Source of the DNA: Dehalococcoidia bacterium
GTDB lineage: Bacteria; Chloroflexota; Dehalococcoidia; Lucifugimonadales; QGNO01
Assembly: GCA_965249115.1 (NCBI GenBank)
Contig: CBDFLI010000002.1
Coordinates: 2,106,636-2,170,635, forward strand
Length of the DNA stretch: 64,000 bases
Direction: 5' to 3'
Shown here: in pieces, positions 1-64,000 of the stretch
Layout of the letters: each line of letters begins with the position of its first letter
How positions within the stretch are numbered: position 1 is the first letter of the stretch
Translations under genes and position numbers: made by a program
The notes under the pieces: model-generated
What the model saw: the letters and a program-made list of their open reading frames with translations, nothing else
The model's database searches: none
What the model was told of the DNA's origin: nothing

Positions 1-1
1 T

Positions 2-145
2 GCGGATGATGGCAACCGCATCAAGATGGAGGTCAAAAAGGGCGATCGGGTTGTCTATTCCAAGTACGCCGGTACGGAGTTCAAAGAGGATGATGAGGAG
101 TATCTCATCGTACGGGAATCGGACATCCTGGCAAAATTTGCCTAG
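2..145 (+). CDS. groES: Co-chaperonin GroES, 3' part (5' end outside window)
   Basis: Frame 2 reads [47 protein letters not shown], the typical GroES C-terminus; lies directly upstream of groEL. Absent from the ORF track. Confidence 0.97.
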
Positions 146-175
146 CAACATATCCGTGAACAGCAGCCATTTTAA

Positions 176-1801
<1,626 letters not shown>

Positions 1802-1822
1802 GCCACAGCCAGCGAAGCTAGA

Positions 1823-1862
1823 CATATTGGGCGCTCCTAACAAGAGCGCCCAATATGCTTTT
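1823..1862 (+). terminator. Intrinsic terminator of groESL
   Basis: Perfect 14-bp stem CATATTGGGCGCTC / GAGCGCCCAATATG with 7-nt loop, followed by CTTTT. Confidence 0.85.
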
Positions 1863-1964
1863 AATCCAGGACTTCAACGTACCCATTGAGCGGACTCCCC
1901 AGGTTTGCCCTTGGCGGCAGCAAGGCTGTATTCTTGTGCACGTATACCACTGATGAGGTTGAAA

Positions 1965-3131
1965 ATGAGCTTTGAACTTGTATGTACAGAATGCGGGGCC
2001 CGGCACGACGCGTCCAAGTATCGTATCGGCTGTGACGCTTGTGGGGGGCTGCTGGACGTGGAGTACGACACGCCGGCATCGGTGGATGGACGGACGGTGG
2101 CGGGAGCCACCGGCTTCGCAAGATACCTGCCGATGCTTCCGGTCCGGGACCTCGCCAACCTTGTCACCATGGGAGAGGGTGATACGCCCTTGATCCCCCT
2201 TCCTGGAGCCGGTGCGGCCATAGGGTTGAAGCGCCTGTACGGTAAGCTTGAAATGTGCAACCCTACTGGCTCGTTCAAGGACAGGGGCAACGCGGTCCAG
2301 GTGAGCGTGCTGAAGGAGACGGGCGTAACGCGGGTCGCGGACATAGCAGGCGGAAACGCGGGGCACTCCTTCGCTGCTTACTGCGCACGGGCAGGCATAA
2401 AATTTGTTGGGTTTTCGTATCGTGGAGGATATACCATTGATGGCCCCGACAACCGCAAAGTCCAGGCCATAGTACAGACCGGTGCCGAGATGCACTGGGT
2501 GGAGGGGGACCGCCAGGCCTGCCAGGAAGCCATAAACAGGTATTGTGAAGATACGGGCACCCTCAACATGGTCTACGGTAGGAACGCCTACTTTATCGAG
2601 GGCAACAAGACCATGGCCTACGAGATAGCCTCGCAGATGGATCCCTTGCCGGACCACATCATCGTTCCCGTGGGAAACGGCTCAACGTTCCAGGGACTCT
2701 GGTTGGGGTTCAAGGAGATGTTGGAGGACGGTCGGGTCCAGCGTATGCCCCGGCTCCACGGTGTCCAATCAGAGGCTTTTCAACCATTGATCCGTGAGTT
2801 GAACCACGGGGAAAGAAACGCCTCAACGGGTGGTTCCGATACCGTTGCCATAGGGATCAAGATACCGCAGCCGCCGCGTTTGCAGGCGCTGGTAAACGCG
2901 GCCAGAGACTCCGGCGGGCAACCGGTGGCCGTGACGGATACCGCGATAATCACGTGGCAGAGGCGTCTCAGCGAGTTGGAGGGCATTTTCGTGGAACCAA
3001 CGTCGGCTACGGTGCTGGCGGCGGCGGAGACCCTCAGGCAACGGGGTGTGATTGACGAGGCCGACCGCGTCCTGGTGTCGCTGACGGGGTCCGGGTTCAA
3101 GGAGCCCATACCTGAAGGCACGGCTATGTAG
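1965..3131 (+). CDS. Threonine synthase-like PLP-dependent enzyme (fold type II)
   Basis: N-terminal CxxC...CxxC, MGEGDTPLI, KLEMCNPTGSFKDRG (PLP lysine), VPVGNG, GIFVEPTSA, LTGSGFK. Start moved to ATG 1965, after GAGG. Confidence 0.85.
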   Translation: MSFELVCTECGARHDASKYRIGCDACGGLLDVEYDTPASVDGRTVAGATGFARYLPMLPVRDLANLVTMGEGDTPLIPLPGAGAAIGLKRLYGKLEMCNPTGSFKDRGNAVQVSVLKETGVTRVADIAGGNAGHSFAAYCARAGIKFVGFSYRGGYTIDGPDNRKVQAIVQTGAEMHWVEGDRQACQEAINRYCEDTGTLNMVYGRNAYFIEGNKTMAYEIASQMDPLPDHIIVPVGNGSTFQGLWLGFKEMLEDGRVQRMPRLHGVQSEAFQPLIRELNHGERNASTGGSDTVAIGIKIPQPPRLQALVNAARDSGGQPVAVTDTAIITWQRRLSELEGIFVEPTSATVLAAAETLRQRGVIDEADRVLVSLTGSGFKEPIPEGTAM

Positions 3132-3156
3132 TGGCCGTCGTGTCACAGGTGATCGA

Positions 3157-3573
3157 ATGACAAGCAAGAGACCTACCACTCACCCCAACGACATCCTGGC
3201 CCGGCATACGCCCCGGGTCCGGGAGCTTGTCCGGCGTCTGCGCGGGCTTGTTATAGCGACCGTGCCCGATGCCAGGGAGGTGGCGTACCCGGTGTGGAAG
3301 GGCCTGGGCTATCACCATCCGGAAGGCGGCTACTTCTGCGCCATTTTCCCGCATAGCGATGAGGTGAAGCTGGGCTTCGAGTACGGTGTGCTGCTCAACG
3401 ACCCGGACGGAGTCCTTGAAGGCACCGGAAAACAGTTGAGGTACGTGGTCATAAATGAGGGTCAGGCTATCCCTGGCGGTGCCATCAAGCGTCTGTTGGA
3501 GAACGCCGTGGATCTTCCACACCAACGAGGAGTGAAGCTGGGGCAAATCAAGAACCTCAAGGACAGTCCGTAG
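3157..3573 (+). CDS. DUF1801/YdhG-like protein
   Basis: VRRLRGLVIATVPDAREVAYPVWKGLGY...VKLGFEYGVLLNDPDGVLEGTGKQLRYV matches the family pattern. Confidence 0.75.
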   Translation: MTSKRPTTHPNDILARHTPRVRELVRRLRGLVIATVPDAREVAYPVWKGLGYHHPEGGYFCAIFPHSDEVKLGFEYGVLLNDPDGVLEGTGKQLRYVVINEGQAIPGGAIKRLLENAVDLPHQRGVKLGQIKNLKDSP

Positions 3574-3640
3574 CGGCAACCCGTCAGTCCACCTCTCGTG
3601 TCTGAAGAGCCTTGCTCTTACCCCCGGGGCCGGTGACTGG

Positions 3641-4165
3641 TTAAAGGCCTTCAGGGAGGTCTACCACCATACGGCCGCCTTCCACGTCCACCTCTTTCAC
3701 CACGTCTGCCAGGGCCGGGACCAGGGTCTCCTTTTCCGGTCCCTTCACCACGTAAACATCGTTGGCGCCGGTCTCCAGGACGTCGGTTATTACCCCAAGC
3801 TCCATGCCGGAGGCGGTGACCACCAGCATGTCCAGCAGCTGGTAGTGATAGTAGGTATCTGGTTGTGGAGGAGGAACGTCCTTCTCCGTGACGTAGATGG
3901 ACTCGCCTTGCAAAGTCTCCGCCGCGGTGCGTGAGTTCACTTCGCGGAACTTGATCAGGAGGTCACGGCGGACCGCACGCTTGGTGTCAACGCGATAGAC
4001 GGAACCACGGATGTGGACCACGTCGCCGGGAGCGAGCCTTTGGGGGATATCGGAAACAACGTTTACCCGGACCTCGCCCTGCATGCCTGCGGGACCGCGG
4101 ACATGACCGACCAGAACTAGGAGAGGTGCTTCATGGTTGCCCTGTGGACCGGGCTTCGGAGTCAT
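3641..4165 (-). CDS. rimM: 16S rRNA processing protein RimM
   Basis: VGHVRGPAGMQGEV, YYHYQLLDMLV, LETGANDVYVV, LVPALADVVKEVD; downstream of rpsP-khpA. Confidence 0.95.
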   Translation of the reverse strand: MTPKPGPQGNHEAPLLVLVGHVRGPAGMQGEVRVNVVSDIPQRLAPGDVVHIRGSVYRVDTKRAVRRDLLIKFREVNSRTAAETLQGESIYVTEKDVPPPQPDTYYHYQLLDMLVVTASGMELGVITDVLETGANDVYVVKGPEKETLVPALADVVKEVDVEGGRMVVDLPEGL

Positions 4166-4184
4166 GGAGAGGTGCGGGAACTGC

Positions 4185-4412
4185 TCACACTATTTCCAGA
4201 GTGGCCCGGGTGCCCTCTTTTACCGCCGCTACCCGGAGCAACACTCTCATGGCCTGGGCGACCCGGCCCTCGCGGCCGATGATCTTTCCCTTGTCTTCCT
4301 CCGCCACTTCCAGGCGGAACACCACCCTGTCCTCTTCCACCACTTCCGTGACCTTGACTTCCTCAGGTTTACTGGCAAGGGACTTGGCGATGTATTCGAC
4401 TAGTTCCCGCAT
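4185..4412 (-). CDS. khpA: KH-domain RNA-binding protein KhpA
   Basis: MRELVEYIAKSLASKPEEV...DKGKIIGREGRVAQAMR; conserved position between rpsP and rimM. Confidence 0.93.
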   Translation of the reverse strand: MRELVEYIAKSLASKPEEVKVTEVVEEDRVVFRLEVAEEDKGKIIGREGRVAQAMRVLLRVAAVKEGTRATLEIV

Positions 4413-4418
4413 CTTGGA

Positions 4419-4667
4419 CTAGTCCTCTCCGGCGGATTCCCTGTTGCGAATAATCCGCTGTACCGGTTCAGAAGGCTGGGCGCCTTTACTGATCCAGTCC
4501 TTTACCTTCTCGTCATCAAGGACAATGGTCGGAGGATCGGTCATGGGGTCGTAGTGGCCCACCTGGTCCACGAAGGAACCGTCCCGCGGGGCGCGCGAGT
4601 CGGCCACCACAATCCTGTAGGACGGGTGCTTTTTGGCACCGACTCTCCGCAACCGTATCCGTAACAT
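4419..4667 (-). CDS. rpsP: 30S ribosomal protein S16
   Basis: [30 protein letters not shown]...GAQPSEPV; start at ATG 4667 behind GGAAAGGA. Confidence 0.98.
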
Positions 4668-4857
4668 ATCTTCCTTTCCACTCTCCCTTGAATACGCCCT
4701 GGAATTGTAGCCCTGCCTAGATGCGTTGTCAACGAAGAGCCCTGCCCGAACCACGTTGCCCAAGCTCCAGGTAGTACGGTACAGTGTCCACAACGGCCTC
4801 GTCGCGCCGTTGACGCACCCAGGTCGATTTTACCGAGCGGCTCTTCAAGGGGGCTTT

Positions 4858-7746
4858 ATGACCACAGAGACCCGTGCGCTGGAAACGGAACTGAAACGCG
4901 GCGTCTCGGGAGAGGTGCGCTTCGACCCCTACTCCCGGGCTCTCTACAGCACCGACGCCTCCATCTATCAGATCGAACCCGTCGGCGTGGTCATCCCCCA
5001 CGACTCGGACGACGTGGCGGCCGTTGTATCCACCTGCGCCCAGGCCGGCGTGGCGGTCCTGCCCAGGGGAGGAGGTACCGGCTTGGCCGGTCAGACGGTG
5101 AACCACGCGGTGGTCCTGGACTTCAGCAAGTACATGCACCAGGTATTGGAGGTGAACCCGGAGGAGCGGTGGGCCAGGGCACAGCCGGGCATTACCCTCG
5201 ACGAGCTTAACCACCAACTACGGCCACACGGCCTGCATTTCGCTCCCGACCCCACCACCAGCAACCGGGCCACGGTGGGGGGCGCGATAGGCAACAACTC
5301 CTGTGGGGCGCACTCCGTCCTCTACGGCAAGACGTCCGACCACGTAAAAGAGGTCAGCGTTGTGCTGTCAGACGGCAACCTGGCGGGCTTTGGACCCGTT
5401 CAAGGCCCGACGCTGGAAGCCAAGCTGGCCCGAGAAGACCTGGAGGGACGCATCTACCGCGACGTGGCCCGCATAGCCCAAGATCAGAGGGGGGAAATAA
5501 AGCTGCGCTTCCCCAGAATAATGCGTCGGGTCTCCGGCTATAACCTGGACGTAATGCTGGAAGACGGTCCCACCAACCTGACCGGCATGGTGGTGGGGTC
5601 CGAGGGGACGCTGGTGGTGGCGACGGAGGCCAAGCTAAACCTGGAGCCCCTGCCAAAGATGAAGACCCTGGCCGTGCTCCACTTCAACGGCATCAATGAG
5701 GCTATGGAGGCCACGGTGGCCATACTGGAGCACGGCCCGTCCGCCGTGGAGCTGGTCGACAGGATGATCCTGGACCGGACGCGGGAATCGGTGGGGTTCG
5801 CCCGGCGGATGTCCTTCGTTGAGGGCCAACCCCAGGCGTTGCTGCTGGTGGAGTTCTACGGAGAGTCGGAGAAGGAGCTCCAGTCCAAGGTTGACGCCTT
5901 GAAGGAGGACATACTCCAGCGCAGGGGTCTGGCGTTTGCGTGCGTGACGGCGACGACACCCCAGGAGCAGGCCAACGTCTGGGAGGTGCGCAGGGCAGGC
6001 CTGGGCCTCCTTATGAGCGTCAAGGGAGACAGCAAACCCCTTCCCTTCGTGGAGGACACCGCGGTCGCTCCGGACAAGCTGCCGGCGTACGTCCGGCGGT
6101 TCGACGAGATAGTCCGGGAGCACGACACCGTGGCCGGTTACTACGGCCATGCCAGCGTCGGCTGCCTGCACATCCGTCCCCTGGTCAACATCAAGCTACA
6201 GGAGGGCCTGGACAAGCTGGTGTCCATAGCGTCGGACATCAGCGACCTGGTGCTGGAGTTCGGCGGGTCCTTGAGCGGCGAGCACGGCGACGGCATTGTG
6301 CGGGGCGCGTGGACCGAGAAGATGTTCGGCACTAGGTTGTACGACGCCTTCCGTGAGGTGAAGCGCGCCTTTGACCCCCAGGGAATTATGAACCCGGGTA
6401 AGATAGTTGACTGCCCGCCCTTCACCGAGAACCTCAGGATAGGGCCGGCGTATCAAGCATGGGAGCCCGAGACCATACTGGACTTTTCCGCCGATGGAGG
6501 GTTCGCCCGGGCCGTGGAGCTGTGCAACGGCGTTGGGGCCTGTCGCAAGACCCTGGGCGGCACCATGTGTCCCTCCTACATGGTGACCCGTGAGGAGGAG
6601 CACTCGACGCGTGGCCGGGCCAATGCCCTGCGCAGCGTGCTCTCCGGGACGCTGCCGCCGACGGAGTTCACAGGCAAGCGCCTCCACGACGTACTGGACC
6701 TGTGCCTGGAGTGCAAGGGGTGTAAGGGAGAGTGCCCCTCCAACGTGGACCTGGCGAAGCTGAAGTACGAGTTCCTGGCTGCCTATAACAAGCGCCACGG
6801 CGTCCCGCTGAGGTCGCGCGTCCTCGCCAACATCGCCAGGATCAACCGGTGGAGCGCGATGATAGCGCCCATCGCCAACCTGGGGACGGGAAACCCGCTG
6901 ACGCGGTGGCTATTGCACAGGTTCCTGGGGATTCACAAAAAGCGGAGGCTCCCTTCCCTGGCCGGGACTACCTTCCCCAACTGGTTCCACAAGCGTCGTA
7001 AGGCATCTATGCCTAAGGTGGCCGCCAGGGGACAGGCGGTGCTGTTTCACGATACGTTCATGGACTACAACGAGCCGCAGGTGGGCCGGGCAGCGGTGGA
7101 GCTGTTGGAGGCGGCAGGCTTCGAGGTGGTGCTGGCGGACAAGGTGTGCTGTGGCCGTCCCATGATATCCAAGGGGCTTCTGGAGCAGGCCAGGGAGAAC
7201 GCCAGGACCAACGTTGAGCGGCTGTATCCCTATGCTGAGGCGGGCGTGCCCATCATTGGGTGCGAGCCGAGTTGCCTGCTGACCCTGAAGGACGAGTACC
7301 CGGACCTCGTTCGCAGTCCGGAGGCCAACGTGGTGGCCGACAACTCGTACTTGTTTGAGGAGTTCCTGGCCAAGTTGCACGACGATGGACAGCTGTACCT
7401 AACCTTCAAGGAGACCCGTGACAAGGTGCTCCTCCACGGCCACTGCCATCAGAAGGCACTGGTGGGCAGCGCCGTATCGGCGGCGGCATTGCGGCTGGTA
7501 CCCGGGTTGGAGGTTGAGGAGATCGACTCGGGCTGCTGTGGCATGGCGGGTGCCTTCGGCTACGAAAAGGAGCACTATGATATGTCCATGGCCATAGGTG
7601 AGCAACGGCTGTTCCCGGCGGTGCGCAACGCTCCGGAGGCCAGGATAGCGATCACTGGCTTCTCATGCCGGCACCAGGTGCGGGACGGCACGGGCCGCCA
7701 GCCCGAGCACGTGGTGGAGATACTGCGTGGAGCGCTGGAGGAATAA
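4858..7746 (+). CDS. Fused FAD-linked oxidase + 4Fe-4S dicluster + CCG domains (D-lactate/glycolate dehydrogenase GlcD-GlcF/YdiJ-like)
   Basis: PRGGGTGLAGQ, GSEGTL, GHASVGCLH, SGEHGDG, CNGVGAC, CLECKGCKGECP, CCGRP, HGHCHQ, GCCGMAG. Confidence 0.9.
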   Translation: MTTETRALETELKRGVSGEVRFDPYSRALYSTDASIYQIEPVGVVIPHDSDDVAAVVSTCAQAGVAVLPRGGGTGLAGQTVNHAVVLDFSKYMHQVLEVNPEERWARAQPGITLDELNHQLRPHGLHFAPDPTTSNRATVGGAIGNNSCGAHSVLYGKTSDHVKEVSVVLSDGNLAGFGPVQGPTLEAKLAREDLEGRIYRDVARIAQDQRGEIKLRFPRIMRRVSGYNLDVMLEDGPTNLTGMVVGSEGTLVVATEAKLNLEPLPKMKTLAVLHFNGINEAMEATVAILEHGPSAVELVDRMILDRTRESVGFARRMSFVEGQPQALLLVEFYGESEKELQSKVDALKEDILQRRGLAFACVTATTPQEQANVWEVRRAGLGLLMSVKGDSKPLPFVEDTAVAPDKLPAYVRRFDEIVREHDTVAGYYGHASVGCLHIRPLVNIKLQEGLDKLVSIASDISDLVLEFGGSLSGEHGDGIVRGAWTEKMFGTRLYDAFREVKRAFDPQGIMNPGKIVDCPPFTENLRIGPAYQAWEPETILDFSADGGFARAVELCNGVGACRKTLGGTMCPSYMVTREEEHSTRGRANALRSVLSGTLPPTEFTGKRLHDVLDLCLECKGCKGECPSNVDLAKLKYEFLAAYNKRHGVPLRSRVLANIARINRWSAMIAPIANLGTGNPLTRWLLHRFLGIHKKRRLPSLAGTTFPNWFHKRRKASMPKVAARGQAVLFHDTFMDYNEPQVGRAAVELLEAAGFEVVLADKVCCGRPMISKGLLEQARENARTNVERLYPYAEAGVPIIGCEPSCLLTLKDEYPDLVRSPEANVVADNSYLFEEFLAKLHDDGQLYLTFKETRDKVLLHGHCHQKALVGSAVSAAALRLVPGLEVEEIDSGCCGMAGAFGYEKEHYDMSMAIGEQRLFPAVRNAPEARIAITGFSCRHQVRDGTGRQPEHVVEILRGALEE

Positions 7747-7753
7747 GATACCA

Positions 7754-7790
7754 TCTGGAGGGACTTTGCCCAAAGTCCCCCCAGACCCCT
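7754..7790. repeat. REP-like palindrome
   Basis: Nested inverted repeat TCTGG-AG-GGACTTTG...CAAAGTCC-CC-CCAGA followed by CCCCT, just after the stop codon. Confidence 0.45.
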
Positions 7791-8239
7791 TCAAACTTCA
7801 CGCTCTTCAGAACCACAGGTCAGGTGGCAGCTATATTTGAGAACGACAGGCCTCCTCCATGCATAATCTTACAACTGAACGCGCGCAATTCATTCTTCAG
7901 ACGGTGGCTCCCGGCTATGAACTCGTTTCTGTGCAGTCCGCTTTGGCAGCTTCGCCAACGACGTGCAAGTCACTTGGGGATTCTCCGGAGTAAACGCGGG
8001 AGATGACCGATTTTGGTCAGCTTTTGCGAGCTTGCCAGCACTTAGTCCATGAGCATCCACACCGTAGTGTGTTTGATAGTAATTTTTCATGAACAGGCCC
8101 CTTGCTGGGACCGGCCAGAGCATCAATAACCGGGAACCAATGCGTATCTGGGTCTTGTCATGCATCCAGTTAGGCGGTGTACTCCTATAGCAGTAGGGGA
8201 AGGCAAGGATGCTTGAGTTTCCATCCTGGAGACCGGCCT

Positions 8240-9403
8240 ATGCAGTTATCAAACAGATGGCACCGCGATCCCTGGTTCTGGGTTATTGTCTTGGGCGGCC
8301 TGGGCCACGTACTGACTCATTACGCCAGCTATATTCCGGCAGTCCGTCCAATAATAAGAGGGCTGCCATATTTCAACCTTCACGCTCTGCACGAGGCTGA
8401 GTTTCTGATTATCATAGCCCTGGCAGCCTATCGTTTCAGGCTCAAGGGTGGCCTCGCAACCATTGTGGGCACGGCTCTCGCCTCCATTCCCTTTGTTCTG
8501 ACACCATACATTTTCGGAAGGGATCCCAGGTCCGGAGAGGTCCGGGACCTGATTATTCAAACATTGCTCACCCTTGTTATTGGAGGCTTTATCGTCTTCC
8601 TGAACGAGCTTCACGCCCGGCAAAGGGAACGCAGCGAGAAGTTACTGAAGGACTTGCAGGACAAACAGGAACAGCTGATAAGGACTGACAGGCTTGCGAC
8701 GGCTGGTCGGTTAGCCGCCAGCGTAGCCCATGATGTGAGAACCCCCCTCATGGCCATCATAGGCTTTTCTCAACTGTTGTTGGAGAGGAACATGGACGAT
8801 GATGTCAGGAAAGACCTGACCGTCATAATGAACGAAGCAGAACGCGCTTCAACAATCACCGAAGGTCTGCTCTCCTTCTCCGGACAGCGACCAACCAGCA
8901 GGGCTTCCATGTCAGTGAACGAAGCTGTGGAAGGCGTTCTGAACCTGTGGTCTCCTCAACTCAAGGCCAATAATATACAGGTAGTTCTGAAACTGCATCC
9001 GGACTTACCCGGCACATGGGCCGATTACCAGCAGATTAAACAGGTGCTTTTAAACCTAGTGGTGAACGCAGAGCAGGCCATGACCGAGGCCCACAATAGA
9101 GGTAAGCTGACCGTATCCACCCAGCACGTGGACTCTGTCATCCGTACAACCGTATCAGACGACGGGCCGGGTATTCCAAAGCACCTGATATCCAGAATAT
9201 TTGACTCCTTTTATACCACCAAGCGGCCAGGGGAGGGGACGGGTCTTGGTCTCAGCATTTGCCACAGGATCATCACGGAACATGGAGGAGTCATTCAGAT
9301 AGAGGCTCAGGAGGACAAAGGAACAACCGTTGTCATTGACCTTCCTCTAAATAGTCAGGGTTTAGCTCTGTCGAACGGACGTCAGATACAGAGCGTGGCC
9401 TGA
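8240..9403 (+). CDS. Membrane-bound sensor histidine kinase (HisKA + HATPase_c)
   Basis: About 4 N-terminal hydrophobic segments; H box AHDVRTPL, N box LNLVVNAEQA, G1 DDGPGI, F box IFDSFYTTK, G2 GTGLGLSI. Confidence 0.92.
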   Translation: MQLSNRWHRDPWFWVIVLGGLGHVLTHYASYIPAVRPIIRGLPYFNLHALHEAEFLIIIALAAYRFRLKGGLATIVGTALASIPFVLTPYIFGRDPRSGEVRDLIIQTLLTLVIGGFIVFLNELHARQRERSEKLLKDLQDKQEQLIRTDRLATAGRLAASVAHDVRTPLMAIIGFSQLLLERNMDDDVRKDLTVIMNEAERASTITEGLLSFSGQRPTSRASMSVNEAVEGVLNLWSPQLKANNIQVVLKLHPDLPGTWADYQQIKQVLLNLVVNAEQAMTEAHNRGKLTVSTQHVDSVIRTTVSDDGPGIPKHLISRIFDSFYTTKRPGEGTGLGLSICHRIITEHGGVIQIEAQEDKGTTVVIDLPLNSQGLALSNGRQIQSVA

Positions 9404-9463
9404 TACCCTGTTCTTGTCGCAAGGTCGCCGACCCAGGGGGCCATGACCAGAGTCTTCCTATTG

Positions 9464-9877
9464 CTACTGCCATACCCCCAGGATGCTGCCGCCAATGGCG
9501 AGGACCACCACCGGGTATCCGGCGTTAATCAAGAAGAGCTTCGTTGGTCTTCCCTCGAATTCGTACTGGCCTGCCATGGCGCTGGCTATGAACCCGATTC
9601 CCACAATGACGCCTATCACCAGTCCGTCCAGTAGCTCATCTGCTCCTGTGGCCTGGATTATGATGGCCAGTCCAAACACGGTCAGTACGGAGGCCACCAG
9701 GGCCATAATATAGGCCCGCACTGCGCGGCCTCCTCCTGGAAGCTCTTCCCTAGTCTTGCCTATGAGCGCCATCCACGGGTCTGCCAGTACCATGTACCAC
9801 AAGGCCCCACCGACGTACTGGACTACTATAGCAACCAGTATAGCTAAGTAGTTGAGATCACCGAAATCAATGTTCAT
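9464..9877 (-). CDS. DUF1761 family membrane protein
   Basis: NYLAILVA...GALWY...PWM...KLFLINAGY; 4 hydrophobic helices. Confidence 0.8.
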   Translation of the reverse strand: MNIDFGDLNYLAILVAIVVQYVGGALWYMVLADPWMALIGKTREELPGGGRAVRAYIMALVASVLTVFGLAIIIQATGADELLDGLVIGVIVGIGFIASAMAGQYEFEGRPTKLFLINAGYPVVVLAIGGSILGVWQ

Positions 9878-10118
9878 TTACATTTCTCCTTCCAGGCAGA
9901 TTTCGCTACAAGTCACTGCGATGTCGGTCAGCGTACAGCGCCGACCGCGGCGAGTATAACGAGTCCCGCAAGGTTTAGGCAATATCGCGTATGAAGGGCG
10001 TTATGGTAGCAGTAGGCTATCATTGACCTGTTCAACCATCCCATCCACTAAAGGTAGCTATCCTATACCTCCAACCTGGTGTACCATATAGCCATATAAA
10101 GGCGCCTGATTTGATCAA

Positions 10119-10886
10119 ATGGTTAAGAAGGCAGACGTGTGGGACCTGAGCGGTAAAGCAGCGCTGATAACCGGCGGCAGCAGAGGGCTTGGAAAGGCCA
10201 TCGTTCTGGAGTTGGCCAGGATGGGAGCGGACGTGGCCTACTGCTACAAGAAGGACACCCAAGCGGCCAAGGCCGTGGCGGACCAGGTGGAGGAGGAGAA
10301 TGGACGCAGGCCCTTCTTTATCCAGGCCGACATCACCGACGAAAAGGACAGGGCGCGACTGATGAAAGAGGCCCCGGACCAGCTTGGGGGGCTGCACGTC
10401 CTGGTGAACAACGCGGGGACCAGGGCTGACGGCGTGGCCATTAGAATGAACAGCGCATGGGACCAGGTGATTGACCTGGACCTCAACGCGCCTTTTAGAC
10501 TGGCCCAACACGCCCTTCGAATAATGATGAAGCAGTCCTGGGGAAGGATCATCAATATCGGCAGCATAGCCTCTCGCATCGGGCTTGGCGGACAGGCCAA
10601 CTACACGGCGGCCAAGGCGGGACTGGAGGGCCTAACCAGGTCCCTGGCCCAGGAGTACGGCAAGCGGGGTATCACAGTCAACACAGTGAACCCCGGGTTC
10701 ATGGAAACGGACCTCACCGGGGATGCCAGCCTGGAATTCAGGATGTCACTGATTGCCGGCGCTGCTATTCCTGAAACGCTGACCCCGGATGCCATAGCCA
10801 ACGTCGTCGCCTTCCTGGCGTCGGATGCCGCGTGGGCGATTACAGGCCAGAGCATAAACGTGGACGGCGGGCTGGTAAAGCTGTAA
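10119..10886 (+). CDS. fabG: 3-oxoacyl-ACP reductase-like SDR (FabG paralogue)
   Basis: TGGSRGLG, NNAG, YTAAK catalytic motif, VNPGFMETDLT, GQSINVDGG. Confidence 0.85.
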   Translation: MVKKADVWDLSGKAALITGGSRGLGKAIVLELARMGADVAYCYKKDTQAAKAVADQVEEENGRRPFFIQADITDEKDRARLMKEAPDQLGGLHVLVNNAGTRADGVAIRMNSAWDQVIDLDLNAPFRLAQHALRIMMKQSWGRIINIGSIASRIGLGGQANYTAAKAGLEGLTRSLAQEYGKRGITVNTVNPGFMETDLTGDASLEFRMSLIAGAAIPETLTPDAIANVVAFLASDAAWAITGQSINVDGGLVKL

Positions 10887-10917
10887 CGGGTCTGGTGCCA
10901 AGGATCAAAGGGTTCAC

Positions 10918-12174
10918 ATGCAGAATGCTCGCAAAGTCGTAGTGACCGGATTGGGTACTGTTAATCCCGTTGGACTGGGCGTCCGGGAGACCTGGGAGAA
11001 CCTACTGGCGGGAAACAGTGGCATAAGACGTATCCAGGCCTTTGACCCCGAAGAGTGGGGCTTAAGCACACACATAGCCGGTGAGGTAAAGGGCTTTGAT
11101 CCTGAGGAGTATATGGACCGGAAAGAGGCTCGAAGGGTTGACCGGTTCAGTCAGCTGGCTTTGGCTGCCGCCAAGGAGGCCGTAGCCCAGTCACAACTGA
11201 AGCTGGAAGGCGAGACCCGGTACCAGGTGGGTACAATCATAGCCAGCGGAGTAGGTGGGATAAGTACCATCATAGACCAGTCTCACGTGCTCAGGGACCG
11301 GGGCACCAGGCGAGTGAGTCCCTTCACCGTACCCATGATGATGCCCAATGCGGCGTCGGGGATCGTATCCATACACATGGGCGCATGGGGCCCCAACTTC
11401 GCCACGGCATCGGCCTGCGCTTCGTCGGCGGACTCCCTCGGAATAGCGTTGGATATGGTCCGCAACGGACGCGTCAAGGCCATGATAGCTGGTGGAAGCG
11501 AGTCCACCATAGTTCCGATATGTATCGCCTCCTTTGAGCAGGCCCAGGCCCTTACCAAAAGCCACAACGCCGCTCCAGAGAAGGCCTCACGCCCCTTTGA
11601 CCTGGACAGGGACGGGTTTGTGTTATCCGAAGGCGCCGCTGTCCTGGTCTTGGAGGATGAGGAGTTCGCCAGGGCACGGGGCGCTCAAGTCCTGGCGGAG
11701 TTTTCCGGTTACGGAGCGGGGGCGGACGGATACCACATTACGGCGCCTGAACCCCAGGGCCGGGGGGCCGTCAAGGCAATGGCGGACGCCCTGCGAGATG
11801 CCGGTGAAAACGGCGACGCCGTGACCTACATAAACGCCCACGGCACGTCCACACAGCTCAATGATAAGGTGGAGACAATAGCTATTAACCAGGTATTTGG
11901 TGAAGCGGCTGCCGGGATTCCCGTGAGTTCAACCAAGTCCATGACAGGACACCTGGCAGGTGCGGCCGGCGCCCTGGAAGCAGTCGTCTCCGTCAAAGTA
12001 GTAGAGACCGGGTGGGCGCCACCCACTATCAACTACGATACCCCTGACCCGGAATGTTCCCTGGACTACATCCCCTGGAAAGCCCGCGAGATCAAGCAGG
12101 GACTGGCAATGTCCAACTCGTTCGGGTTCGGTGGGCACAGTTCGTGTCTGGTATTCCGTGGATACGAAAACTAG
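10918..12174 (+). CDS. fabF: Beta-ketoacyl-ACP synthase II
   Basis: Cys-His-His triad in TACASS, NAHGTST and KSMTGHLAGA; SNSFGFGG. Confidence 0.93.
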   Translation: MQNARKVVVTGLGTVNPVGLGVRETWENLLAGNSGIRRIQAFDPEEWGLSTHIAGEVKGFDPEEYMDRKEARRVDRFSQLALAAAKEAVAQSQLKLEGETRYQVGTIIASGVGGISTIIDQSHVLRDRGTRRVSPFTVPMMMPNAASGIVSIHMGAWGPNFATASACASSADSLGIALDMVRNGRVKAMIAGGSESTIVPICIASFEQAQALTKSHNAAPEKASRPFDLDRDGFVLSEGAAVLVLEDEEFARARGAQVLAEFSGYGAGADGYHITAPEPQGRGAVKAMADALRDAGENGDAVTYINAHGTSTQLNDKVETIAINQVFGEAAAGIPVSSTKSMTGHLAGAAGALEAVVSVKVVETGWAPPTINYDTPDPECSLDYIPWKAREIKQGLAMSNSFGFGGHSSCLVFRGYEN

Positions 12175-12246
12175 GCTGGTTGCGATAAGTCAGATGGATA
12201 GCATATTATGTCAGACAACCTGGGCCGCACAGGTGAGGATTATAGA

Positions 12247-13110
12247 ATGACGGTTCAAACGACAGAATTTCTCTATGAGCCGTTTGCCGAGACTGCAGAA
12301 TACAGAACGGTAAACGGGACCATAGTCCGTGCGTGGATAGAGTCCATGGTTAACAAAGGCTCCAAGGAAGTGGGCCGCCTGCTGGACATCGCTACGGGCG
12401 TAGGCACCATGGTCCAGATTTTCCTCGAAAACCTGCCCAAGCAGTGGAAACAACCAACGGTACTGTGCCTTGATCAGAGTGAGGAGGCCCTGCAGCAGGC
12501 GAAAGCGTCTCTGGAGCCGCAGGTAGAGAACCTGGAACTGGTCCTCGCTCAGGCGGAGAATCTGAAGCTTCCGGCCAATAGCGTTGATGTTGCCATATGG
12601 GGCAACGGCATTCATTACCTGGCTTCCGAAGGCCAGGAGAAGGCGTTGCGAGCGATAAAAAAGGCACTTAAGAAGGGTGGCTGGCTGTGTTTCAACTCCG
12701 CGTTTTACGCAGAGTCACGTCCACCGGAGACGCTACCGTTCTACAGGGCACAGATCAAGCATGCGGTTGAGTACTTGCACGCTCGGGGCCTGGTCAGAGA
12801 CCGTAGCGAGGCCCGGCCCGTGGCCAGTACCTTCATGCCCAGGGTACACTATGAGGACCTGCTGACACGGGTGGGGTTCAAGGTAGAAGAGGTCAAAGAA
12901 GTAGCCATACGCGTCAGGAAGACCGCATGGGAGCATATCAGCAGCTTTCAACATTATGCGGCCGGTGCTCTACACGGCTACCGTGCCGACGCCGCCGCAG
13001 AAGCCATGAGGGAGTCGGTGGTACCTGCCCTGGAGGAACACGGGAGCAGAGACGCCCAGGGTAATCTGACCATTTCCCGGAACTGGCTGGCCATCAGCGC
13101 TCGCGCATAG
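12247..13110 (+). CDS. Class I SAM-dependent methyltransferase
   Basis: Motif I LLDIATGVG, LCLDQS, AENLKLPANSVDV, ALKKGGWLCF; start after GAGGA. Confidence 0.82.
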   Translation: MTVQTTEFLYEPFAETAEYRTVNGTIVRAWIESMVNKGSKEVGRLLDIATGVGTMVQIFLENLPKQWKQPTVLCLDQSEEALQQAKASLEPQVENLELVLAQAENLKLPANSVDVAIWGNGIHYLASEGQEKALRAIKKALKKGGWLCFNSAFYAESRPPETLPFYRAQIKHAVEYLHARGLVRDRSEARPVASTFMPRVHYEDLLTRVGFKVEEVKEVAIRVRKTAWEHISSFQHYAAGALHGYRADAAAEAMRESVVPALEEHGSRDAQGNLTISRNWLAISARA

Positions 13111-13180
13111 CATACTCAGCCACCGCTAGGCGTATCAAACGTATGCTGGGTTCTCCGTTCGACATAATGGACGGGTCCCC

Positions 13181-14698
13181 CTATCCCCTCTGTCGATACT
13201 GCAACGCCTCCGCAAGGTGGACCACGCCTATTTTGTCCGAGCTCGCCAGGTCAGCTATGGTCCGGGCCAGCTTGAGCACGCGATGGAACCCCCTGGCAGA
13301 GAGCCCCAATTGACGCATCGCTGCCTGGAGGAGTCCACGTGTGGACTCGTTCAACGGACAATGGGTCCACACCTCCTGTGGGCCCATGTCAGCGTTGCAG
13401 GTCATGTCATGGTCGGGGAAACGCAGCATCTGGACTTCCCTGGCCTGCTTCACCCTCTGTCGTACGGCCTCGGACGAGTCAGCTGATGGGTCCTCCACCA
13501 GCTTCTCGTACTCCACCCGTGGCACGTCCACGAACATGTCCATACGGTCCAGCAGGGGGCCGCTTACCCGTTTCTGGTACCTGGCCACCATACCTAACGT
13601 GCACGTGCACTCCCGCTGGGTGTCTCCGTAAAAGCCACATGCGCAGGGGTTCATGGCGGCCACCAGCATGAAGTTGGCGGGAAAGGTCACGTTCCACTGG
13701 ACACGACTAATGGTGACCTTTTTGTCTTCCATGGGCTGGCGCAATACCTCCAGGACGTTGTGGCCGAACTCTGGGAACTCGTCCAGGAACAGCACGCCCC
13801 TGTGGGACAGGGTGACTTCGCCGGGATGTGGCCAGCGTCCACCGCCCACCAGCGCGGCGTGGGATATGGTGTAGTGAGGCGATCGAAATGGCCGTTGAAC
13901 AATGAGTGGCGAGTCTTGGGGAATGAGACCGCCAATGCTGTATATCTTGGTGACCTCCAGAGACTCTTCAGGGGTCAGGGGCGGCAGCACAGTGGGGAGT
14001 GCCCGTGCCAGCAGGGTCTTCCCACTTCCCGGCGGTCCGCTCATAAGGAGGTTATGGCCCCCGGCTGCGGCTATCTCCAGGGCTCGCTTGGCGTGTTCTT
14101 GTCCGCGGATGTGACTGAGATCAAGGCCGTCCACGGCCGGGTTGTCAGCCGGTGCGGGGTCGTTGGAAGAGTCGTAGGCTGAAAGTACCCCGTCGCCCCG
14201 CAGGTGATTGACCAACTCCGCCAGGGTCTGGACGGGAATAACCTGGATCCCGCTCACCAGGGCGGCCTCTCTAGCGTCCACGGCTGGGACGAACACCGTC
14301 TGAAACCCCTGCTGTCGTGCCAGGGCCACCATTGGCAGAACGCCGTTAGTGTGTCGCAGGTGGCCGTCCAGGGAAAGTTCCCCCAGGAAAAGGCTTGAAT
14401 CCGGGCTGGAGGGGACCTGTCCGGAGCTTGTTAGGAGGCCAACGGCTATCGGAAGGTCGTAGGTTGGGCCCTCCTTCTTGAGGTCCGCGGGCGCCAGGTT
14501 CACGGTGACGCGACGTAATGGGAACTCGTAGCCCGAGTTTCGGATAGCCGCGCGCACCCGCTCCCGCGCCTCCTGTACCGCCGTATCGGGCAGCCCGACG
14601 ACGTTAAAGGCAGGCAACCCTTGAGAGATGTCTACTTCAACCTCTACAACGGCACCGTCCAGCCCTATTACGGCACAGGTGTTGACCTTGGCGAGCAA
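13181..14698 (-). CDS. comM: ComM/YifB Mg-chelatase-like AAA+ ATPase
   Basis: GLPDTAVQEARERVRAA, NLAPADLKKEG, GPPGSGKT, LFLDEFPEF, AAMNPCACG, GLSARGFHRVLKLARTIADL; probable TTG start at 14698. Confidence 0.95.
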   Translation of the reverse strand: MLAKVNTCAVIGLDGAVVEVEVDISQGLPAFNVVGLPDTAVQEARERVRAAIRNSGYEFPLRRVTVNLAPADLKKEGPTYDLPIAVGLLTSSGQVPSSPDSSLFLGELSLDGHLRHTNGVLPMVALARQQGFQTVFVPAVDAREAALVSGIQVIPVQTLAELVNHLRGDGVLSAYDSSNDPAPADNPAVDGLDLSHIRGQEHAKRALEIAAAGGHNLLMSGPPGSGKTLLARALPTVLPPLTPEESLEVTKIYSIGGLIPQDSPLIVQRPFRSPHYTISHAALVGGGRWPHPGEVTLSHRGVLFLDEFPEFGHNVLEVLRQPMEDKKVTISRVQWNVTFPANFMLVAAMNPCACGFYGDTQRECTCTLGMVARYQKRVSGPLLDRMDMFVDVPRVEYEKLVEDPSADSSEAVRQRVKQAREVQMLRFPDHDMTCNADMGPQEVWTHCPLNESTRGLLQAAMRQLGLSARGFHRVLKLARTIADLASSDKIGVVHLAEALQYRQRG

Positions 14699-14893
14699 AG
14701 AGTCCGCCTTTAGGAGCGATATCTCCAATCTTAGCGGGCGGACGGTAAAGCGTCAAAAGATTACACGCCAGCACCTCCTCCACAGCATCAACACACAGCG
14801 CACTGGCTAGGCAGAATGCTAGTTCGGGTATTTGCATTAGGGGAGACCAGTTGGCTCATAAATGCGAGCCATATGGGTCAGCTGCCAGGCCGA

Positions 14894-14943
14894 GTTGATG
14901 CCTACACTGAGGCCAAGACACTCTTCATACGATCCGTGGAGGC
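14894..14943 (+). repeat. GrpB-like 3'-end fragment, copy 1
   Basis: Encodes VDAYTEAKTLFIRSVEA; 43/50 nt identical to 15713..15762. Confidence 0.7.
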
Positions 14944-15121
14944 CCTGACGTTATCAGGATGGCAAAGCTCTCTCCTTGACCTGATAAACGAAGACCTTTA
15001 CCCTTGCGGTGTCAGTGTGGCGGCCTACGGAGTTCCGGCCAGTTGGTGTGGGTTATCTCGGTAGGGACCACCTCTAAGCCGCATTAACTGGAAGCAACGG
15101 GACCCCCTTCCCGGCGCGAGT

Positions 15122-15541
15122 TTGAGACGAAAAGTGCACGCTCTCTTCAAAATCTTCGGTATCCTCTGGCTCATCGGGGGAGGTGTGGCTACCGTTGGTC
15201 TCTTAGCGCAGCTCTGGCTAATATGGAGAGACCCGGCTCTTCCTGTTGGAGTTCCTGCTGCCGTACCTTTCTTTGGTTCTTTGCCTTTTCTTGGGTTAAC
15301 TGGGGCAGCTGTTGCCAACGGATTAGGGCTGGTCACACGCAAACGTTGGTCCCGGTCCGTCACTACCATTCTGTCGACCATCCTGCTCTTGTTCAGCCTC
15401 GCCAGCCTGGTTCTTATCGGATCGGCGACCGGTATCATGCCGCTCCTTTTAATGGTGGTCCTGTTCTTGATCGGGATTTCTGGGCTCTGGGTCATGCTGT
15501 CAAGCAGAGGGAAACGCGCCTTTGAGGTGTATGTGTCCTGA
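15122..15541 (+). CDS. Hypothetical membrane protein (about 4 TM)
   Basis: Strongly hydrophobic 139-aa ORF; start uncertain (TTG 15122 or GTG 15134). Confidence 0.65.
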   Translation: MRRKVHALFKIFGILWLIGGGVATVGLLAQLWLIWRDPALPVGVPAAVPFFGSLPFLGLTGAAVANGLGLVTRKRWSRSVTTILSTILLLFSLASLVLIGSATGIMPLLLMVVLFLIGISGLWVMLSSRGKRAFEVYVS

Positions 15542-15617
15542 TTCATTGGAGATGCGAATTCCACTGGTCATATTGAGGAATAACATATCGGGGTCGAGAT
15601 GGAGTTGGACCCGGCCA

Positions 15618-15762
15618 CACCTTATTCCCCGTGACTACCTCCGAGCCCATCCCGACACGGCAAGGGAGTACCTGGTCCTCAGGAGGAGTTCACCGCAGCT
15701 TCCGGCGACTACGTTGATGCCTACGTCGAGGCCAAGACACCCCTCATACGGTCTGTGGAGGC
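15618..15762 (+). pseudogene. GrpB/UPF0157 family C-terminal remnant with frameshift (copy 2)
   Basis: HLIPRDYLRAHPDTAREYLVLR, then after a one-base shift in AGGAGGAG: EFTAASGDYVDAYVEAKTPLIRSVEA. Matches the GrpB tail pattern HLxFRDYLRxHP...AYxxAK. Confidence 0.7.
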
Positions 15763-15899
15763 TAGGCCGAGCCGGTGGGCGGGAAACCAACGGTCTGCCT
15801 GGTTTAGTAAACGACGGCCGCCACGGTCACGGGTTCGTGGAGGCTGACGGCGCTAAGTAAAAGACGACCCCTCTCGAGGATTTCGCGTTTGAGTCGTCA

Positions 15900-16365
15900 C
15901 TATGCGGCTGTCTGAGCTCCAACGACGCGGGCAATGGCCTCGCGCAATTGATAAGGGCTAACCGGTTTGCTGACCACCAGATCTACTGATTCGGGGATGT
16001 CCCCGGTAAGCGGCATGAGGTGACCAAATCCGGTCAACATGATGATAGGCGTTTTGGGCGCACGTGCTTTGATATGCGCTGCGAGTTCGTCGCCATTCAT
16101 CCCTGGCATCGCCCGATCTATTACCACCAAGTCGAATTGGTCCGTCTCGAAAGTCGCCAAGGCGGAGTCTCCAGTGCTTGCTACATTAATTTCATGGCCA
16201 TCTGCCCTGAGACAATCTGCCACAATCTTGAGAACCACTGGTTCATCGTCGACAGCGAGGATTCGCAGGGGGCCCGTCCTGACTGCTTGAGAAGCGTTCC
16301 CGTTCGCCGAGGATAGTGCGCCAGTAGAATCTATCGGAAGCTGGATGAAGAACGTGGTGCGGTGG
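15900..16365 (-). pseudogene. C-terminal remnant of a hybrid histidine kinase (last HATPase strand + intact receiver)
   Basis: TTFFIQLP linker then ILAVDDEP...DLVVIDRAMPGMNG...IMLTG...SKP; the phospho-Asp, Thr and Lys are present. It may still be translated as a stand-alone receiver. Confidence 0.7.
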
Positions 16366-16797
16366 ACCGTTGCTACATCGTTAGTATCTGTCCTGTTCAT
16401 AGTGGCGGTCTCCTCAGTTTTCGCCACCACTCACCTGTGGGAGAAAACTGTGGATGGCGTAGACTTGGACGCTCAGGCAAGCATACAGGACAATGGAAAT
16501 CGTTCCTGGGCTGGGGCCGCAGCTTCACATGCAAGTGAGGACATCGCCTCAATTGGGGCACATGTTAAGGGAATAGAGAAATGTTTCCTCTCGACCTACA
16601 CCCGTTTTAATCCAAGTTGGACATGGGACGCTGATTCGCAATGGGCTGTGTCGAACGGGAACGGCTCTTACTCAAGCACTGCAGGATGCCTTGGTTTCCA
16701 GCTCCTACAATCTAAAGGTAGTCATGATTTCTATGATGGAGGTCATGGAATTAACGAGTCACCGTCTACATTAAACGCGATAGTACTCGCCCCATGA
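16345..16797 (+). CDS. Hypothetical secreted protein
   Basis: Sec-type signal peptide ending VFA; S/G/N/W-rich mature part with two Cys; followed by a strong terminator. Confidence 0.65.
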   Translation: MKNVVRWTVATSLVSVLFIVAVSSVFATTHLWEKTVDGVDLDAQASIQDNGNRSWAGAAASHASEDIASIGAHVKGIEKCFLSTYTRFNPSWTWDADSQWAVSNGNGSYSSTAGCLGFQLLQSKGSHDFYDGGHGINESPSTLNAIVLAP

Positions 16798-16807
16798 TGT
16801 GATTGCC

Positions 16808-16848
16808 AAAGGCGTCCCTTTGCGTAGGCAGAGGGGCGCCTTTTTTTT
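16808..16848 (+). terminator. Intrinsic terminator
   Basis: GGCGTCCCTTTGC-GTAG-GCAGAGGGGCGCC stem followed by T8. Confidence 0.88.
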
Positions 16849-16892
16849 CTTGGAAGAACCCGAGATAGTGGTGGTACAATTTCCTAGTCAAT

Positions 16893-16990
16893 TCACGGCG
16901 TTCGGGCAGTTCTAGTCCGAATTAATTCCTCCAATGTCCCGGAAAGCCGAGCAGTATCCTCATGGGCATATCGTCCGAATTCCATCCAGA
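16893..16990 (-). pseudogene. Possible signalling-helix remnant of a histidine kinase
   Basis: YAHEDTARLSGTLEELIRTRTA resembles the LE.LV..RTAEL coiled coil that precedes HisKA; same strand as the other kinase remnants. Confidence 0.3.
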
Positions 16991-17104
16991 CGCGAAGCGT
17001 AACTTCCCAAGACAAAGGCACAGGCGAACGGGCGGAGGTGACGTTGTTTGTCGTTCTCATTGCAGAAGAGGGCCGACCCATTCTTCGTAAGATATAATTG
17101 GTGT

Positions 17105-17848
17105 ATGAGAGTCTCGCTCAACCTGATCTTCATCGCAGGTATATTTGCAACGTTGCTACTGGCCGCTTGTGCCCAGGTCGAGCCGACTGCCACACCTGCC
17201 CCGGCTGTTACGGGTATCATAGGACCCAAGTCCTTGCCTGGGCTCAAGACCGCGACTTTCGGTCCCGATGCAGAGTTACTCGTATACGCTCGCACACGTA
17301 GGTCCGAGTATCTAGAACTTCCGGGATGGGCGGCAGTACCTCCAAGTGGAAGATTGAACCCCCCGGTGACTATCACTGAAGCCTGGAGTCTCGTGGATGG
17401 AACGGGGTTGGTTTCTCGGGCACATGGGATTGTTAGCACACCTGATGGGGGCGTGATCCAAGAGAGTTTCTACGAGACCGGGGGACCGCTGGTCACCTTT
17501 ACTTCTGAGGGTACAGAATCATACCGTCCGCCAGGGGACATTCTGAGAGTGATTCTCGACCGGGGCCAGGACATTGAATCGGCGATCTTGGACCCGGACT
17601 GGATTGAGGTGTCCGATTCTACGACCGGCGGTATCAGAGTCTTTGAGCTTCATCGAGCTCCAACTGAATTCATTACCATTGGGACGATACTAGTCGCAGG
17701 GTACGACGCCACTGGCGCTATTGTGCAGACCACAATTACTGAGGCCGAATCCGGAATGCTGATAGAACGTATGACAATTGAAGTCTTTGACGTCAGCGTC
17801 TCATCAGGTCTCGATCCAAAGATATGGGAGGCAGTTGCTGAGTGGTGA
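17105..17848 (+). CDS. Hypothetical lipoprotein
   Basis: Lipobox LLLAAC, then a P/T/A-rich linker (EPTATPAP); TATAAT 6 nt before the ATG suggests a leaderless mRNA. Confidence 0.8.
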   Translation: MRVSLNLIFIAGIFATLLLAACAQVEPTATPAPAVTGIIGPKSLPGLKTATFGPDAELLVYARTRRSEYLELPGWAAVPPSGRLNPPVTITEAWSLVDGTGLVSRAHGIVSTPDGGVIQESFYETGGPLVTFTSEGTESYRPPGDILRVILDRGQDIESAILDPDWIEVSDSTTGGIRVFELHRAPTEFITIGTILVAGYDATGAIVQTTITEAESGMLIERMTIEVFDVSVSSGLDPKIWEAVAEW

Positions 17849-18013
17849 TGGAGTTGGACATGCTGCCACACCGACAACCAAAGTTATCAGTGCTCCGAAT
17901 GCTATTCAAATGGTCACTCTTGTAATGGCAGTTGTACAGGTGTCATCTGCTCAAGTTATACTGGGCTTGGCACATGCGGTGGTGGTGGACCAAATGGTCC
18001 TAGCAGTGGATAG
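17849..18013 (+). other. Startless Cys-rich reading frame in phase with the lipoprotein TGA
   Basis: WSWTCCHTDNQSYQCSECYSNGHSCNGSCTGVICSSYTGLGTCGGGGPNGPSSG*; 8 Cys in 54 codons. Confidence 0.5.
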
Positions 18014-18059
18014 CGGCGGGGTGAATAATTCGAATGAATACAGCGATGGCAACGCTGGC

Positions 18060-18246
18060 CAGGCATCATCGCTGTACCGTGTGCCTTGAGAAGGATGACG
18101 TTATTATCCAAGCTCGAATGGAGGAATAGCGAAATTCCTGTGGCGAGCACCAGCGCAACGACAAAGGTGGTGGCCGAGTACCAGAATAAGAGTCGATCCT
18201 TCAGGTGTCCCAAATTAGCCTCCCAAGAACGACGCTGTTTATTCAA
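18060..18246 (-). pseudogene. N-terminal membrane-anchor remnant, probably of a sensor kinase
   Basis: LLFWYSATTFVVALVLATGISLFLHSSLDNNVILLKAHGTAMM (one TM helix), after which the frame loses coherence. Confidence 0.4.
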
Positions 18247-18307
18247 ACAGCATAGCAGGGAACCGGTTACCGAGCCTGGGGGGCTGCACCACTTGGGGAG
18301 AAGAATT

Positions 18308-18475
18308 TCACGCAGCGGGGGCCTTCTTCATCAGCCTGCTGTAGATGAGCCATGATACGGCGCCGGCCTTGGGGGCGCTCCATTTCAGGCCCATGAGTGT
18401 CACCAGGAGGACCAGTAGCGGCGTCGAGGCCAAAAGCCCGTTGGCGAGGTTCAGCGTAGGGCCGGGTGATTCCAC
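18308..18475 (-). pseudogene. Truncated L-lactate permease-like N-terminus
   Basis: RBS AGGAGG + GTG; TLNLANGLLASTPLLVLLVTLMGLKWSAPKAGAVSWLI resembles the LctP N-terminus but stops after 55 aa. Confidence 0.5.
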
Positions 18476-18632
18476 TAATTGCGCCTCCTATTCGGCCTGG
18501 ACAAGTCCTTCGTGCGCCGTCGGCGCTAGCAAATATAGCAGCGACTCGGTAATGCAGCAATTGGCGTAGCCTTTTTAGGACCAGGCACACGGCCGGGCAG
18601 GTGCTCCCGTTCTGCTCCCTGGTTTTGACGGA

Positions 18633-18679
18633 TTGACACGTAATAATTCGCGCAACTATAATGACTAACCAGTTAGTCA
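18633..18679 (+). promoter_or_regulatory. Sigma70 promoter with TetR-type operator
   Basis: TTGACA(18633)-18 nt-TATAAT(18657); perfect inverted repeat TGACTAAC-CA-GTTAGTCA (18662-18679) over the start site. Confidence 0.8.
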
Positions 18680-18700
18680 GTTATTATAGGATAAACGGTA

Positions 18701-19294
18701 ATGCCGCGACCCGACGTCAGCCAGAAACGCACGGCCCAGATACTAGATGCCGCAACCGTCGTCTTCGCACGCTCAGGCGTCCACCAGGCCTCCATGGACG
18801 ACATCGCCCGGGAGGTCGGCTTGAGTAAGGGCTCCCTTTACGTCTATTTTGAAAGCAAGGACGATATCATCGCAGCCATCCAGCAGCGGTTGCTCAACGT
18901 GGACCTGGAAGCCCTGCGCTCCTTCCTGGCGGCCCCAGGACCGGCCAGCTGGCGACTCCTATTGCTCACCCAACGCATGGCCCAGGACGTGGAGCGGATG
19001 TCCCCTATGCTCTCCATCACGTATGAGCTGTACGCCGTGGCGGTGCGTAGTGAATCAGTGCGACAGGCGTACGAGGACTATTTCAAGGCCCATCGAGATA
19101 TACTGGCCGACCTGATCCGGCAGGGAATAAAGCGTGGCGAGTTTAGAGACGCAGACGCCCAGCAGTCGGCTATTGCCGTGATGGCCGTTTATCAGGGACT
19201 TATCCTGCTGAGCGCCATGGACCCCCACGTCGTCAAGTGGGAACAGGCCGGTAAGCTGGCGGTCGGTCTCCTGACCACCGGTCTGCGGCCATAG
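18701..19294 (+). CDS. TetR/AcrR family regulator
   Basis: QILDAATVVFARSGVHQASMDDIAREVGLSKGSLYVYFESKDDI HTH; TetR_C region GIKRGEFR. Confidence 0.95.
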   Translation: MPRPDVSQKRTAQILDAATVVFARSGVHQASMDDIAREVGLSKGSLYVYFESKDDIIAAIQQRLLNVDLEALRSFLAAPGPASWRLLLLTQRMAQDVERMSPMLSITYELYAVAVRSESVRQAYEDYFKAHRDILADLIRQGIKRGEFRDADAQQSAIAVMAVYQGLILLSAMDPHVVKWEQAGKLAVGLLTTGLRP

Positions 19295-19460
19295 GCCGGT
19301 ATCAGTCTCATAAGGGGGAAAAAATCAGTGCGTGGATTTCGCTGTGTTGGACTGGCAAGGACTGTTGGAAGGAGAAAAGTCTGCGTAGAACAACCTATGG
19401 ACACCTGGGATTACCCTGCTATCATTTGCTGACGACGGTGATTATCAAGGAGGGGTTGTC

Positions 19461-20111
19461 ATGGACTGCTGCCAGTGTGAGGGAATAGAGAGCGTCTTCG
19501 ACAAGAAGGTCGCCGCCAAGGACCTCAAGAAGTACCACAAAAAAGGCCCCACAGGGACCACTCGCGCACTCATCGAGGCTCTAAAGGCTGAGGGCATTGA
19601 GGGTCTCACACTGATCGACATGGGTGGCGGCATTGGGGTCATACAGCACGAGCTGATGGACGCCGGAGTAGCCAGTGCCACCAATGTGGACGCCTCCTCC
19701 GCATACGTCGAAACGGCCAGGGAGGAGGCCCAGCGCCGTGGATACGGGGACCGTGTCAGCTACAATCACGGCAACTTTGTGGATATGGCCTCGGAGCTGG
19801 AGCCGGCGGACGTTGTGACCCTGGACAAGGTGATCTGCTGCTACCACGATATGGATGCGCTGGTCGGAGCGTCGTCCAAGCTGGCGGGCAAGCTGTACCG
19901 CGTCATCTACCCCCGGGATACGTGGTGGGTGAAGCTGGCATTTCGGACGCTGATCTCCATGGCCACGCTGTACTTTATGATACGGCGCAACCCGTTCCGC
20001 GTTTACCTGCACCCTACCCGGGCAGTGGACGCCGTGGTGCGCGCGAACGGTCTGAAACAGCGGTCCTACAAGGCCAGTGGTGCATGGCAGGTGGTTGTAT
20101 ATTCCCGTTAG
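19461..20111 (+). CDS. Class I SAM methyltransferase with Cys-rich N-terminus
   Basis: MDCCQC start; LIDMGGGIG; NVDAS; DVVTLDKVICCY. Confidence 0.85.
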   Translation: MDCCQCEGIESVFDKKVAAKDLKKYHKKGPTGTTRALIEALKAEGIEGLTLIDMGGGIGVIQHELMDAGVASATNVDASSAYVETAREEAQRRGYGDRVSYNHGNFVDMASELEPADVVTLDKVICCYHDMDALVGASSKLAGKLYRVIYPRDTWWVKLAFRTLISMATLYFMIRRNPFRVYLHPTRAVDAVVRANGLKQRSYKASGAWQVVVYSR

Positions 20112-20150
20112 CTGGTGCCATGAAATAGTGAACACCGGGGGTGAAGAGCT

Positions 20151-20396
20151 ATGGAGTCAGGCAACGTGGAGTCCCACAAGGTAGCCATTCTGCCCTGTGG
20201 CCAGGTGGTGGAACAGTGGAACGGCACGCCGGTGGAGGGTACGCGCGGGCCCGGGCCGCTGGTGTTCATGGAGAAGAGACGCGGCGACCCCTGCGTGGAG
20301 ATATGGACCACCGGAATGGCCAGAATGACCGTTGACATAGACCGGTTGAGGCAGGGCCTGGACGCCCTGGAGACGCAAAGCCCTCACGAGCGGTAG
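20151..20396 (+). CDS. Small hypothetical protein
   Basis: 81-aa ORF with genome-like G/C third positions and a purine-rich upstream region. Confidence 0.6.
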   Translation: MESGNVESHKVAILPCGQVVEQWNGTPVEGTRGPGPLVFMEKRRGDPCVEIWTTGMARMTVDIDRLRQGLDALETQSPHER

Positions 20397-20729
20397 CGGG
20401 TCTGTGGCCCCACCACATCTTTGGTGACAAGCTTCGTGTGGGATACTTGAGCAAGAAAAACCCTGAGAAACTCCGGTTTCAGCTTTGCTTCGGCACGTGC
20501 CTTGCGACACCGTGACCTCTGCCATGCCACTCCTCGGTTGCTCAGGGCAAGCCGACTATATCATGGCTTCAATGGCGGCCTGTCAATAGGTGAACGGAGC
20601 GATTTTTGGGGCGTTTTTCGGAGATTTTATCTCGTTGCTTCTGCCGGTTAACGCCGGACTCAGGACACACCAAACGTGACCGATCTGAAACGGAATACCG
20701 TCGTAAGAAACCGTCGGAACTAGGACCCA

Positions 20730-20948
20730 ATGAAAGCGATGTCTTCGCGTAGGCGGGAACGGCTGGGTCGGTTACTTATCCTCGTGGGGGTGGCCACTTG
20801 GTTGCCCTACGGAGTAGTCAAATACGGCATGGGCCAGGAGGTGGCTATGTACCCCTTCCTGGCCGTCCACCTGCTGGGCGTGATACCCGGCTTCATACTC
20901 AGGCGTGAAGCCCTGTTGCGCCGCCTGTTTTCGAGACTGAGGCAGTGA
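20730..20948 (+). CDS. Small 2-TM membrane protein
   Basis: Basic termini flanking two hydrophobic segments. Confidence 0.6.
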   Translation: MKAMSSRRRERLGRLLILVGVATWLPYGVVKYGMGQEVAMYPFLAVHLLGVIPGFILRREALLRRLFSRLRQ

Positions 20949-20989
20949 TAACCTGGGCTTCGCCCAGCCCGGTCACAGCCAATCCCCCT

Positions 20990-22099
20990 CTACCGCAGGA
21001 CCCGTCGCAGATAGTCCAGGGCGTTGCCACCCGCTATCTTGGCCACGTCGGCGTCGGAGTAGCCCCGGGCGATTAGGCCCCGGATAATGTTCTTGCCGTC
21101 CGCCGTCGACTCCAGGCCATTCAGGTAGGGGGCATTGGGCACGTTGACAGTGATACCCCGGCTGGAGAAGGCGACGTGGTCACCTATGAGGGTGTCCGTG
21201 CCTATCCCAACGTGGTCAATCCCCACCAGCTTGACCATATAGTCGTACTGGTCAAGGACGCAGCTGATGTCCTGGTCCGGGTCGTCGCTCATTGAGTTGG
21301 GCACGGCGGTGATGCAGATGATGCCGCCCTTGTTTACGCACGAGGTCAGGGCTTCGTCCTTCACTGTTCGTTTGGTCTGTCTGAGGGTATAGGCCGCGTT
21401 GTGGCTGAAGATGACGGGCGCCTGGGAGTGTTCGATAGCCTCAAGGGCTGTCCTGTGGCCCGCGTGGGACAGGTCAACGGCCATGCCCAGGTCGTTCATC
21501 CGCGTTACAACCTGCATCCCGAACTCGCTTAGCCCGGCATCCGTGCGCTCATAGCAGCCGTCGCCTATGTAGGTCTTGTATGAGTAGGTGAGTCCCGCCA
21601 GACGGACGCCTATACCGTACAGTACGTCAAGGCGGTGTATCTGGTTGCCTATGCACAGGTGCTCCGCGGTGGGCAGGAAGCCCACTTTTCCCTGCTGCCT
21701 GGCCGACAGTATCTCGTCGGCGTTGCTCACCTTGACGGCGTCGGCGTCGTGGAAGCTGAGGTCCGTGACCATCATCCCTATCTCGTCCGCCAGCATTTCG
21801 AACTCGCCTGAGGCGCCGGTGGTGGTGCCCAGCCCCCCGCGGAAGCCGTTGGAGGTCCCGACGGCGGCCCAGCCGCCGTGCTTAACGGCCTCATATCCCC
21901 ACGTGTAGTCGCCTGCGTGCATGTACTCACGCAGCCTGTCCATGTCCTCGGGCAGGATCATGGGGTGGTCGTGGACGTTTACCATTACGCTCTCATCCAC
22001 CAGGCGTTGAAACCGTTTCTCCTGCTCATTGTCCAGGGGTACGGTCATGGACGGGACGCGTCCCACCTCTTTGGCCAAGGGTATTGCTGTGGGTGCCAT
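20990..22099 (-). CDS. Membrane dipeptidase family M19-like amidohydrolase
   Basis: GLSEFG...MNDLGMAVDLSH, PVIFSH, GIDHVGIGTD, KIAGGNAL; RBS AAGGAGG. Confidence 0.88.
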   Translation of the reverse strand: MAPTAIPLAKEVGRVPSMTVPLDNEQEKRFQRLVDESVMVNVHDHPMILPEDMDRLREYMHAGDYTWGYEAVKHGGWAAVGTSNGFRGGLGTTTGASGEFEMLADEIGMMVTDLSFHDADAVKVSNADEILSARQQGKVGFLPTAEHLCIGNQIHRLDVLYGIGVRLAGLTYSYKTYIGDGCYERTDAGLSEFGMQVVTRMNDLGMAVDLSHAGHRTALEAIEHSQAPVIFSHNAAYTLRQTKRTVKDEALTSCVNKGGIICITAVPNSMSDDPDQDISCVLDQYDYMVKLVGIDHVGIGTDTLIGDHVAFSSRGITVNVPNAPYLNGLESTADGKNIIRGLIARGYSDADVAKIAGGNALDYLRRVLR

Positions 22100-22113
22100 T
22101 GGAATATCCTCCT

Positions 22114-22175
22114 TTAGAACGCCGGTCTGGTCAGGACCGATGGGTCTACTTGCCGTCGGTGGCGCTGCCTTTTTT
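22114..22175 (-). pseudogene. Relic 3' end of a second dihydropyrimidinase paralogue
   Basis: KGSATDGK / VDPSVLTRPAF* parallels LGSPTDSK-LIPRK-IDPSVLTGPVF* of the adjacent gene; nucleotide similarity to 22181-22216. Confidence 0.7.
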
Positions 22176-22180
22176 AAACT

Positions 22181-23650
22181 CTAAAACACCGGTCCGGTCA
22201 GGACCGACGGGTCTATCTTACGCGGTATGAGCTTGCTGTCCGTTGGACTTCCCAGAAAATTTCTCTCCTCCAGCATCACCTTCCCGCGCAATAATACGGA
22301 GGTGGGCCACCCTGCGACCTCCCAGCCCACCCAGGGGTTGTAGTCCTTCAGGTGCAGGTCATCCATGCTCAGCCGTTTCTTCACCGAGGGGTCTATGATT
22401 GTGATGTCGGCGTCACTGCCCGCGGCGATGGCGCCTTTGCGAGGATAGAAGCCCAGAAGCTTGGCGGCGTTGGTGGAGGTGATCTCGGCGTACCGCTCCA
22501 GGGACATACCCTGTTTGACCACGCCCTCCGTGTAGGTGACGCCCATGCGTATCTCTATGCCGATGTTGCCACCCTGGGCGTCGGCCACGGTCTTGCCCGC
22601 TGTCTTGCCCTCGTATGTCGTGGCGATGCTGTCGGTGGCGACAAAGGCCAGGTCTCCGTTGCGCAGGCCTTCCCATAGGCGGAGACGGTCCTCCTCGTAT
22701 TTCTGGGAAGGGTAGGTGTGGTATATGGGCCCGCCGGGCTCTTTGTAGTTCTCGCTGGTAAAGGAGCAGTAGAGGAGAATGGTCTCTCCGTACACCGGCA
22801 GCCCTCTCTTGCGTGCCTCGGCAATGGCGTCCACCCCCTCCTTAGCGCTGGTATGGACAATGTACATCGCAGCCCCGGCGTGTTCCGCTATGCGTATGAC
22901 CCGTCTTACTGAGATGTCCTCCGATAGCTTGGAGCGGATGCGCGGGATGTTGTGAAAGTCCCAAAGCCCGCGCTCCCTGGCCATCTCGTAGTTGTACCTG
23001 ACTATCTCGTCGTCCTCGGCGTGGATGGCGGCGACGCCACCGTGCCTGGCCAACTGCTCCATCACCTCTGAGACCCGCCCCATGTCTATCATTGGGCCTG
23101 GTCGGACCGGTGTCTGGGGGGTCTGCCCTCTGACCGGTATATCCTCCTGGCGCAGTGGAGGACTCAGTATGAACAGCTTGAAGCTGGGGAACCCGTCGGC
23201 GATGAGGTCTTTAATCCCCGCCATGCCCTCGGGTGTGACGGCGCCCCTGTAGTTGCAGTGGGCGGAGTAGTCGGTATAGGTCTGGCCCTGAAAGTTAGCC
23301 ATGTGCTCTTGCACGGCACGCACCACGTCCGACTGCTCCGGTGTGGCGGCGGTGGCGAAGTCCACTATTGTGGTAGTGCCTCCCCAGATGGCGGCCCTGG
23401 ACTGCTCCACCGACCCTGCGTTCTCGGCGAACCACGTGTTGGGTATGTGGGGGAACCCTATATGAGCGTGGGCCTCAATACCACCGGGCACAACTATCTT
23501 CCCGGTGGCGTCCAGAGTTTTTTTCGTCTCCGGGGTGGTCGTTCCCGGCATCGCCAGGGCCACGGTCCGTTCGCCCTGTATCCAGACGTCCCACTCTCCC
23601 ACCCCTGTCGGGGTTACCACTCGACCGCCTTTGATCACAAGGTCCAGCAT
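22181..23650 (-). CDS. Dihydropyrimidinase/hydantoinase-like cyclic amidohydrolase (paralogue 1)
   Basis: MLDLVIKGG, GGIEAHAH, GGTTTIVDFA, SFKLF, IHAED, STNAAKLLGFYPRKGAIAAGSDAD. Confidence 0.9.
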   Translation of the reverse strand: MLDLVIKGGRVVTPTGVGEWDVWIQGERTVALAMPGTTTPETKKTLDATGKIVVPGGIEAHAHIGFPHIPNTWFAENAGSVEQSRAAIWGGTTTIVDFATAATPEQSDVVRAVQEHMANFQGQTYTDYSAHCNYRGAVTPEGMAGIKDLIADGFPSFKLFILSPPLRQEDIPVRGQTPQTPVRPGPMIDMGRVSEVMEQLARHGGVAAIHAEDDEIVRYNYEMARERGLWDFHNIPRIRSKLSEDISVRRVIRIAEHAGAAMYIVHTSAKEGVDAIAEARKRGLPVYGETILLYCSFTSENYKEPGGPIYHTYPSQKYEEDRLRLWEGLRNGDLAFVATDSIATTYEGKTAGKTVADAQGGNIGIEIRMGVTYTEGVVKQGMSLERYAEITSTNAAKLLGFYPRKGAIAAGSDADITIIDPSVKKRLSMDDLHLKDYNPWVGWEVAGWPTSVLLRGKVMLEERNFLGSPTDSKLIPRKIDPSVLTGPVF

Positions 23651-23840
23651 GGAAGCCTCCTGGCACGGGATTCCGTAGACTTTGAACCCTGGGATACGCT
23701 TCCCGCGCCGCCAAGATTGTATGCGCACACCCGTGATGACTCAAGTGCCTGTGTCCTCAGGACCCTTGATCCTCAGGGAATGAGCACGCATCTAGATCAA
23801 TCTTGAGAGGCGTAGTCCAGAGGCGAGGGGCGTGCAGCCA

Positions 23841-23869
23841 TTGGAAAATCCCTTGACCAAGAGTAGAAT
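23841..23869 (+). promoter_or_regulatory. Candidate sigma70 promoter of the MFS gene
   Basis: TTGGAA-17 nt-TAGAAT. Confidence 0.45.
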
Positions 23870-23896
23870 GCTCGTCACGTGAGCGAAATTTAACAT

Positions 23897-25177
23897 ATGG
23901 CAGTACACACACCCCCCACCGAGAATAGACAAGGCCCGGCGTTTCTGCGGGCCGGACCCCTGCGGGCGTTCGCGTACCCCCAGTTCTTCCTCTTATGGGG
24001 GGCCTCCATAGGCTCCGTTTCCGCCTTTTTCATGATGAACGTGGCCCGGGGATGGCTGGTCCTGGAGGAGACGGACTCCGCATTCATGGTTACGTCGGTT
24101 CAGGCCATTGGCATGGTCCCACTACTGTTGCTCTCCCTAGTGGGAGGCGCTGCTGCAGACCGGTTCAACAGAAGAAAGATCCTCGTGGGAACGGAGAGCT
24201 TTGCTCTGCTGGTCCTGCTAGCGTTGGCGTTGCTGGTCATAGCGGACGTGGTGCAGGTATGGCATGTGTTCGTCCTTTCCTTCCTCCACGGGACCACATT
24301 TGCCATCGGTATGCCCACCAGAACTTCGTCAGTGCCTCACCTGGTCGGCCGACGAGACATCGCCAGTGGAGTGGCGATGTTCACTACCATTTTCAGCGCC
24401 GGCCAGCTTGTGGGACCGGCCATAGGGGGAGTCCTCATAGAGACAATTGGAATCGGTCCTACTTTCCTGGTTTCCTCTGCAGTAATGGTTCCCGTCTTAT
24501 TGCTACTGATACCATTGAGAATCCCGGACGTTCCACGCTCCGACACCGCTGAAAGAATCTCATTCGTTGCCAGCATCAAGGAAGGCTTCGCTTACGTGCG
24601 CGGGGATAAGGTCATAATGGGCCTGATGGTCCTCGGCCTTGTAATCACCGTATTTGCCATGCCCTACATGAGCATCCTGCCCGTATTCGCCCGCGACGTC
24701 CTGGACGCTGGCGCCAACGGACTTGGATGGCTGATGGCCTTTGGAGGCGTGGGCGCTCTTATGGCATCACTGACCGTGGCTTCCATGAGGAACCCTAACG
24801 TCATCAGGTATATGATGTTGACTGGAGCAACCGGGTTTGGACTTCTGGTGGTACTGTTCTCCTACTCAAGCATATTCTATCTCTCCCTTGGTTTGGCCCT
24901 GGCTCTCGGCTTTCTCTTCCAGATTTTCATGACCAGCAACTTCACCCTTGTCCAGATCATAGTCCCTGACCATATCAGGGGGCGGGTGTTGAGCATTAGA
25001 ATGATCGTCGTTGGCCTTGGCCCGGTGGGCATGCTGATACTGGGCACAGCCGCCCAGGTCATGAGTCCCGTTCCCGCCACAGCCGGTATGGGAGCCATAG
25101 CCCTGGTGCTAGTGTTGGCCGTCGTATCGTTGGTCCCATCCCTGAGGAAGCTTCAGGTGCCCGCGGCTGCCGAGTAG
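23897..25177 (+). CDS. MFS transporter (MFS_3/macrolide-efflux-like)
   Basis: 12 TM pattern; GGAAADRFNRRKIL loop motif; GRVLS in the C-terminal half. Confidence 0.9.
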   Translation: MAVHTPPTENRQGPAFLRAGPLRAFAYPQFFLLWGASIGSVSAFFMMNVARGWLVLEETDSAFMVTSVQAIGMVPLLLLSLVGGAAADRFNRRKILVGTESFALLVLLALALLVIADVVQVWHVFVLSFLHGTTFAIGMPTRTSSVPHLVGRRDIASGVAMFTTIFSAGQLVGPAIGGVLIETIGIGPTFLVSSAVMVPVLLLLIPLRIPDVPRSDTAERISFVASIKEGFAYVRGDKVIMGLMVLGLVITVFAMPYMSILPVFARDVLDAGANGLGWLMAFGGVGALMASLTVASMRNPNVIRYMMLTGATGFGLLVVLFSYSSIFYLSLGLALALGFLFQIFMTSNFTLVQIIVPDHIRGRVLSIRMIVVGLGPVGMLILGTAAQVMSPVPATAGMGAIALVLVLAVVSLVPSLRKLQVPAAAE

Positions 25178-25432
25178 GCCTTCTTTCGGGGAGCGGCTGT
25201 TAGACGGCGGCTGTTCCGGGTAGTGGGACTCCAGTTTGATTACTGTCCTCTGCCAGGGAGACCCCTCCCAATGCGCTTTGAAGCAGCCTGGAGTCCCAGC
25301 GGAGGGCATGCCTGGACCCCTGTTACGTCAATGGTGTGCTGACAGGACCAAATGGCATATAATACGGCCGCCGAGGAGGCGTAGACCGGGACCAGGCCTG
25401 AGTTCAAGCAAGGGTGTATAGGAGGTGCCGTC

Positions 25433-26773
25433 GTGGCTACCACACAGACGTTTGAAGAGGCTGTAGCCGAGTTCATAGCGAAGTCAAAAGAGCTAATTGA
25501 TATCGAGTCGGATGAGAACCTTCCCCCAATCCCTCCGTCGCCCTACGACCAGTCGGGGCCTCCCTACGAGTACTCCCAGCGTCTGACGCCCAACTTCGTC
25601 ACCCGGTACGCCCTTTCCATAGGGGACGACAACCCGTTGTTTGTTGACCCGGAGTACGGAAATAGCACCAGGTACGGCAGCCAGCTGGCTCCAGGGCCAG
25701 TCATGGCGCTGATCAGGTACCCGTCCGTGCACGGAGTGGTGCGCGCCGGCGGATATCCCCTGGCCAACTTCATCTCCGGTGCGGCGTGGGAGTTTTACGA
25801 TGTGGTCCGCGCCGGCTCCAAGTTCCGCTCATCCAAGGTGACCAAGGAGATATTCGAGAAGCCGGGCTCCCGAGGGAACCTTGTGTTCATGATCTCGGAC
25901 AACCGCTACTGGGACTACCACGGCGACCTCATAGGCAAGTGCTACGGCACCCAGATCTACGTGCCCATAGAGACCATGGGCAGCACCCGTTCCATGCCGG
26001 TTGAGCGGCTTGGTGAGCACATGATGTACGAGCGCAAGGCCTCACAGTACAACAAAGAGATAGTGGAGGAGGTAAGGAGCCAGGTGGAGGGCCAGAAGCG
26101 CCGCGGCGCCCAGACCCTGTACTGGGAAGACGTGGAGGAAGGTGAGAAGATTGGGCCGGTGGTGTTCACGCCCTGGACCCTGCTGGACCAGATCTGCTAC
26201 CACTCTTTGGGGTATGCCTCCGTGTCCGGTCCTATGGCCCCAGGCAACGAGCTTGCCTTTGAGCCGGTTTACCGCCTGCTCAAACAGACCCAGAGAGGCC
26301 ATGTCCACCCCATTACGCGATGGCGTGGCCCCGGTAACGAGCATGAGGACGCCCTGACGGCGGCCTATCGCGGGCAGCCCGGCCCCTTCGACTTCGGGGT
26401 GCAGCGCACCCAGATGTGCGAGCAGCTCATGTCCAACTGGATGGGGGACAATGGCTTCATCCGCCGTCTCCAGATAGCCCTGAGGAAGCCGGTGTACTAT
26501 GGCGACATCACCACCTACACAGGAGAGGTGGTCAAGAAGTTCAAAGAGGTCCAGGGCGGAGAGAAGGGCGAAGGCGCCGTACCCGGCAAGCAAGACTACT
26601 ATGCCATGGGCGTCAAGTACCAGGGTCTCAACCAGGTAGGCGAGGCGCAGGTGATAGGCACGGCCACCGTTTATCTGCCGTCACGGGAAGCCGGCCCTGT
26701 GCAGCTCCCCATACCCCATCCCGCCCGGCCACCCTTTGTCAACTACGAGACCTTTTACAGGGACTGGTACTAG
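25433..26773 (+). CDS. Tandem MaoC/FAS1-like hot-dog dehydratase protein
   Basis: YALSIGDDNPLF..P.YG..TRYG..LAP, then LYWEDVEEGE...GPFDFGVQR...LRKPVYYGD; GTG start after GGAGG. Confidence 0.8.
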   Translation: MATTQTFEEAVAEFIAKSKELIDIESDENLPPIPPSPYDQSGPPYEYSQRLTPNFVTRYALSIGDDNPLFVDPEYGNSTRYGSQLAPGPVMALIRYPSVHGVVRAGGYPLANFISGAAWEFYDVVRAGSKFRSSKVTKEIFEKPGSRGNLVFMISDNRYWDYHGDLIGKCYGTQIYVPIETMGSTRSMPVERLGEHMMYERKASQYNKEIVEEVRSQVEGQKRRGAQTLYWEDVEEGEKIGPVVFTPWTLLDQICYHSLGYASVSGPMAPGNELAFEPVYRLLKQTQRGHVHPITRWRGPGNEHEDALTAAYRGQPGPFDFGVQRTQMCEQLMSNWMGDNGFIRRLQIALRKPVYYGDITTYTGEVVKKFKEVQGGEKGEGAVPGKQDYYAMGVKYQGLNQVGEAQVIGTATVYLPSREAGPVQLPIPHPARPPFVNYETFYRDWY

Positions 26774-26887
26774 AATACATAGAACGGCCCGGCGGGTTTT
26801 TTTCACCGCGCCGGAGCCCCGGCGGTTCCGGGCCCCAGTCCGCATAGACCCAATCGGGATAGGCCCAATAGGGATTAGGAGCGTACG

Positions 26888-27706
26888 TTGAGCGGTATCT
26901 CCACGCCAGGTGATCAGAGACTGTTGGCCGTATTCGCCCATCCCGACGACGAGATGGGAGTAGGCGGCACCCTCGCCATGTGCTCGGCCCGGGGCGTGAG
27001 GGTCCACCTCGTAACGGCCACGCGAGGCGAAGTGGGAATGATCAGTGACCCGTCACTGGCAACGCCGGAGACCCTGGGACAGGTGCGCGAGCAAGAGCTG
27101 CGGGAGGCGTGCCGTATCCAGGGCATTGAGGAGCCTATCTTCCTGGACTACCGGGACTCGGGCATGAAAGGCACGCCCGACAATGACCATCCGGACAGCC
27201 TCAATCAGGCAGATCCCGGGCAAGCGGTGAGCAAGCTGGTGGACCTCATGAAGGAACTGCGTCCAAAGGTGGTTGTGACCTTTGATGCCACGAGCTTCTA
27301 CGGGCACCCAGACCACGTTAAGGTCCATCATCTCACGACGGAGGCCTTCCACCAGCTAGCCAGGGGGAGAAAAAATGCGGCACGCTTGTACTATGCCATT
27401 ATGCCTAAAAAAGCCTTCCGGCGTATGGCGGAACAGATGCAGGCAACCGGCGCGGCCATGCCTTCCGATTTTCCACCCATCGACCAGATGGGCACGCCCG
27501 ATGAGAACGTGACCACTGCAATCGACGTGTCGCGTTACTGGGAGACTAAGCGCAAGGCCATGGCTGCTCACCGTACCCAGTTCGGGCCTGAGAACCCACT
27601 GCTTTCCATGCCTGAGGAAGCCCTTGCCTCCTTCTTCAGTACCGAGTATTTTCAGCGTGTTTTCCCGGCTTTCAAGGACGCCCAACAGGAAAAGGCGCTG
27701 TTTTAA
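26888..27706 (+). CDS. PIG-L/MshB family deacetylase
   Basis: VFAHPDDE, ATRGEVG, FLDYRDSGM, YGHPDH, AHRTQ. Confidence 0.9.
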   Translation: MSGISTPGDQRLLAVFAHPDDEMGVGGTLAMCSARGVRVHLVTATRGEVGMISDPSLATPETLGQVREQELREACRIQGIEEPIFLDYRDSGMKGTPDNDHPDSLNQADPGQAVSKLVDLMKELRPKVVVTFDATSFYGHPDHVKVHHLTTEAFHQLARGRKNAARLYYAIMPKKAFRRMAEQMQATGAAMPSDFPPIDQMGTPDENVTTAIDVSRYWETKRKAMAAHRTQFGPENPLLSMPEEALASFFSTEYFQRVFPAFKDAQQEKALF

Positions 27707-27755
27707 TCAGCGCCTAGTCCTCGTGTCCCATTGCCATGCCTGGTTATATCGCGTC

Positions 27756-28280
27756 TTAGAAGAGATCACCCAAGTACACTAGTGATAGGACCACTCCTAC
27801 CACAGCAAAAGCTATCAACTCCGCCGCAATAGCAGCGCGGAACCGGCCTACTATCTGTCCCACGGACGGTGAGCTGGCAAACCAGCTGGCGATCACTATC
27901 TCGGATGTAATGAACGCCCCGAGCACCAGGAAACGTTTTCCCCATTCGCTTTCAATAATCAACTGACCCAGAACGCTTACCAGGGCGGTTAAGCCTACTG
28001 CAATAATGAGGGACAGGAGCAGTATTGTCATCCGTCGGCCCGCGATCATAAGACCTCTCCCAGTCTTGTGGGTTGTGGCGTTTGCCTTGTGTGATCCCCA
28101 CCGGGCAGCTTGGTTCAGTGGTACAAGTAGCCAGTGAATAGATGCCTTGAATTTACCGTCCAGCCGTGTGATTTGGTGCCTGTAGGTTCGGTAGAAACGC
28201 TTGGCGTAGGCTGAGGTGCGTTGAGCCGCCATAGCCAGCGCAGCCAGGCCAGTGTTGTATGCATTGGCCATTCTATACAT
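27756..28280 (-). CDS. Hypothetical membrane protein
   Basis: Basic N-terminal half and three C-terminal hydrophobic helices; atypical codon usage. Confidence 0.5.
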   Translation of the reverse strand: MYRMANAYNTGLAALAMAAQRTSAYAKRFYRTYRHQITRLDGKFKASIHWLLVPLNQAARWGSHKANATTHKTGRGLMIAGRRMTILLLSLIIAVGLTALVSVLGQLIIESEWGKRFLVLGAFITSEIVIASWFASSPSVGQIVGRFRAAIAAELIAFAVVGVVLSLVYLGDLF

Positions 28281-28476
28281 CTCAGTCTCCCTGCCAGGCG
28301 TAAACAGGCCGCCGACTCCCGCATAATACGCCTCCCCGGTGGCAGGGACAAGGCTTGCCTGAACGCCTGAAACGTTGGCCTCGCGACGGCTGGAATTGGC
28401 ATGACAGCCGGTTACGCTTATACTCTCGTGCTAAGCCACACATAACAAAACGCATCTATTTGTGAGAGGAAGAAAA

Positions 28477-29523
28477 ATGGGTAAACGGATAGGCGTTATG
28501 GGCGCTGGAGCCGTTGGAAGCTACCTTGGGGCTTTCATAAGCCGGGCCGGGTATGACGTTACGCTGATAGACACGTGGGGCGCCCACATCGACAGGATAA
28601 AGGGCCGGGGCCTCCACGTCAGCGGGTTCCAGGGAGATTTCACCGTTCAGGTCAAGGCGCTGCACCTGGCGGAGGCCCAGCAGCTCACGGAGCCGTTCGA
28701 CGTTATCTTCCTGCCCGTCAAGTCCTACGACACGGAGTGGGCCGCCCACTTTGCCAAGCGTTTCCTGGCCGACAACGGGGTCATGGTCTCATCTCAGAAC
28801 TGCATGAACGACCTTCTCATCGCCTCCATCGTCGGGCATGAGCGGGAGGTCCCGTGCGTTGTGTCCGGCTTTGCCGTTGCGCTTTGGGAGCCGGGCCACG
28901 TGCAGCGCCGCAGCGAGTCCGAAGGCCCCGACCACAAGGTGTTCCGGGTGGGCGAGTTGCACGGCAAGGTTACGCCCCGTGTGGAGGAGTTGGCGGAGAT
29001 ACTCTCCTGCGTTGACGGGGCCTACGCAACGTCCAACATCTGGGGCGAGCGCTGGTCAAAGCTGACGCTGAACGCCGTGGGCAACCCGGTCTCCGCCATG
29101 ACGGGTCTGGGCAGCCAGGGTGTAGCCGAGGACGCCCGCGCCCGGCGGATCGAGGTCCACCTGGCCAAGGAGTGCATGCAGGTGGGGCTGGCCCTCACCT
29201 ACAACGTCGAATCGTACAAAGGCGTGGAGGCACGGGTGTGGGCCAGGGCCGACGAGGGCGACACCTTTGAAGAGTTGGAGGCCAGCTTCCGCTCGGAGCC
29301 GGGTCGCGAAGACTGGCAAGCCTCCATGGCCCAGGACGTCATCAAGGGGCGAAGGACGGAGATCGACCAGATGAACGGGTATGTTGTGGACAGGGGCCGG
29401 GAAACAGGCACGGCCACCCCCGTCAACGCCGCTGTCGTCCAGGTGGTCAGGGATATCGAGAAGGGACACCTGGCGCCTGAATCCGCCAACCTGGACCGTG
29501 TCCTGTCGATGACGGGCCTGTAG
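28477..29523 (+). CDS. Ketopantoate reductase (PanE/ApbA) family protein
   Basis: GAGAVGSY, VKSYDT, SQN, RWSKLTLNA, SMAQDVIKGRRTEIDQMNG. Confidence 0.88.
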   Translation: MGKRIGVMGAGAVGSYLGAFISRAGYDVTLIDTWGAHIDRIKGRGLHVSGFQGDFTVQVKALHLAEAQQLTEPFDVIFLPVKSYDTEWAAHFAKRFLADNGVMVSSQNCMNDLLIASIVGHEREVPCVVSGFAVALWEPGHVQRRSESEGPDHKVFRVGELHGKVTPRVEELAEILSCVDGAYATSNIWGERWSKLTLNAVGNPVSAMTGLGSQGVAEDARARRIEVHLAKECMQVGLALTYNVESYKGVEARVWARADEGDTFEELEASFRSEPGREDWQASMAQDVIKGRRTEIDQMNGYVVDRGRETGTATPVNAAVVQVVRDIEKGHLAPESANLDRVLSMTGL

Positions 29524-29598
29524 GCCGTTGGCATCAATCGCCTTTCTTCACTTCAGCAACATATCGGTTGGATGGCACCACGCCAAAAGGGGGCAGCC

Positions 29599-31026
29599 AT
29601 GATTGATCTGGTGGTTAGAGGAGGCCAGGTGGTAACGGCGGACCGGGTCGCGGAGCTGGACGTAGCGGTCCAGGGAGGACGTATCCTCGCCGTCGCCGAA
29701 CCCGGTGTCATAACGGAGGATGCCGGACGCGTCATCGACGCCTCGGGTAAGATCGTTGTCCCCGGTGGCATTGACCCCCACACCCATATAGCCTGGCCCA
29801 TACCCGAGACCTGGGCCAAGCGCGAAGGCGCGGAGACCCAGACTCCTGAGCCCGCCAGCATGGCCGCCGCCTTTGGAGGCACCACCACCTTCGTTGACTT
29901 CGCGGCTCAGGGACCGGATACGCTACCCCTGGACGCCCTGGACCAGCGCATTGCCCGGTTCCAGGGACACTCCTACGTGGACTTCACCTTCCACCTTACC
30001 CTCCGGGGCGAAATCCCCTTCGAAGCCCTTGACCAGATAGGTGATGTCATCGCACGTGGCGTACCCAGCTTCAAGATATACACCACCTTCGGACGCAGGA
30101 CCCCGTCCAGCAAGGTGGACGACGGTCACCTGTGGGCCGCTATGGAGGAGGTGGCACGCCACGGCGGTATCATGGTCGTCCACGCCGAGGACGACGATAT
30201 CGTGGAGTTCATGCTCAAAAAGCTGAACAGGGAAGGCCGCAACGGCGCCGAGAACATCCACCTTGTCCACAACAACCTCTCGGAGGACGTATCATTTCGC
30301 AACGTCATCCGCCTGGCCCGGCACACGGGCGTGGGCGTCTATTTCGTCCACGTGACCGCCAAGGAGGGCGTCGCCGCCATCGCCGAGGCCCGGGCGGATG
30401 GCCTGCCCATTTACGGCGAAGCGCTGCACAACTACCTGGCCTTCACCTCCGACGACTACTCGAAGCCCGAGGGCCAGCTGTACCACACCTACCCGGCGCT
30501 GAAGTTCGCCGACGACCGGGACGCGCTGTGGGAAGGCGTCCTTGGCGGCGGTGTCGCCACCGTTGCCACCGACGAGTACACGACGTACAAGTCCACGAAG
30601 CTGGCGGGCCAGACCATCGACGACGTATGCGGCGGGCACAACGGCATCGAGACGCGCATGCCCATTGTCTTCTCCGAGGGCGTGAAGAAGCGTGGCATGT
30701 CCCTGCAACGGTTTGTGGAGGTCACATCAACCAACGCAGCGCGCCTCATGGGTATGTACCCCCGGAAAGGTGTCCTGGCGCCGGGCAGCGACGCTGACAT
30801 TGTTCTTATCGACCCCAACGTCCGTAAGAAGCTGGCCCTGAACGACCTCCACGCCGATACAGACTACAGCATCTGGGAAGGGTGGGACCTGGAGGGTTAT
30901 CCCGTCACCACCATTCTGCGGGGTAAGGTCATTGTGGAGGATGGTCAGCTTAAGGGCAGCCCCGACGATGGCAAGTTCCTTGAGCGCGTAATCGCTGACG
31001 ACATTTTGAAGCGCCCCGCATGCTAG
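29599..31026 (+). CDS. Dihydropyrimidinase/hydantoinase-like cyclic amidohydrolase (paralogue 2)
   Basis: PGGIDPHTH, FGGTTTFVDFA, SFKIY, VHAED, STNAARLMGMYPRKGVLAPGSDAD. Confidence 0.9.
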   Translation: MIDLVVRGGQVVTADRVAELDVAVQGGRILAVAEPGVITEDAGRVIDASGKIVVPGGIDPHTHIAWPIPETWAKREGAETQTPEPASMAAAFGGTTTFVDFAAQGPDTLPLDALDQRIARFQGHSYVDFTFHLTLRGEIPFEALDQIGDVIARGVPSFKIYTTFGRRTPSSKVDDGHLWAAMEEVARHGGIMVVHAEDDDIVEFMLKKLNREGRNGAENIHLVHNNLSEDVSFRNVIRLARHTGVGVYFVHVTAKEGVAAIAEARADGLPIYGEALHNYLAFTSDDYSKPEGQLYHTYPALKFADDRDALWEGVLGGGVATVATDEYTTYKSTKLAGQTIDDVCGGHNGIETRMPIVFSEGVKKRGMSLQRFVEVTSTNAARLMGMYPRKGVLAPGSDADIVLIDPNVRKKLALNDLHADTDYSIWEGWDLEGYPVTTILRGKVIVEDGQLKGSPDDGKFLERVIADDILKRPAC

Positions 31027-31133
31027 GTGGGGCGTCCAGCTTCTTTCCGGAGTGGTTGGATGAGCACAACGTATCGAATCAGGGTAGAATGCCCAGAACA
31101 TGATGAGCCTACCTCAAAGAAGATGGTGTACTG

Positions 31134-31850
31134 ATGGATAGGGCACAGCCGACCATGCGGGGGCATTTGCGCGACCTGGGTGTGGAGACGGAGGTCATTC
31201 TCCAGGGGTCGTTGATGGAGACGCTGAAGGTGACTGACCGGAACTTTGAAGAGGTGAAGGTGCTGGCGCACAAGTTGCCGGCCAGCCGGTCCATAATGGA
31301 CGGCATCAGGGGCCCGCGTGGGTACCAGCACTACTATGAGGTCCATTACATTGTGAGGGGGTATCCCTTCACACAGGAGGAGCCTCAAGGAGACGGCACC
31401 GCCGGTCCTTCCTCTGGTCGGGTACCTTCACCGCGGTGGGCCTTTGCTCTGACACCCCTGGTCGCGCTTTTCCTGGGCATCATTGGCGCCGACTTTGGAA
31501 CGATAGCTCTGGCCGTTGCGACGGTGCTGGGCCTGGCGATAATCTATAAGTTGTGGCTGCGTCATGCCGATAAGGACTGGAGGGCCACGTCTATTAACGA
31601 TGGCACAGACGTTATATGGAAAGGTGGGGCCATATCCCGGGTCCTGAACCAGGAGACAGGGTTGAAGGCAGCGATGCCCACGGGAGAGCGGAAGAAAGTG
31701 ATCATATCTCCCAAGAGAAGCAAGGGGCTTGTGGAGGTACGCAGCGGCATCTTCGATTCAGTGCAGGAAGCCGTTTCATCCATAGAGGTGTTTGACGCCT
31801 ACGACGCGATAGCCGGGCATCTGCGGGACCTGAAGCGAGAGAGCGCCTAG
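31134..31850 (+). CDS. Hypothetical protein with central TM hairpin
   Basis: 238-aa ORF with genome-like codon usage; GHLRDL occurs near both termini. Confidence 0.6.
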   Translation: MDRAQPTMRGHLRDLGVETEVILQGSLMETLKVTDRNFEEVKVLAHKLPASRSIMDGIRGPRGYQHYYEVHYIVRGYPFTQEEPQGDGTAGPSSGRVPSPRWAFALTPLVALFLGIIGADFGTIALAVATVLGLAIIYKLWLRHADKDWRATSINDGTDVIWKGGAISRVLNQETGLKAAMPTGERKKVIISPKRSKGLVEVRSGIFDSVQEAVSSIEVFDAYDAIAGHLRDLKRESA

Positions 31851-31952
31851 CCCGGTAACTGGGCAAGTCTACTATCGGTTGGACTCTAGGGTGGGCATGA
31901 TCTGGCCAAGATGGAAGCTCCCACTGAACTGAGTCTCCAGGGAGGAATGGAA

Positions 31953-33053
31953 ATGGCAACTGACAGGCTTCGCGTCGGACTCATAGGTGCCAATGTAAAC
32001 TACGGCTGGGCGCCTCGTGCCCATCTACCCGCCCTGATGGCCCTGCCGGACATCGATCTGGTCGCGGTGTGCACGGCCCACGAGGATACGGCCAGGGAGA
32101 CAGCCGCTAAATTCGAGGTGCCCCTGGCGTTCCACAACCACCTGGATATGCTCCAACAGCCCGGGATTGACGCTGTGGCGGTACTTGTACGCGTGCCCAA
32201 CCACTACGAGCTGACTATGGCGGCGCTGGAAGCGGGCAAGCACGTCTACACCGAGTGGCCCCTGGGTGCGGACCTTCGAGAAGCAGAGGAGATGGCGGGA
32301 CTTGCACGGAGCAAGGGAGTTTGCACAATGGTCGGCCTCCAGGCGCGTTGCTCCCCGGCCCATCTTGCCATGAAGGAGATGGTCGAGGACGGATACGTGG
32401 GAGAAGTGCTTTCCTGCCACATGACCCAGTTTGGGTCGGGCGTGCTCAACAGGACATCGGACCGCACCTGGCAACGGGACAGGACATTGGGCGCCAATAC
32501 GCTGACCATTGCCTTTGGCCACACAATTGACGCGCTTTGCATGTGCCTGGGCGAGTTCAAGGACGTGTCCGCAGTGGTCAGCACCCGGGTGCCTCAGTGG
32601 CATGAGACGGACACTAAGCGTTCAGTAGACGTTACCTCCCCGGACAACATTCTCGTCTCCGGCACACTGGAAAGCGGAGCCGTCGTCTCAGCCCACGTTG
32701 CATCTCAGCCGTGGCACGGCAGTGGCTTCCGCTTGGAGGTGTACGGTAGGGAAGGCACGCTGGTACTCACGTCGCTGGATAACGCTCAGATAGGTTCCGC
32801 GCGGTTGGAAGGAGCGAAGGGCGCCGATTCTGCCCTGGAGACAATACCCGTCACATCCCAACACCGGTGGGTGCCCGGGTCCGTGCCCGAAGGTCCCCCT
32901 TACAACGTCGCCCAGATGTGGAGCCGCTTTGCCGATGCTATCCGTAACGATGGACCCGTGGAACCGGACTTCGACCTGGCCGTGAGGCGACACCGACTTC
33001 TGGACGCAATTCAGCGGGCGTCAGACACAGGGCAGAAGCAGACTGTGCAGTAA
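31953..33053 (+). CDS. Gfo/Idh/MocA oxidoreductase
   Basis: LRVGLIGA, AGKHVYTEWP, VGLQAR, GHTID; start after GGAGG. Confidence 0.92.
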   Translation: MATDRLRVGLIGANVNYGWAPRAHLPALMALPDIDLVAVCTAHEDTARETAAKFEVPLAFHNHLDMLQQPGIDAVAVLVRVPNHYELTMAALEAGKHVYTEWPLGADLREAEEMAGLARSKGVCTMVGLQARCSPAHLAMKEMVEDGYVGEVLSCHMTQFGSGVLNRTSDRTWQRDRTLGANTLTIAFGHTIDALCMCLGEFKDVSAVVSTRVPQWHETDTKRSVDVTSPDNILVSGTLESGAVVSAHVASQPWHGSGFRLEVYGREGTLVLTSLDNAQIGSARLEGAKGADSALETIPVTSQHRWVPGSVPEGPPYNVAQMWSRFADAIRNDGPVEPDFDLAVRRHRLLDAIQRASDTGQKQTVQ

Positions 33054-33121
33054 GGGACTTAGTCGTTGCCGGGCTGTTCTGGTGGTGGGCAGAGACCGGC
33101 TGCCACCATCGCCACCTGTCT

Positions 33122-33643
33122 CTAAGCCCGCCTGACCATGCGCCACTGGATGAGGCCCGTAGCATAGGTATCACAGCTAACAGTCTTGAAGGACGTAGTC
33201 GCAGCTCCGGGCGCAAAAAGGGGGATGCCCTTCCCCAGCACCAGGGGGAAGGCCGTCAGGATGATCTCGTCGATGAGGCCCGCATTGAGCATGACGGTGT
33301 TGACCTGCCCGCCGCCGATCAGCCATATATCCTTGCCCGGCTCCTCCTTCAACGAGCGGACGAAAGCGGCGATGTCCCCCGAAACAAAGCGCACGTGAGG
33401 CGTATTAGGGCCCGGCGTGCCTCTGGTGAAGACGTAGTTTGTCGTCTCAGGGTACGGGAACTGGTCAACGGTCAGGGTCAGGCCATACGTCGTGTTACCC
33501 ATAAGGGTCGTGTCTACGGACGAGTAGAACTCATGGTATCCGTAGTCCAGGTCTCCGGCGGTATCAAGCCAGTCAATCTCACCCTGTGGTCCGGCTATGT
33601 AGGAGTCCAGGGTCGTCGCTATGTAGAGCTTCAGCTTTTTCAT
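33122..33643 (-). CDS. Dihydrofolate reductase-like (RibD C-terminal domain) protein
   Basis: LYIATTLDSYIA, LMGNTTY, DIWLIGGG, LIDEIILTAFPLVLGKGIPLF. Confidence 0.9.
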   Translation of the reverse strand: MKKLKLYIATTLDSYIAGPQGEIDWLDTAGDLDYGYHEFYSSVDTTLMGNTTYGLTLTVDQFPYPETTNYVFTRGTPGPNTPHVRFVSGDIAAFVRSLKEEPGKDIWLIGGGQVNTVMLNAGLIDEIILTAFPLVLGKGIPLFAPGAATTSFKTVSCDTYATGLIQWRMVRRA

Positions 33644-33671
33644 GCAGGTCGCGTTCAGCCGAAAACCTGGA

Positions 33672-33866
33672 CTACTTGACACGGCCTCTGAGTCGAGTGG
33701 ATACGTACAGCGCAATCATCCCGCCCAGGAGCGTCACCAGTCCCGTCCATGCCCAGAAGGGCTGGCCTGTCATGAAGCTCCCGCCCAGCTGGCCGGTGCC
33801 CTGGAACAGCCATGTGACGCCTATTACCGACGCCAGACCGCCGACTATTCTCAGTGTCCATTTCAT
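33672..33866 (-). CDS. Small 2-TM membrane protein
   Basis: GVTWLFQGTGQLGGSFMTGQPFWA; ATGA overlap with the upstream stop codon. Confidence 0.7.
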   Translation of the reverse strand: MKWTLRIVGGLASVIGVTWLFQGTGQLGGSFMTGQPFWAWTGLVTLLGGMIALYVSTRLRGRVK

Positions 33867-34909
33867 AGCCCGCTGGTGTCTATCTCTCTGGTTACGGAGC
33901 GTGACGTCACACCGCCTCCCCACATGGGTATAACGGCGGCCCATACCCCGGCTTCACCGCCTGCGGGAACGACGACTATATCGTCAGGGACCTGGCAAAC
34001 GGGCACTTGCCGGTCCCCGTCGCCCTCCGCGCTATCCGGTTCCGCTTTGCTCACCTGTACCCACTCCTCGAACGTGCGCCGGGCGTGCAGGTGCAGGAAC
34101 TTCCTTACCCGGTCCTTGCTCCAGCCCGCTTCTTGAATCGGCCCCATCAACTCGCGGGCTATCACCACCATCATCTCGCCCTGGCCCGGGCCAAAGGCCA
34201 GCATCGTGTCGGCGACGCTCCTCAGTACGCTCTCCGGCGTGTTGCCTACCCTGTTCTCTACCTGAGCGGGGGCCATGGCTGCGAAGGCCGTCACGGCGCT
34301 GGTGCCGGTAGTCAGGCCTCGCTCCACGTGGAGCGGCTCCCACGGACTGGACTCTTCGTCCTCCGCAAAGCAGAAGGAGTATTTGCCTGGGTGGCCCAGG
34401 GTGGACTGGTCCATGACGCCGGGAGTGGCCCCACAAACGTTCATCAGGATCAGTCGCATGGCTCGACCAACAGTGGCGTTGGCCCGCCATCCGGGCCCCA
34501 GGGCGTTGCCACCGCTGTTGAAGTCCAGTCGCTCCCTCACCGGGCCGTTGACAACCAGGAGAACCGACGCTCCCATAGTGCTGGCGGTGGTCCCGTGCAG
34601 GTTGTAGGGGTCTTCGCAGATGGCCCGTACCGCCGCGGCTACCACGGGCATGTACTCCGGCAGGCAGCCGGCCATTACGGCGTTGATAGCCGCCTTCTCC
34701 GCGGTTATCACCCTGCCCCGCACCGGCACCACTCCCAGGACATCGGAAGGAGCCAGCCCTGCCCGTTCCAGGGCCGCATGCACCTTCTCCCGTGTGGGAG
34801 GCACCACCGGCAGGCCGTCGGTCCAGCCCTGCTGGTAGTAGAACTCGATGGCGTCATCCACACCGGGTAACCGGTGCTCCTGGGAGATAAGGGGTCGTTT
34901 GCTGCTCAT
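33863..34909 (-). CDS. Conserved hypothetical protein of the GWTDGLP family
   Basis: GWTDGLPVVPPT, KAAINAVMAGC, RANATVGRA, LGHPGK, EDEESSPWEPLHVERG, VPAGG. Confidence 0.8.
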   Translation of the reverse strand: MSSKRPLISQEHRLPGVDDAIEFYYQQGWTDGLPVVPPTREKVHAALERAGLAPSDVLGVVPVRGRVITAEKAAINAVMAGCLPEYMPVVAAAVRAICEDPYNLHGTTASTMGASVLLVVNGPVRERLDFNSGGNALGPGWRANATVGRAMRLILMNVCGATPGVMDQSTLGHPGKYSFCFAEDEESSPWEPLHVERGLTTGTSAVTAFAAMAPAQVENRVGNTPESVLRSVADTMLAFGPGQGEMMVVIARELMGPIQEAGWSKDRVRKFLHLHARRTFEEWVQVSKAEPDSAEGDGDRQVPVCQVPDDIVVVPAGGEAGVWAAVIPMWGGGVTSRSVTREIDTSGL

Positions 34910-35196
34910 GTGCGCTCCGTGAATGAACGGATTATACAGTGTTTGCTCAGGAGGAGCGCCGTTCACGGCACTGGCTCATCACCGGTGTGCATTCTACGAC
35001 CTGGGCACATTGCCCGGCCCTGATGACAATGACTGGGGACGTAGGAACAAGGTGGGTACACCTACAGGATTACAGGCCTTCCAGCATGCGTCGGGCGGTG
35101 CCCATCTGATACGTTGGACATTGCGCCCTGGATGCTTGATGTTTGCGCCCGTTATCCACAGTAGGTCCCTAAGACACATTTCTCAAAGGATGGCAG

Positions 35197-35670
35197 ATGA
35201 AAGAGGAATACATAAACCCTTTTCTTGTCCCGGCAAGGCTGGTGTGGAAGAAGGAGCTGGGTGTTGACCTGGAGTTAGCCAACGCCACCAAGGTCTCGCA
35301 TCAGTTCACCACCGACGACATAACAGCAGTTATAGGCGTTAGCGGCTCACTGGAGGGCAACGTCTTATACGGGTTCCATCAGGACACCGCCAAGTCCGTG
35401 GTCAGCAAGATGATGGAGAGCGTAGTCACCGAATTCGACGAGATGGCACTGTCGGCTCTGGGTGAGATCGCCAACATGATTACAGGCAACGCGGCTACAG
35501 GGCTGTCCAACGCGGGTTATCCGTGCCAGATCAGCCCGCCGGTCCTCATAGAGCCCGCCGGGAGCACGTTCACAACAATGGCCGGGCCACAGATACTGGT
35601 GGCGTTCACCAGTGAGCTTGGCCCGCTCCACATCCGGATTAGCCTTACGGAGAAGAGTGTCGGAGCGTAG
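35197..35670 (+). CDS. cheX: CheX-like phosphatase
   Basis: YINPFL start, AVIGVSGSLEG, catalytic SALGEIANMITGNA, ISPPVLI. Confidence 0.88.
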   Translation: MKEEYINPFLVPARLVWKKELGVDLELANATKVSHQFTTDDITAVIGVSGSLEGNVLYGFHQDTAKSVVSKMMESVVTEFDEMALSALGEIANMITGNAATGLSNAGYPCQISPPVLIEPAGSTFTTMAGPQILVAFTSELGPLHIRISLTEKSVGA

Positions 35671-35685
35671 CGCCGTACGCCTGTC

Positions 35686-36861
35686 CTACCGTATCCGTCT
35701 GCCCGCCTGGAATACCGACCATACGTTTCCCAGGGCAGCCGGGTCCGAGTATGGGTCGCCGTCTATCAGCACCATGTCCGCCACCTTTCCCACCTCCAGC
35801 GTCCCCACGTCGTCCTGAATACCCAGCAGCGTAGCCGCAACGCTGGTCGCCGACTCCAGCGCCTGGGGAGGCGTCAGGCCGTGCTCCACCATGAGCTCCA
35901 GCTCACGGTGGAGCATCCCGTGCCGTGCCGATGAGCCTCCCGCATCGGACCCCGGTACCACCTTCACACCCGCTTGCACGGCCCGACGGAAACTGGCCCG
36001 TGACTCCTCCGCACGCTGCTCCGTTGCGGCCAGTGTCTCCTGGCTCTCGCCCTCCATGTGGCCCTGCATCAGCCGGGCGTCCCAGGTGGACATGGTAGGC
36101 ACCAGGTACGTGCCCTTCCGGGCCATGAGCTGCGCCGTGGCGTCGTCTATAAATGTCCCGTGTTCAATGGAGTCGATGCCGGCCTCCACGGCCTGGTGTG
36201 TGCCTTCATAGCCGACGGAGTGGGCCGCTATCTTCAGTCCGGCCTCGTGGGCCGCCTTGACGGCGGCTTCCAGTACGTCCGGCCCCAGCGTTGGAAACTG
36301 CTCGCCGGACTCCGTAAACCCGGTGGAACCCACTTTGATGAGCCCCGCGCCACGCTGGACCTGGTCTTGAATTGCCAGGACCATCTCCTCCAGGGAATGT
36401 AACGTCCTCACGAAGGGCCCCCACGTCCCCGGGAAGGCCAGCCACTCGCCCGCCGCCAGGATGCGCGGCCCCATGACGCCGCCCGCAGCCACCGACTGAG
36501 CGAAGGGGATGTTGATGCCGTTCCGAGACCCCACGTCCCGTGCCGACGTAATGCCGGAGAGTAAGGCCCTCCTTGCGTTGCCCACCGCTTTGAGAGTCGC
36601 CACCTCCGGAGGGTCACCCGCCAGGATGGCAGCATTGCCAGGCCCGCCGTCGCTGGTGAAATGCTCGTGGCAGTCGATGAGCCCCGGGACCAGCGTGAAC
36701 CCCTGTCCGTTTATGTCTTCCCTGTGGACGTGGCTCCTGGGGTGGGACGCTTCGCTGCCTATCCACGTAATCCTTCCGTGCTCCACCTCCACGGTCACCG
36801 ACGGTACCGGCGCCGCCCCCGTGCCGTCTATCAACCGGACGTTACGTATGATGAGGTTCAT
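35686..36861 (-). CDS. Metal-dependent amidohydrolase (Xaa-Pro dipeptidase-like)
   Basis: PGLIDCHEH, SGITSARDVG, IKV, AAHS, SIEHG, GSDAG, GKVADMV. Confidence 0.9.
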   Translation of the reverse strand: MNLIIRNVRLIDGTGAAPVPSVTVEVEHGRITWIGSEASHPRSHVHREDINGQGFTLVPGLIDCHEHFTSDGGPGNAAILAGDPPEVATLKAVGNARRALLSGITSARDVGSRNGINIPFAQSVAAGGVMGPRILAAGEWLAFPGTWGPFVRTLHSLEEMVLAIQDQVQRGAGLIKVGSTGFTESGEQFPTLGPDVLEAAVKAAHEAGLKIAAHSVGYEGTHQAVEAGIDSIEHGTFIDDATAQLMARKGTYLVPTMSTWDARLMQGHMEGESQETLAATEQRAEESRASFRRAVQAGVKVVPGSDAGGSSARHGMLHRELELMVEHGLTPPQALESATSVAATLLGIQDDVGTLEVGKVADMVLIDGDPYSDPAALGNVWSVFQAGRRIR

Positions 36862-37067
36862 GGGATCCCTCCTGTTACTTGCCGCCGTCCACAACATTCT
36901 AACGAATGTGCCAGAAGCTACCACCCACTGGTAGTGGAGACCTTGCTTTACACTCGGTCTTATTGCTGGTCCACAGTCCATTTGTTGGACTCTACCTGCG
37001 TGTTCCCTCTACTGTCCAGGTGTGCGACGGTTGCGAAACCGCTGCGTTGCGCACTCACAGCCGTCCA

Positions 37068-38336
37068 TTACGTGGCCCTCCTCATAGGCACAAAGAGGGA
37101 TGCCACGGCCGTTGTGGTTACAATAATCGCAGAAAAGTAGAATACGCCGTCCGTTCCGTAGTTCTGGCGCAGCCAACCGGCTATGATGGGAGACAGGGAG
37201 CCGAATATGGCCCCACCGGTGAACACAAGGGCGGTGGCAGAGCCTTCCATTCCCTTTTGGGTTGCGTCCAACGCAGTGGCCAGCATGATGGGGTTCACGG
37301 AGTACAGGAACAACCCCAGCAGCGCCAGGATTACAGTGAAGCTGAACCCGTCGCCGAACACCAGGAGGGAAAACACCAGGACGGCTATGGCGCTCAGCCC
37401 CACGAAAATGACCGGGCGCCGCCCTATTCTGTCCGCGGTCCACCCCATTACGGGTGCGAACCCAATGCCGAACAACGTCAGCAGCGCCACGTGATACCCT
37501 ATTTTGAAATCGGAGAATGCCAGGTCCTCGGCCATGTAGATGACGATGAAGATATTCAGAGCGTTGTGGGCCATGGCGCGAACGGTAGCCAGCACCGTCA
37601 TGCTCAGCACGGCGCTGTTGGTCAGCAGAGGCTTCACCGCCTCCAGGTAGGTCCTGAAAGACGCGCCTTCACTATCGCCGCCGGTGGTCCCTCTGTATGC
37701 CAGGAATATTGAAGCGGCGCTCAGCAGCGCGGGTATCACCAGGAGGAGGGCCAGCGACTGCCACTCCAGGCCACCCCATTCCAGTCCCCAGAGAGTAAAA
37801 CCACCCAGTAGAACACCCACAACAATGGGCGAAACGCTGTCGCCTATGGAGCCTCCCATGCGGTGAACGGCCAACGCCGTCGCGCGGCGGCTTGGATACA
37901 CCGCCGCCAGCGTCCCGAACGCAGGGGCGTGCCAGAACGACGTGCCGATGCCGGTGGCGGCAACGCCCACCAGCAATACCCCGTAGCCGGGAGAGACGCC
38001 TATTATCAGGTAGCCAATGGCCAGGGAGGAGAGGCTCGCAGCCAGGATCAGGGCAACCTGGCTGCGCCACATATCCGCCACGATACCCGCGGGGATATTG
38101 ATGCCGGCGCTGAATATCGTGCGAGCCGAGCCTATGATCCCTATCTGTACGTCGGTGAGACCCAGGCTCGTCTTGATGGCTGGCAGCAACAGCAGGAGCG
38201 CCTGCTGATAGAAGTGCTTGACGGCATGCCCACCTGATAGGCCCAGCATGAACCCCAGCGACGGCTCTTGCGTCACCTGTCGCTGAAAATCCTGGGATCC
38301 CTCCGGGGGCTGGGCCGATGTTTTCGTCGTGTCCAT
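37068..38336 (-). CDS. MFS transporter
   Basis: 12 TM pattern; GWTADRIGRR motif; start approximate. Confidence 0.88.
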   Translation of the reverse strand: MDTTKTSAQPPEGSQDFQRQVTQEPSLGFMLGLSGGHAVKHFYQQALLLLLPAIKTSLGLTDVQIGIIGSARTIFSAGINIPAGIVADMWRSQVALILAASLSSLAIGYLIIGVSPGYGVLLVGVAATGIGTSFWHAPAFGTLAAVYPSRRATALAVHRMGGSIGDSVSPIVVGVLLGGFTLWGLEWGGLEWQSLALLLVIPALLSAASIFLAYRGTTGGDSEGASFRTYLEAVKPLLTNSAVLSMTVLATVRAMAHNALNIFIVIYMAEDLAFSDFKIGYHVALLTLFGIGFAPVMGWTADRIGRRPVIFVGLSAIAVLVFSLLVFGDGFSFTVILALLGLFLYSVNPIMLATALDATQKGMEGSATALVFTGGAIFGSLSPIIAGWLRQNYGTDGVFYFSAIIVTTTAVASLFVPMRRAT

Positions 38337-38441
38337 ACTGATACGGGGAGTGTTCACCATACTATAAGGGAACTCCCTGTCAAAACAACATGGGCGCACG
38401 TCCACGGTTGTATAATGCCCGTGGCTTAAGGAGGGTCACAG

Positions 38442-39317
38442 ATGGGGAATCGGTTCGATGGCAAAGTGGCGGTGGTCTCCGGTGGAGGCAGAGGAATAGG
38501 CAGGGCAGTCGCGCTCCTCCTGGCCGAGGAAGGGGCCTCCGTGGTGGTCAACGACCTGGGCTGTGAGACCGACGGGACCGGACACCAGACAGGTCCCGCG
38601 GATGATGCGGTCAGGGAGGTCCGACGCATGGGAGGCAGGGCCGTGGCCGACTACCAGGACGTTTCCACCCTGGCCGGCGCCGAGGCGCTGGTCCGTAAGG
38701 CCGTGGACGACTACGGCAGGCTGGACATCCTTGTCAACAGCGTCGGCGTCCGTCGTGACAGTATGATCGCTGAAATGGCACCGGAGGACTGGGACGCCGT
38801 CCTACGCAACAACCTCAAAGGGTTTTTCACTGTAACAAGGTACGCCTGTAGTCAGATGCGGCACCAGGGAAGCGGGCGTATTGTCAACATGGTCTCCGAC
38901 GCCGGTATAAGTTCCACTCGTATGTCCAACTACGCTGCCGCCACGGAGGGGGTCGTGGGTCTCACCAGGACGGTGGCCCTGGAAATGGAGAGATACGGTG
39001 TGACCTGCAACGCCGTCTCCCCCCTGGCAAAGACGCGCCTGTTCCCTGATATGGTGAACGCGCCCGGGCCCTTCGAAAAAATAGGCGCCCAAAACGGGTC
39101 TGAAACTTGGGACGCACCGGAGGCCGCCGCTCCTCTGATAGCGTACCTGTGCACCGACGGAGCGGCCGGCGTGAGTGGACGCGTCTTCGGCGTACGCGGT
39201 GGCGACGTCTACCTCTACTCCGGTCCCAGCGTACAACGCGCCATCTATGCGCCGGGCCTGTTCAGCCTGGAGCAACTGGGCGACATGGTGCCTGGCGTGT
39301 TGCTGAATGACGGATAA
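38442..39317 (+). CDS. SDR oxidoreductase (VVVNDLG subtype)
   Basis: SGGGRGIG, VVVNDLG, YAAAT (catalytic Lys replaced by Thr), CNAVSP. Confidence 0.9.
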   Translation: MGNRFDGKVAVVSGGGRGIGRAVALLLAEEGASVVVNDLGCETDGTGHQTGPADDAVREVRRMGGRAVADYQDVSTLAGAEALVRKAVDDYGRLDILVNSVGVRRDSMIAEMAPEDWDAVLRNNLKGFFTVTRYACSQMRHQGSGRIVNMVSDAGISSTRMSNYAAATEGVVGLTRTVALEMERYGVTCNAVSPLAKTRLFPDMVNAPGPFEKIGAQNGSETWDAPEAAAPLIAYLCTDGAAGVSGRVFGVRGGDVYLYSGPSVQRAIYAPGLFSLEQLGDMVPGVLLNDG

Positions 39318-39343
39318 TATAGCCTTGAAATAAGGGGGACAGT

Positions 39344-40273
39344 TTGAGCGGAAGATTGAAGGGTCTTGTAGCCATTGTGACCGGCGGCGGCGGAGGTATT
39401 GGCCGTGGTGTCAGTAAATGGCTGGCCAGAGAGGGCGCCTCCGTGGTGGTCAACGACCTTGGTGGCGCGCTCGACGGCTCCGGTGGTTCCCGGGGCCCTG
39501 CCGATACTGTGATAGCCGAGGTCAAGACCGAGGGCGGTGACGCCATCGCCAGCTACGATACTGTGGCCACCTTCCAGGGTGCGGAGAGGATAGTCCAAAA
39601 GGCGATTGACACCTACGGGCGTCTGGATATCCTGTGTCATGCTGCCGGCGTCCTCAGTGACCGCATGGTGTTCAACATGACGGAGGACGAGTGGGACACG
39701 GTGGTCCAGACCCACCTCTACGGTGCCTTCAACATAGTCCGTCACGCGGTGCCCCACATGGTGCGGCAGAGGTATGGCCGTATCCTACTATTCTCCTCCG
39801 TCTCGGCGCTGGGCAACGTGGGCCAGGCCAACTACTCGTCTGCCAAGGCGGGCCAGATCGGCCTTGCCAACGCCCTGGCCCAGGAGCTGGCCCCGCACAA
39901 CATCACCGTCAACGTTGTGTTTCCCGGAGGCGACACCAGGATGACCCAGGGCCTCCCGGAGACGTCCCAGGCGTACATTGCCCAGTGGGGAGCGCCTTCT
40001 GTGGGTGCGGCAGAAGTCACGGACCTGCGTGACCCCGAGCGTAACGCCCCCAAGGTTGCCTACCTGTGCACCGAGGCCGCCGCCAATATCACGGGCCGCA
40101 TCTTTGGGACCTTTGGCCTCCCCATGACCCTTTACTCACAGAGGCAGGCGATAAAGGTGCTCCACAAGGACAGCCCGTGGACGCTGGAGGAGTTGGAGAC
40201 GCTTATGCCTAACTCCCTGACCCAGGGCCTGGTAAGTACGGTGGCAGCTGACCATCAGGCTGAGGGACCATAG
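39344..40273 (+). CDS. SDR oxidoreductase (VVVNDLG subtype), tandem paralogue
   Basis: TGGGGGIG, VVVNDLGG, GNVGQANYSSAK; TTG start. Confidence 0.9.
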   Translation: MSGRLKGLVAIVTGGGGGIGRGVSKWLAREGASVVVNDLGGALDGSGGSRGPADTVIAEVKTEGGDAIASYDTVATFQGAERIVQKAIDTYGRLDILCHAAGVLSDRMVFNMTEDEWDTVVQTHLYGAFNIVRHAVPHMVRQRYGRILLFSSVSALGNVGQANYSSAKAGQIGLANALAQELAPHNITVNVVFPGGDTRMTQGLPETSQAYIAQWGAPSVGAAEVTDLRDPERNAPKVAYLCTEAAANITGRIFGTFGLPMTLYSQRQAIKVLHKDSPWTLEELETLMPNSLTQGLVSTVAADHQAEGP

Positions 40274-40333
40274 CGGACAGGCAGACGAAGCAGTTATATT
40301 AGCTGTCAAACCAAATTAGTGAGGAGGCAACTG

Positions 40334-41005
40334 GTGCCCATATATGACTTTCACACCCACACCTTTCTCAGCGACGGCGTCCTTTCCCCTATGGAGTTGA
40401 TACGCCGTGCGTATGACAAGGGGTATCGCGCCATCGCTATCACCGATCATGTGGGACTTGCGGGCCAGGAGCGAGTCATTCCTTTGCTTGTAGAGGAGTG
40501 TGCTCGCGCCATGCAGAGTTGGGACATAATAGCAATCCCCGGCGTGGAGATAACTCACGTCCCGTCTGGCCTGGTTGCGGAAGCCGCCGAAAAGGCGAAA
40601 TCTCTCGGCGCCAGGCTGGTGGCGGTCCACGGAGAGACCATAGTGGAGCCAGTGGAACCCGGGACCAATGCCTCGGCGGTGTCCGCACACCATGTGGATG
40701 TCCTGGCCCATCCAGGCCTGATATCGCTGGATGAGGCGCGAACCGCCGGTCAGCAGGGTGTTTTCCTGGAGGTGTCTGCCAGAAGGGGACACAGCTTCGC
40801 CAACGGACACGTGGTAAAGCAAAGCCAAACTGCCGGCGCAACCCTGCTCCTGGACTCCGATGCCCACAGCCCGGAAGACCTGCTTACTACTGAGTTGGCG
40901 CGGCAGATAGGAAAAGGGGCCGGGTTAGACGGGGAAGACCTGGAAGCAGTATTAGATACAAATCCTAAGAGTCTATTGAAGAAACTGGGATACCCTCTAA
41001 CCTAA
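40334..41005 (+). CDS. PHP-domain protein (histidinol-phosphate phosphatase-like)
   Basis: YDFHTHTFLSDG, AITDH, PGVEITH, VHGETIVEPV, LAHPG, DSDAH. Confidence 0.88.
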   Translation: MPIYDFHTHTFLSDGVLSPMELIRRAYDKGYRAIAITDHVGLAGQERVIPLLVEECARAMQSWDIIAIPGVEITHVPSGLVAEAAEKAKSLGARLVAVHGETIVEPVEPGTNASAVSAHHVDVLAHPGLISLDEARTAGQQGVFLEVSARRGHSFANGHVVKQSQTAGATLLLDSDAHSPEDLLTTELARQIGKGAGLDGEDLEAVLDTNPKSLLKKLGYPLT

Positions 41006-41050
41006 CCCCTGGGGTTCCAATGAAGATCGCTATCCGGTTTGCCGGACGAC

Positions 41051-41194
41051 CTAACCCCTGCCGATGCGGAAGACCTTGGTCCCGCAAACCGGGCACGTAC
41101 CCTGAGTGGCAGGCCGGCCATTCTTCAAGGTAACCACCTGTGCGTTCTTTATCTCTCTTTTAGCCCTGCACTTGAAGCAATATGCCTCTGCCAT
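41051..41194 (-). CDS. Small Zn-ribbon protein (DUF5679-like), 47 aa
   Basis: MAEAYCFKCRAKREIKNAQVVTLKNGRPATQGTCPVCGTKVFRIGRG*; RBS AGGAGGGAGG; TTGACA at 41247-41252 (minus strand). Missed by the ORF track. Confidence 0.88.
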   Translation of the reverse strand: MAEAYCFKCRAKREIKNAQVVTLKNGRPATQGTCPVCGTKVFRIGRG

Positions 41195-41293
41195 TAAGAG
41201 CCTCCCTCCTGAAATCGCAGCAACGATATACCGTAGCTAGCACAGTTGTCAAGTTTTGGTGGTGGCTAATCGGCTTCTGCCAGCCTTGCGCTC

Positions 41294-42226
41294 CTATATC
41301 AGTGGGTTTTCCTGACTGTAAATCGACGGTTTTCCTATCTGGAAGACCTTGAACGGCTGCCACATCTTCAGAGAACGGTTGAATCGTACCAGGGCCACAA
41401 ACCGGCCGTCGGGGCCATACGCCCGGCAATGCTGAAGGTGGGGTGCGTAGTGTGTGCGGGGGCTGAGAGGCACCGGCTGCCCGTTGCGGATCTGTTTCTC
41501 CTCTTTGCTGTCCAGCGTCACGGAAGTTAGTTTCAATACAACGTGGTCCGCGGGAAATAGCAACGAGTCTAGGGTGTCGTCGTCCCATGCGGCCTTCACC
41601 TGCTCAATGGTCACCGCCTGGTCCAGGTGAAACGGGCCCGTACGTATGCGGCTGAGGCCGGCCAGGTGCGCGCCGCACCCCAGTACCTGGCCCAGGTCGT
41701 GGGCGAGGGACCTAACGTAGAACCCCCGTTTACAGTGGACCGTTACCGTCGCCAGCGGTGGCTCCCACTTGATAAGGTCCAGCTTCAGCACTTCAACGGT
41801 ACGAGGCGCAATTTCCACCTTGACTCCGGCCCTGGCAAGCTCATGCAGTCGTTTGCCCTTGCTCTTTAAAGCGCTGAACATCGGCGGCGTCTGCTGGATG
41901 GTCCCCTGCATGGACGCCAGTGTGGCCTCTACCACGGACTGTGTCACTCCGGATGCGTCCTGTTCGTCCACAACTTGTCCCACGGCATCATACGTGTCCG
42001 TGGTTACGCCCAGACGGATGGTAGCCAGGTACTCCTTTTCGCCGTCAACCACATACTGCATAAGCCTTGTGGCCTGGCCCAGGCACACAGGGAGGACGCC
42101 TGCCGCTTCCGGGTCCAGGGTTCCGGCGTGGCCCGTATGACGTTGAGAGGTTAGCCGTTTGACCTGGCGCACCACATCCATGGAGGTGATACCCAGGGCC
42201 TTGTCTATGTTTAGAATCCCGTCCAA
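41294..42226 (-). CDS. truB: tRNA pseudouridine(55) synthase
   Basis: GHAGTLDPEAAGVL, TTDTYD, QTPPMFSALK, GFYVRSLAHDLG. Confidence 0.97.
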   Translation of the reverse strand: MDGILNIDKALGITSMDVVRQVKRLTSQRHTGHAGTLDPEAAGVLPVCLGQATRLMQYVVDGEKEYLATIRLGVTTDTYDAVGQVVDEQDASGVTQSVVEATLASMQGTIQQTPPMFSALKSKGKRLHELARAGVKVEIAPRTVEVLKLDLIKWEPPLATVTVHCKRGFYVRSLAHDLGQVLGCGAHLAGLSRIRTGPFHLDQAVTIEQVKAAWDDDTLDSLLFPADHVVLKLTSVTLDSKEEKQIRNGQPVPLSPRTHYAPHLQHCRAYGPDGRFVALVRFNRSLKMWQPFKVFQIGKPSIYSQENPLI

Positions 42227-42234
42227 GGTGTCCC

Positions 42235-42594
42235 TCAGGAAGATGGTCTTATGTGGTCATCAAGGCCGTCTATTTTCTGGAGCATACCGGTGCCTTGCTC
42301 TATGGAGTCATCCTGGCGGAACGTGAGTTGCGGGACGTATCTGAGGTCAAGACGGGGCTTCAGCTCCCGCCGTAGAAACCCTGTCGCTGACTTGAGCATC
42401 TCCAGGGTGGAGCCCTTCTCCTGGTTGTCACCCATGACGCTGATGAATACCTTGGCGTGGCGCAGGTCAGCTGAGACCTCCACCATTGTGATGCTTACCA
42501 GGGTTGGTAGCCTTGGGTCGTTCATCTCCTTGGCGAAGAGCCAGCTCAACTCCTTGCGCAAAAGCTCACTAACCCGCTGGGTCCGTCTGTTCAT
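42235..42594 (-). CDS. rbfA: Ribosome-binding factor A
   Basis: RTQRVSELLRKELS, VEVSADLRHAKVF, LRYVPQLTFRQDDSIE. Confidence 0.97.
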   Translation of the reverse strand: MNRRTQRVSELLRKELSWLFAKEMNDPRLPTLVSITMVEVSADLRHAKVFISVMGDNQEKGSTLEMLKSATGFLRRELKPRLDLRYVPQLTFRQDDSIEQGTGMLQKIDGLDDHIRPSS

Positions 42595-42760
42595 GGGATA
42601 TCCTTCTGTCAGGCGTCAGGGACGCACTCTCTTCTCCGACGGCGCCCTGGCCTAAATCTGAAGCCTGGTTGTGCCTAAAGAACGGGTGTACGCCGAGGTG
42701 GCGGTCAGAAGGTCTGATGCCTGTTGGAATAAGGTCCGTGTACAGGCATCCGGCCCGTTG

Positions 42761-44575
42761 TCAGGCTTGGGCCTCCTGCAGTCGGTGGACTTCCAGCACG
42801 TCGTCCTCCTGGAAGTCGTTGTATCCAACCAGGCCTATACCGCATTCAAAGCCCGTGGCCATTTCTCGTACGTCGTCTTTGAAATGCCTGAGGCTGGCAA
42901 TTTGCCCGTCGTATACAACCTGCCCCTCACGCAGCACCCTGGCTGAAGCGTTACGCAGGACGCGACCATCGGTGACATACACACCGGCGATCTTCGTCTG
43001 GCGGCCCCTGCTGAAGATTGCCCTCACCGTGGCATGGCCTTCTACGGTATCCCTCATCGTAGGTTCAACCAGGCCTTGCAGAGCATTGGCAATATCTTCC
43101 AGCAGATGGTAGATCAGACTGTAGAGCCTTATCTCTACGCCGTCGGCGTCCGCCAGACGCTTGGCACCTGACTCTACGCTAATGTTGAACCCCAAGATGA
43201 TGGCGTCTGAGGCAACGGCCAGGAATACATCCGACTCTGAAATAGCCCCGGAACCCGTATGAATGATGCGTACCTGGGTCTCATCTGTGCTCAAGCGGAC
43301 TAGGCTGTCACGCAGTGCTTCAACGCTCCCCTGAGTATCAGCCTTGATGACCAGGTTCAGCTCTTTGGACTCCCCTGCCCGGATGCGGTTGAACACCTCA
43401 TCCAGGGACACCTGGTGGCGTGACTCTCGTTGCCTTTGCGTTTCCTCCGCCAGGGTGCGGGCCTCCTTGTCACTGGAAACCACCTGAAAGCTGTCACCGG
43501 CGCCGGGAAGCTGGCCCAGCCCAAGTACCTCCGCCGGCATGGAAGGGGTCGCCATATGGATACGCTGGCCGCGATAGTCAATCAACGCCTTGACTCTACC
43601 CGAGGTAGACCCGGCCAGGAGATAGTCACCCACGTGTAATGTCCCGGTTTTAACCAGGACGGTAGCCACGGGACCGCGGCTCTTGTCCAGCTTGGCCTCT
43701 ACAACCACCCCCTTGGCAGCGCGGTCGGGGTTGGCCTTCAGGTCCGCTACCTCAGCCACTACTAGTATGTTCTGGAGAAGGTCGTCAATGCCCTCTCCGG
43801 TCTTGGCTGATACAGGCACCGCAATGACATCTCCACCCCACGCCTCAATCAGCAGGCCGTTCTCTGACAACTGGCGATTGACCCGGTCAATATCCGCATC
43901 AGGGAGGTCGGTTTTGTTAATGGCAACCACAATGGGGACATTCGCCTCCTTTACGTGGTTTATGGCCTCTACAGTCTGAGGCATTACGCCGTCATCAGCG
44001 GCCACAACAAGGACTGCCACGTCCGTAGCTTCAGCGCCCCTTGCCCTCATGGCGGTAAACGCCTCGTGACCGGGCGTGTCCAGGAATGAGATGATGTTGT
44101 TGTTGTACTCCGCCTGATACGCTCCAATGTGCTGGGTGATACCCCCGGCTTCCTGCTCCGCTACCTTGGTCTTGCGTATGTTGTCCAGCAGCGTGGTCTT
44201 GCCGTGGTCAACGTGTCCCAGGATGGTTACAACCGGCGGCCTGGCCGTGAGTACGTCTTCGTTCTCCTGTTCATCCTCCTCGGCATTCTTGGGGCCTTGG
44301 GTGGCATTATCCAGTGGCACTACCCTGAAGCCGAAAAGGGGTGCCACTGCCGATGCCGTCTCGAAGTCAATAGCCTGGTTAATATTGGCCATTATGCCTG
44401 CCCTCATAAGGTGCTTCATCACCTCTATGGGGCTGACGTCCATAAGGTCGGCAAGCTGGGCTACAGTGATCGCACTGGGTAGCCTGAGCACTTGGGGGGC
44501 TGCCGCACGCTGGCGAGGCTTGCTTTGCCCGGCTGTCGTATCCTTTTCAGCTTCCGTTGATGGGTTCGTTTGCAT
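42761..44575 (-). CDS. infB: Translation initiation factor IF-2 (short form)
   Basis: [42 protein letters not shown]. Confidence 0.98.
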
Positions 44576-44607
44576 ACTTGATGTCAGGTCCTACTCTTGG
44601 TTATCCC

Positions 44608-44895
44608 CTACTCATGATTATTCAGGGTCAAGGCGAACTGTCTCAGCGCCTCCACACTCTCTGCGGGCATACGTTCTCTGAGCGCCCGGTCCAGCTTGTT
44701 CTTTTTCAAGGCCTGGTCCCAGCACGTCAGAGACCTGCAGAGGTAGGCGCCGCGTCCGGGAGTCTTGTCGCCTTTCTGGTCAATCACCACCTCTCCTGAT
44801 GGTGTCCTGGTTATGCGCACCAGTTCCCTTTGCGGCGACTGAGTCCCACATGCTACGCACCGTCTCAGCGGGACGTGTCGTTGCTTTGCCGCCAC
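44608..44895 (-). CDS. ylxR: YlxR/RnpM (DUF448) protein
   Basis: [23 protein letters not shown]; between nusA and infB. Confidence 0.95.
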
Positions 44896-44932
44896 GTCTT
44901 CCTCCTAGGGCCGTTGAGTTGACGTCAGGGCG

Positions 44933-46525
44933 TTACGTCTGAACGCCGGTTGAGGCCCCTTTTCGCTTTTTGGCCGCTCTTTTGGCCTTGCCGGTCTCTT
45001 CCATGCTACCACGCCCTCTACCGCCTCGGCGACGGCCTTCCCCGCCTCTACCCGGGATTACCAGGTCTTCCGCGAACATGATCTGAGAGTCCCCACTGGG
45101 AACAAGCTGAGGCACCTGCCATACGTCGTCTGTGATGGGTATCCCTTCTTCCTCATCTTCCTCCACAACCTCTTCGTCCTCGGTTTCAGTCGTCGTTTCT
45201 CCCTCTTGCCAGGAGACGTCGGTCACAGACTCTTCGGCTTCAACGGTGGCTAATACAGGCTCCGGCGCCTCTTCGACTTCCGCCGGCGCCGCTTCAGTCT
45301 CGGTGACTTCAACAGCCTCAGCAAGCGGTTCTGCTTCGGCGGCCACAGGAGGTTCCGCCGGCTCAGTTTCAATCTGCGCCTCTGCCGCTACAGGCTCGTC
45401 CACTACCGCTGGTTCAGTGACAGGCTCCTCTTGGATGGTCTCCTTCTCAGTCCGGACCGGCGCGGTCCTCTTCAACCGTTCCATGTCCGCCTCAGCAGAG
45501 CTGAGGATATCTATCTTCCATCCCGTGAGCTTCGCCGCCAGCCGGGCGTTCTGTCCTTCCCTACCAATGGCCAGGGACAGCTGCTTCTCCTGCACCACCA
45601 CTGTGGCGTTGCCTTCATCATCCAGGCCTACGTGGATGGTCTGGGATGGGTTGAGAGCGTTGGAGATGAACACCGCTGGGTCCCGGTGCCACTGCACAAC
45701 GTCTATCTTTTCCCCCTGGAGTTCATTGACGATATTCTGAATACGGATGCCTCTTAGCCCCACGCAAGAGCCGACCGCGTCTACTCCTTCCTGCTTTGCC
45801 CACACGGCCACCTTGCTCCGTGACCCGGCTTCCCGGACGATGGCCTTGATCTCAACCATACCGTTGTAGATCTCCGGCACCTCAATTTCAAACAACCGGC
45901 GCAAGAGGTCCTTGTTTGAGCGCGAGAGGATGATCTCAGGGCCCTTGCCTGACTTGCTTACCTCGGCTATGTAGAACTTCATCTTCTGATTCGGCCGGTA
46001 CCTCTCCGTTGGCACCTGCTCTCGCTCCGGCAACGCGCCCTCGGCACGTCCCAGGTCAACGATGATCTGTCGTGGCTCCATACGCTGGATGGTGCCGGTT
46101 ACAACATCGTCGGCGCGGCCTGCGTACTCCTCGAAGATAAGGTCCCGTTCAGCCTCGCGCAACCGCTGCATGACTACCTGTTTTGCAGTCTGCGCCGCGA
46201 TGCGTCCGGCCAGGTATTGCGTTGACTCTAGCTCCACCGTTTCATCTACGGAGGCGTCTTTCTTGATCTTTTTGGCTGCGGCCAGGGTCATCTGCGTGAG
46301 GGAGTCCTCCACGTCTGCCGCCTTCTTCACCACATCCATCAGCACGAACACCCGCACGTCGCCCGTGCCGGGATTGAGCCGGACAGCTATGTTCTGTCCT
46401 GCTGTTGCGTTATCCTTTTTGTACGCAGACGCCAGCGCCGCCTCTATTGCGGACAGGACCATATCTCTGGGCAGGCCCCTCTCAGCAGCAAGCTGCGTCA
46501 AGGCAATCAGAAAATCGCTTTTCAT
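44933..46525 (-). CDS. nusA: Transcription factor NusA with long acidic and basic C-terminal tail
   Basis: [64 protein letters not shown]. Confidence 0.97.
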
Positions 46526-46571
46526 GGCCCTCACCCCTCCTTGGCCTCGGCAGTGATACCCTTTACTGAAC

Positions 46572-46594
46572 AAAAAAGTGGGACAACCCCACTT
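46572..46594 (-). ncRNA. rimP-leader-like hairpin/attenuator upstream of nusA
   Basis: Minus strand AAAGTGGG-TTGT-CCCACTTT followed by more T, in the 5' UTR of the nusA operon. Confidence 0.7.
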
Positions 46595-46636
46595 TCTAAA
46601 ACCACTCCTAGACCTGATGTCTTGAAATCCGCCCAT

Positions 46637-46645
46637 AGTATAGCA
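46637..46645 (-). promoter_or_regulatory. Extended -10 promoter of the nusA operon
   Basis: TGcTATACT on the minus strand, about 110 nt upstream of the nusA ATG. Confidence 0.55.
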
Positions 46646-46814
46646 CTTCAGCCCTTCCCTAACAACCGAGACCCGTTTGACCGACCTTACTCCGCTACAT
46701 TACGCTAACGCATCCGGCGGTATGTGCTGTACCACTCCGCTGGTCGCATTTACTACCCTGGTCTGCGATGTCCGCAACGGTGGCTGAAACGAGTAGTAGA
46801 AGGATGTTTGTGCC

Positions 46815-47477
46815 GTGAGTAAACGACTGGCGGTCCTGCTGGATTTCGATGGGACCCTTACCCAAAAAGACCTGGGAGAGCAGCTCCTGGAAGCATTTTC
46901 AGATTCCCAGTGGCGCGGGGAAGCCGCGGAATGGCGCGCGGGCCGCGTCTCCTTCAAGGTGATGAACGAGCGGGAGTTCGCCTACCTCCCGGCGGATAAG
47001 CGCCAGGAGATGGAGAGGTACGCCGCAGAGCACGCAAGGCTGAGGGATGGCGCCCTGGAGCTTGTCGGCTACTGCGAAGAAAAGGATATCCCCGTTGAGA
47101 TAGTCTCGGGTGGCCTGGACTTCTATATCCGGGCTGTCCTGACGAAGTTTGGCCTGGCGCACCTACCAGTTTTGTGCCTAAAGCAGGCCGACTTCACCCA
47201 GGGGAACGGTGTAGTTGTCAGCTACTCGGATGGCGTTGTGGTCTGCGAGACCACCGGGGCATGCAAGTGCTCACGACTGTGGTCTTATCAGGAGCGGGGG
47301 TACCGTGTGCTCTTCGTAGGTGACGGCTCCTCCGACCGATGCATTGCCGCCAAGGCCGACATTCTATACGCCAGAGGGTCCCTGGCCGAGTTCTGCCGCG
47401 ACCAGGGCGTTCCCTTCACCGAATACAAGTCCCTCAATGAAGTGGCTGACGGTCTTCACCGCATGCTGGAGACATAG
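46815..47477 (+). CDS. HAD-superfamily phosphatase (MtnX-like)
   Basis: LLDFDGTLT, IVSGG, CKC, FVGDGSSD. Confidence 0.88.
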   Translation: MSKRLAVLLDFDGTLTQKDLGEQLLEAFSDSQWRGEAAEWRAGRVSFKVMNEREFAYLPADKRQEMERYAAEHARLRDGALELVGYCEEKDIPVEIVSGGLDFYIRAVLTKFGLAHLPVLCLKQADFTQGNGVVVSYSDGVVVCETTGACKCSRLWSYQERGYRVLFVGDGSSDRCIAAKADILYARGSLAEFCRDQGVPFTEYKSLNEVADGLHRMLET

Positions 47478-47517
47478 GTTAGCAGTATCTGTGGGGGCCG
47501 ATGATACCAACCTTGGT

Positions 47518-47546
47518 GTAGCCGCCACTAATCTCTGCCCGTGCGG
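47518..47546 (+). repeat. comM-like att repeat, left copy
   Basis: GTAGCCGCCACTAATCTCTGCCCGTGCGG (VAATNLCPCG); 23/29 identical to 49401..49429. Confidence 0.65.
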
Positions 47547-47628
47547 GATGTAATTGAAACATCGGTTGAGGTTGGCGTAAAGCTACGCCGCAGTACCTGA
47601 ACAGCTTGTGTGCAACGAGCCGAGTAGA

Positions 47629-48297
47629 CTAGGACTCTTGCAATTGAGAGCGCAGTTCCCTGGACGGGTATAGCAACAACGCAACACCTATGACTAACGG
47701 GAGGATAACGAGCGTGGCCGGAAGGGTGATCGACGGAGTGAGGATTAGCCAACCCAAGCTCCACCCTAGGGTCCCCCAGCCGATCCATCGCGGCAGCACT
47801 TTCGTGCGAAGAAACGCCCAACCATAGAACACCATCGACACGTTGGCGAAGGTCACGTAGCGAAGCTGTATCGTGCCGTTTACCCATTCCCGGAGCGGCT
47901 CAAAAAACTCAGGGATGGTTCCTCTACGGGCCCATTCCTCCCCTGCCCAAGCCGTCAATTCGCTGTGAAACGTATCTTCAATAGCCGAGAGAATGAGGAA
48001 AACGATAAAAAGATTGAATGCCAGAAATGGTACGGCCTTGTCTCCGGACTCGTTCAGATAAACAGTCAGCAAGCCAAAACCCAAGAAGAGAAGGAGAATT
48101 TCAGGGCCCCTGAACACAGCGACCGTCCGAAATACAGAGGCTTTCTCTCCTATTTCCTCGACTCCTTCCCAAGCTGCCGGAATGCCCTCTATGTTCCCAT
48201 GGGCTATCACCATTATGAACTCCGCAGCAATGAATAACGTGTTGAAGACCAGCAGGGTGCCGGCTATGCGACCCGTCGTCCAAAAGCCCTTACTCAC
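47629..48297 (-). CDS. Hypothetical multi-TM membrane protein (DUF4386-like)
   Basis: GTG start overlapping the upstream stop region; about 6 hydrophobic helices; LPRWIGW motif. Confidence 0.65.
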   Translation of the reverse strand: MSKGFWTTGRIAGTLLVFNTLFIAAEFIMVIAHGNIEGIPAAWEGVEEIGEKASVFRTVAVFRGPEILLLFLGFGLLTVYLNESGDKAVPFLAFNLFIVFLILSAIEDTFHSELTAWAGEEWARRGTIPEFFEPLREWVNGTIQLRYVTFANVSMVFYGWAFLRTKVLPRWIGWGTLGWSLGWLILTPSITLPATLVILPLVIGVALLLYPSRELRSQLQES

Positions 48298-48940
48298 TCT
48301 TTGGCTCCTGGCCAGTGTCAATTTGGGTGCGCCTCCTAGCCCATCCGACGGCAAAGACGCTCACTCCCGCAGCAAGGAACAAAGACACCGGATACCACAT
48401 CCAGTAGAACAACACGGCAACCATCCAGATTCCACCGATAGCTAGCACCGCTCCGAGCCCTGGTGCTCGTTGGATCAACCCGAACCCGACTACCGAGAGT
48501 GCGAACCCAAGGAAGAGCAGTGAGAACCCAATAACGTACTTGAGCCACGGTACGATCAGCCGTCTGCTGGGGTCATCGTACTCGATGGTGTGCACCGCGA
48601 TGAGGACGATGGAAGCGACGACCAGCATCGCCATTAGGATCATCGTAGCCAACCCCAACGAGGATCGCACGCCGAACATTTGCGTCATTGGCCTCTCTTT
48701 CGTGAAGCTGCTCTGTATTCGAGCCTCAACGAACCGCCAAAGCAGGTCGGCCGGAATGCCGCGGAGACATCGAAGCAAGATGCTTGACTTATCGCCGGTC
48801 GCACCCGGTCCGTGTACCCCCAAAGCGTTAGTCTGGTCCCATAAGTCGGAGGCAATCTCTGCGCGACGGGCGTTCCTCATCTCGAGGGGCAACCCGAGAG
48901 TGTACAGCCACACCCAGCCTCGAACTACGCTAAGCCTCAC
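48290..48940 (-). CDS. PadR-associated membrane protein
   Basis: GTGA overlap with the padR stop; N-terminal WVWLYTLGLP...RRAEIASDLWD helix, followed by 4 TM. Confidence 0.72.
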   Translation of the reverse strand: MRLSVVRGWVWLYTLGLPLEMRNARRAEIASDLWDQTNALGVHGPGATGDKSSILLRCLRGIPADLLWRFVEARIQSSFTKERPMTQMFGVRSSLGLATMILMAMLVVASIVLIAVHTIEYDDPSRRLIVPWLKYVIGFSLLFLGFALSVVGFGLIQRAPGLGAVLAIGGIWMVAVLFYWMWYPVSLFLAAGVSVFAVGWARRRTQIDTGQEPKSE

Positions 48941-49296
48941 GGAGTTGCTCTCTTCCGGGTCAGGCCCGATAGACCCATTAACTCCTCCGCCTTGGCCCGA
49001 GCAAGCGCTCCCTCGCCTGCCGTGGTAACCTGATAGAACCGACGCGTGGGCCGGCCCTGCTCCAATGCGAGCCGCGGGTCCTCCCAAAAACTCTCCAGGA
49101 AACCCGCCCGCTCCAGCCGGTGCAACGCCCGGTAGAGTGTGCCATGTGCGGTCAGTTGCCGAGCACCTGTGAGGTCTTGAATCACTTTCGCGATGAGGAA
49201 GCCATGTGCAGCCTCGGTGCCGCTGGCCCGGAGACCCAGAGCGGCCTCCAGCACGGACAACTCCATGGGTATCAACGTCCCCTTTTTACGTCTCAT
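48937..49296 (-). CDS. PadR family transcriptional regulator
   Basis: HGFLIAK, GTLYRALHRLERAGFLESFWE, GRPTRRFYQVT. Confidence 0.92.
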   Translation of the reverse strand: MRRKKGTLIPMELSVLEAALGLRASGTEAAHGFLIAKVIQDLTGARQLTAHGTLYRALHRLERAGFLESFWEDPRLALEQGRPTRRFYQVTTAGEGALARAKAEELMGLSGLTRKRATP

Positions 49297-49302
49297 TGCG
49301 CA

Positions 49303-49331
49303 ACTATAAGCATATATATGCGTATAGTCAA
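49303..49331 (-). promoter_or_regulatory. Leaderless padR promoter with palindromic operator
   Basis: TTGACT-17 nt-TATAGT-6 nt-ATG; 26-bp palindrome ACTATAAGCATATATATGCGTATAGT (one mismatched pair) spanning the -10 and part of the -35. Confidence 0.8.
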
Positions 49332-49400
49332 GTGGGGCCTCTCTTGGCGGGCAAGACTTCGCCGCAAAGCTACACCGTAGCGCCTACACGAAGTGCGTGC

Positions 49401-49429
49401 GTGGCCGCGATAAATACCTGCCCGTGCGG
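49401..49429 (+). repeat. comM-like att repeat, right copy
   Basis: GTGGCCGCGATAAATACCTGCCCGTGCGG (VAAINTCPCG), continuing CYG. Confidence 0.65.
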
Positions 49430-49518
49430 CTGCTACGGCAAGTCTGATTGCCGTGACTTTCCAACATGTTGCTCAAACTAAGAACCCTTCCCTGCTCTGG
49501 GAAAAGTGTTCCTAAAGC

Positions 49519-50358
49519 TTAGCCCCGCGCCCTCCCGCGGCGCAGTCCCTTCTCCGTCCACCCCTGCGCCACGTCTATGCACCGCATGAACTCCACACCC
49601 GGGTGGGACATCATATACTGGATCATCCTCTCCAGGGCCATGATCCTTGCCAGGCGCCCGCTGGTGTAGGGGTGCATTGTGAGCATGAGAGCGCGCCCGT
49701 ACTTGTAGGCGCCGTCAAACTCCCACTGCCAGGCGTTGAACACCTCCTGAGGGCTGGCCAGGGGTCCCGTGCGGTTCATTATGGGGGCGTACACATAGTA
49801 TGGGACGTCGTCCAGGGACCAGTGGACAGGCAGTTCCAGTATGCGGCCCTTGGTCGCGTCGACGTAGTAGGGGATGTCGTTTCCCATGAGGCTGGAGTCG
49901 TAGATGAAACCCCGTTCCACCAGCAGGTCCAGGGAGTTTTCGCTCAACTCCCAGGAGGGTGACCTGTATCCCAGGGGTCGCTGGCCTGTGATGCCTTCCA
50001 ATATGCTGGAACCCTTGTCCAGGATATCGCCTTCGTCCTCGTCGGGTGTCAGGGAGCTGGGCGGCTCGTGCAGGTAGCCGTGATTGCCCACCTCGTGTCC
50101 CTGTCGCACTATGTAACGCACGTGGTCCGGATAGTGCTCCGCCACGTACCCCGGGACAAAGAAGCTGGACTTGATACGGTACTCGTCCAGAAGCCCCAGG
50201 ATGCGGTGCACACCCACATCAGGGCCAAACTGCCCCTGGGACATCATGCTGGGGTGTTTGAGCATCTCCGGGTTTCGCCTTACCGTACTGGCTATCCAGT
50301 CGAAGTCAAAGGTCAGCATTACAACGCATCGGGTCTTCCCCGGCCATAGTCCGGACAT
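49519..50358 (-). CDS. Polysaccharide deacetylase (CE4, PgdA/PuuE-like)
   Basis: MLTFDFD, FFVPG, NHGYLHE, GYRSPSW, YDSSLM, LTMHP. Confidence 0.9.
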   Translation of the reverse strand: MSGLWPGKTRCVVMLTFDFDWIASTVRRNPEMLKHPSMMSQGQFGPDVGVHRILGLLDEYRIKSSFFVPGYVAEHYPDHVRYIVRQGHEVGNHGYLHEPPSSLTPDEDEGDILDKGSSILEGITGQRPLGYRSPSWELSENSLDLLVERGFIYDSSLMGNDIPYYVDATKGRILELPVHWSLDDVPYYVYAPIMNRTGPLASPQEVFNAWQWEFDGAYKYGRALMLTMHPYTSGRLARIMALERMIQYMMSHPGVEFMRCIDVAQGWTEKGLRRGRARG

Positions 50359-50447
50359 CCTATTCCTCCTTGAGCTGGCTAGAGCCTCTGGTTGCGATCA
50401 TACCGACCCAGGTCCGACGACCTGAGCACATGCGGGCCCGATATACG

Positions 50448-51347
50448 CTACCTGACCTGTATGCTGGCCACTCCACCGTTAATATTCAGGTCAACCCTGT
50501 ACTGGGCCGTGTCGTAATCGGACGACTGGTTGTGGCCGTTGGTCTTGGGAAACCGCCCTTGGTCGATGCTGACGCTGGACAGAGCGGTGATGGTATCTAT
50601 TCTAGCCGCTACACCCCCGGGAACGGTCACTCTAAGGTCGGCGGCCCCGATGTTTATGGATGCGGATGTGAACTCCGTCCTGCCGGGGAGAAGCACCTCT
50701 ATGTCAGCCGCGCCTGCGTTCAGGTCCAGGTTGGTGACGTCCAGCAGTTCCAGGTCAAGGTCCATGTCGCTGGCGCCGGACTGAGCGATGAGCTTCACCG
50801 CGACACCCTGGGCAATCTTGATATCCCACTCGTTGCTTGTGGAGGGACGCCAGAACCCCCGGCTCACGTTTTCTATTACTAGGTCAACCCGGTCTCCGGA
50901 CCGGTCCAGCGTGTGGGTGGCGCCGCCTGAGGAGCCTGCGCCCCGGAACACCGCTTCCACAAGGTTGGGCGAGTTTGCCGGCAATTCCGCCAGTATGATT
51001 GTGCCTGCCCCAAACCTGATGGTAAGGTCAAGGGACCTGGCGTTGCCCAGCGGCTCCTTGAGCTCGGTTACGGTTTCACCGTCGTCCTGGTCGTATGTAA
51101 TCCAGGCCGCGCCTCCCACGGCGCCTACCAGCAGCAATGCCGCTATCGCGGAGGAGAGCAACGGCATACGCCGTCCCAGTAAGATGCCCACGCCAAGCAT
51201 GACCAGCAGCACCGGCCAAAAGCGCCAGATGTTCCACCAGATGCCCCAGGGCAGGACGTCCAGCATTTGCAGGAGCAGGACAACTCCCAAGACTATCAGC
51301 AGGATCCCGCCCACGGGCAAGCCCCTGCGCCTACGGGTCTCTGCCAC
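50448..51347 (-). CDS. LiaF-like membrane domain + DUF2154/toast-rack protein
   Basis: GGILLIVLGVVLLL...WRFWPVLLVMLG, then beta-helix repeats GAGTI/GASDM/GAADI. Confidence 0.82.
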   Translation of the reverse strand: MAETRRRRGLPVGGILLIVLGVVLLLQMLDVLPWGIWWNIWRFWPVLLVMLGVGILLGRRMPLLSSAIAALLLVGAVGGAAWITYDQDDGETVTELKEPLGNARSLDLTIRFGAGTIILAELPANSPNLVEAVFRGAGSSGGATHTLDRSGDRVDLVIENVSRGFWRPSTSNEWDIKIAQGVAVKLIAQSGASDMDLDLELLDVTNLDLNAGAADIEVLLPGRTEFTSASINIGAADLRVTVPGGVAARIDTITALSSVSIDQGRFPKTNGHNQSSDYDTAQYRVDLNINGGVASIQVR

Positions 51348-51350
51348 CGC

Positions 51351-51779
51351 CTACCTCCTCACCCGGTTCCAGACCAGGGACAGGCCGATTCCAACGATTA
51401 TCAGCGGCCACAGCAGGTCCCACCGCAGCCATCCAAAGAAGTCCAGTTGCTGGAACAAGAAGATCACGCCAATGGCTATGAGAATGCCACCTATGATGGT
51501 CCTGTTTCGCTGGGTCGAGGGCGAGAGGCCCGCAGGCAAGGAAGCGTCCGGCGTTTCCTCGGAAGAGGTCTCGCCGCTCCTTTCAGGCGCTTCCGGCATA
51601 ACCAGTGCCAGCGCTATGTAGGCGATTATCCCCAGGCCGCCGGCAAAGCAAAGCACTACTATGGCCACCCTAACCAGGACAGCGTCCAGTTCCAGGTACT
51701 CGGCCAGGCCCCCGGCAACACCGAAAAGCATCCTATCGGTCCTGCTCTTTTGGAGTTTTCTGGGTTGCGTTTCCGCCAT
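51351..51779 (-). CDS. PspC-domain protein with LiaF-like TM
   Basis: KSRTDRMLFGVAGGLAEYL...LVRV...YIALALVMP; C-terminal LWPLIIVGIG. Confidence 0.9.
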   Translation of the reverse strand: MAETQPRKLQKSRTDRMLFGVAGGLAEYLELDAVLVRVAIVVLCFAGGLGIIAYIALALVMPEAPERSGETSSEETPDASLPAGLSPSTQRNRTIIGGILIAIGVIFLFQQLDFFGWLRWDLLWPLIIVGIGLSLVWNRVRR

Positions 51780-52030
51780 CTCAGTCCTCCCGTGCTAGCC
51801 GGCTGTGAAGTTGGGCGTCAGGGGTTCCGGGGCCAGTGTACCATTTTTATGCCACCGGAACGGATTTAACGTGACTACGGGTCGCACGCGGGACAGATGC
51901 CGTACAATAGCTGACCAACGGCCCCATTATCATCGCCAGTCGCAGCTAACCGGTGAAATTGGGTACATTTGTACCTGGCGGTATCTCAACTAATGGGGCA
52001 TCATTCAGCCTATCAATGTGGAGGTCTAGT

Positions 52031-52948
52031 ATGAGACCTAGGGTCGCCTGGCTCCGCTGGTTGGTGCCTACCGTAGCGGTGCTGCTCGTCGTCATGTATG
52101 GCGCCGTATCCTGGTACCTGGCCTACCAGGTGACCGTGGCCGAGCGTAAAGAGTTGGAGGCCGCCCCAGAAGATTTTGGCCTCGACTACGAGCTTGTGGA
52201 GTTCCCGTCGCGCCTTGACGACGTGACGCTGACCGGGTGGTATATGCCCGTGTCCAACCCCCAGGCCACCATAATCATCTCCCACGGTATCAACGGCAAC
52301 CGTGCCGATACCGGCATCGGTCTGCTGGAGATAGCCATGGACATGGGTGAACGCGGCTTCAGCACCCTTCTTCTGGACCTGCGCGGGCACGGCGAGTCGG
52401 GGGGCACCCGGGTGTCCGGCGGGTACTTCGAGCGGTACGACGTCCTGGGAGCCTTCGACTTCCTGGTGGACCGGGGCGTGCCCCCGGACAAGATGGGCCT
52501 GCAGGGGTACTCAATGGGAGGAGGTATCGTGCTGCTGGCGGCGGCAGAGGAGCCTCGTATGCAGGCGGTGGTGGCAGATAGCCCCTTTTCCAACGTGGCG
52601 GACCTGCTTGTGGAGGAGGTGAAGAACCGTACCGATGCCCCAGGATGGGCGGTCCCGGTGCTGGTGCCCGGGATAACCCTGGCTGCCGACCTGTTCTACG
52701 GAATAGAACTGGGGGTGTTGACGCCCATCAACGTTGTGAAGGGACTGGAATACCCCGTCCTCCTTATCCACGGCACAGCGGACGACCGGATCCCGGCATA
52801 CCACTCGCAGCGCATGGAGCAGGCGTCAACCCATCCGGACACGGAGCTGTGGCTGGTTGAGGGCGTTGAGCACGTCAAGTCGTACCGCGCCGGACCTGAG
52901 GAGTACATAGACCGCGTGACGACGTATTTTGAGGGAAGGTTGAGGTAG
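52031..52948 (+). CDS. Alpha/beta hydrolase with N-terminal membrane anchor
   Basis: HGING, DLRGHGESGG, nucleophile GYSMGG, IHGTADD, GVEH. Confidence 0.9.
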   Translation: MRPRVAWLRWLVPTVAVLLVVMYGAVSWYLAYQVTVAERKELEAAPEDFGLDYELVEFPSRLDDVTLTGWYMPVSNPQATIIISHGINGNRADTGIGLLEIAMDMGERGFSTLLLDLRGHGESGGTRVSGGYFERYDVLGAFDFLVDRGVPPDKMGLQGYSMGGGIVLLAAAEEPRMQAVVADSPFSNVADLLVEEVKNRTDAPGWAVPVLVPGITLAADLFYGIELGVLTPINVVKGLEYPVLLIHGTADDRIPAYHSQRMEQASTHPDTELWLVEGVEHVKSYRAGPEEYIDRVTTYFEGRLR

Positions 52949-52973
52949 GTACTAAATATCTGCCGTCCAGTTC

Positions 52974-54671
52974 CTACTCCGCCAACATTCCCCTCACCGT
53001 TTCCACCACTTCACCCGTGTTCACCAGCCGGGCCTTCTCCTCACGGCGTCCCTTTACCTCCACGGCTCCCTGCTCCAGGTTGCGTGGCGACATCACCAGG
53101 CGCACCGGCAGCCCCAGCAGGTCGGCGTCGTTGAACTTTACGCCAGCCGTCTCTTCGCGGTCGTCGTACAGCACCTCCAGGCCCTCGCCTTGTAATAGGT
53201 CATACAGGTCATCCGACGCCTTGCTCACCTGGGCGTCCTCCGGCTTCAGCGACACCAGGTGCACCTGGTGTGGCGCGATGGGCGTCGGGAAGATGATACC
53301 CTTGTCGTCGTGGTTCTGCTCAATTGCCCCCGCCAGCAACCTGCCAACGCCTATTCCGTAGCAGCCCATGATGATGGGCCGTTGCTGGCCCTGGTCGTCC
53401 AGGTACCCCGCGTCCAGGCGGTCGGAGTAGAAGGTGCCCAGCTTGAAGATGTGCCCAACTTCAATGCCCCGGATGGCCTGTAGCGGCTCGCCGCACCGCG
53501 GACAGGCGTACCCCTCCTTCGCCAGGGCTATGTCCGCCACCATGTCGGCCTGGAAATCCCTGGGATGGTTGGCGTTACGCAGGTGGTAGCCGTCCTTGTT
53601 GGCCCCCACCACGAAGTTGGCGCCGCTGTTGATGGACTCGTCCGCGACGATGGTTATGCCCTTCAGTCCCACCGGGGACGCCGACCCCGCCACCAGCCCG
53701 GCCTGCGACACCTCCTCGTCCGTGGCCAGGCGCAGCTCCAAAGCGTGCAACAGGTTACCCAGCTTTATCTCGTTCACCTCAATGTCGCCCCGGACCACCA
53801 CGAATACCACCTTCCCGTCAACGTAGTAGAATACCGCTTTCAGGGTCGTGTCCTTGGGCACACCCAGGAATTCAGCGACCTCCGCTATGCTCTTGACCCC
53901 GGGTGTCGCCTCCTCCTCCAGAGGCAACTCCGCCTCTTCGGGCACCGGTGGCAACGTGAATGTCGCACGCTCGGCGTTGGCCGCATACCCGCATTTGGGT
54001 GAGTGGAGTACCGTGTCCTCGCCGGAGCCGGCGGGCAGGATGAACTCCTGGGAGTCCTTCCCGCCTATGGCCCCGCTGTCGGCCTCGACGACCAGGGTCG
54101 GCAGGCCGCAGCGCTGAAAAATGTTGCGGTAAGCCTGCTCCATGCTCTGGTACGACAGCGCAAGTCCTTCTTCGTCGGCGTCAAAGGAGTAGGCGTCCTT
54201 CATGGTGAACTCGCGGCCCCTTATCAGGCCGGCCCGGGGCCGTGTCTCGTCCCTGAACTTGGTCTGTATCTGATAGAGCGTCAGGGGCAGGTCCCGGTAT
54301 GAACCCACGTGGGCCTTGACCATCTGCGTTATGACCTCTTCATGGGTTGGCGCCAGCACCATCTCCCGGCCCCGCCTGTCTTTCAGGTGGAACAGGGTCT
54401 GTCCAAGGGCGGCGTCCCGACCCGTCTCCTGCCATATCTCCAGGGGGTGCAGCGCCGGCATGTGCACCTCCTGGCCGCCCGCTGCGTCCATCTCCTCGCG
54501 GATTATCTGTTCGATCTTCCTCAACGACCGGTACGCCAAGGGCATGTAGGCATAGACTCCGGCGGCGACCTGGTGTATCAGCCCGGCCTTGAGCATCAAC
54601 CGGTGGCTGGCCGTCTCCACCTCCGCGGGGTCCTGCCGCAGCGTCTTCCCGAACATCTTTGATACGCGCAT
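52974..54671 (-). CDS. proS: Prolyl-tRNA synthetase (bacterial type with INS editing domain)
   Basis: LAPTHEE, QTKFRDETRPRAGLIRGREFTMKDAYSF, GIEVGHIFKLG, MGCYGIG, GVKFNDADLLG. Confidence 0.98.
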   Translation of the reverse strand: MRVSKMFGKTLRQDPAEVETASHRLMLKAGLIHQVAAGVYAYMPLAYRSLRKIEQIIREEMDAAGGQEVHMPALHPLEIWQETGRDAALGQTLFHLKDRRGREMVLAPTHEEVITQMVKAHVGSYRDLPLTLYQIQTKFRDETRPRAGLIRGREFTMKDAYSFDADEEGLALSYQSMEQAYRNIFQRCGLPTLVVEADSGAIGGKDSQEFILPAGSGEDTVLHSPKCGYAANAERATFTLPPVPEEAELPLEEEATPGVKSIAEVAEFLGVPKDTTLKAVFYYVDGKVVFVVVRGDIEVNEIKLGNLLHALELRLATDEEVSQAGLVAGSASPVGLKGITIVADESINSGANFVVGANKDGYHLRNANHPRDFQADMVADIALAKEGYACPRCGEPLQAIRGIEVGHIFKLGTFYSDRLDAGYLDDQGQQRPIIMGCYGIGVGRLLAGAIEQNHDDKGIIFPTPIAPHQVHLVSLKPEDAQVSKASDDLYDLLQGEGLEVLYDDREETAGVKFNDADLLGLPVRLVMSPRNLEQGAVEVKGRREEKARLVNTGEVVETVRGMLAE

Positions 54672-54773
54672 TCTGAGTGTCCTGGGCTATGAAAAGATGC
54701 GGCTATTGTAGCGTGAACCTTATGATAGTGCACCGCCTAAACCCCACCTATGTCATTCTTGTATCTTCCCCCT

Positions 54774-54935
54774 GTCATTCTGAACCAAAGCCCTAAGAGT
54801 AGCGAAGGGGAAGTGAAGAATCTGGAGTGGGGCCATCGTTTGTTTAGAATGACCTCAGGTGATTAAACCCGTTCGTGGTGAGCGGCTGTGGCCCCCCCCC
54901 CGTTCGTGGTGAGCTTGTCGAACCATACGAACGGG
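54774..54935. repeat. Cluster of REP-like palindromic elements
   Basis: GTCATTCT...GAAGAATCT...AGAATGAC element (54774-54853); truncated CCCGTTCGTGGTGAGC copy, then CCCGTTCGT-GGTGAGCTTGTCGAACCAT-ACGAACGGG (54899-54935). Confidence 0.7.
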
Positions 54936-55020
54936 TTACTGTTGCATCTGGCTCCGTCTCTCTCTCTTGGCTCCCAGGGACCAACAGTCCGTGGCGTCAT
55001 TGATATAGTCCCCGGCTGAC

Positions 55021-55362
55021 CTATGGCGTAATGGTGTCCAGTTTTTCCTGAAGCTGGTCACTGAACTCCTTGAGTTGAGGTTGCAGCGACTCGGCGTAGG
55101 CGGCCATCGCCTGGCGTTGCTCCTCCGCTTTCTCGTAGTCGGGGTTCTCCAAGTGGGCCATCATGCCGTCGATAATTGAGGTGTAGCCCGAAAGGAACAT
55201 ATCCGCTGCCTCCTCGGCTGCTTCTACGTTGGACTGTTCGGCCTGGATAGGGTCAACTTCAAGGTCACTTGCTTCGCCGTCAAGGGTGGGGAAGCCCCCC
55301 AGGATACCCACAAGAAAGGCCAGGACCAGGGAGATTATGCATGTTGGGAGAAGAAAGCTCAT
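55021..55362 (-). CDS. Hypothetical acidic protein with N-terminal TM/signal
   Basis: Hydrophobic N-terminus followed by an E/Q/A-rich helical region. Confidence 0.45.
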   Translation of the reverse strand: MSFLLPTCIISLVLAFLVGILGGFPTLDGEASDLEVDPIQAEQSNVEAAEEAADMFLSGYTSIIDGMMAHLENPDYEKAEEQRQAMAAYAESLQPQLKEFSDQLQEKLDTITP

Positions 55363-55478
55363 TGTTCGTTACCACCTTTTTTGGACTGCACTTGATTCAA
55401 ATACAGCGTACGAAAACGGTGGTTTTCCCTGTAGGGAGTAACGGTCCTCATGGGACGGGCGTTAGTAACCTAATAGGC

Positions 55479-55515
55479 AGGGCCGAAAGACTCTGCACTA
55501 GGGTCTTTCGGCCCT
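55479..55515. other. Perfect 13-bp hairpin without T tract
   Basis: AGGGCCGAAAGAC / GTCTTTCGGCCCT. Confidence 0.5.
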
Positions 55516-55650
55516 CCTGGCCTCTAACCAAATCGGCGGTAGGGCAATAGGCCCAACTGCCGGTTAGGCAATATAGGCATATATTGGTGTCGGGACCCGT
55601 GTTATTGGGTACGGCACGGTTACTCGACTGCTTGCCCCGGACCAGGACAG

Positions 55651-56157
55651 CTAGTCCTTGGGCTTGCCGTACAGCCTATCGGCCACCTTTTGCAGCTTCT
55701 CCATCTCTCGGGGCGTCAGCGTGAACAGATTTGAGTTTGACTCCGGCGGCGCCATAAGCACACCCAGCAACTCCGGGTCAACGATCTTATGCCCTGCGGC
55801 CGCCAGAGAGAGCATCCTGCCAAGCTGCTCTATTGTGGTTACCGTATCTCCAAGAAGATAGGCGTAGCCCGCCGAGCCCCCACGAGAGAATGCACGTAGC
55901 GCCTCGATTCCCTTGGGGTCATAGCGCTCGAAGAGAAGGACAATGGCCACCTCCGGGTTCGTTTTCCGGATGACCTTCATCTTCTCCACGGTGTCGGTCT
56001 CAAGGACCTCAACACCCAGCAGGACCACGTCTGGCACAGCTTCCAGGACCCCACTCCTTAGTGACTCGAGACTGCTCCCGGTAACACCAGAGATGTCCAG
56101 GTCATCTGATTCTGCAAAACACGCCTTGTACAGATCAATCTCATCGGCTCGTTGCAT
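55651..56157 (-). CDS. Atypical (pseudo-)receiver protein with truncated LuxR HTH
   Basis: PDVVLLGV (Gly at the phospho-Asp position), AGYAYLL, IVDPELL, LTPREME then early stop; RBS GAGGAGG. Confidence 0.65.
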   Translation of the reverse strand: MQRADEIDLYKACFAESDDLDISGVTGSSLESLRSGVLEAVPDVVLLGVEVLETDTVEKMKVIRKTNPEVAIVLLFERYDPKGIEALRAFSRGGSAGYAYLLGDTVTTIEQLGRMLSLAAAGHKIVDPELLGVLMAPPESNSNLFTLTPREMEKLQKVADRLYGKPKD

Positions 56158-56726
56158 CAAATTCCTCCTCGGTATGTTTTTCATCAGCGGGGCTGCTGAT
56201 CTTGACTTGATAATACGAAGGTAGGTGGACGACGCAACAGAGCGCAAAGGCCGTGTTTGAGCGCCCCCGGAAGACCCTGGCAAAGGAGCAAAAGGCCGCT
56301 GCCTCACAGGCCATTGGACTCTTGACTGGTGGGACTGTTTTGTGCGCGTAGCCACTGGCAGGCAACTCCCCTGAGAAGGATTTCAAGGCACGCTATAGCC
56401 AGCAGACCTCACTCAACTGTGGTCTATTCATCACAGTGTCACGGCGACGGTGCGGGTTATCTCTCAGATGATTACATGCTAGCCCTAGAGCGTGCTCAAT
56501 CTTAGGCTGGTATGGTTTCAGGTAGTGTGGAGTGCGCTCCAATTCCCTCTTGGCCTCTTGGAGCACACGTACTTACGTTAGAAAAGTAGCTGTTGGACAT
56601 TAGGGTAGGAGGCCCGCGTTGGCGAAATGTCAGTGGTGGGTGGACCCTCAGCAACCCTTCCGGATAACCCTCTGCCTAAACAACCGTCCCGTAGGTACTT
56701 CGTAAATCAACAACGGTCCGCGAGGT

Positions 56727-57095
56727 GTGATGAAAACGATTCTCATTGCCGACGATGAAGAGGCAATCAGAGCGCTGGTGATTGCAACGTTAGGGAATAG
56801 CGACGCCTTTTCCCTGCTAACAGCCGGCGACGGAGAAACGGCGATTCAGCTTATCCGGAAGACCGTCCCGGACCTGGTTTTCCTGGATGTAATGATGCCT
56901 GGACGCAACGGGCTTGAGGTATGCCGGGAGATAAAGAGCGACCCGGCGCTCAAGCATATCAAAGTCGTTATGCTGACCGCTCTTGATGCCGAGGAGGACC
57001 GGCAAAGGGCGATGGACGCCGGGGCCAGTGACTATTTCACCAAGCCTTTCAGCCCAACAAAGCTGTTGCAGAAGGTCCGTGAGCTTTTGCCGTGA
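56727..57095 (+). CDS. Single-domain response regulator
   Basis: ILIADDE, PDLVFLDVMMPG, VMLTA, YFTKPFSP. Confidence 0.93.
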   Translation: MMKTILIADDEEAIRALVIATLGNSDAFSLLTAGDGETAIQLIRKTVPDLVFLDVMMPGRNGLEVCREIKSDPALKHIKVVMLTALDAEEDRQRAMDAGASDYFTKPFSPTKLLQKVRELLP

Positions 57096-57171
57096 GCGTT
57101 TAAATGAGTAGCAGTGGACCGCCCGTTCCGCACTACGTCGGGAGCGAGTCGTCAGGGCAGGGGAAGACGAA

Positions 57172-58557
57172 ATGAGCAGTGGCGTCACCCCGGTGAACGA
57201 CACAATAACGCGGACCTTTGATGACCTTGAACGGCGGCAACTGGAGATCTACGCCAGGGAGCTCCAGGAGCATTTTGACGAAGAACACCGTTTGCGGCAG
57301 GAGCTTGAAAAGCGCAATAGAAACCTGGAACAGCGGCTACGTGAAATCGCTGCAATAGAAGGAATGAATAAGACCATATGGCGACAGAACGAGAAACTTT
57401 CTCAAATTCACTCGCTGGCGCCGGCCACACACAACCAGACAGGGGACGCGGTTGCGGAGCTGTCCCTTACCCTGGTGTTGCAAAGAATAGTTGACCTGAG
57501 CCGCGATCTGGTGCCGGCGATGCACGGCGGCCTGATGATAGTGGACAACGGAAGGCGGTCATCCTTCGTCACATCCGGGCTCAACCCCACGGAGAAGTCG
57601 GCTTTGGAGGCCTATCTCAGGGACAGCGGAATTTCTGGGATCCTGGGCAATGAACTGAAGCCTACAGCGCAAATAGAAAGAGGCTCACCCCCTCGGGACA
57701 ACGAGACTCCATCGGACAAATTCCAAGTAACCGGTTTGCTGGGTATACCGGTGATTAACAGGGGCAAACACCTGGGGAACCTGTATCTCCTGAACAAGCC
57801 GGGTGACGATCCGTTCACCCAGGAAGAGTCAAGTCTGATGTCCATGTTTGCCACACAGGCGGCGGTGGCCATAGAGAACGCTCAAAACTACCGAAATATC
57901 CAGGTCCAGTCCATTGTGGAGGAGCGGGACCGTATAGGGAGAGACCTGCACGACAATACCATCCAGTCTCTCTACGCCCTGGGGTTGGAGATGGAAGACT
58001 GCGCCGAGGTTGCCGTTGACACGCCCCGGGAAGTCCAGACCCGTTTGCGACGGTCTGTGGGCAGGATCAATGAAGTTATCTCCAGTATCAGGACCTACGT
58101 GCTGGACCTGCGGCCCGATGACCTGGCCGAACGGAAGCTCCATGAGCATATGGAAGAGTTGGTGGAAAGTTTCAAGGGCGCTGGGATTTCCCGGCTTGAA
58201 CTGCTTTGGGACGTGCAGCAGGCTTTGGTCCTTTCTCCCAATCAGATATCTCACTTCATAGCCATAGCAAGAGAGGGGCTGGCCAACGTTGTGAAGCACG
58301 CCGGAGCCACCTCCGCCGTCCTCGGCTTCTCGACCGACGGCACATATTTTAAGCTATGGATAGAAGACAACGGCGTCGGGTTCGATACCAGGGCATCTGT
58401 TGGCAACCGGCACCAGGGGCTCAGGAACATACATGATAGAGTCCAAGCCCTTGGAGGGACCCTTCAGGTCCAAAGCAGGCCCGGGCAAATGACACGGCTG
58501 GATATAACCGCGCCCATTGGGCGTCACGCTCCGGTAACCGTCAGGAGTGGGCAATGA
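57172..58557 (+). CDS. Cytoplasmic GAF + HisKA_3 sensor kinase (DosS/NarX class)
   Basis: N-terminal coiled coil, GAF (GNLYL...FATQAAVAIENA), ERDRIGRDLHD, EGLANVVKHA, DNGVGF, GLRNIHDR. Confidence 0.92.
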   Translation: MSSGVTPVNDTITRTFDDLERRQLEIYARELQEHFDEEHRLRQELEKRNRNLEQRLREIAAIEGMNKTIWRQNEKLSQIHSLAPATHNQTGDAVAELSLTLVLQRIVDLSRDLVPAMHGGLMIVDNGRRSSFVTSGLNPTEKSALEAYLRDSGISGILGNELKPTAQIERGSPPRDNETPSDKFQVTGLLGIPVINRGKHLGNLYLLNKPGDDPFTQEESSLMSMFATQAAVAIENAQNYRNIQVQSIVEERDRIGRDLHDNTIQSLYALGLEMEDCAEVAVDTPREVQTRLRRSVGRINEVISSIRTYVLDLRPDDLAERKLHEHMEELVESFKGAGISRLELLWDVQQALVLSPNQISHFIAIAREGLANVVKHAGATSAVLGFSTDGTYFKLWIEDNGVGFDTRASVGNRHQGLRNIHDRVQALGGTLQVQSRPGQMTRLDITAPIGRHAPVTVRSGQ

Positions 58558-59198
58558 GGATATTGATAGTCGATGACCATGAAATTGTGCGTAACGGGCT
58601 GACCCTTCTCTTCAATCGGCAGAAGGGCTTTGACATTGTTGGCGAGGCTGGCTCGGTTTCCGAAGCGGTCCGGGTGGCCGCGGCTACCTCCCCGGACCTC
58701 GTGATAATGGACGTAAGGCTCCCCGACGGCACCGGGATTGAGGCGTGCCGGGATATCAGGTCGGCTAATCCCGAGACCAAAGTCGTGATGCTCACGTCCT
58801 ACTCGGACGATAAAGCGCTGTTTGACTCCATCATGGCGGGTGCCAGCGCCTACTTCCTCAAGCAGGTGGAAAGCAAAGCACTGGTCGCCGCCGTACAGCG
58901 GGTTGCCAACGGAGAGTCCCTCCTTGATCCGGCCGTTACGCAAAGGGTCCTCAACAAGGTGAAAGTCCTCATTTCAGACCCTTCTGCCGACAAACAGTCC
59001 GGACCCTCCCCCCAGGAGCAGGAAGTCCTGGCCCTCATCGCGGAGGGAAAGACCAACCGAGAGATCGGTCAGGAGATGTACCTCAGCGAGAAGACGGTCA
59101 AGAACTACGTGAGCAACATCCTGGACAAATTCAACCTGAGCAGGCGCTCCGAAGCGGCGGCCTACTACGTCAGGTCACAGGTTGGGGACAAGTCCTAA
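58554..59198 (+). CDS. NarL/DevR-type response regulator (REC + LuxR HTH)
   Basis: IVDDHEIVR, MDVRLPDG, MLTSY, LKQ, GKTNREIG...LSEKTVKNYVSNI; ATGA overlap with the kinase. Confidence 0.95.
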   Translation: MRILIVDDHEIVRNGLTLLFNRQKGFDIVGEAGSVSEAVRVAAATSPDLVIMDVRLPDGTGIEACRDIRSANPETKVVMLTSYSDDKALFDSIMAGASAYFLKQVESKALVAAVQRVANGESLLDPAVTQRVLNKVKVLISDPSADKQSGPSPQEQEVLALIAEGKTNREIGQEMYLSEKTVKNYVSNILDKFNLSRRSEAAAYYVRSQVGDKS

Positions 59199-59212
59199 AG
59201 TCTTACGCTGAC
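59138..59212 (+). repeat. 75-bp direct repeat, copy 1 (3' end of the response-regulator gene)
   Basis: First 44 nt identical to 62161-62204; overall 3 substitutions + 1 indel versus 62161..62234. Confidence 0.9.
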
Positions 59213-59474
59213 CAGCAGCCGTCATCTCCCTTTACTTCCGCCCGTACGTCAAGGCATGGACAGGCGTCAGGTCGTGAATGAAAGCCACGTCGGTAAGCCC
59301 TGCTGGCCATTGCGGGTGGCGGGCTTTCTCAGGTGGCCGGGCTGCTCCACCTAGCTCCTCCACCAGGGCCTGAAAAGCCTCAGGCCATAAGTCCCTTGTC
59401 CTCAAGCATCAGTCTGATCTGACCTCCGTCAAACCCGGAGCGAGGTCCCAGAAGTTCCAATCTGGTTCTGTCAG

Positions 59475-60041
59475 TTACTCTTGGACGTTCAGGTGGGAAG
59501 AGAAATTGACTGCCCTCAGAGAGTGTCGAGTAGGGGAGAGTTCTTCCGACATCTTGGCAAGCTGCTCCAGTTGCTCTCTGGGAGCGCTGCTCTTGACGTA
59601 GTAAGTAGCTCGGATATCCTGAAAGCCAGCGGCTACAGCCCCGGGCTCCGGCAGGCCCAGCATACCCTGGAGATCAATGTCGCCCTCGACCTCTATCCTC
59701 AGCCCTTCGATAGAAATACCCATACTCGCTCCATAAGTCGCCCAGCCTGATGCCAGGCAGTGACCCAAGGCTGAGAGTAGCACCTCCACCGAGGATGGGC
59801 CTTTGTCGGTTCCCAGGAGCTCCTGGGGGTGGTCTCCTACGATTGTGAAGGCCTTTTTGCGGGACGTGTCGTTTATAGCCCCGCCCATGGAGAACGGCTT
59901 GACTACGGCTTCGTTATGGAAGCCGCTCCTCCATATAGTGGTCGCATAAAAAGCAGCCTTAGCGACCTGGGGTTCTGCCTTCACCATCTCCACCATGTCC
60001 TGAATCCCCTGGACATTCAATCCATTAACATCCGTTGCCAT
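59475..60041 (-). CDS. OsmC-like protein
   Basis: VNGLNV, IVGDHPQELLGTDKGPSSVEVLLSALGHCL, VEGDIDLQGMLG, GFQDIR, SPT; RBS GGAGG. Confidence 0.85.
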   Translation of the reverse strand: MATDVNGLNVQGIQDMVEMVKAEPQVAKAAFYATTIWRSGFHNEAVVKPFSMGGAINDTSRKKAFTIVGDHPQELLGTDKGPSSVEVLLSALGHCLASGWATYGASMGISIEGLRIEVEGDIDLQGMLGLPEPGAVAAGFQDIRATYYVKSSAPREQLEQLAKMSEELSPTRHSLRAVNFSSHLNVQE

Positions 60042-60096
60042 TGTGGCACCTCCGTCTAAGATTGTCGCCATTATCCAGGGGATAAAGGCCCTCATC

Positions 60097-60114
60097 ATCT
60101 GACGAACGTCGGAT
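60097..60114. promoter_or_regulatory. Candidate activator site upstream of the OsmC-like gene
   Basis: ATCTGACG-AA-CGTCGGAT (one mismatch), just upstream of the expected -35 for a GATAAT -10 at 60070-60075 (minus strand). Confidence 0.45.
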
Positions 60115-60251
60115 TTAAGTGGACAGAAATTCCCAGAAGCCGGCCCTTTCTGTGAAAACGACAGGCCTGTCGATGTAATACAGGGCTTTGCTGAGAAATT
60201 GGATAGGAAATAGCTCTAACGGGAGAGAGGCTTCTTGAACGAGACGCCTGC

Positions 60252-61862
60252 TTAGGGCAGCAAGTCGTGTTCCACAGCAAAGAGAGCGGCCGCAGCCCGA
60301 CTCGACACACCAATCTTGCTGTAGATATGTTCCAAATGGGACCGGACAGTTCCTTCAGCTATGAAGAGAGCCCCAGCCACTTGCCGCCTATTGAGGCCTT
60401 TAGCTATGAGACGGAGTACTTCAACTTCTCGATCAGTAAGCCGGGCAGGCCATTCTTGTTGGCGGGTCCTCTGCCTGGGAGAGCTATCTACTCCACTCAG
60501 GTCCTCCGTCAGAGCCTGGAAAGCGTCGGGAGAGAGCCTACTTCCTACTTCTTGGCGCATCACATTGACCGCCTGGTCTAAATCGAGACCTGGGTTCTCA
60601 GGCGCATCATGAGTAAGCTCATCGAAGCGGTCGGCCACAGCGATAATTCGTGCCCCTAGCGGTATCTCGGAGCCCTTGATCCCACGATAATAGCCACGGC
60701 CGTCCATCTCCTCGTGATGTGCTGCCACGAGGGGAATAAGCGGCTCCAGAGCAGGGACTTTGGACAAGACTCGCTCCGAGTGGTAGGGGTGGAGTCGCAC
60801 TTGCTCTCGCTCGGCTTCGGTCAGGGTGTCCTGGGACTTGTTCAGCAGGAAGGACGGTACGGCCACAACCCCAATATCATGCACTAACGCCGCTTGATAG
60901 ATGATGGTTACCTGGGATCCTGTCAGCCCCATCCTCTGAGCGATGCGCTCTGCTAGATTGGCTATTCGGCGCGAACGGCCAGCCCAGAAAGGCAATTTCA
61001 GGTCGGCATAGTCGGCCATAGCCAGCGCCACGTCAACCACTTTCCCTTCTCCCATATACCGATAGGGAGACCGCTCTGGCTCCATGAAAATCACGCTGTC
61101 CCACACCCTTTCCTCTTCCAGTCCTCTCCAAAAGCTGTCCTTTTGGGCCACAGTGAGGAAGGCATCCACTACCGATGGATCGAAGGCTTTGCCGCGCCGT
61201 GCCAGGGCCACGTGCTTCGCGGCTTCACGACCGTCCACTCGATGGAAGACCTCCATGAAGCTCGTCATCAGCACGATACGAGAGATGATAGAGATGGCGT
61301 CGCTCTTGATACCGTACGGCATCCCGTGGCCGTCCCATTGCTCAAAAACTTGCATCAGCGCGTCCTGGACTGTTTCGGGCATACCTAATCGCTGAGCAAT
61401 GCGTGAGGCTACCTGGCAGGTGCTCTCAAAGCCTTCTTTCATGAACTTCCGCCCCTTTATCAGGAAGTCCAGAATATGAGTAGCACGGGTTGGAAAGGAT
61501 GCTCCAGCCGCTACATACTTGAAAAGCCATGAGGCCATATCCAGAGGGTTGCGGGAATTGCGGAAGAACTGGAGATCCCGCTTGGCAGCGAGTTCGTCCA
61601 CAAGCCAAGAACTGGCTAACTGGCTGGTCCAGGTAGTGCAGCCGGCGTCCTTCAACAACTCGGCGTAGTACAGGTCGGTGCGTTGGTTTAGAGGAAGCTC
61701 CATCTCCTGAGCGATGTGCATGCCAATGTAGCAGGAGCGCGCGCCGTGCTCCATATCCAACCCCATTGCCAGGTCGCTTGCCAGGGAGAAGGCCCCTAAC
61801 AAGTCGACTGTTCGAATTAGGTTCTCTTCTGGCGCTGTCGGCGGAGGTTCTGACATCAGCAT
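60252..61862 (-). CDS. Tandem HD/HD-GYP-like domain + C-terminal LuxR HTH regulator
   Basis: LLKDAGC, LVHDIG, HPYHSE, HHEEMDGRGYYRG, RIIAVAD; LTDREVEVLRLIAKG...TVRSHLEHIYSKIG. Confidence 0.9.
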   Translation of the reverse strand: MLMSEPPPTAPEENLIRTVDLLGAFSLASDLAMGLDMEHGARSCYIGMHIAQEMELPLNQRTDLYYAELLKDAGCTTWTSQLASSWLVDELAAKRDLQFFRNSRNPLDMASWLFKYVAAGASFPTRATHILDFLIKGRKFMKEGFESTCQVASRIAQRLGMPETVQDALMQVFEQWDGHGMPYGIKSDAISIISRIVLMTSFMEVFHRVDGREAAKHVALARRGKAFDPSVVDAFLTVAQKDSFWRGLEEERVWDSVIFMEPERSPYRYMGEGKVVDVALAMADYADLKLPFWAGRSRRIANLAERIAQRMGLTGSQVTIIYQAALVHDIGVVAVPSFLLNKSQDTLTEAEREQVRLHPYHSERVLSKVPALEPLIPLVAAHHEEMDGRGYYRGIKGSEIPLGARIIAVADRFDELTHDAPENPGLDLDQAVNVMRQEVGSRLSPDAFQALTEDLSGVDSSPRQRTRQQEWPARLTDREVEVLRLIAKGLNRRQVAGALFIAEGTVRSHLEHIYSKIGVSSRAAAALFAVEHDLLP

Positions 61863-62160
61863 GATCCTTACCGGAAGTAGCTCGTGAACCTTTCATGGTG
61901 AGTATGATCACCACCCCTCATGAACGTAATTATGCGGGCATTGCAGACGTTTGTGAAGCGGGAGTTCAATCTCACGGATGCGCCTCTAAGGGTAGTTCCC
62001 AAATTCTTGCGGCCCGAATCTAGCGCCCGGGCTCAGGCAACTGTTGGCACAGCGCTGCCATATGCGTATTTGCGTGCATTATCCACGCCTGACCTATCGG
62101 AAAATAGAGCCACATTCGACTACGACCGTCCATACTTTGGGTCTGTTCAGATCACCGCTG

Positions 62161-62234
62161 GAGCAGGCGCTCCGAAGCGGCGGCCTACTACGTCAGGTCA
62201 CAGGCCGGGGACGAGTCCTAAGTCTTACGCTGAC
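62161..62234 (+). repeat. 75-bp direct repeat, copy 2
   Basis: Encodes SRRSEAAAYYVRSQAGDES*, versus SRRSEAAAYYVRSQVGDKS* in the intact gene. Confidence 0.9.
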
Positions 62235-62580
62235 AAGCGCCCGGCAGGCCCTTGTAACTATGACGCGCGCCTGGGCCTCTTCGATGAGCCAGTAGCCGAT
62301 CTCGCATGAATGGTTGGGGAAGTTCAAGTCATGGAGACCAATGCTGCCTACCAGGGAGTCCTGGTACATGATGAGGAGTGGATACTCGTGACCTTCCGAA
62401 CCAGGCTCAAGGCGGTTCTCCAACCAGCGCCGCTCGTCTTCCACTGTGCGCATGGCATACACCCAGGGTAGCCAGCGACCCAGGTGCTCCCGGTTGGAGT
62501 CAAGGAGCGCAAACCCCTTCGGCGTCAGACAGCGAAGGCCGTCTCAGGACTATCTCGTCGTCGATTCTGATGGTGGTCAC
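62235..62580 (-). pseudogene. RimJ/RimL-type GNAT acetyltransferase, frameshifted and 3'-truncated
   Basis: VTTIRIDDEIVLRRPSLSDAEG, one extra base near 62515, then FALLDSNREHLGRWLPWV...LVGSIGL...EIGYWL...TRACRALV, ending exactly at repeat copy 2. Confidence 0.8.
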
Positions 62581-62616
62581 TGTTGCAGTAACAGGATGTG
62601 TGTGAAGGTCCACACC

Positions 62617-62994
62617 CTAGGCCTTCTCCCAGTCGGAAGCCATTAGCAGGCCATCTACAGGTACCACGCGCTCGTTCAGGGAGTCAACCGCTAGGCCGAG
62701 TTCTTCCAGGGATACCGCGCCCAAGACTGGCTCAGATCCCTCTTGGCCGAAGATAACAAGGGTGATCTCGCTGCTGCCATTGACCCGAATCCAGGTTCTT
62801 CCGACATCCCGCTCCACTCGTCTGCCGTCAGCTAGAATAAAGGTACGCTGAGTGTGTGGAGATACCCCCAGGTCTCGCAGGACCGTGGCAGGGATCTGGC
62901 TATAGCTGGCTCCCGTGTCAACTAGCGCGTGTACTTCATGGTACCTGGAACCAGATGAATCGCCGATTTCTATATTGATACGAAATATTCCCAT
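62617..62994 (-). CDS. Clan AA retropepsin-like aspartic protease
   Basis: ALVDTGAS, LADGR, PVLGAVSLEELGLAVD; starts 4 nt after the ispG stop. Confidence 0.85.
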   Translation of the reverse strand: MGIFRINIEIGDSSGSRYHEVHALVDTGASYSQIPATVLRDLGVSPHTQRTFILADGRRVERDVGRTWIRVNGSSEITLVIFGQEGSEPVLGAVSLEELGLAVDSLNERVVPVDGLLMASDWEKA

Positions 62995-62998
62995 GCCC

Positions 62999-64000
62999 CT
63001 AAACCTTCGCCACTTCCTCCATGAGGGCTGTGAGCATCTCGGCTTCGGGCACCACGCGTACTTTCTGGCCCTTGCGGAATATGACCGCACGGCCCGCGCC
63101 GGCGGCTATGCCCACGTCGGCGTCCTTGGCCTCGCCCGGCCCGTTGACCTCGCACCCCATGACCGCAACCTTGATGTTCTTGTCCACGTTCTTGATAAGT
63201 GCGTCCACCGCGTTGGAGAGCTTTATCACGTCCACGTCCGCCCTCCCGCACGACGGACACGCCACCAGGGTGGTCCCCTTCTGGCGCAGGTTCAGCGACT
63301 TCAGGATGTCGTACCCGGCGGCCACCTCTTCCCGGGAGTCGTCGCTCAACGACACCCTGATGGTGTCGCCGACGCCATCGTACAGCAGGACTCCCAGGCC
63401 AATGGCGCTGCGTATGCTGCCCGACTTGGCCGTCCCCGACTCTGTGATGCCCAGGTGCAGGGGATAGGGCACCAACTCCGCCAGCCTCCGGTACGCCTCC
63501 ACAGTCGTCGGAACGTCAAAGGCCTTCATGGAGATCTTGATCAGGTCAAAGTCCAGGTCCTCTAGTATCCCTATCTCCCATAGCGCCGTGTCCAGCATAT
63601 GGTCGACTATGGAGTACTCACCCTCGGCCTCGTCACCCGCCTTGGGCAGCAGGTTCACGCCGTCGGCAAGGCGACGCATGGCCCGCGTCCTGCCTATGCT
63701 CCCCACGGGTGGAAGGCTGCCGAAGTTCACGCCTATGCGGATGGGAATCTGACGCTCTTTGGCCGTCTGTACAACCTGCTTCACACGTTCAGGGTCGCGG
63801 ATGTTGCCCGGATTCAGGCGCAGGCAGTCCACGCCGCCCGCTATGGCCTCCAGGGCTAGCTGGTAGTGGAAGTGGATATCCGCCACCAGGGGAATGGATA
63901 TCCGTTTCTTAATCTCCGGCAGCGCCTTTGCGGCTTCCATGTCCGGCACGGCGCACCTTATAATCTCGCACCCCACCTCCTCCAGTCCCTTTATCTGGAC
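62999..64000 (-). CDS. ispG: HMBPP synthase IspG (5' end outside window)
   Basis: PLVADIHF, RLNPGNI, IRIGVNFGSL, YPLHLGITESG, GVGDTIRVSL, CPSCGR, VAVMGCEVNGPGE. Confidence 0.98.
   Translation of the reverse strand, partial: VQIKGLEEVGCEIIRCAVPDMEAAKALPEIKKRISIPLVADIHFHYQLALEAIAGGVDCLRLNPGNIRDPERVKQVVQTAKERQIPIRIGVNFGSLPPVGSIGRTRAMRRLADGVNLLPKAGDEAEGEYSIVDHMLDTALWEIGILEDLDFDLIKISMKAFDVPTTVEAYRRLAELVPYPLHLGITESGTAKSGSIRSAIGLGVLLYDGVGDTIRVSLSDDSREEVAAGYDILKSLNLRQKGTTLVACPSCGRADVDVIKLSNAVDALIKNVDKNIKVAVMGCEVNGPGEAKDADVGIAAGAGRAVIFRKGQKVRVVPEAEMLTALMEEVAKV

Follow-up and report, generated by a model that had tools for sequence, protein, structure and literature searches.

In the genome of a SAR202-type Dehalococcoidia bacterium, the tail of an intact response-regulator gene recurs about 3 kb downstream, on the far side of a block of other genes. 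We tentatively attribute this repeat to an old insertion of the duplicative, Campbell type, which would have entered at the regulator gene's tail and left the repeat as its scar. The repeat is located in a 64,000-nt stretch of DNA that was analysed as a whole (the window), and the features of the locus are compiled in the table below. The original prediction had proposed a single 3-kb island integrated at the 3' end of the gene. Its insertion-like layout stands, with an intact gene, a block and a displaced tail copy. The single island does not, as the 2.9-kb block is what erosion has left of two HD-LuxR modules in tandem and contains two short-homology deletion junctions. Since the block is old, partly deleted and devoid of a recombinase, we regard it as a fixed recombination scar and not as a fresh mobile island; the present structure is probably fixed and immobile.

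Table. Features of the locus (window coordinates; L numbers designate related loci).
Feature	Position	Strand	Remarks
NarL/LuxR-type response regulator, 214 aa, intact	58554..59198	+	Response_reg 1.1e-27, GerE 2.8e-17
Repeat copy 1	59138..59216	+	last 61 nt of regulator gene including stop, plus 18 nt downstream
Spacer remainder, 15 nt of the 33 nt from regulator stop to methyltransferase stop	59217..59231	.	collinear with L070 and L071
Methyltransferase remnant, last 19 codons and stop (DVAFIHDLTPVHALTYGRK)	59232..59292	-	79% identical to L038 9437-9505
HD-GYP/LuxR allele B fragment, residues ~441-477	59289..59393	-	matches the intact gene by BLASTP (E 2e-9)
OsmC 3' untranslated end, left arm only of the operon terminator hairpin	59384..59474	-	comparison with relatives
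OsmC-like gene	59475..60098	-	OsmC (PF02566) 3.9e-15, 56.5 bits (cut-off 27.5)
HD-GYP-like phosphohydrolase (predicted)-LuxR helix-turn-helix fusion, allele A, 536 aa, intact	60252..61862	-	HD_5 3.1e-52, GerE 2.6e-17
HD-LuxR operon upstream region	61863..62160	.	comparison with relatives
Repeat copy 2	62161..62238	+	78-nt displaced regulator tail, non-coding, 3 derived changes
GNAT acetyltransferase pseudogene, C-terminal third missing	62239..62580	-	Acetyltransf_3 6.2e-10, profile positions 32-106 of 138
Retropepsin-like aspartyl protease gene, small, conserved core	62617..62994	-	context
ispG, conserved core	62999 onward (context 62617..64000)	-	context

The regulator is the last gene of a block that also comprises a receiver and a GAF histidine kinase. 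Its receiver and GerE domains both score above the Pfam cut-offs and place it among the NarL/FixJ (LuxR-type) regulators. The gene is whole, and the predicted insertion-type layout at the end of a LuxR-family coding sequence was borne out. In L021-L027, L070 and L071, the corresponding block of three genes contains an orthologue with 76-95% identity. On the other side of the locus, the GNAT gene was indeed cut exactly at the second copy, the end of its remnant (62239) directly abutting the repeat (62238). This pseudogene carries a 2-nt frameshift near 62520.

The repetition of the gene tail 3 kb further on is real and covers 61 nt of the gene and the 18 nt after it, with 74 of 79 alignment columns identical. 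The two copies differ by a TT/CC double substitution, an A/G substitution, a 1-nt indel just past the stop codon and a C/A substitution at +14. The 44 identical nucleotides followed by three substitutions and one indel had been recognised correctly, and only the C/A difference had been overlooked. The 44-mer at the start of the repeat occurs twice in the window against an expectation of zero (100 shuffles), and a search of the whole 2.7-Mb genome with an 87-nt stretch returned two real matches only, namely both copies. A direct repeat such as would flank a site-specific integrative element is present (59138-59216 and 62161-62238). The differences between the copies were polarised using L047, a metagenome contig, and the orthologues of the regulator. 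The distal copy of L047 has the state of the orthologues at four of the five differing positions, and shares that of copy 1 at the fifth, which is +14 in the downstream tail. By these states the changes are later than the event, copy 1 having acquired two of them and copy 2 the other three; those in copy 1 replace Ala by Val and Glu by Lys when compared with copy 2, L047 and the orthologues. Originally, the copies were identical across all 79 nt. As the substitutions postdate the event, there is no sign of a diverged gene end brought in by an element.

No homology above background was found upstream of copy 2 (alignment of 58900-59137 with 61923-62160), and 61960-62170 matched only itself in a BLAST search of the genome. 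The original prediction had named a remnant of a whole-gene tandem duplication as the finding that would overturn it; this explanation failed, as the repeat has no homology beyond it on either side, GNAT sequence follows copy 2, and a variant with two deletions is unsupported. The degenerate 44-mer core had no match in JGI metagenome contigs or in IMG/VR. Known RNAs or tRNAs were absent from the repeat and the patches. The repeat folds no better than shuffled sequence (z = -0.12). An integron cassette was also considered and rejected on account of the missing attC-type excess fold, the lack of a motif common to seven loci and the lack of a nearby integrase. A small ORF runs out of copy 2 (62114-62221), starting with ATT in the window and with ATG in L047, and all three substitutions in it are synonymous; as a meaningful gene it is a weak lead. 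The distal copies at the other tail-repeat loci are frameshifted, stopped or startless.

L047 is about 90% identical to the window and stems from the assembly of another study. It has the same two copy-2 junctions, and L070 and L071 confirm the copy-1 side of the locus. The window belongs to a metagenome-assembled genome, in which two strain variants might have been chained together. Such a misassembly, which had been named as a second way of overturning the prediction, is most improbable: the junctions are common to an independent contig, so that the repeat is no assembly artefact, and lineage-specific mutations distinguish the copies. Being shared with a relative that has diverged by about 10%, the event must also be old and fixed. 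The GNAT gene of L047 has the identical truncation point, an in-frame deletion of its own (168 nt) and no frameshift.

The block between the copies is a mosaic. The DNA beside copy 1 is not foreign but is the end of a methyltransferase gene which in L070 and L071 is the full-length native neighbour of the regulator. The remnant is collinear with this 348-aa gene in both, at about 90% identity. It is followed by a fragment of an HD-GYP/LuxR gene, allele B, with CGAC at 59289-59292 common to both at the junction. The fragment breaks off just ahead of the helix-turn-helix and is 94% identical over 101 nt to L033 7325-7425, as against only 69% to the intact copy of the same genome. A second deletion junction (59384-59393) lies in a short homology of about 10 nt, which reads GGCCTATGGC in relatives and is present at the matching point of the L033 gene. 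Beyond it only one arm is left of the OsmC terminator, while the complete hairpin GGGGCCTATGGC...GCCATAGGCCCC is found in L031, L033, L034 and L035.

The intact HD-LuxR gene, allele A, has hundreds of full-length relatives (closest 85% identity). Its HD_5 domain scores 177 bits, the HD residues are present (VHDIG), and the second signature, HHEEMDGRGYY, has GYY in place of the usual GYP. The protein is HD-GYP-like and predicted to be a phosphohydrolase. HD-GYP/LuxR and OsmC form a conserved two-gene unit at at least 11 related loci, with OsmC after the HD-LuxR gene in L028-L031, L033-L038, L040 and L041. The original prediction described the cargo as a LuxR-type regulator with its target, for which OsmC is a candidate. 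A 66-aa GerE ORF after OsmC in L028 was examined as a homologue of the 59232-59405 frame and proved to be an unrelated MalT-type C-terminus. The upstream region of the operon contains a promoter-like site on the minus strand (61929-61957) and a block common to L039 (62035-62076); its last 55-85 nt have no homologue except in L047. The A operon appears to have its own promoter, and both the operon and the regulator still look functional. The HD-LuxR, OsmC and methyltransferase genes recur as a unit in another context in L038, which marks them as independent cargo and speaks for an insertion. Homology of L038 to L071 stops about 13 nt past the methyltransferase stop, 1-2 nt from the right end of the repeat; this boundary is supported by about 10 of 14 bases, and about 10 of 14 positions of the spacer in the window match the DNA past the methyltransferase stop in L038. 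Repeats around the HD-LuxR module were absent from L028 and L031, fragments of the regulator tail were absent from L028-L042, and neither the protein nor the module has a relative on viral contigs in IMG/VR.

The absence of an integrase, noted in the original prediction, holds for the block, the window and about 34 kb around. Proteins of the 56.7-63.1 kb region contain no recombinase domain, and a genome-wide search for the families PF00589 and PF00239 found no match in the range of the window (C2:2106636-2170635). The nearest recombinases, of the large serine type, are encoded about 34 kb beyond the right end of the window; elsewhere the genome encodes at least eight large serine and about four intact tyrosine recombinases. 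Neither L047 nor the fuller versions beside copy 1 in L070 and L071 contain a recombinase. A recombinase of its own, or one on a related element at the same site, as would mark a site-specific integrative element, was thus not found for this locus.

The same layout recurs at at least six other loci of the genome, at genes including purH, an SDR gene and a collagen-like gene. There the tail repeats measure 54-126 nt, with 89-99% identity, and their ends fall between -2 and +34 nt from the stop codon. The cargo that they flank is ordinary, 0.5-3.2 kb long and free of recombinases. Inspection by eye revealed no motif common to the repeats or the cargo ends of the seven loci. Of 19 non-trivial short direct repeats, about 7 belong to the tail type, against about 4% expected, by a rough estimate, with random breakpoints. 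This excess suggests a process that does not depend on sequence and of which only outcomes with an intact gene are retained. Genus-level relatives lack both the cargo and the same downstream gene at the purH locus, a synteny comparison that is uninformative on insertion. Repeats of tRNA tails around islands are also present in the genome, one of them with an integrase fragment.

We propose that a DNA circle with a copy of the regulator's final 61 nt and the following 18 nt underwent a single recombination with the chromosomal tail. The regulator would have been kept whole, the cargo of the circle would have come to lie behind it, and the second tail copy would have ended up distally, next to a GNAT gene that had been truncated before. 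If so, the crossover most likely used the cell's homologous recombination over the 79-nt identity, with no dedicated integrase. The block would formerly have held two tandem HD-GYP/LuxR and OsmC modules, B with the methyltransferase beside the regulator and A farther out, and short-homology deletions would afterwards have taken out most of B. In favour of an insertion scar, the repeat begins within the gene, ends 18 nt past its stop and leaves the gene whole. A length of 79 nt is enough for RecA-type recombination. It exceeds the 8-60 bp of identity usual for integrase att sites (PMC5704250) and, together with the missing recombinase and the six or more similar loci without a common motif, argues for insertion driven by homology. 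Against an insertion, no relative was seen to have the empty site. This arrangement, the regulator tail directly against the GNAT gene, was sought as the original prediction had suggested and was found in none of the regulator-orthologue contigs with readable downstream DNA. All of these have something else there; the content varies between contigs, and the difference in L027 is a deletion inside the methyltransferase arrangement. The insertion model also needs a prior deletion that would have fused the regulator tail to the GNAT interior.

Possible, if rather doubtful, is the decay of one or two site-specific elements similar to CIMEs. An HD-LuxR/OsmC element with a tyrosine or serine recombinase and an att site overlapping the regulator 3' end would have entered, perhaps followed by a second in tandem accretion, before the integrase was deleted; the repeats would be attL and attR and might be usable by a recombinase acting in trans. 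The layout is the classical one of elements that enter and restore gene 3' ends, and the decay of tandem accretions to integrase-less CIMEs is documented (PMC5704250). Here the two related modules are in tandem and equally oriented, and a deletion has demonstrably taken out DNA between them. A recombinase might have disappeared along with this DNA, in the place of which L070 has other genes. The recombinases encoded elsewhere in the genome and its tRNA-tail islands lend further support. Evidence to the contrary comes from the ends of the block, the usual position of an integrase, which are free of recombinases in the window, L070, L071 and L047, from the length of the identity, which is beyond that of typical att sites, and from the absence of the module from IMG/VR contigs. 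Moreover, each of the six or more other loci would have to have lost its enzyme, or many enzymes would have to act in trans.

A local rearrangement without any insertion at the regulator tail is rather unlikely. The order of regulator, methyltransferase and module would be native, and 79 nt of the regulator tail would have been placed, by tandem duplication from 59138 with subsequent deletion or by a template switch during replication, at the junction of a deletion in which the GNAT 3' end was lost as well. Regulator and methyltransferase adjoin in L070 and L071, and L027 retains a remnant, so that the copy-1 flank is ancestral; since this flank is the arrangement of the closest relatives, the locus taken alone agrees equally well with copy 2 having arisen locally. 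Illegitimate deletions abound, including the two junctions in the window, an OsmC deletion common to L070 and L071, another deletion in L027 and that in the L047 GNAT gene. The GNAT remnants of the window and L047 are alike in their truncation only, as would be expected if copy 2 was placed and the gene cut in one event. Random breakpoints, however, leave the exact span of a gene tail with an end 18 nt past the stop unexplained, and at least six other loci are alike, where chance would give an estimated 0.5 or so among the other short repeats, of which there are about 12. Furthermore, no additional duplicated sequence flanks copy 2, and at least two independent steps are required.

Viewed on its own, the locus is an old scar. 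It identifies the DNA downstream of the two-component system as a hot spot in a SAR202-type bacterium, where genes have been gained and have decayed and a conserved HD-GYP/LuxR and OsmC operon has been reshuffled. The locus is a well-dissected case of a layout found at at least seven unrelated genes, in which the tail is duplicated around ordinary cargo with neither a recombinase nor a common site. If decayed integrase elements are responsible, the layout is ordinary. If genes were added by homology, it would help to explain the flexible gene content of abundant, poorly cultured marine Chloroflexota without classical mobile elements. An unlikely, more speculative extension is that the gene-tail repeats (at this locus, purH, the SDR gene and at least four others) are working joints of a recombinase-free cassette exchange. 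Blocks with gene-tail copies of 50-130 nt would then loop out by homologous recombination, pass between cells and re-enter at the matching gene tail of strains without them, a general, sequence-independent route by which SAR202-type Dehalococcoidia might gain and shuffle flexible genes.

Several known systems resemble the locus in part. Prophage e14 and phage 21 of E. coli insert within the protein-coding 3' end of icd and carry an integrase and phage genes. There, too, the protein is kept whole by a replacement gene end and a displaced pseudo-end lies downstream, but the replacement end has diverged from the native one, whereas the ends described here were originally identical and neither a phage nor an integrase gene is present. 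Campbell-type integration of non-replicating circles by homologous recombination is familiar from laboratory gene targeting. It likewise duplicates a short shared segment around the insert by a single crossover, and the gene stays intact only if the segment contains its end; it is a laboratory phenomenon, however, and a natural source of circles in these bacteria is hypothetical. The ssrA-specific islands of Dehalococcoides, of the same class, reportedly target the tmRNA gene by means of their own site-specific integrase. They resemble the present block in lying behind a conserved gene 3' end, bounded by end repeats and often in tandem, and differ in that here the target is a protein-coding regulator, the repeat measures 79 nt and a recombinase is lacking. 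CIMEs and tandem accretion at gene 3' ends are known from the literature on ICEs and IMEs of Streptococcus (PMC5704250). Signs of two related units in tandem and an intact target gene are found here as well, but no related integrase-bearing element is known at the site, the 79-nt repeat contrasts with 8-60 bp, conjugation or mobilisation genes are missing, the host is a SAR202-type Dehalococcoidia bacterium, and the adjoining cargo is native in relatives. Tycheposons are islands of Prochlorococcus at tRNA ends with hallmark integrases, and their degenerate remnants accumulate through repeated integration at one site (10.1101/2020.12.28.424599). The present loci differ from them by their protein-coding tails, the lack of a hallmark gene and the lack of a common site; in both cases the host is a marine bacterium in which partial gene-end copies separate blocks of cargo.

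The tail of the response-regulator gene stands twice in the window, once in the gene itself (copy 1) and once displaced (copy 2), directly against the remnant of a GNAT gene. The 44 leading nucleotides of the copies are identical. This 44-mer occurs twice in the window and in none of 100 shuffles, and a third copy is absent from the 2.7-Mb genome. The repeat, its 44-nt identity and the abutting GNAT gene are thus as originally predicted. After nt 44 there are five differences: a TT/CC double substitution, A/G, an indel of 1 nt following the stop, and C/A at +14. They were polarised using regulator orthologues and L047, a metagenome contig with a tail copy 97.5% identical to copy 1. Two changes are derived in copy 1 (Ala to Val and Glu to Lys, both within the variable C-terminal tail) and three in copy 2. 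Because all five differences hereby fall after the event, the original duplication was perfect over 79 nt; the diverged arm behind an identical core is a later accident and does not point to a diverged gene end brought in by an element. The check for a whole-gene duplication remnant revealed no homology upstream of copy 2, neither by alignment with the sequence upstream of copy 1 nor by genome search.

Features of the regulator locus and six further gene-tail repeats (window positions; C1 and C2 denote places in the same genome)
Feature	Position	Strand	Remark
Response-regulator gene	58554-59198	+	214 aa; receiver and GerE/LuxR domains
Repeat copy 1	59138-59216	+	last 61 nt of regulator gene and 18 nt past the stop
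OsmC-like gene	59475-60098	-	domain search
HD-GYP-like and LuxR helix-turn-helix gene (HD-LuxR)	60252-61862	-	intact, 536 aa
HD-LuxR operon upstream region	61863-62160	-	contains promoter-like site
Promoter-like site	61929-61957	-	TTCACA-17-CATAAT, within an upstream motif conserved in all HD-LuxR orthologues
Repeat copy 2	62161-62238	+	displaced regulator tail
GNAT remnant	62239-62580	-	lacks C-terminal third; 2-nt frameshift
purH	C2 2089419-2089522 / 2092674-2092777		cargo: small cupredoxin-like gene, kinase, NarL-type regulator
Gene of unknown function	C2 1400847-1400972 / 1403415-1403540		cargo: two surface-repeat genes
Collagen-like gene	C2 823204-823292 / 824824-824911		cargo: DAHP synthase
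SDR gene	C1 332704-332757 / 333707-333760		cargo: methyltransferase
Large ATPase-type regulator gene	C2 1971094-1971155 / 1971961-1972022		cargo: hydrolase
967-aa gene	C1 87823-87903 / 88379-88459

L047, a contig of 1.4 kb that comes from another study, is 89-91% identical to the window and has the same gene order (aspartyl protease, GNAT remnant, regulator-tail copy, HD-LuxR upstream region, HD-LuxR start). The junctions 62160/62161 and 62238/62239 are identical in this independent assembly. Misassembly is hereby ruled out, an artefact keeping a negligible probability, and the event must predate the approximately 10% sequence divergence. The truncation is all that the two GNAT remnants have in common; a 168-nt in-frame deletion is specific to L047 and the frameshift to the window. 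The gene therefore probably died with, or just before, formation of the copy-2 junction.

The best-conserved stretch between window and L047 is 62035-62240 (205 nt, non-coding, including copy 2), with 7 differences (~97% identity) as compared to ~80% immediately to the left and 86-93% in neighbouring coding and pseudogene DNA. In a 35-codon frame within it (62114-62221, plus strand), the end is formed by the C-terminal helix of the regulator; the start codon is ATT in the window, ATG in L047, and the three substitutions inside the frame are all synonymous. The stretch could be a regulatory block, a small ORF or a chance pattern. A near-palindromic block at 62035-62076 (GGCA..GGCACAGCGCTGCC), common to the window, L039 and L047, could be an operator.

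The HD-LuxR and OsmC genes, with about 100 nt on each side, show 74-87% identity to loci of many other Dehalococcoidia genomes, in which their surroundings are unrelated. They are a conserved operon (module A), a cargo unit with its own predicted promoter and with OsmC as the putative target of HD-LuxR. Relatives have a perfect terminator hairpin at the end of the operon. The window keeps the left arm only, fused at 59384-59393 via ~10 nt of short homology to 101 nt of another HD-LuxR allele (residues ~441-477), which is 94% identical to the related locus L033 and just 69% to the window's own HD-LuxR. This fragment (module B) is in turn fused at 59289-59292, through a shared CGAC, to the final 19 codons of a methyltransferase gene whose stop lies 33 nt from the regulator stop. 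Locus L038 has the intact gene order HD-LuxR, OsmC, methyltransferase. Instead of the single 3-kb island of the original prediction, the 2.9-kb block is a patchwork of module B relics followed by a working module A, joined by two illegitimate deletions. Module copies in other Dehalococcoidia genomes often have DDE transposase genes beside them (L028, L029, L031, L039, L042); those of L031, L039 and L042 are split or interrupted. A second HD-GYP/LuxR paralogue (C2:173277-174853, ~51% identity) gave two tblastn pieces and is apparently split by a frameshift.

Upstream of the regulator, its orthologues retain the receiver and kinase genes; downstream they vary, with an ABC permease in L021 and L023, other regulators in L025 and L026 and unrelated sequence in L027, which looks like a further deletion sparing only the methyltransferase stop region. 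The sequence after the regulator gene in L022 matches several dispersed genomic sites. L070 and L071, which fall in the regulator's own 90% cluster (~90% nucleotide identity), carry a full-length 348-aa methyltransferase convergent with the regulator, 32-33 nt past its stop. Since their homology to the window crosses the spacer and enters the methyltransferase remnant, the copy-1 flank is the native arrangement of the clade. Module B is decaying along other lines in both, with OsmC deleted at the same point and, in L070, HD-LuxR reduced to its last 150 nt. The position of the window's module B/A junction is occupied in L070 by a gene (3916-4527, minus strand) for a 203-aa protein, rich in Pro and Thr and with a hydrophobic stretch at the C-terminus, as judged from translation; the modules were thus once separated by other genes. 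An empty site was not found among the orthologue loci and relatives compared.

Self-comparison of the genome revealed six further loci, each with an intact gene whose last 54-126 nt recur 0.5-3.3 kb downstream, with ordinary cargo in between. Relative to the stop codon the repeats end at -2 to +34 nt, the distal copies are decaying, and at two loci the copies end in different stop codons. No recombinase was found at the six loci, and inspection by eye showed no common motif. Gene-tail repeats make up roughly 7 of the 19 non-trivial short direct repeats, against a few per cent expected for random breakpoints by rough estimate. The window holds two shorter candidate examples, direct repeats that are each 86% identical (14894-14943 / 15713-15762; 22112-22148 / 22179-22215). 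Short repeats with CTGTCATTCTGAG-type sequence (54772-54823, C2:2188147-2188198, C1:158173 / 168422) probably belong to a dispersed intergenic repeat family.

As the layout recurs, tied to stop codons and without a common site, we favour a systematic, sequence-independent duplicative insertion. A chromosomal gene tail would undergo a single crossover with a circle carrying the same tail, and only insertions leaving the gene whole would survive. Homologous recombination is the more likely agent; enzyme and order of events we infer. As the explanation of the regulator-tail repeat this is tentative, falling somewhat short of probable. It fits the originally perfect repeat, and, with L038 as the guide, the module unit ends on its methyltransferase side within 1-2 nt of the right end of the repeat, a weak point. 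We consider it unlikely that the repeat arose purely locally, through template switching or a tandem duplication with subsequent deletion; this would agree with the native flank of copy 1 and with the numerous deletions at the locus but leaves the genome-wide pattern unexplained. A serious rival, less probable than the favoured insertion, is a site-specific element that accreted in tandem and then decayed, similar to a cis-mobilizable element (CIME; PMC5704250). An integrase could have lain in the DNA lost between modules B and A. The predicted lack of an integrase held: domain search found no recombinase domain in the block, and genome-wide the nearest recombinase genes lie ~34 kb beyond the window.

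Taken singly, the regulator locus is of modest significance, which rests mainly on the genome-wide gene-tail pattern. Its layout resembles insertion into gene 3' ends as of e14 in icd, CIMEs (PMC5704250), the ssrA islands of Dehalococcoides and tycheposon remnants. These integration systems, however, are defined by a recombinase, their own or in a related element. The regulator locus has none, and we therefore class it as an integrase-less gene-tail duplication scar.
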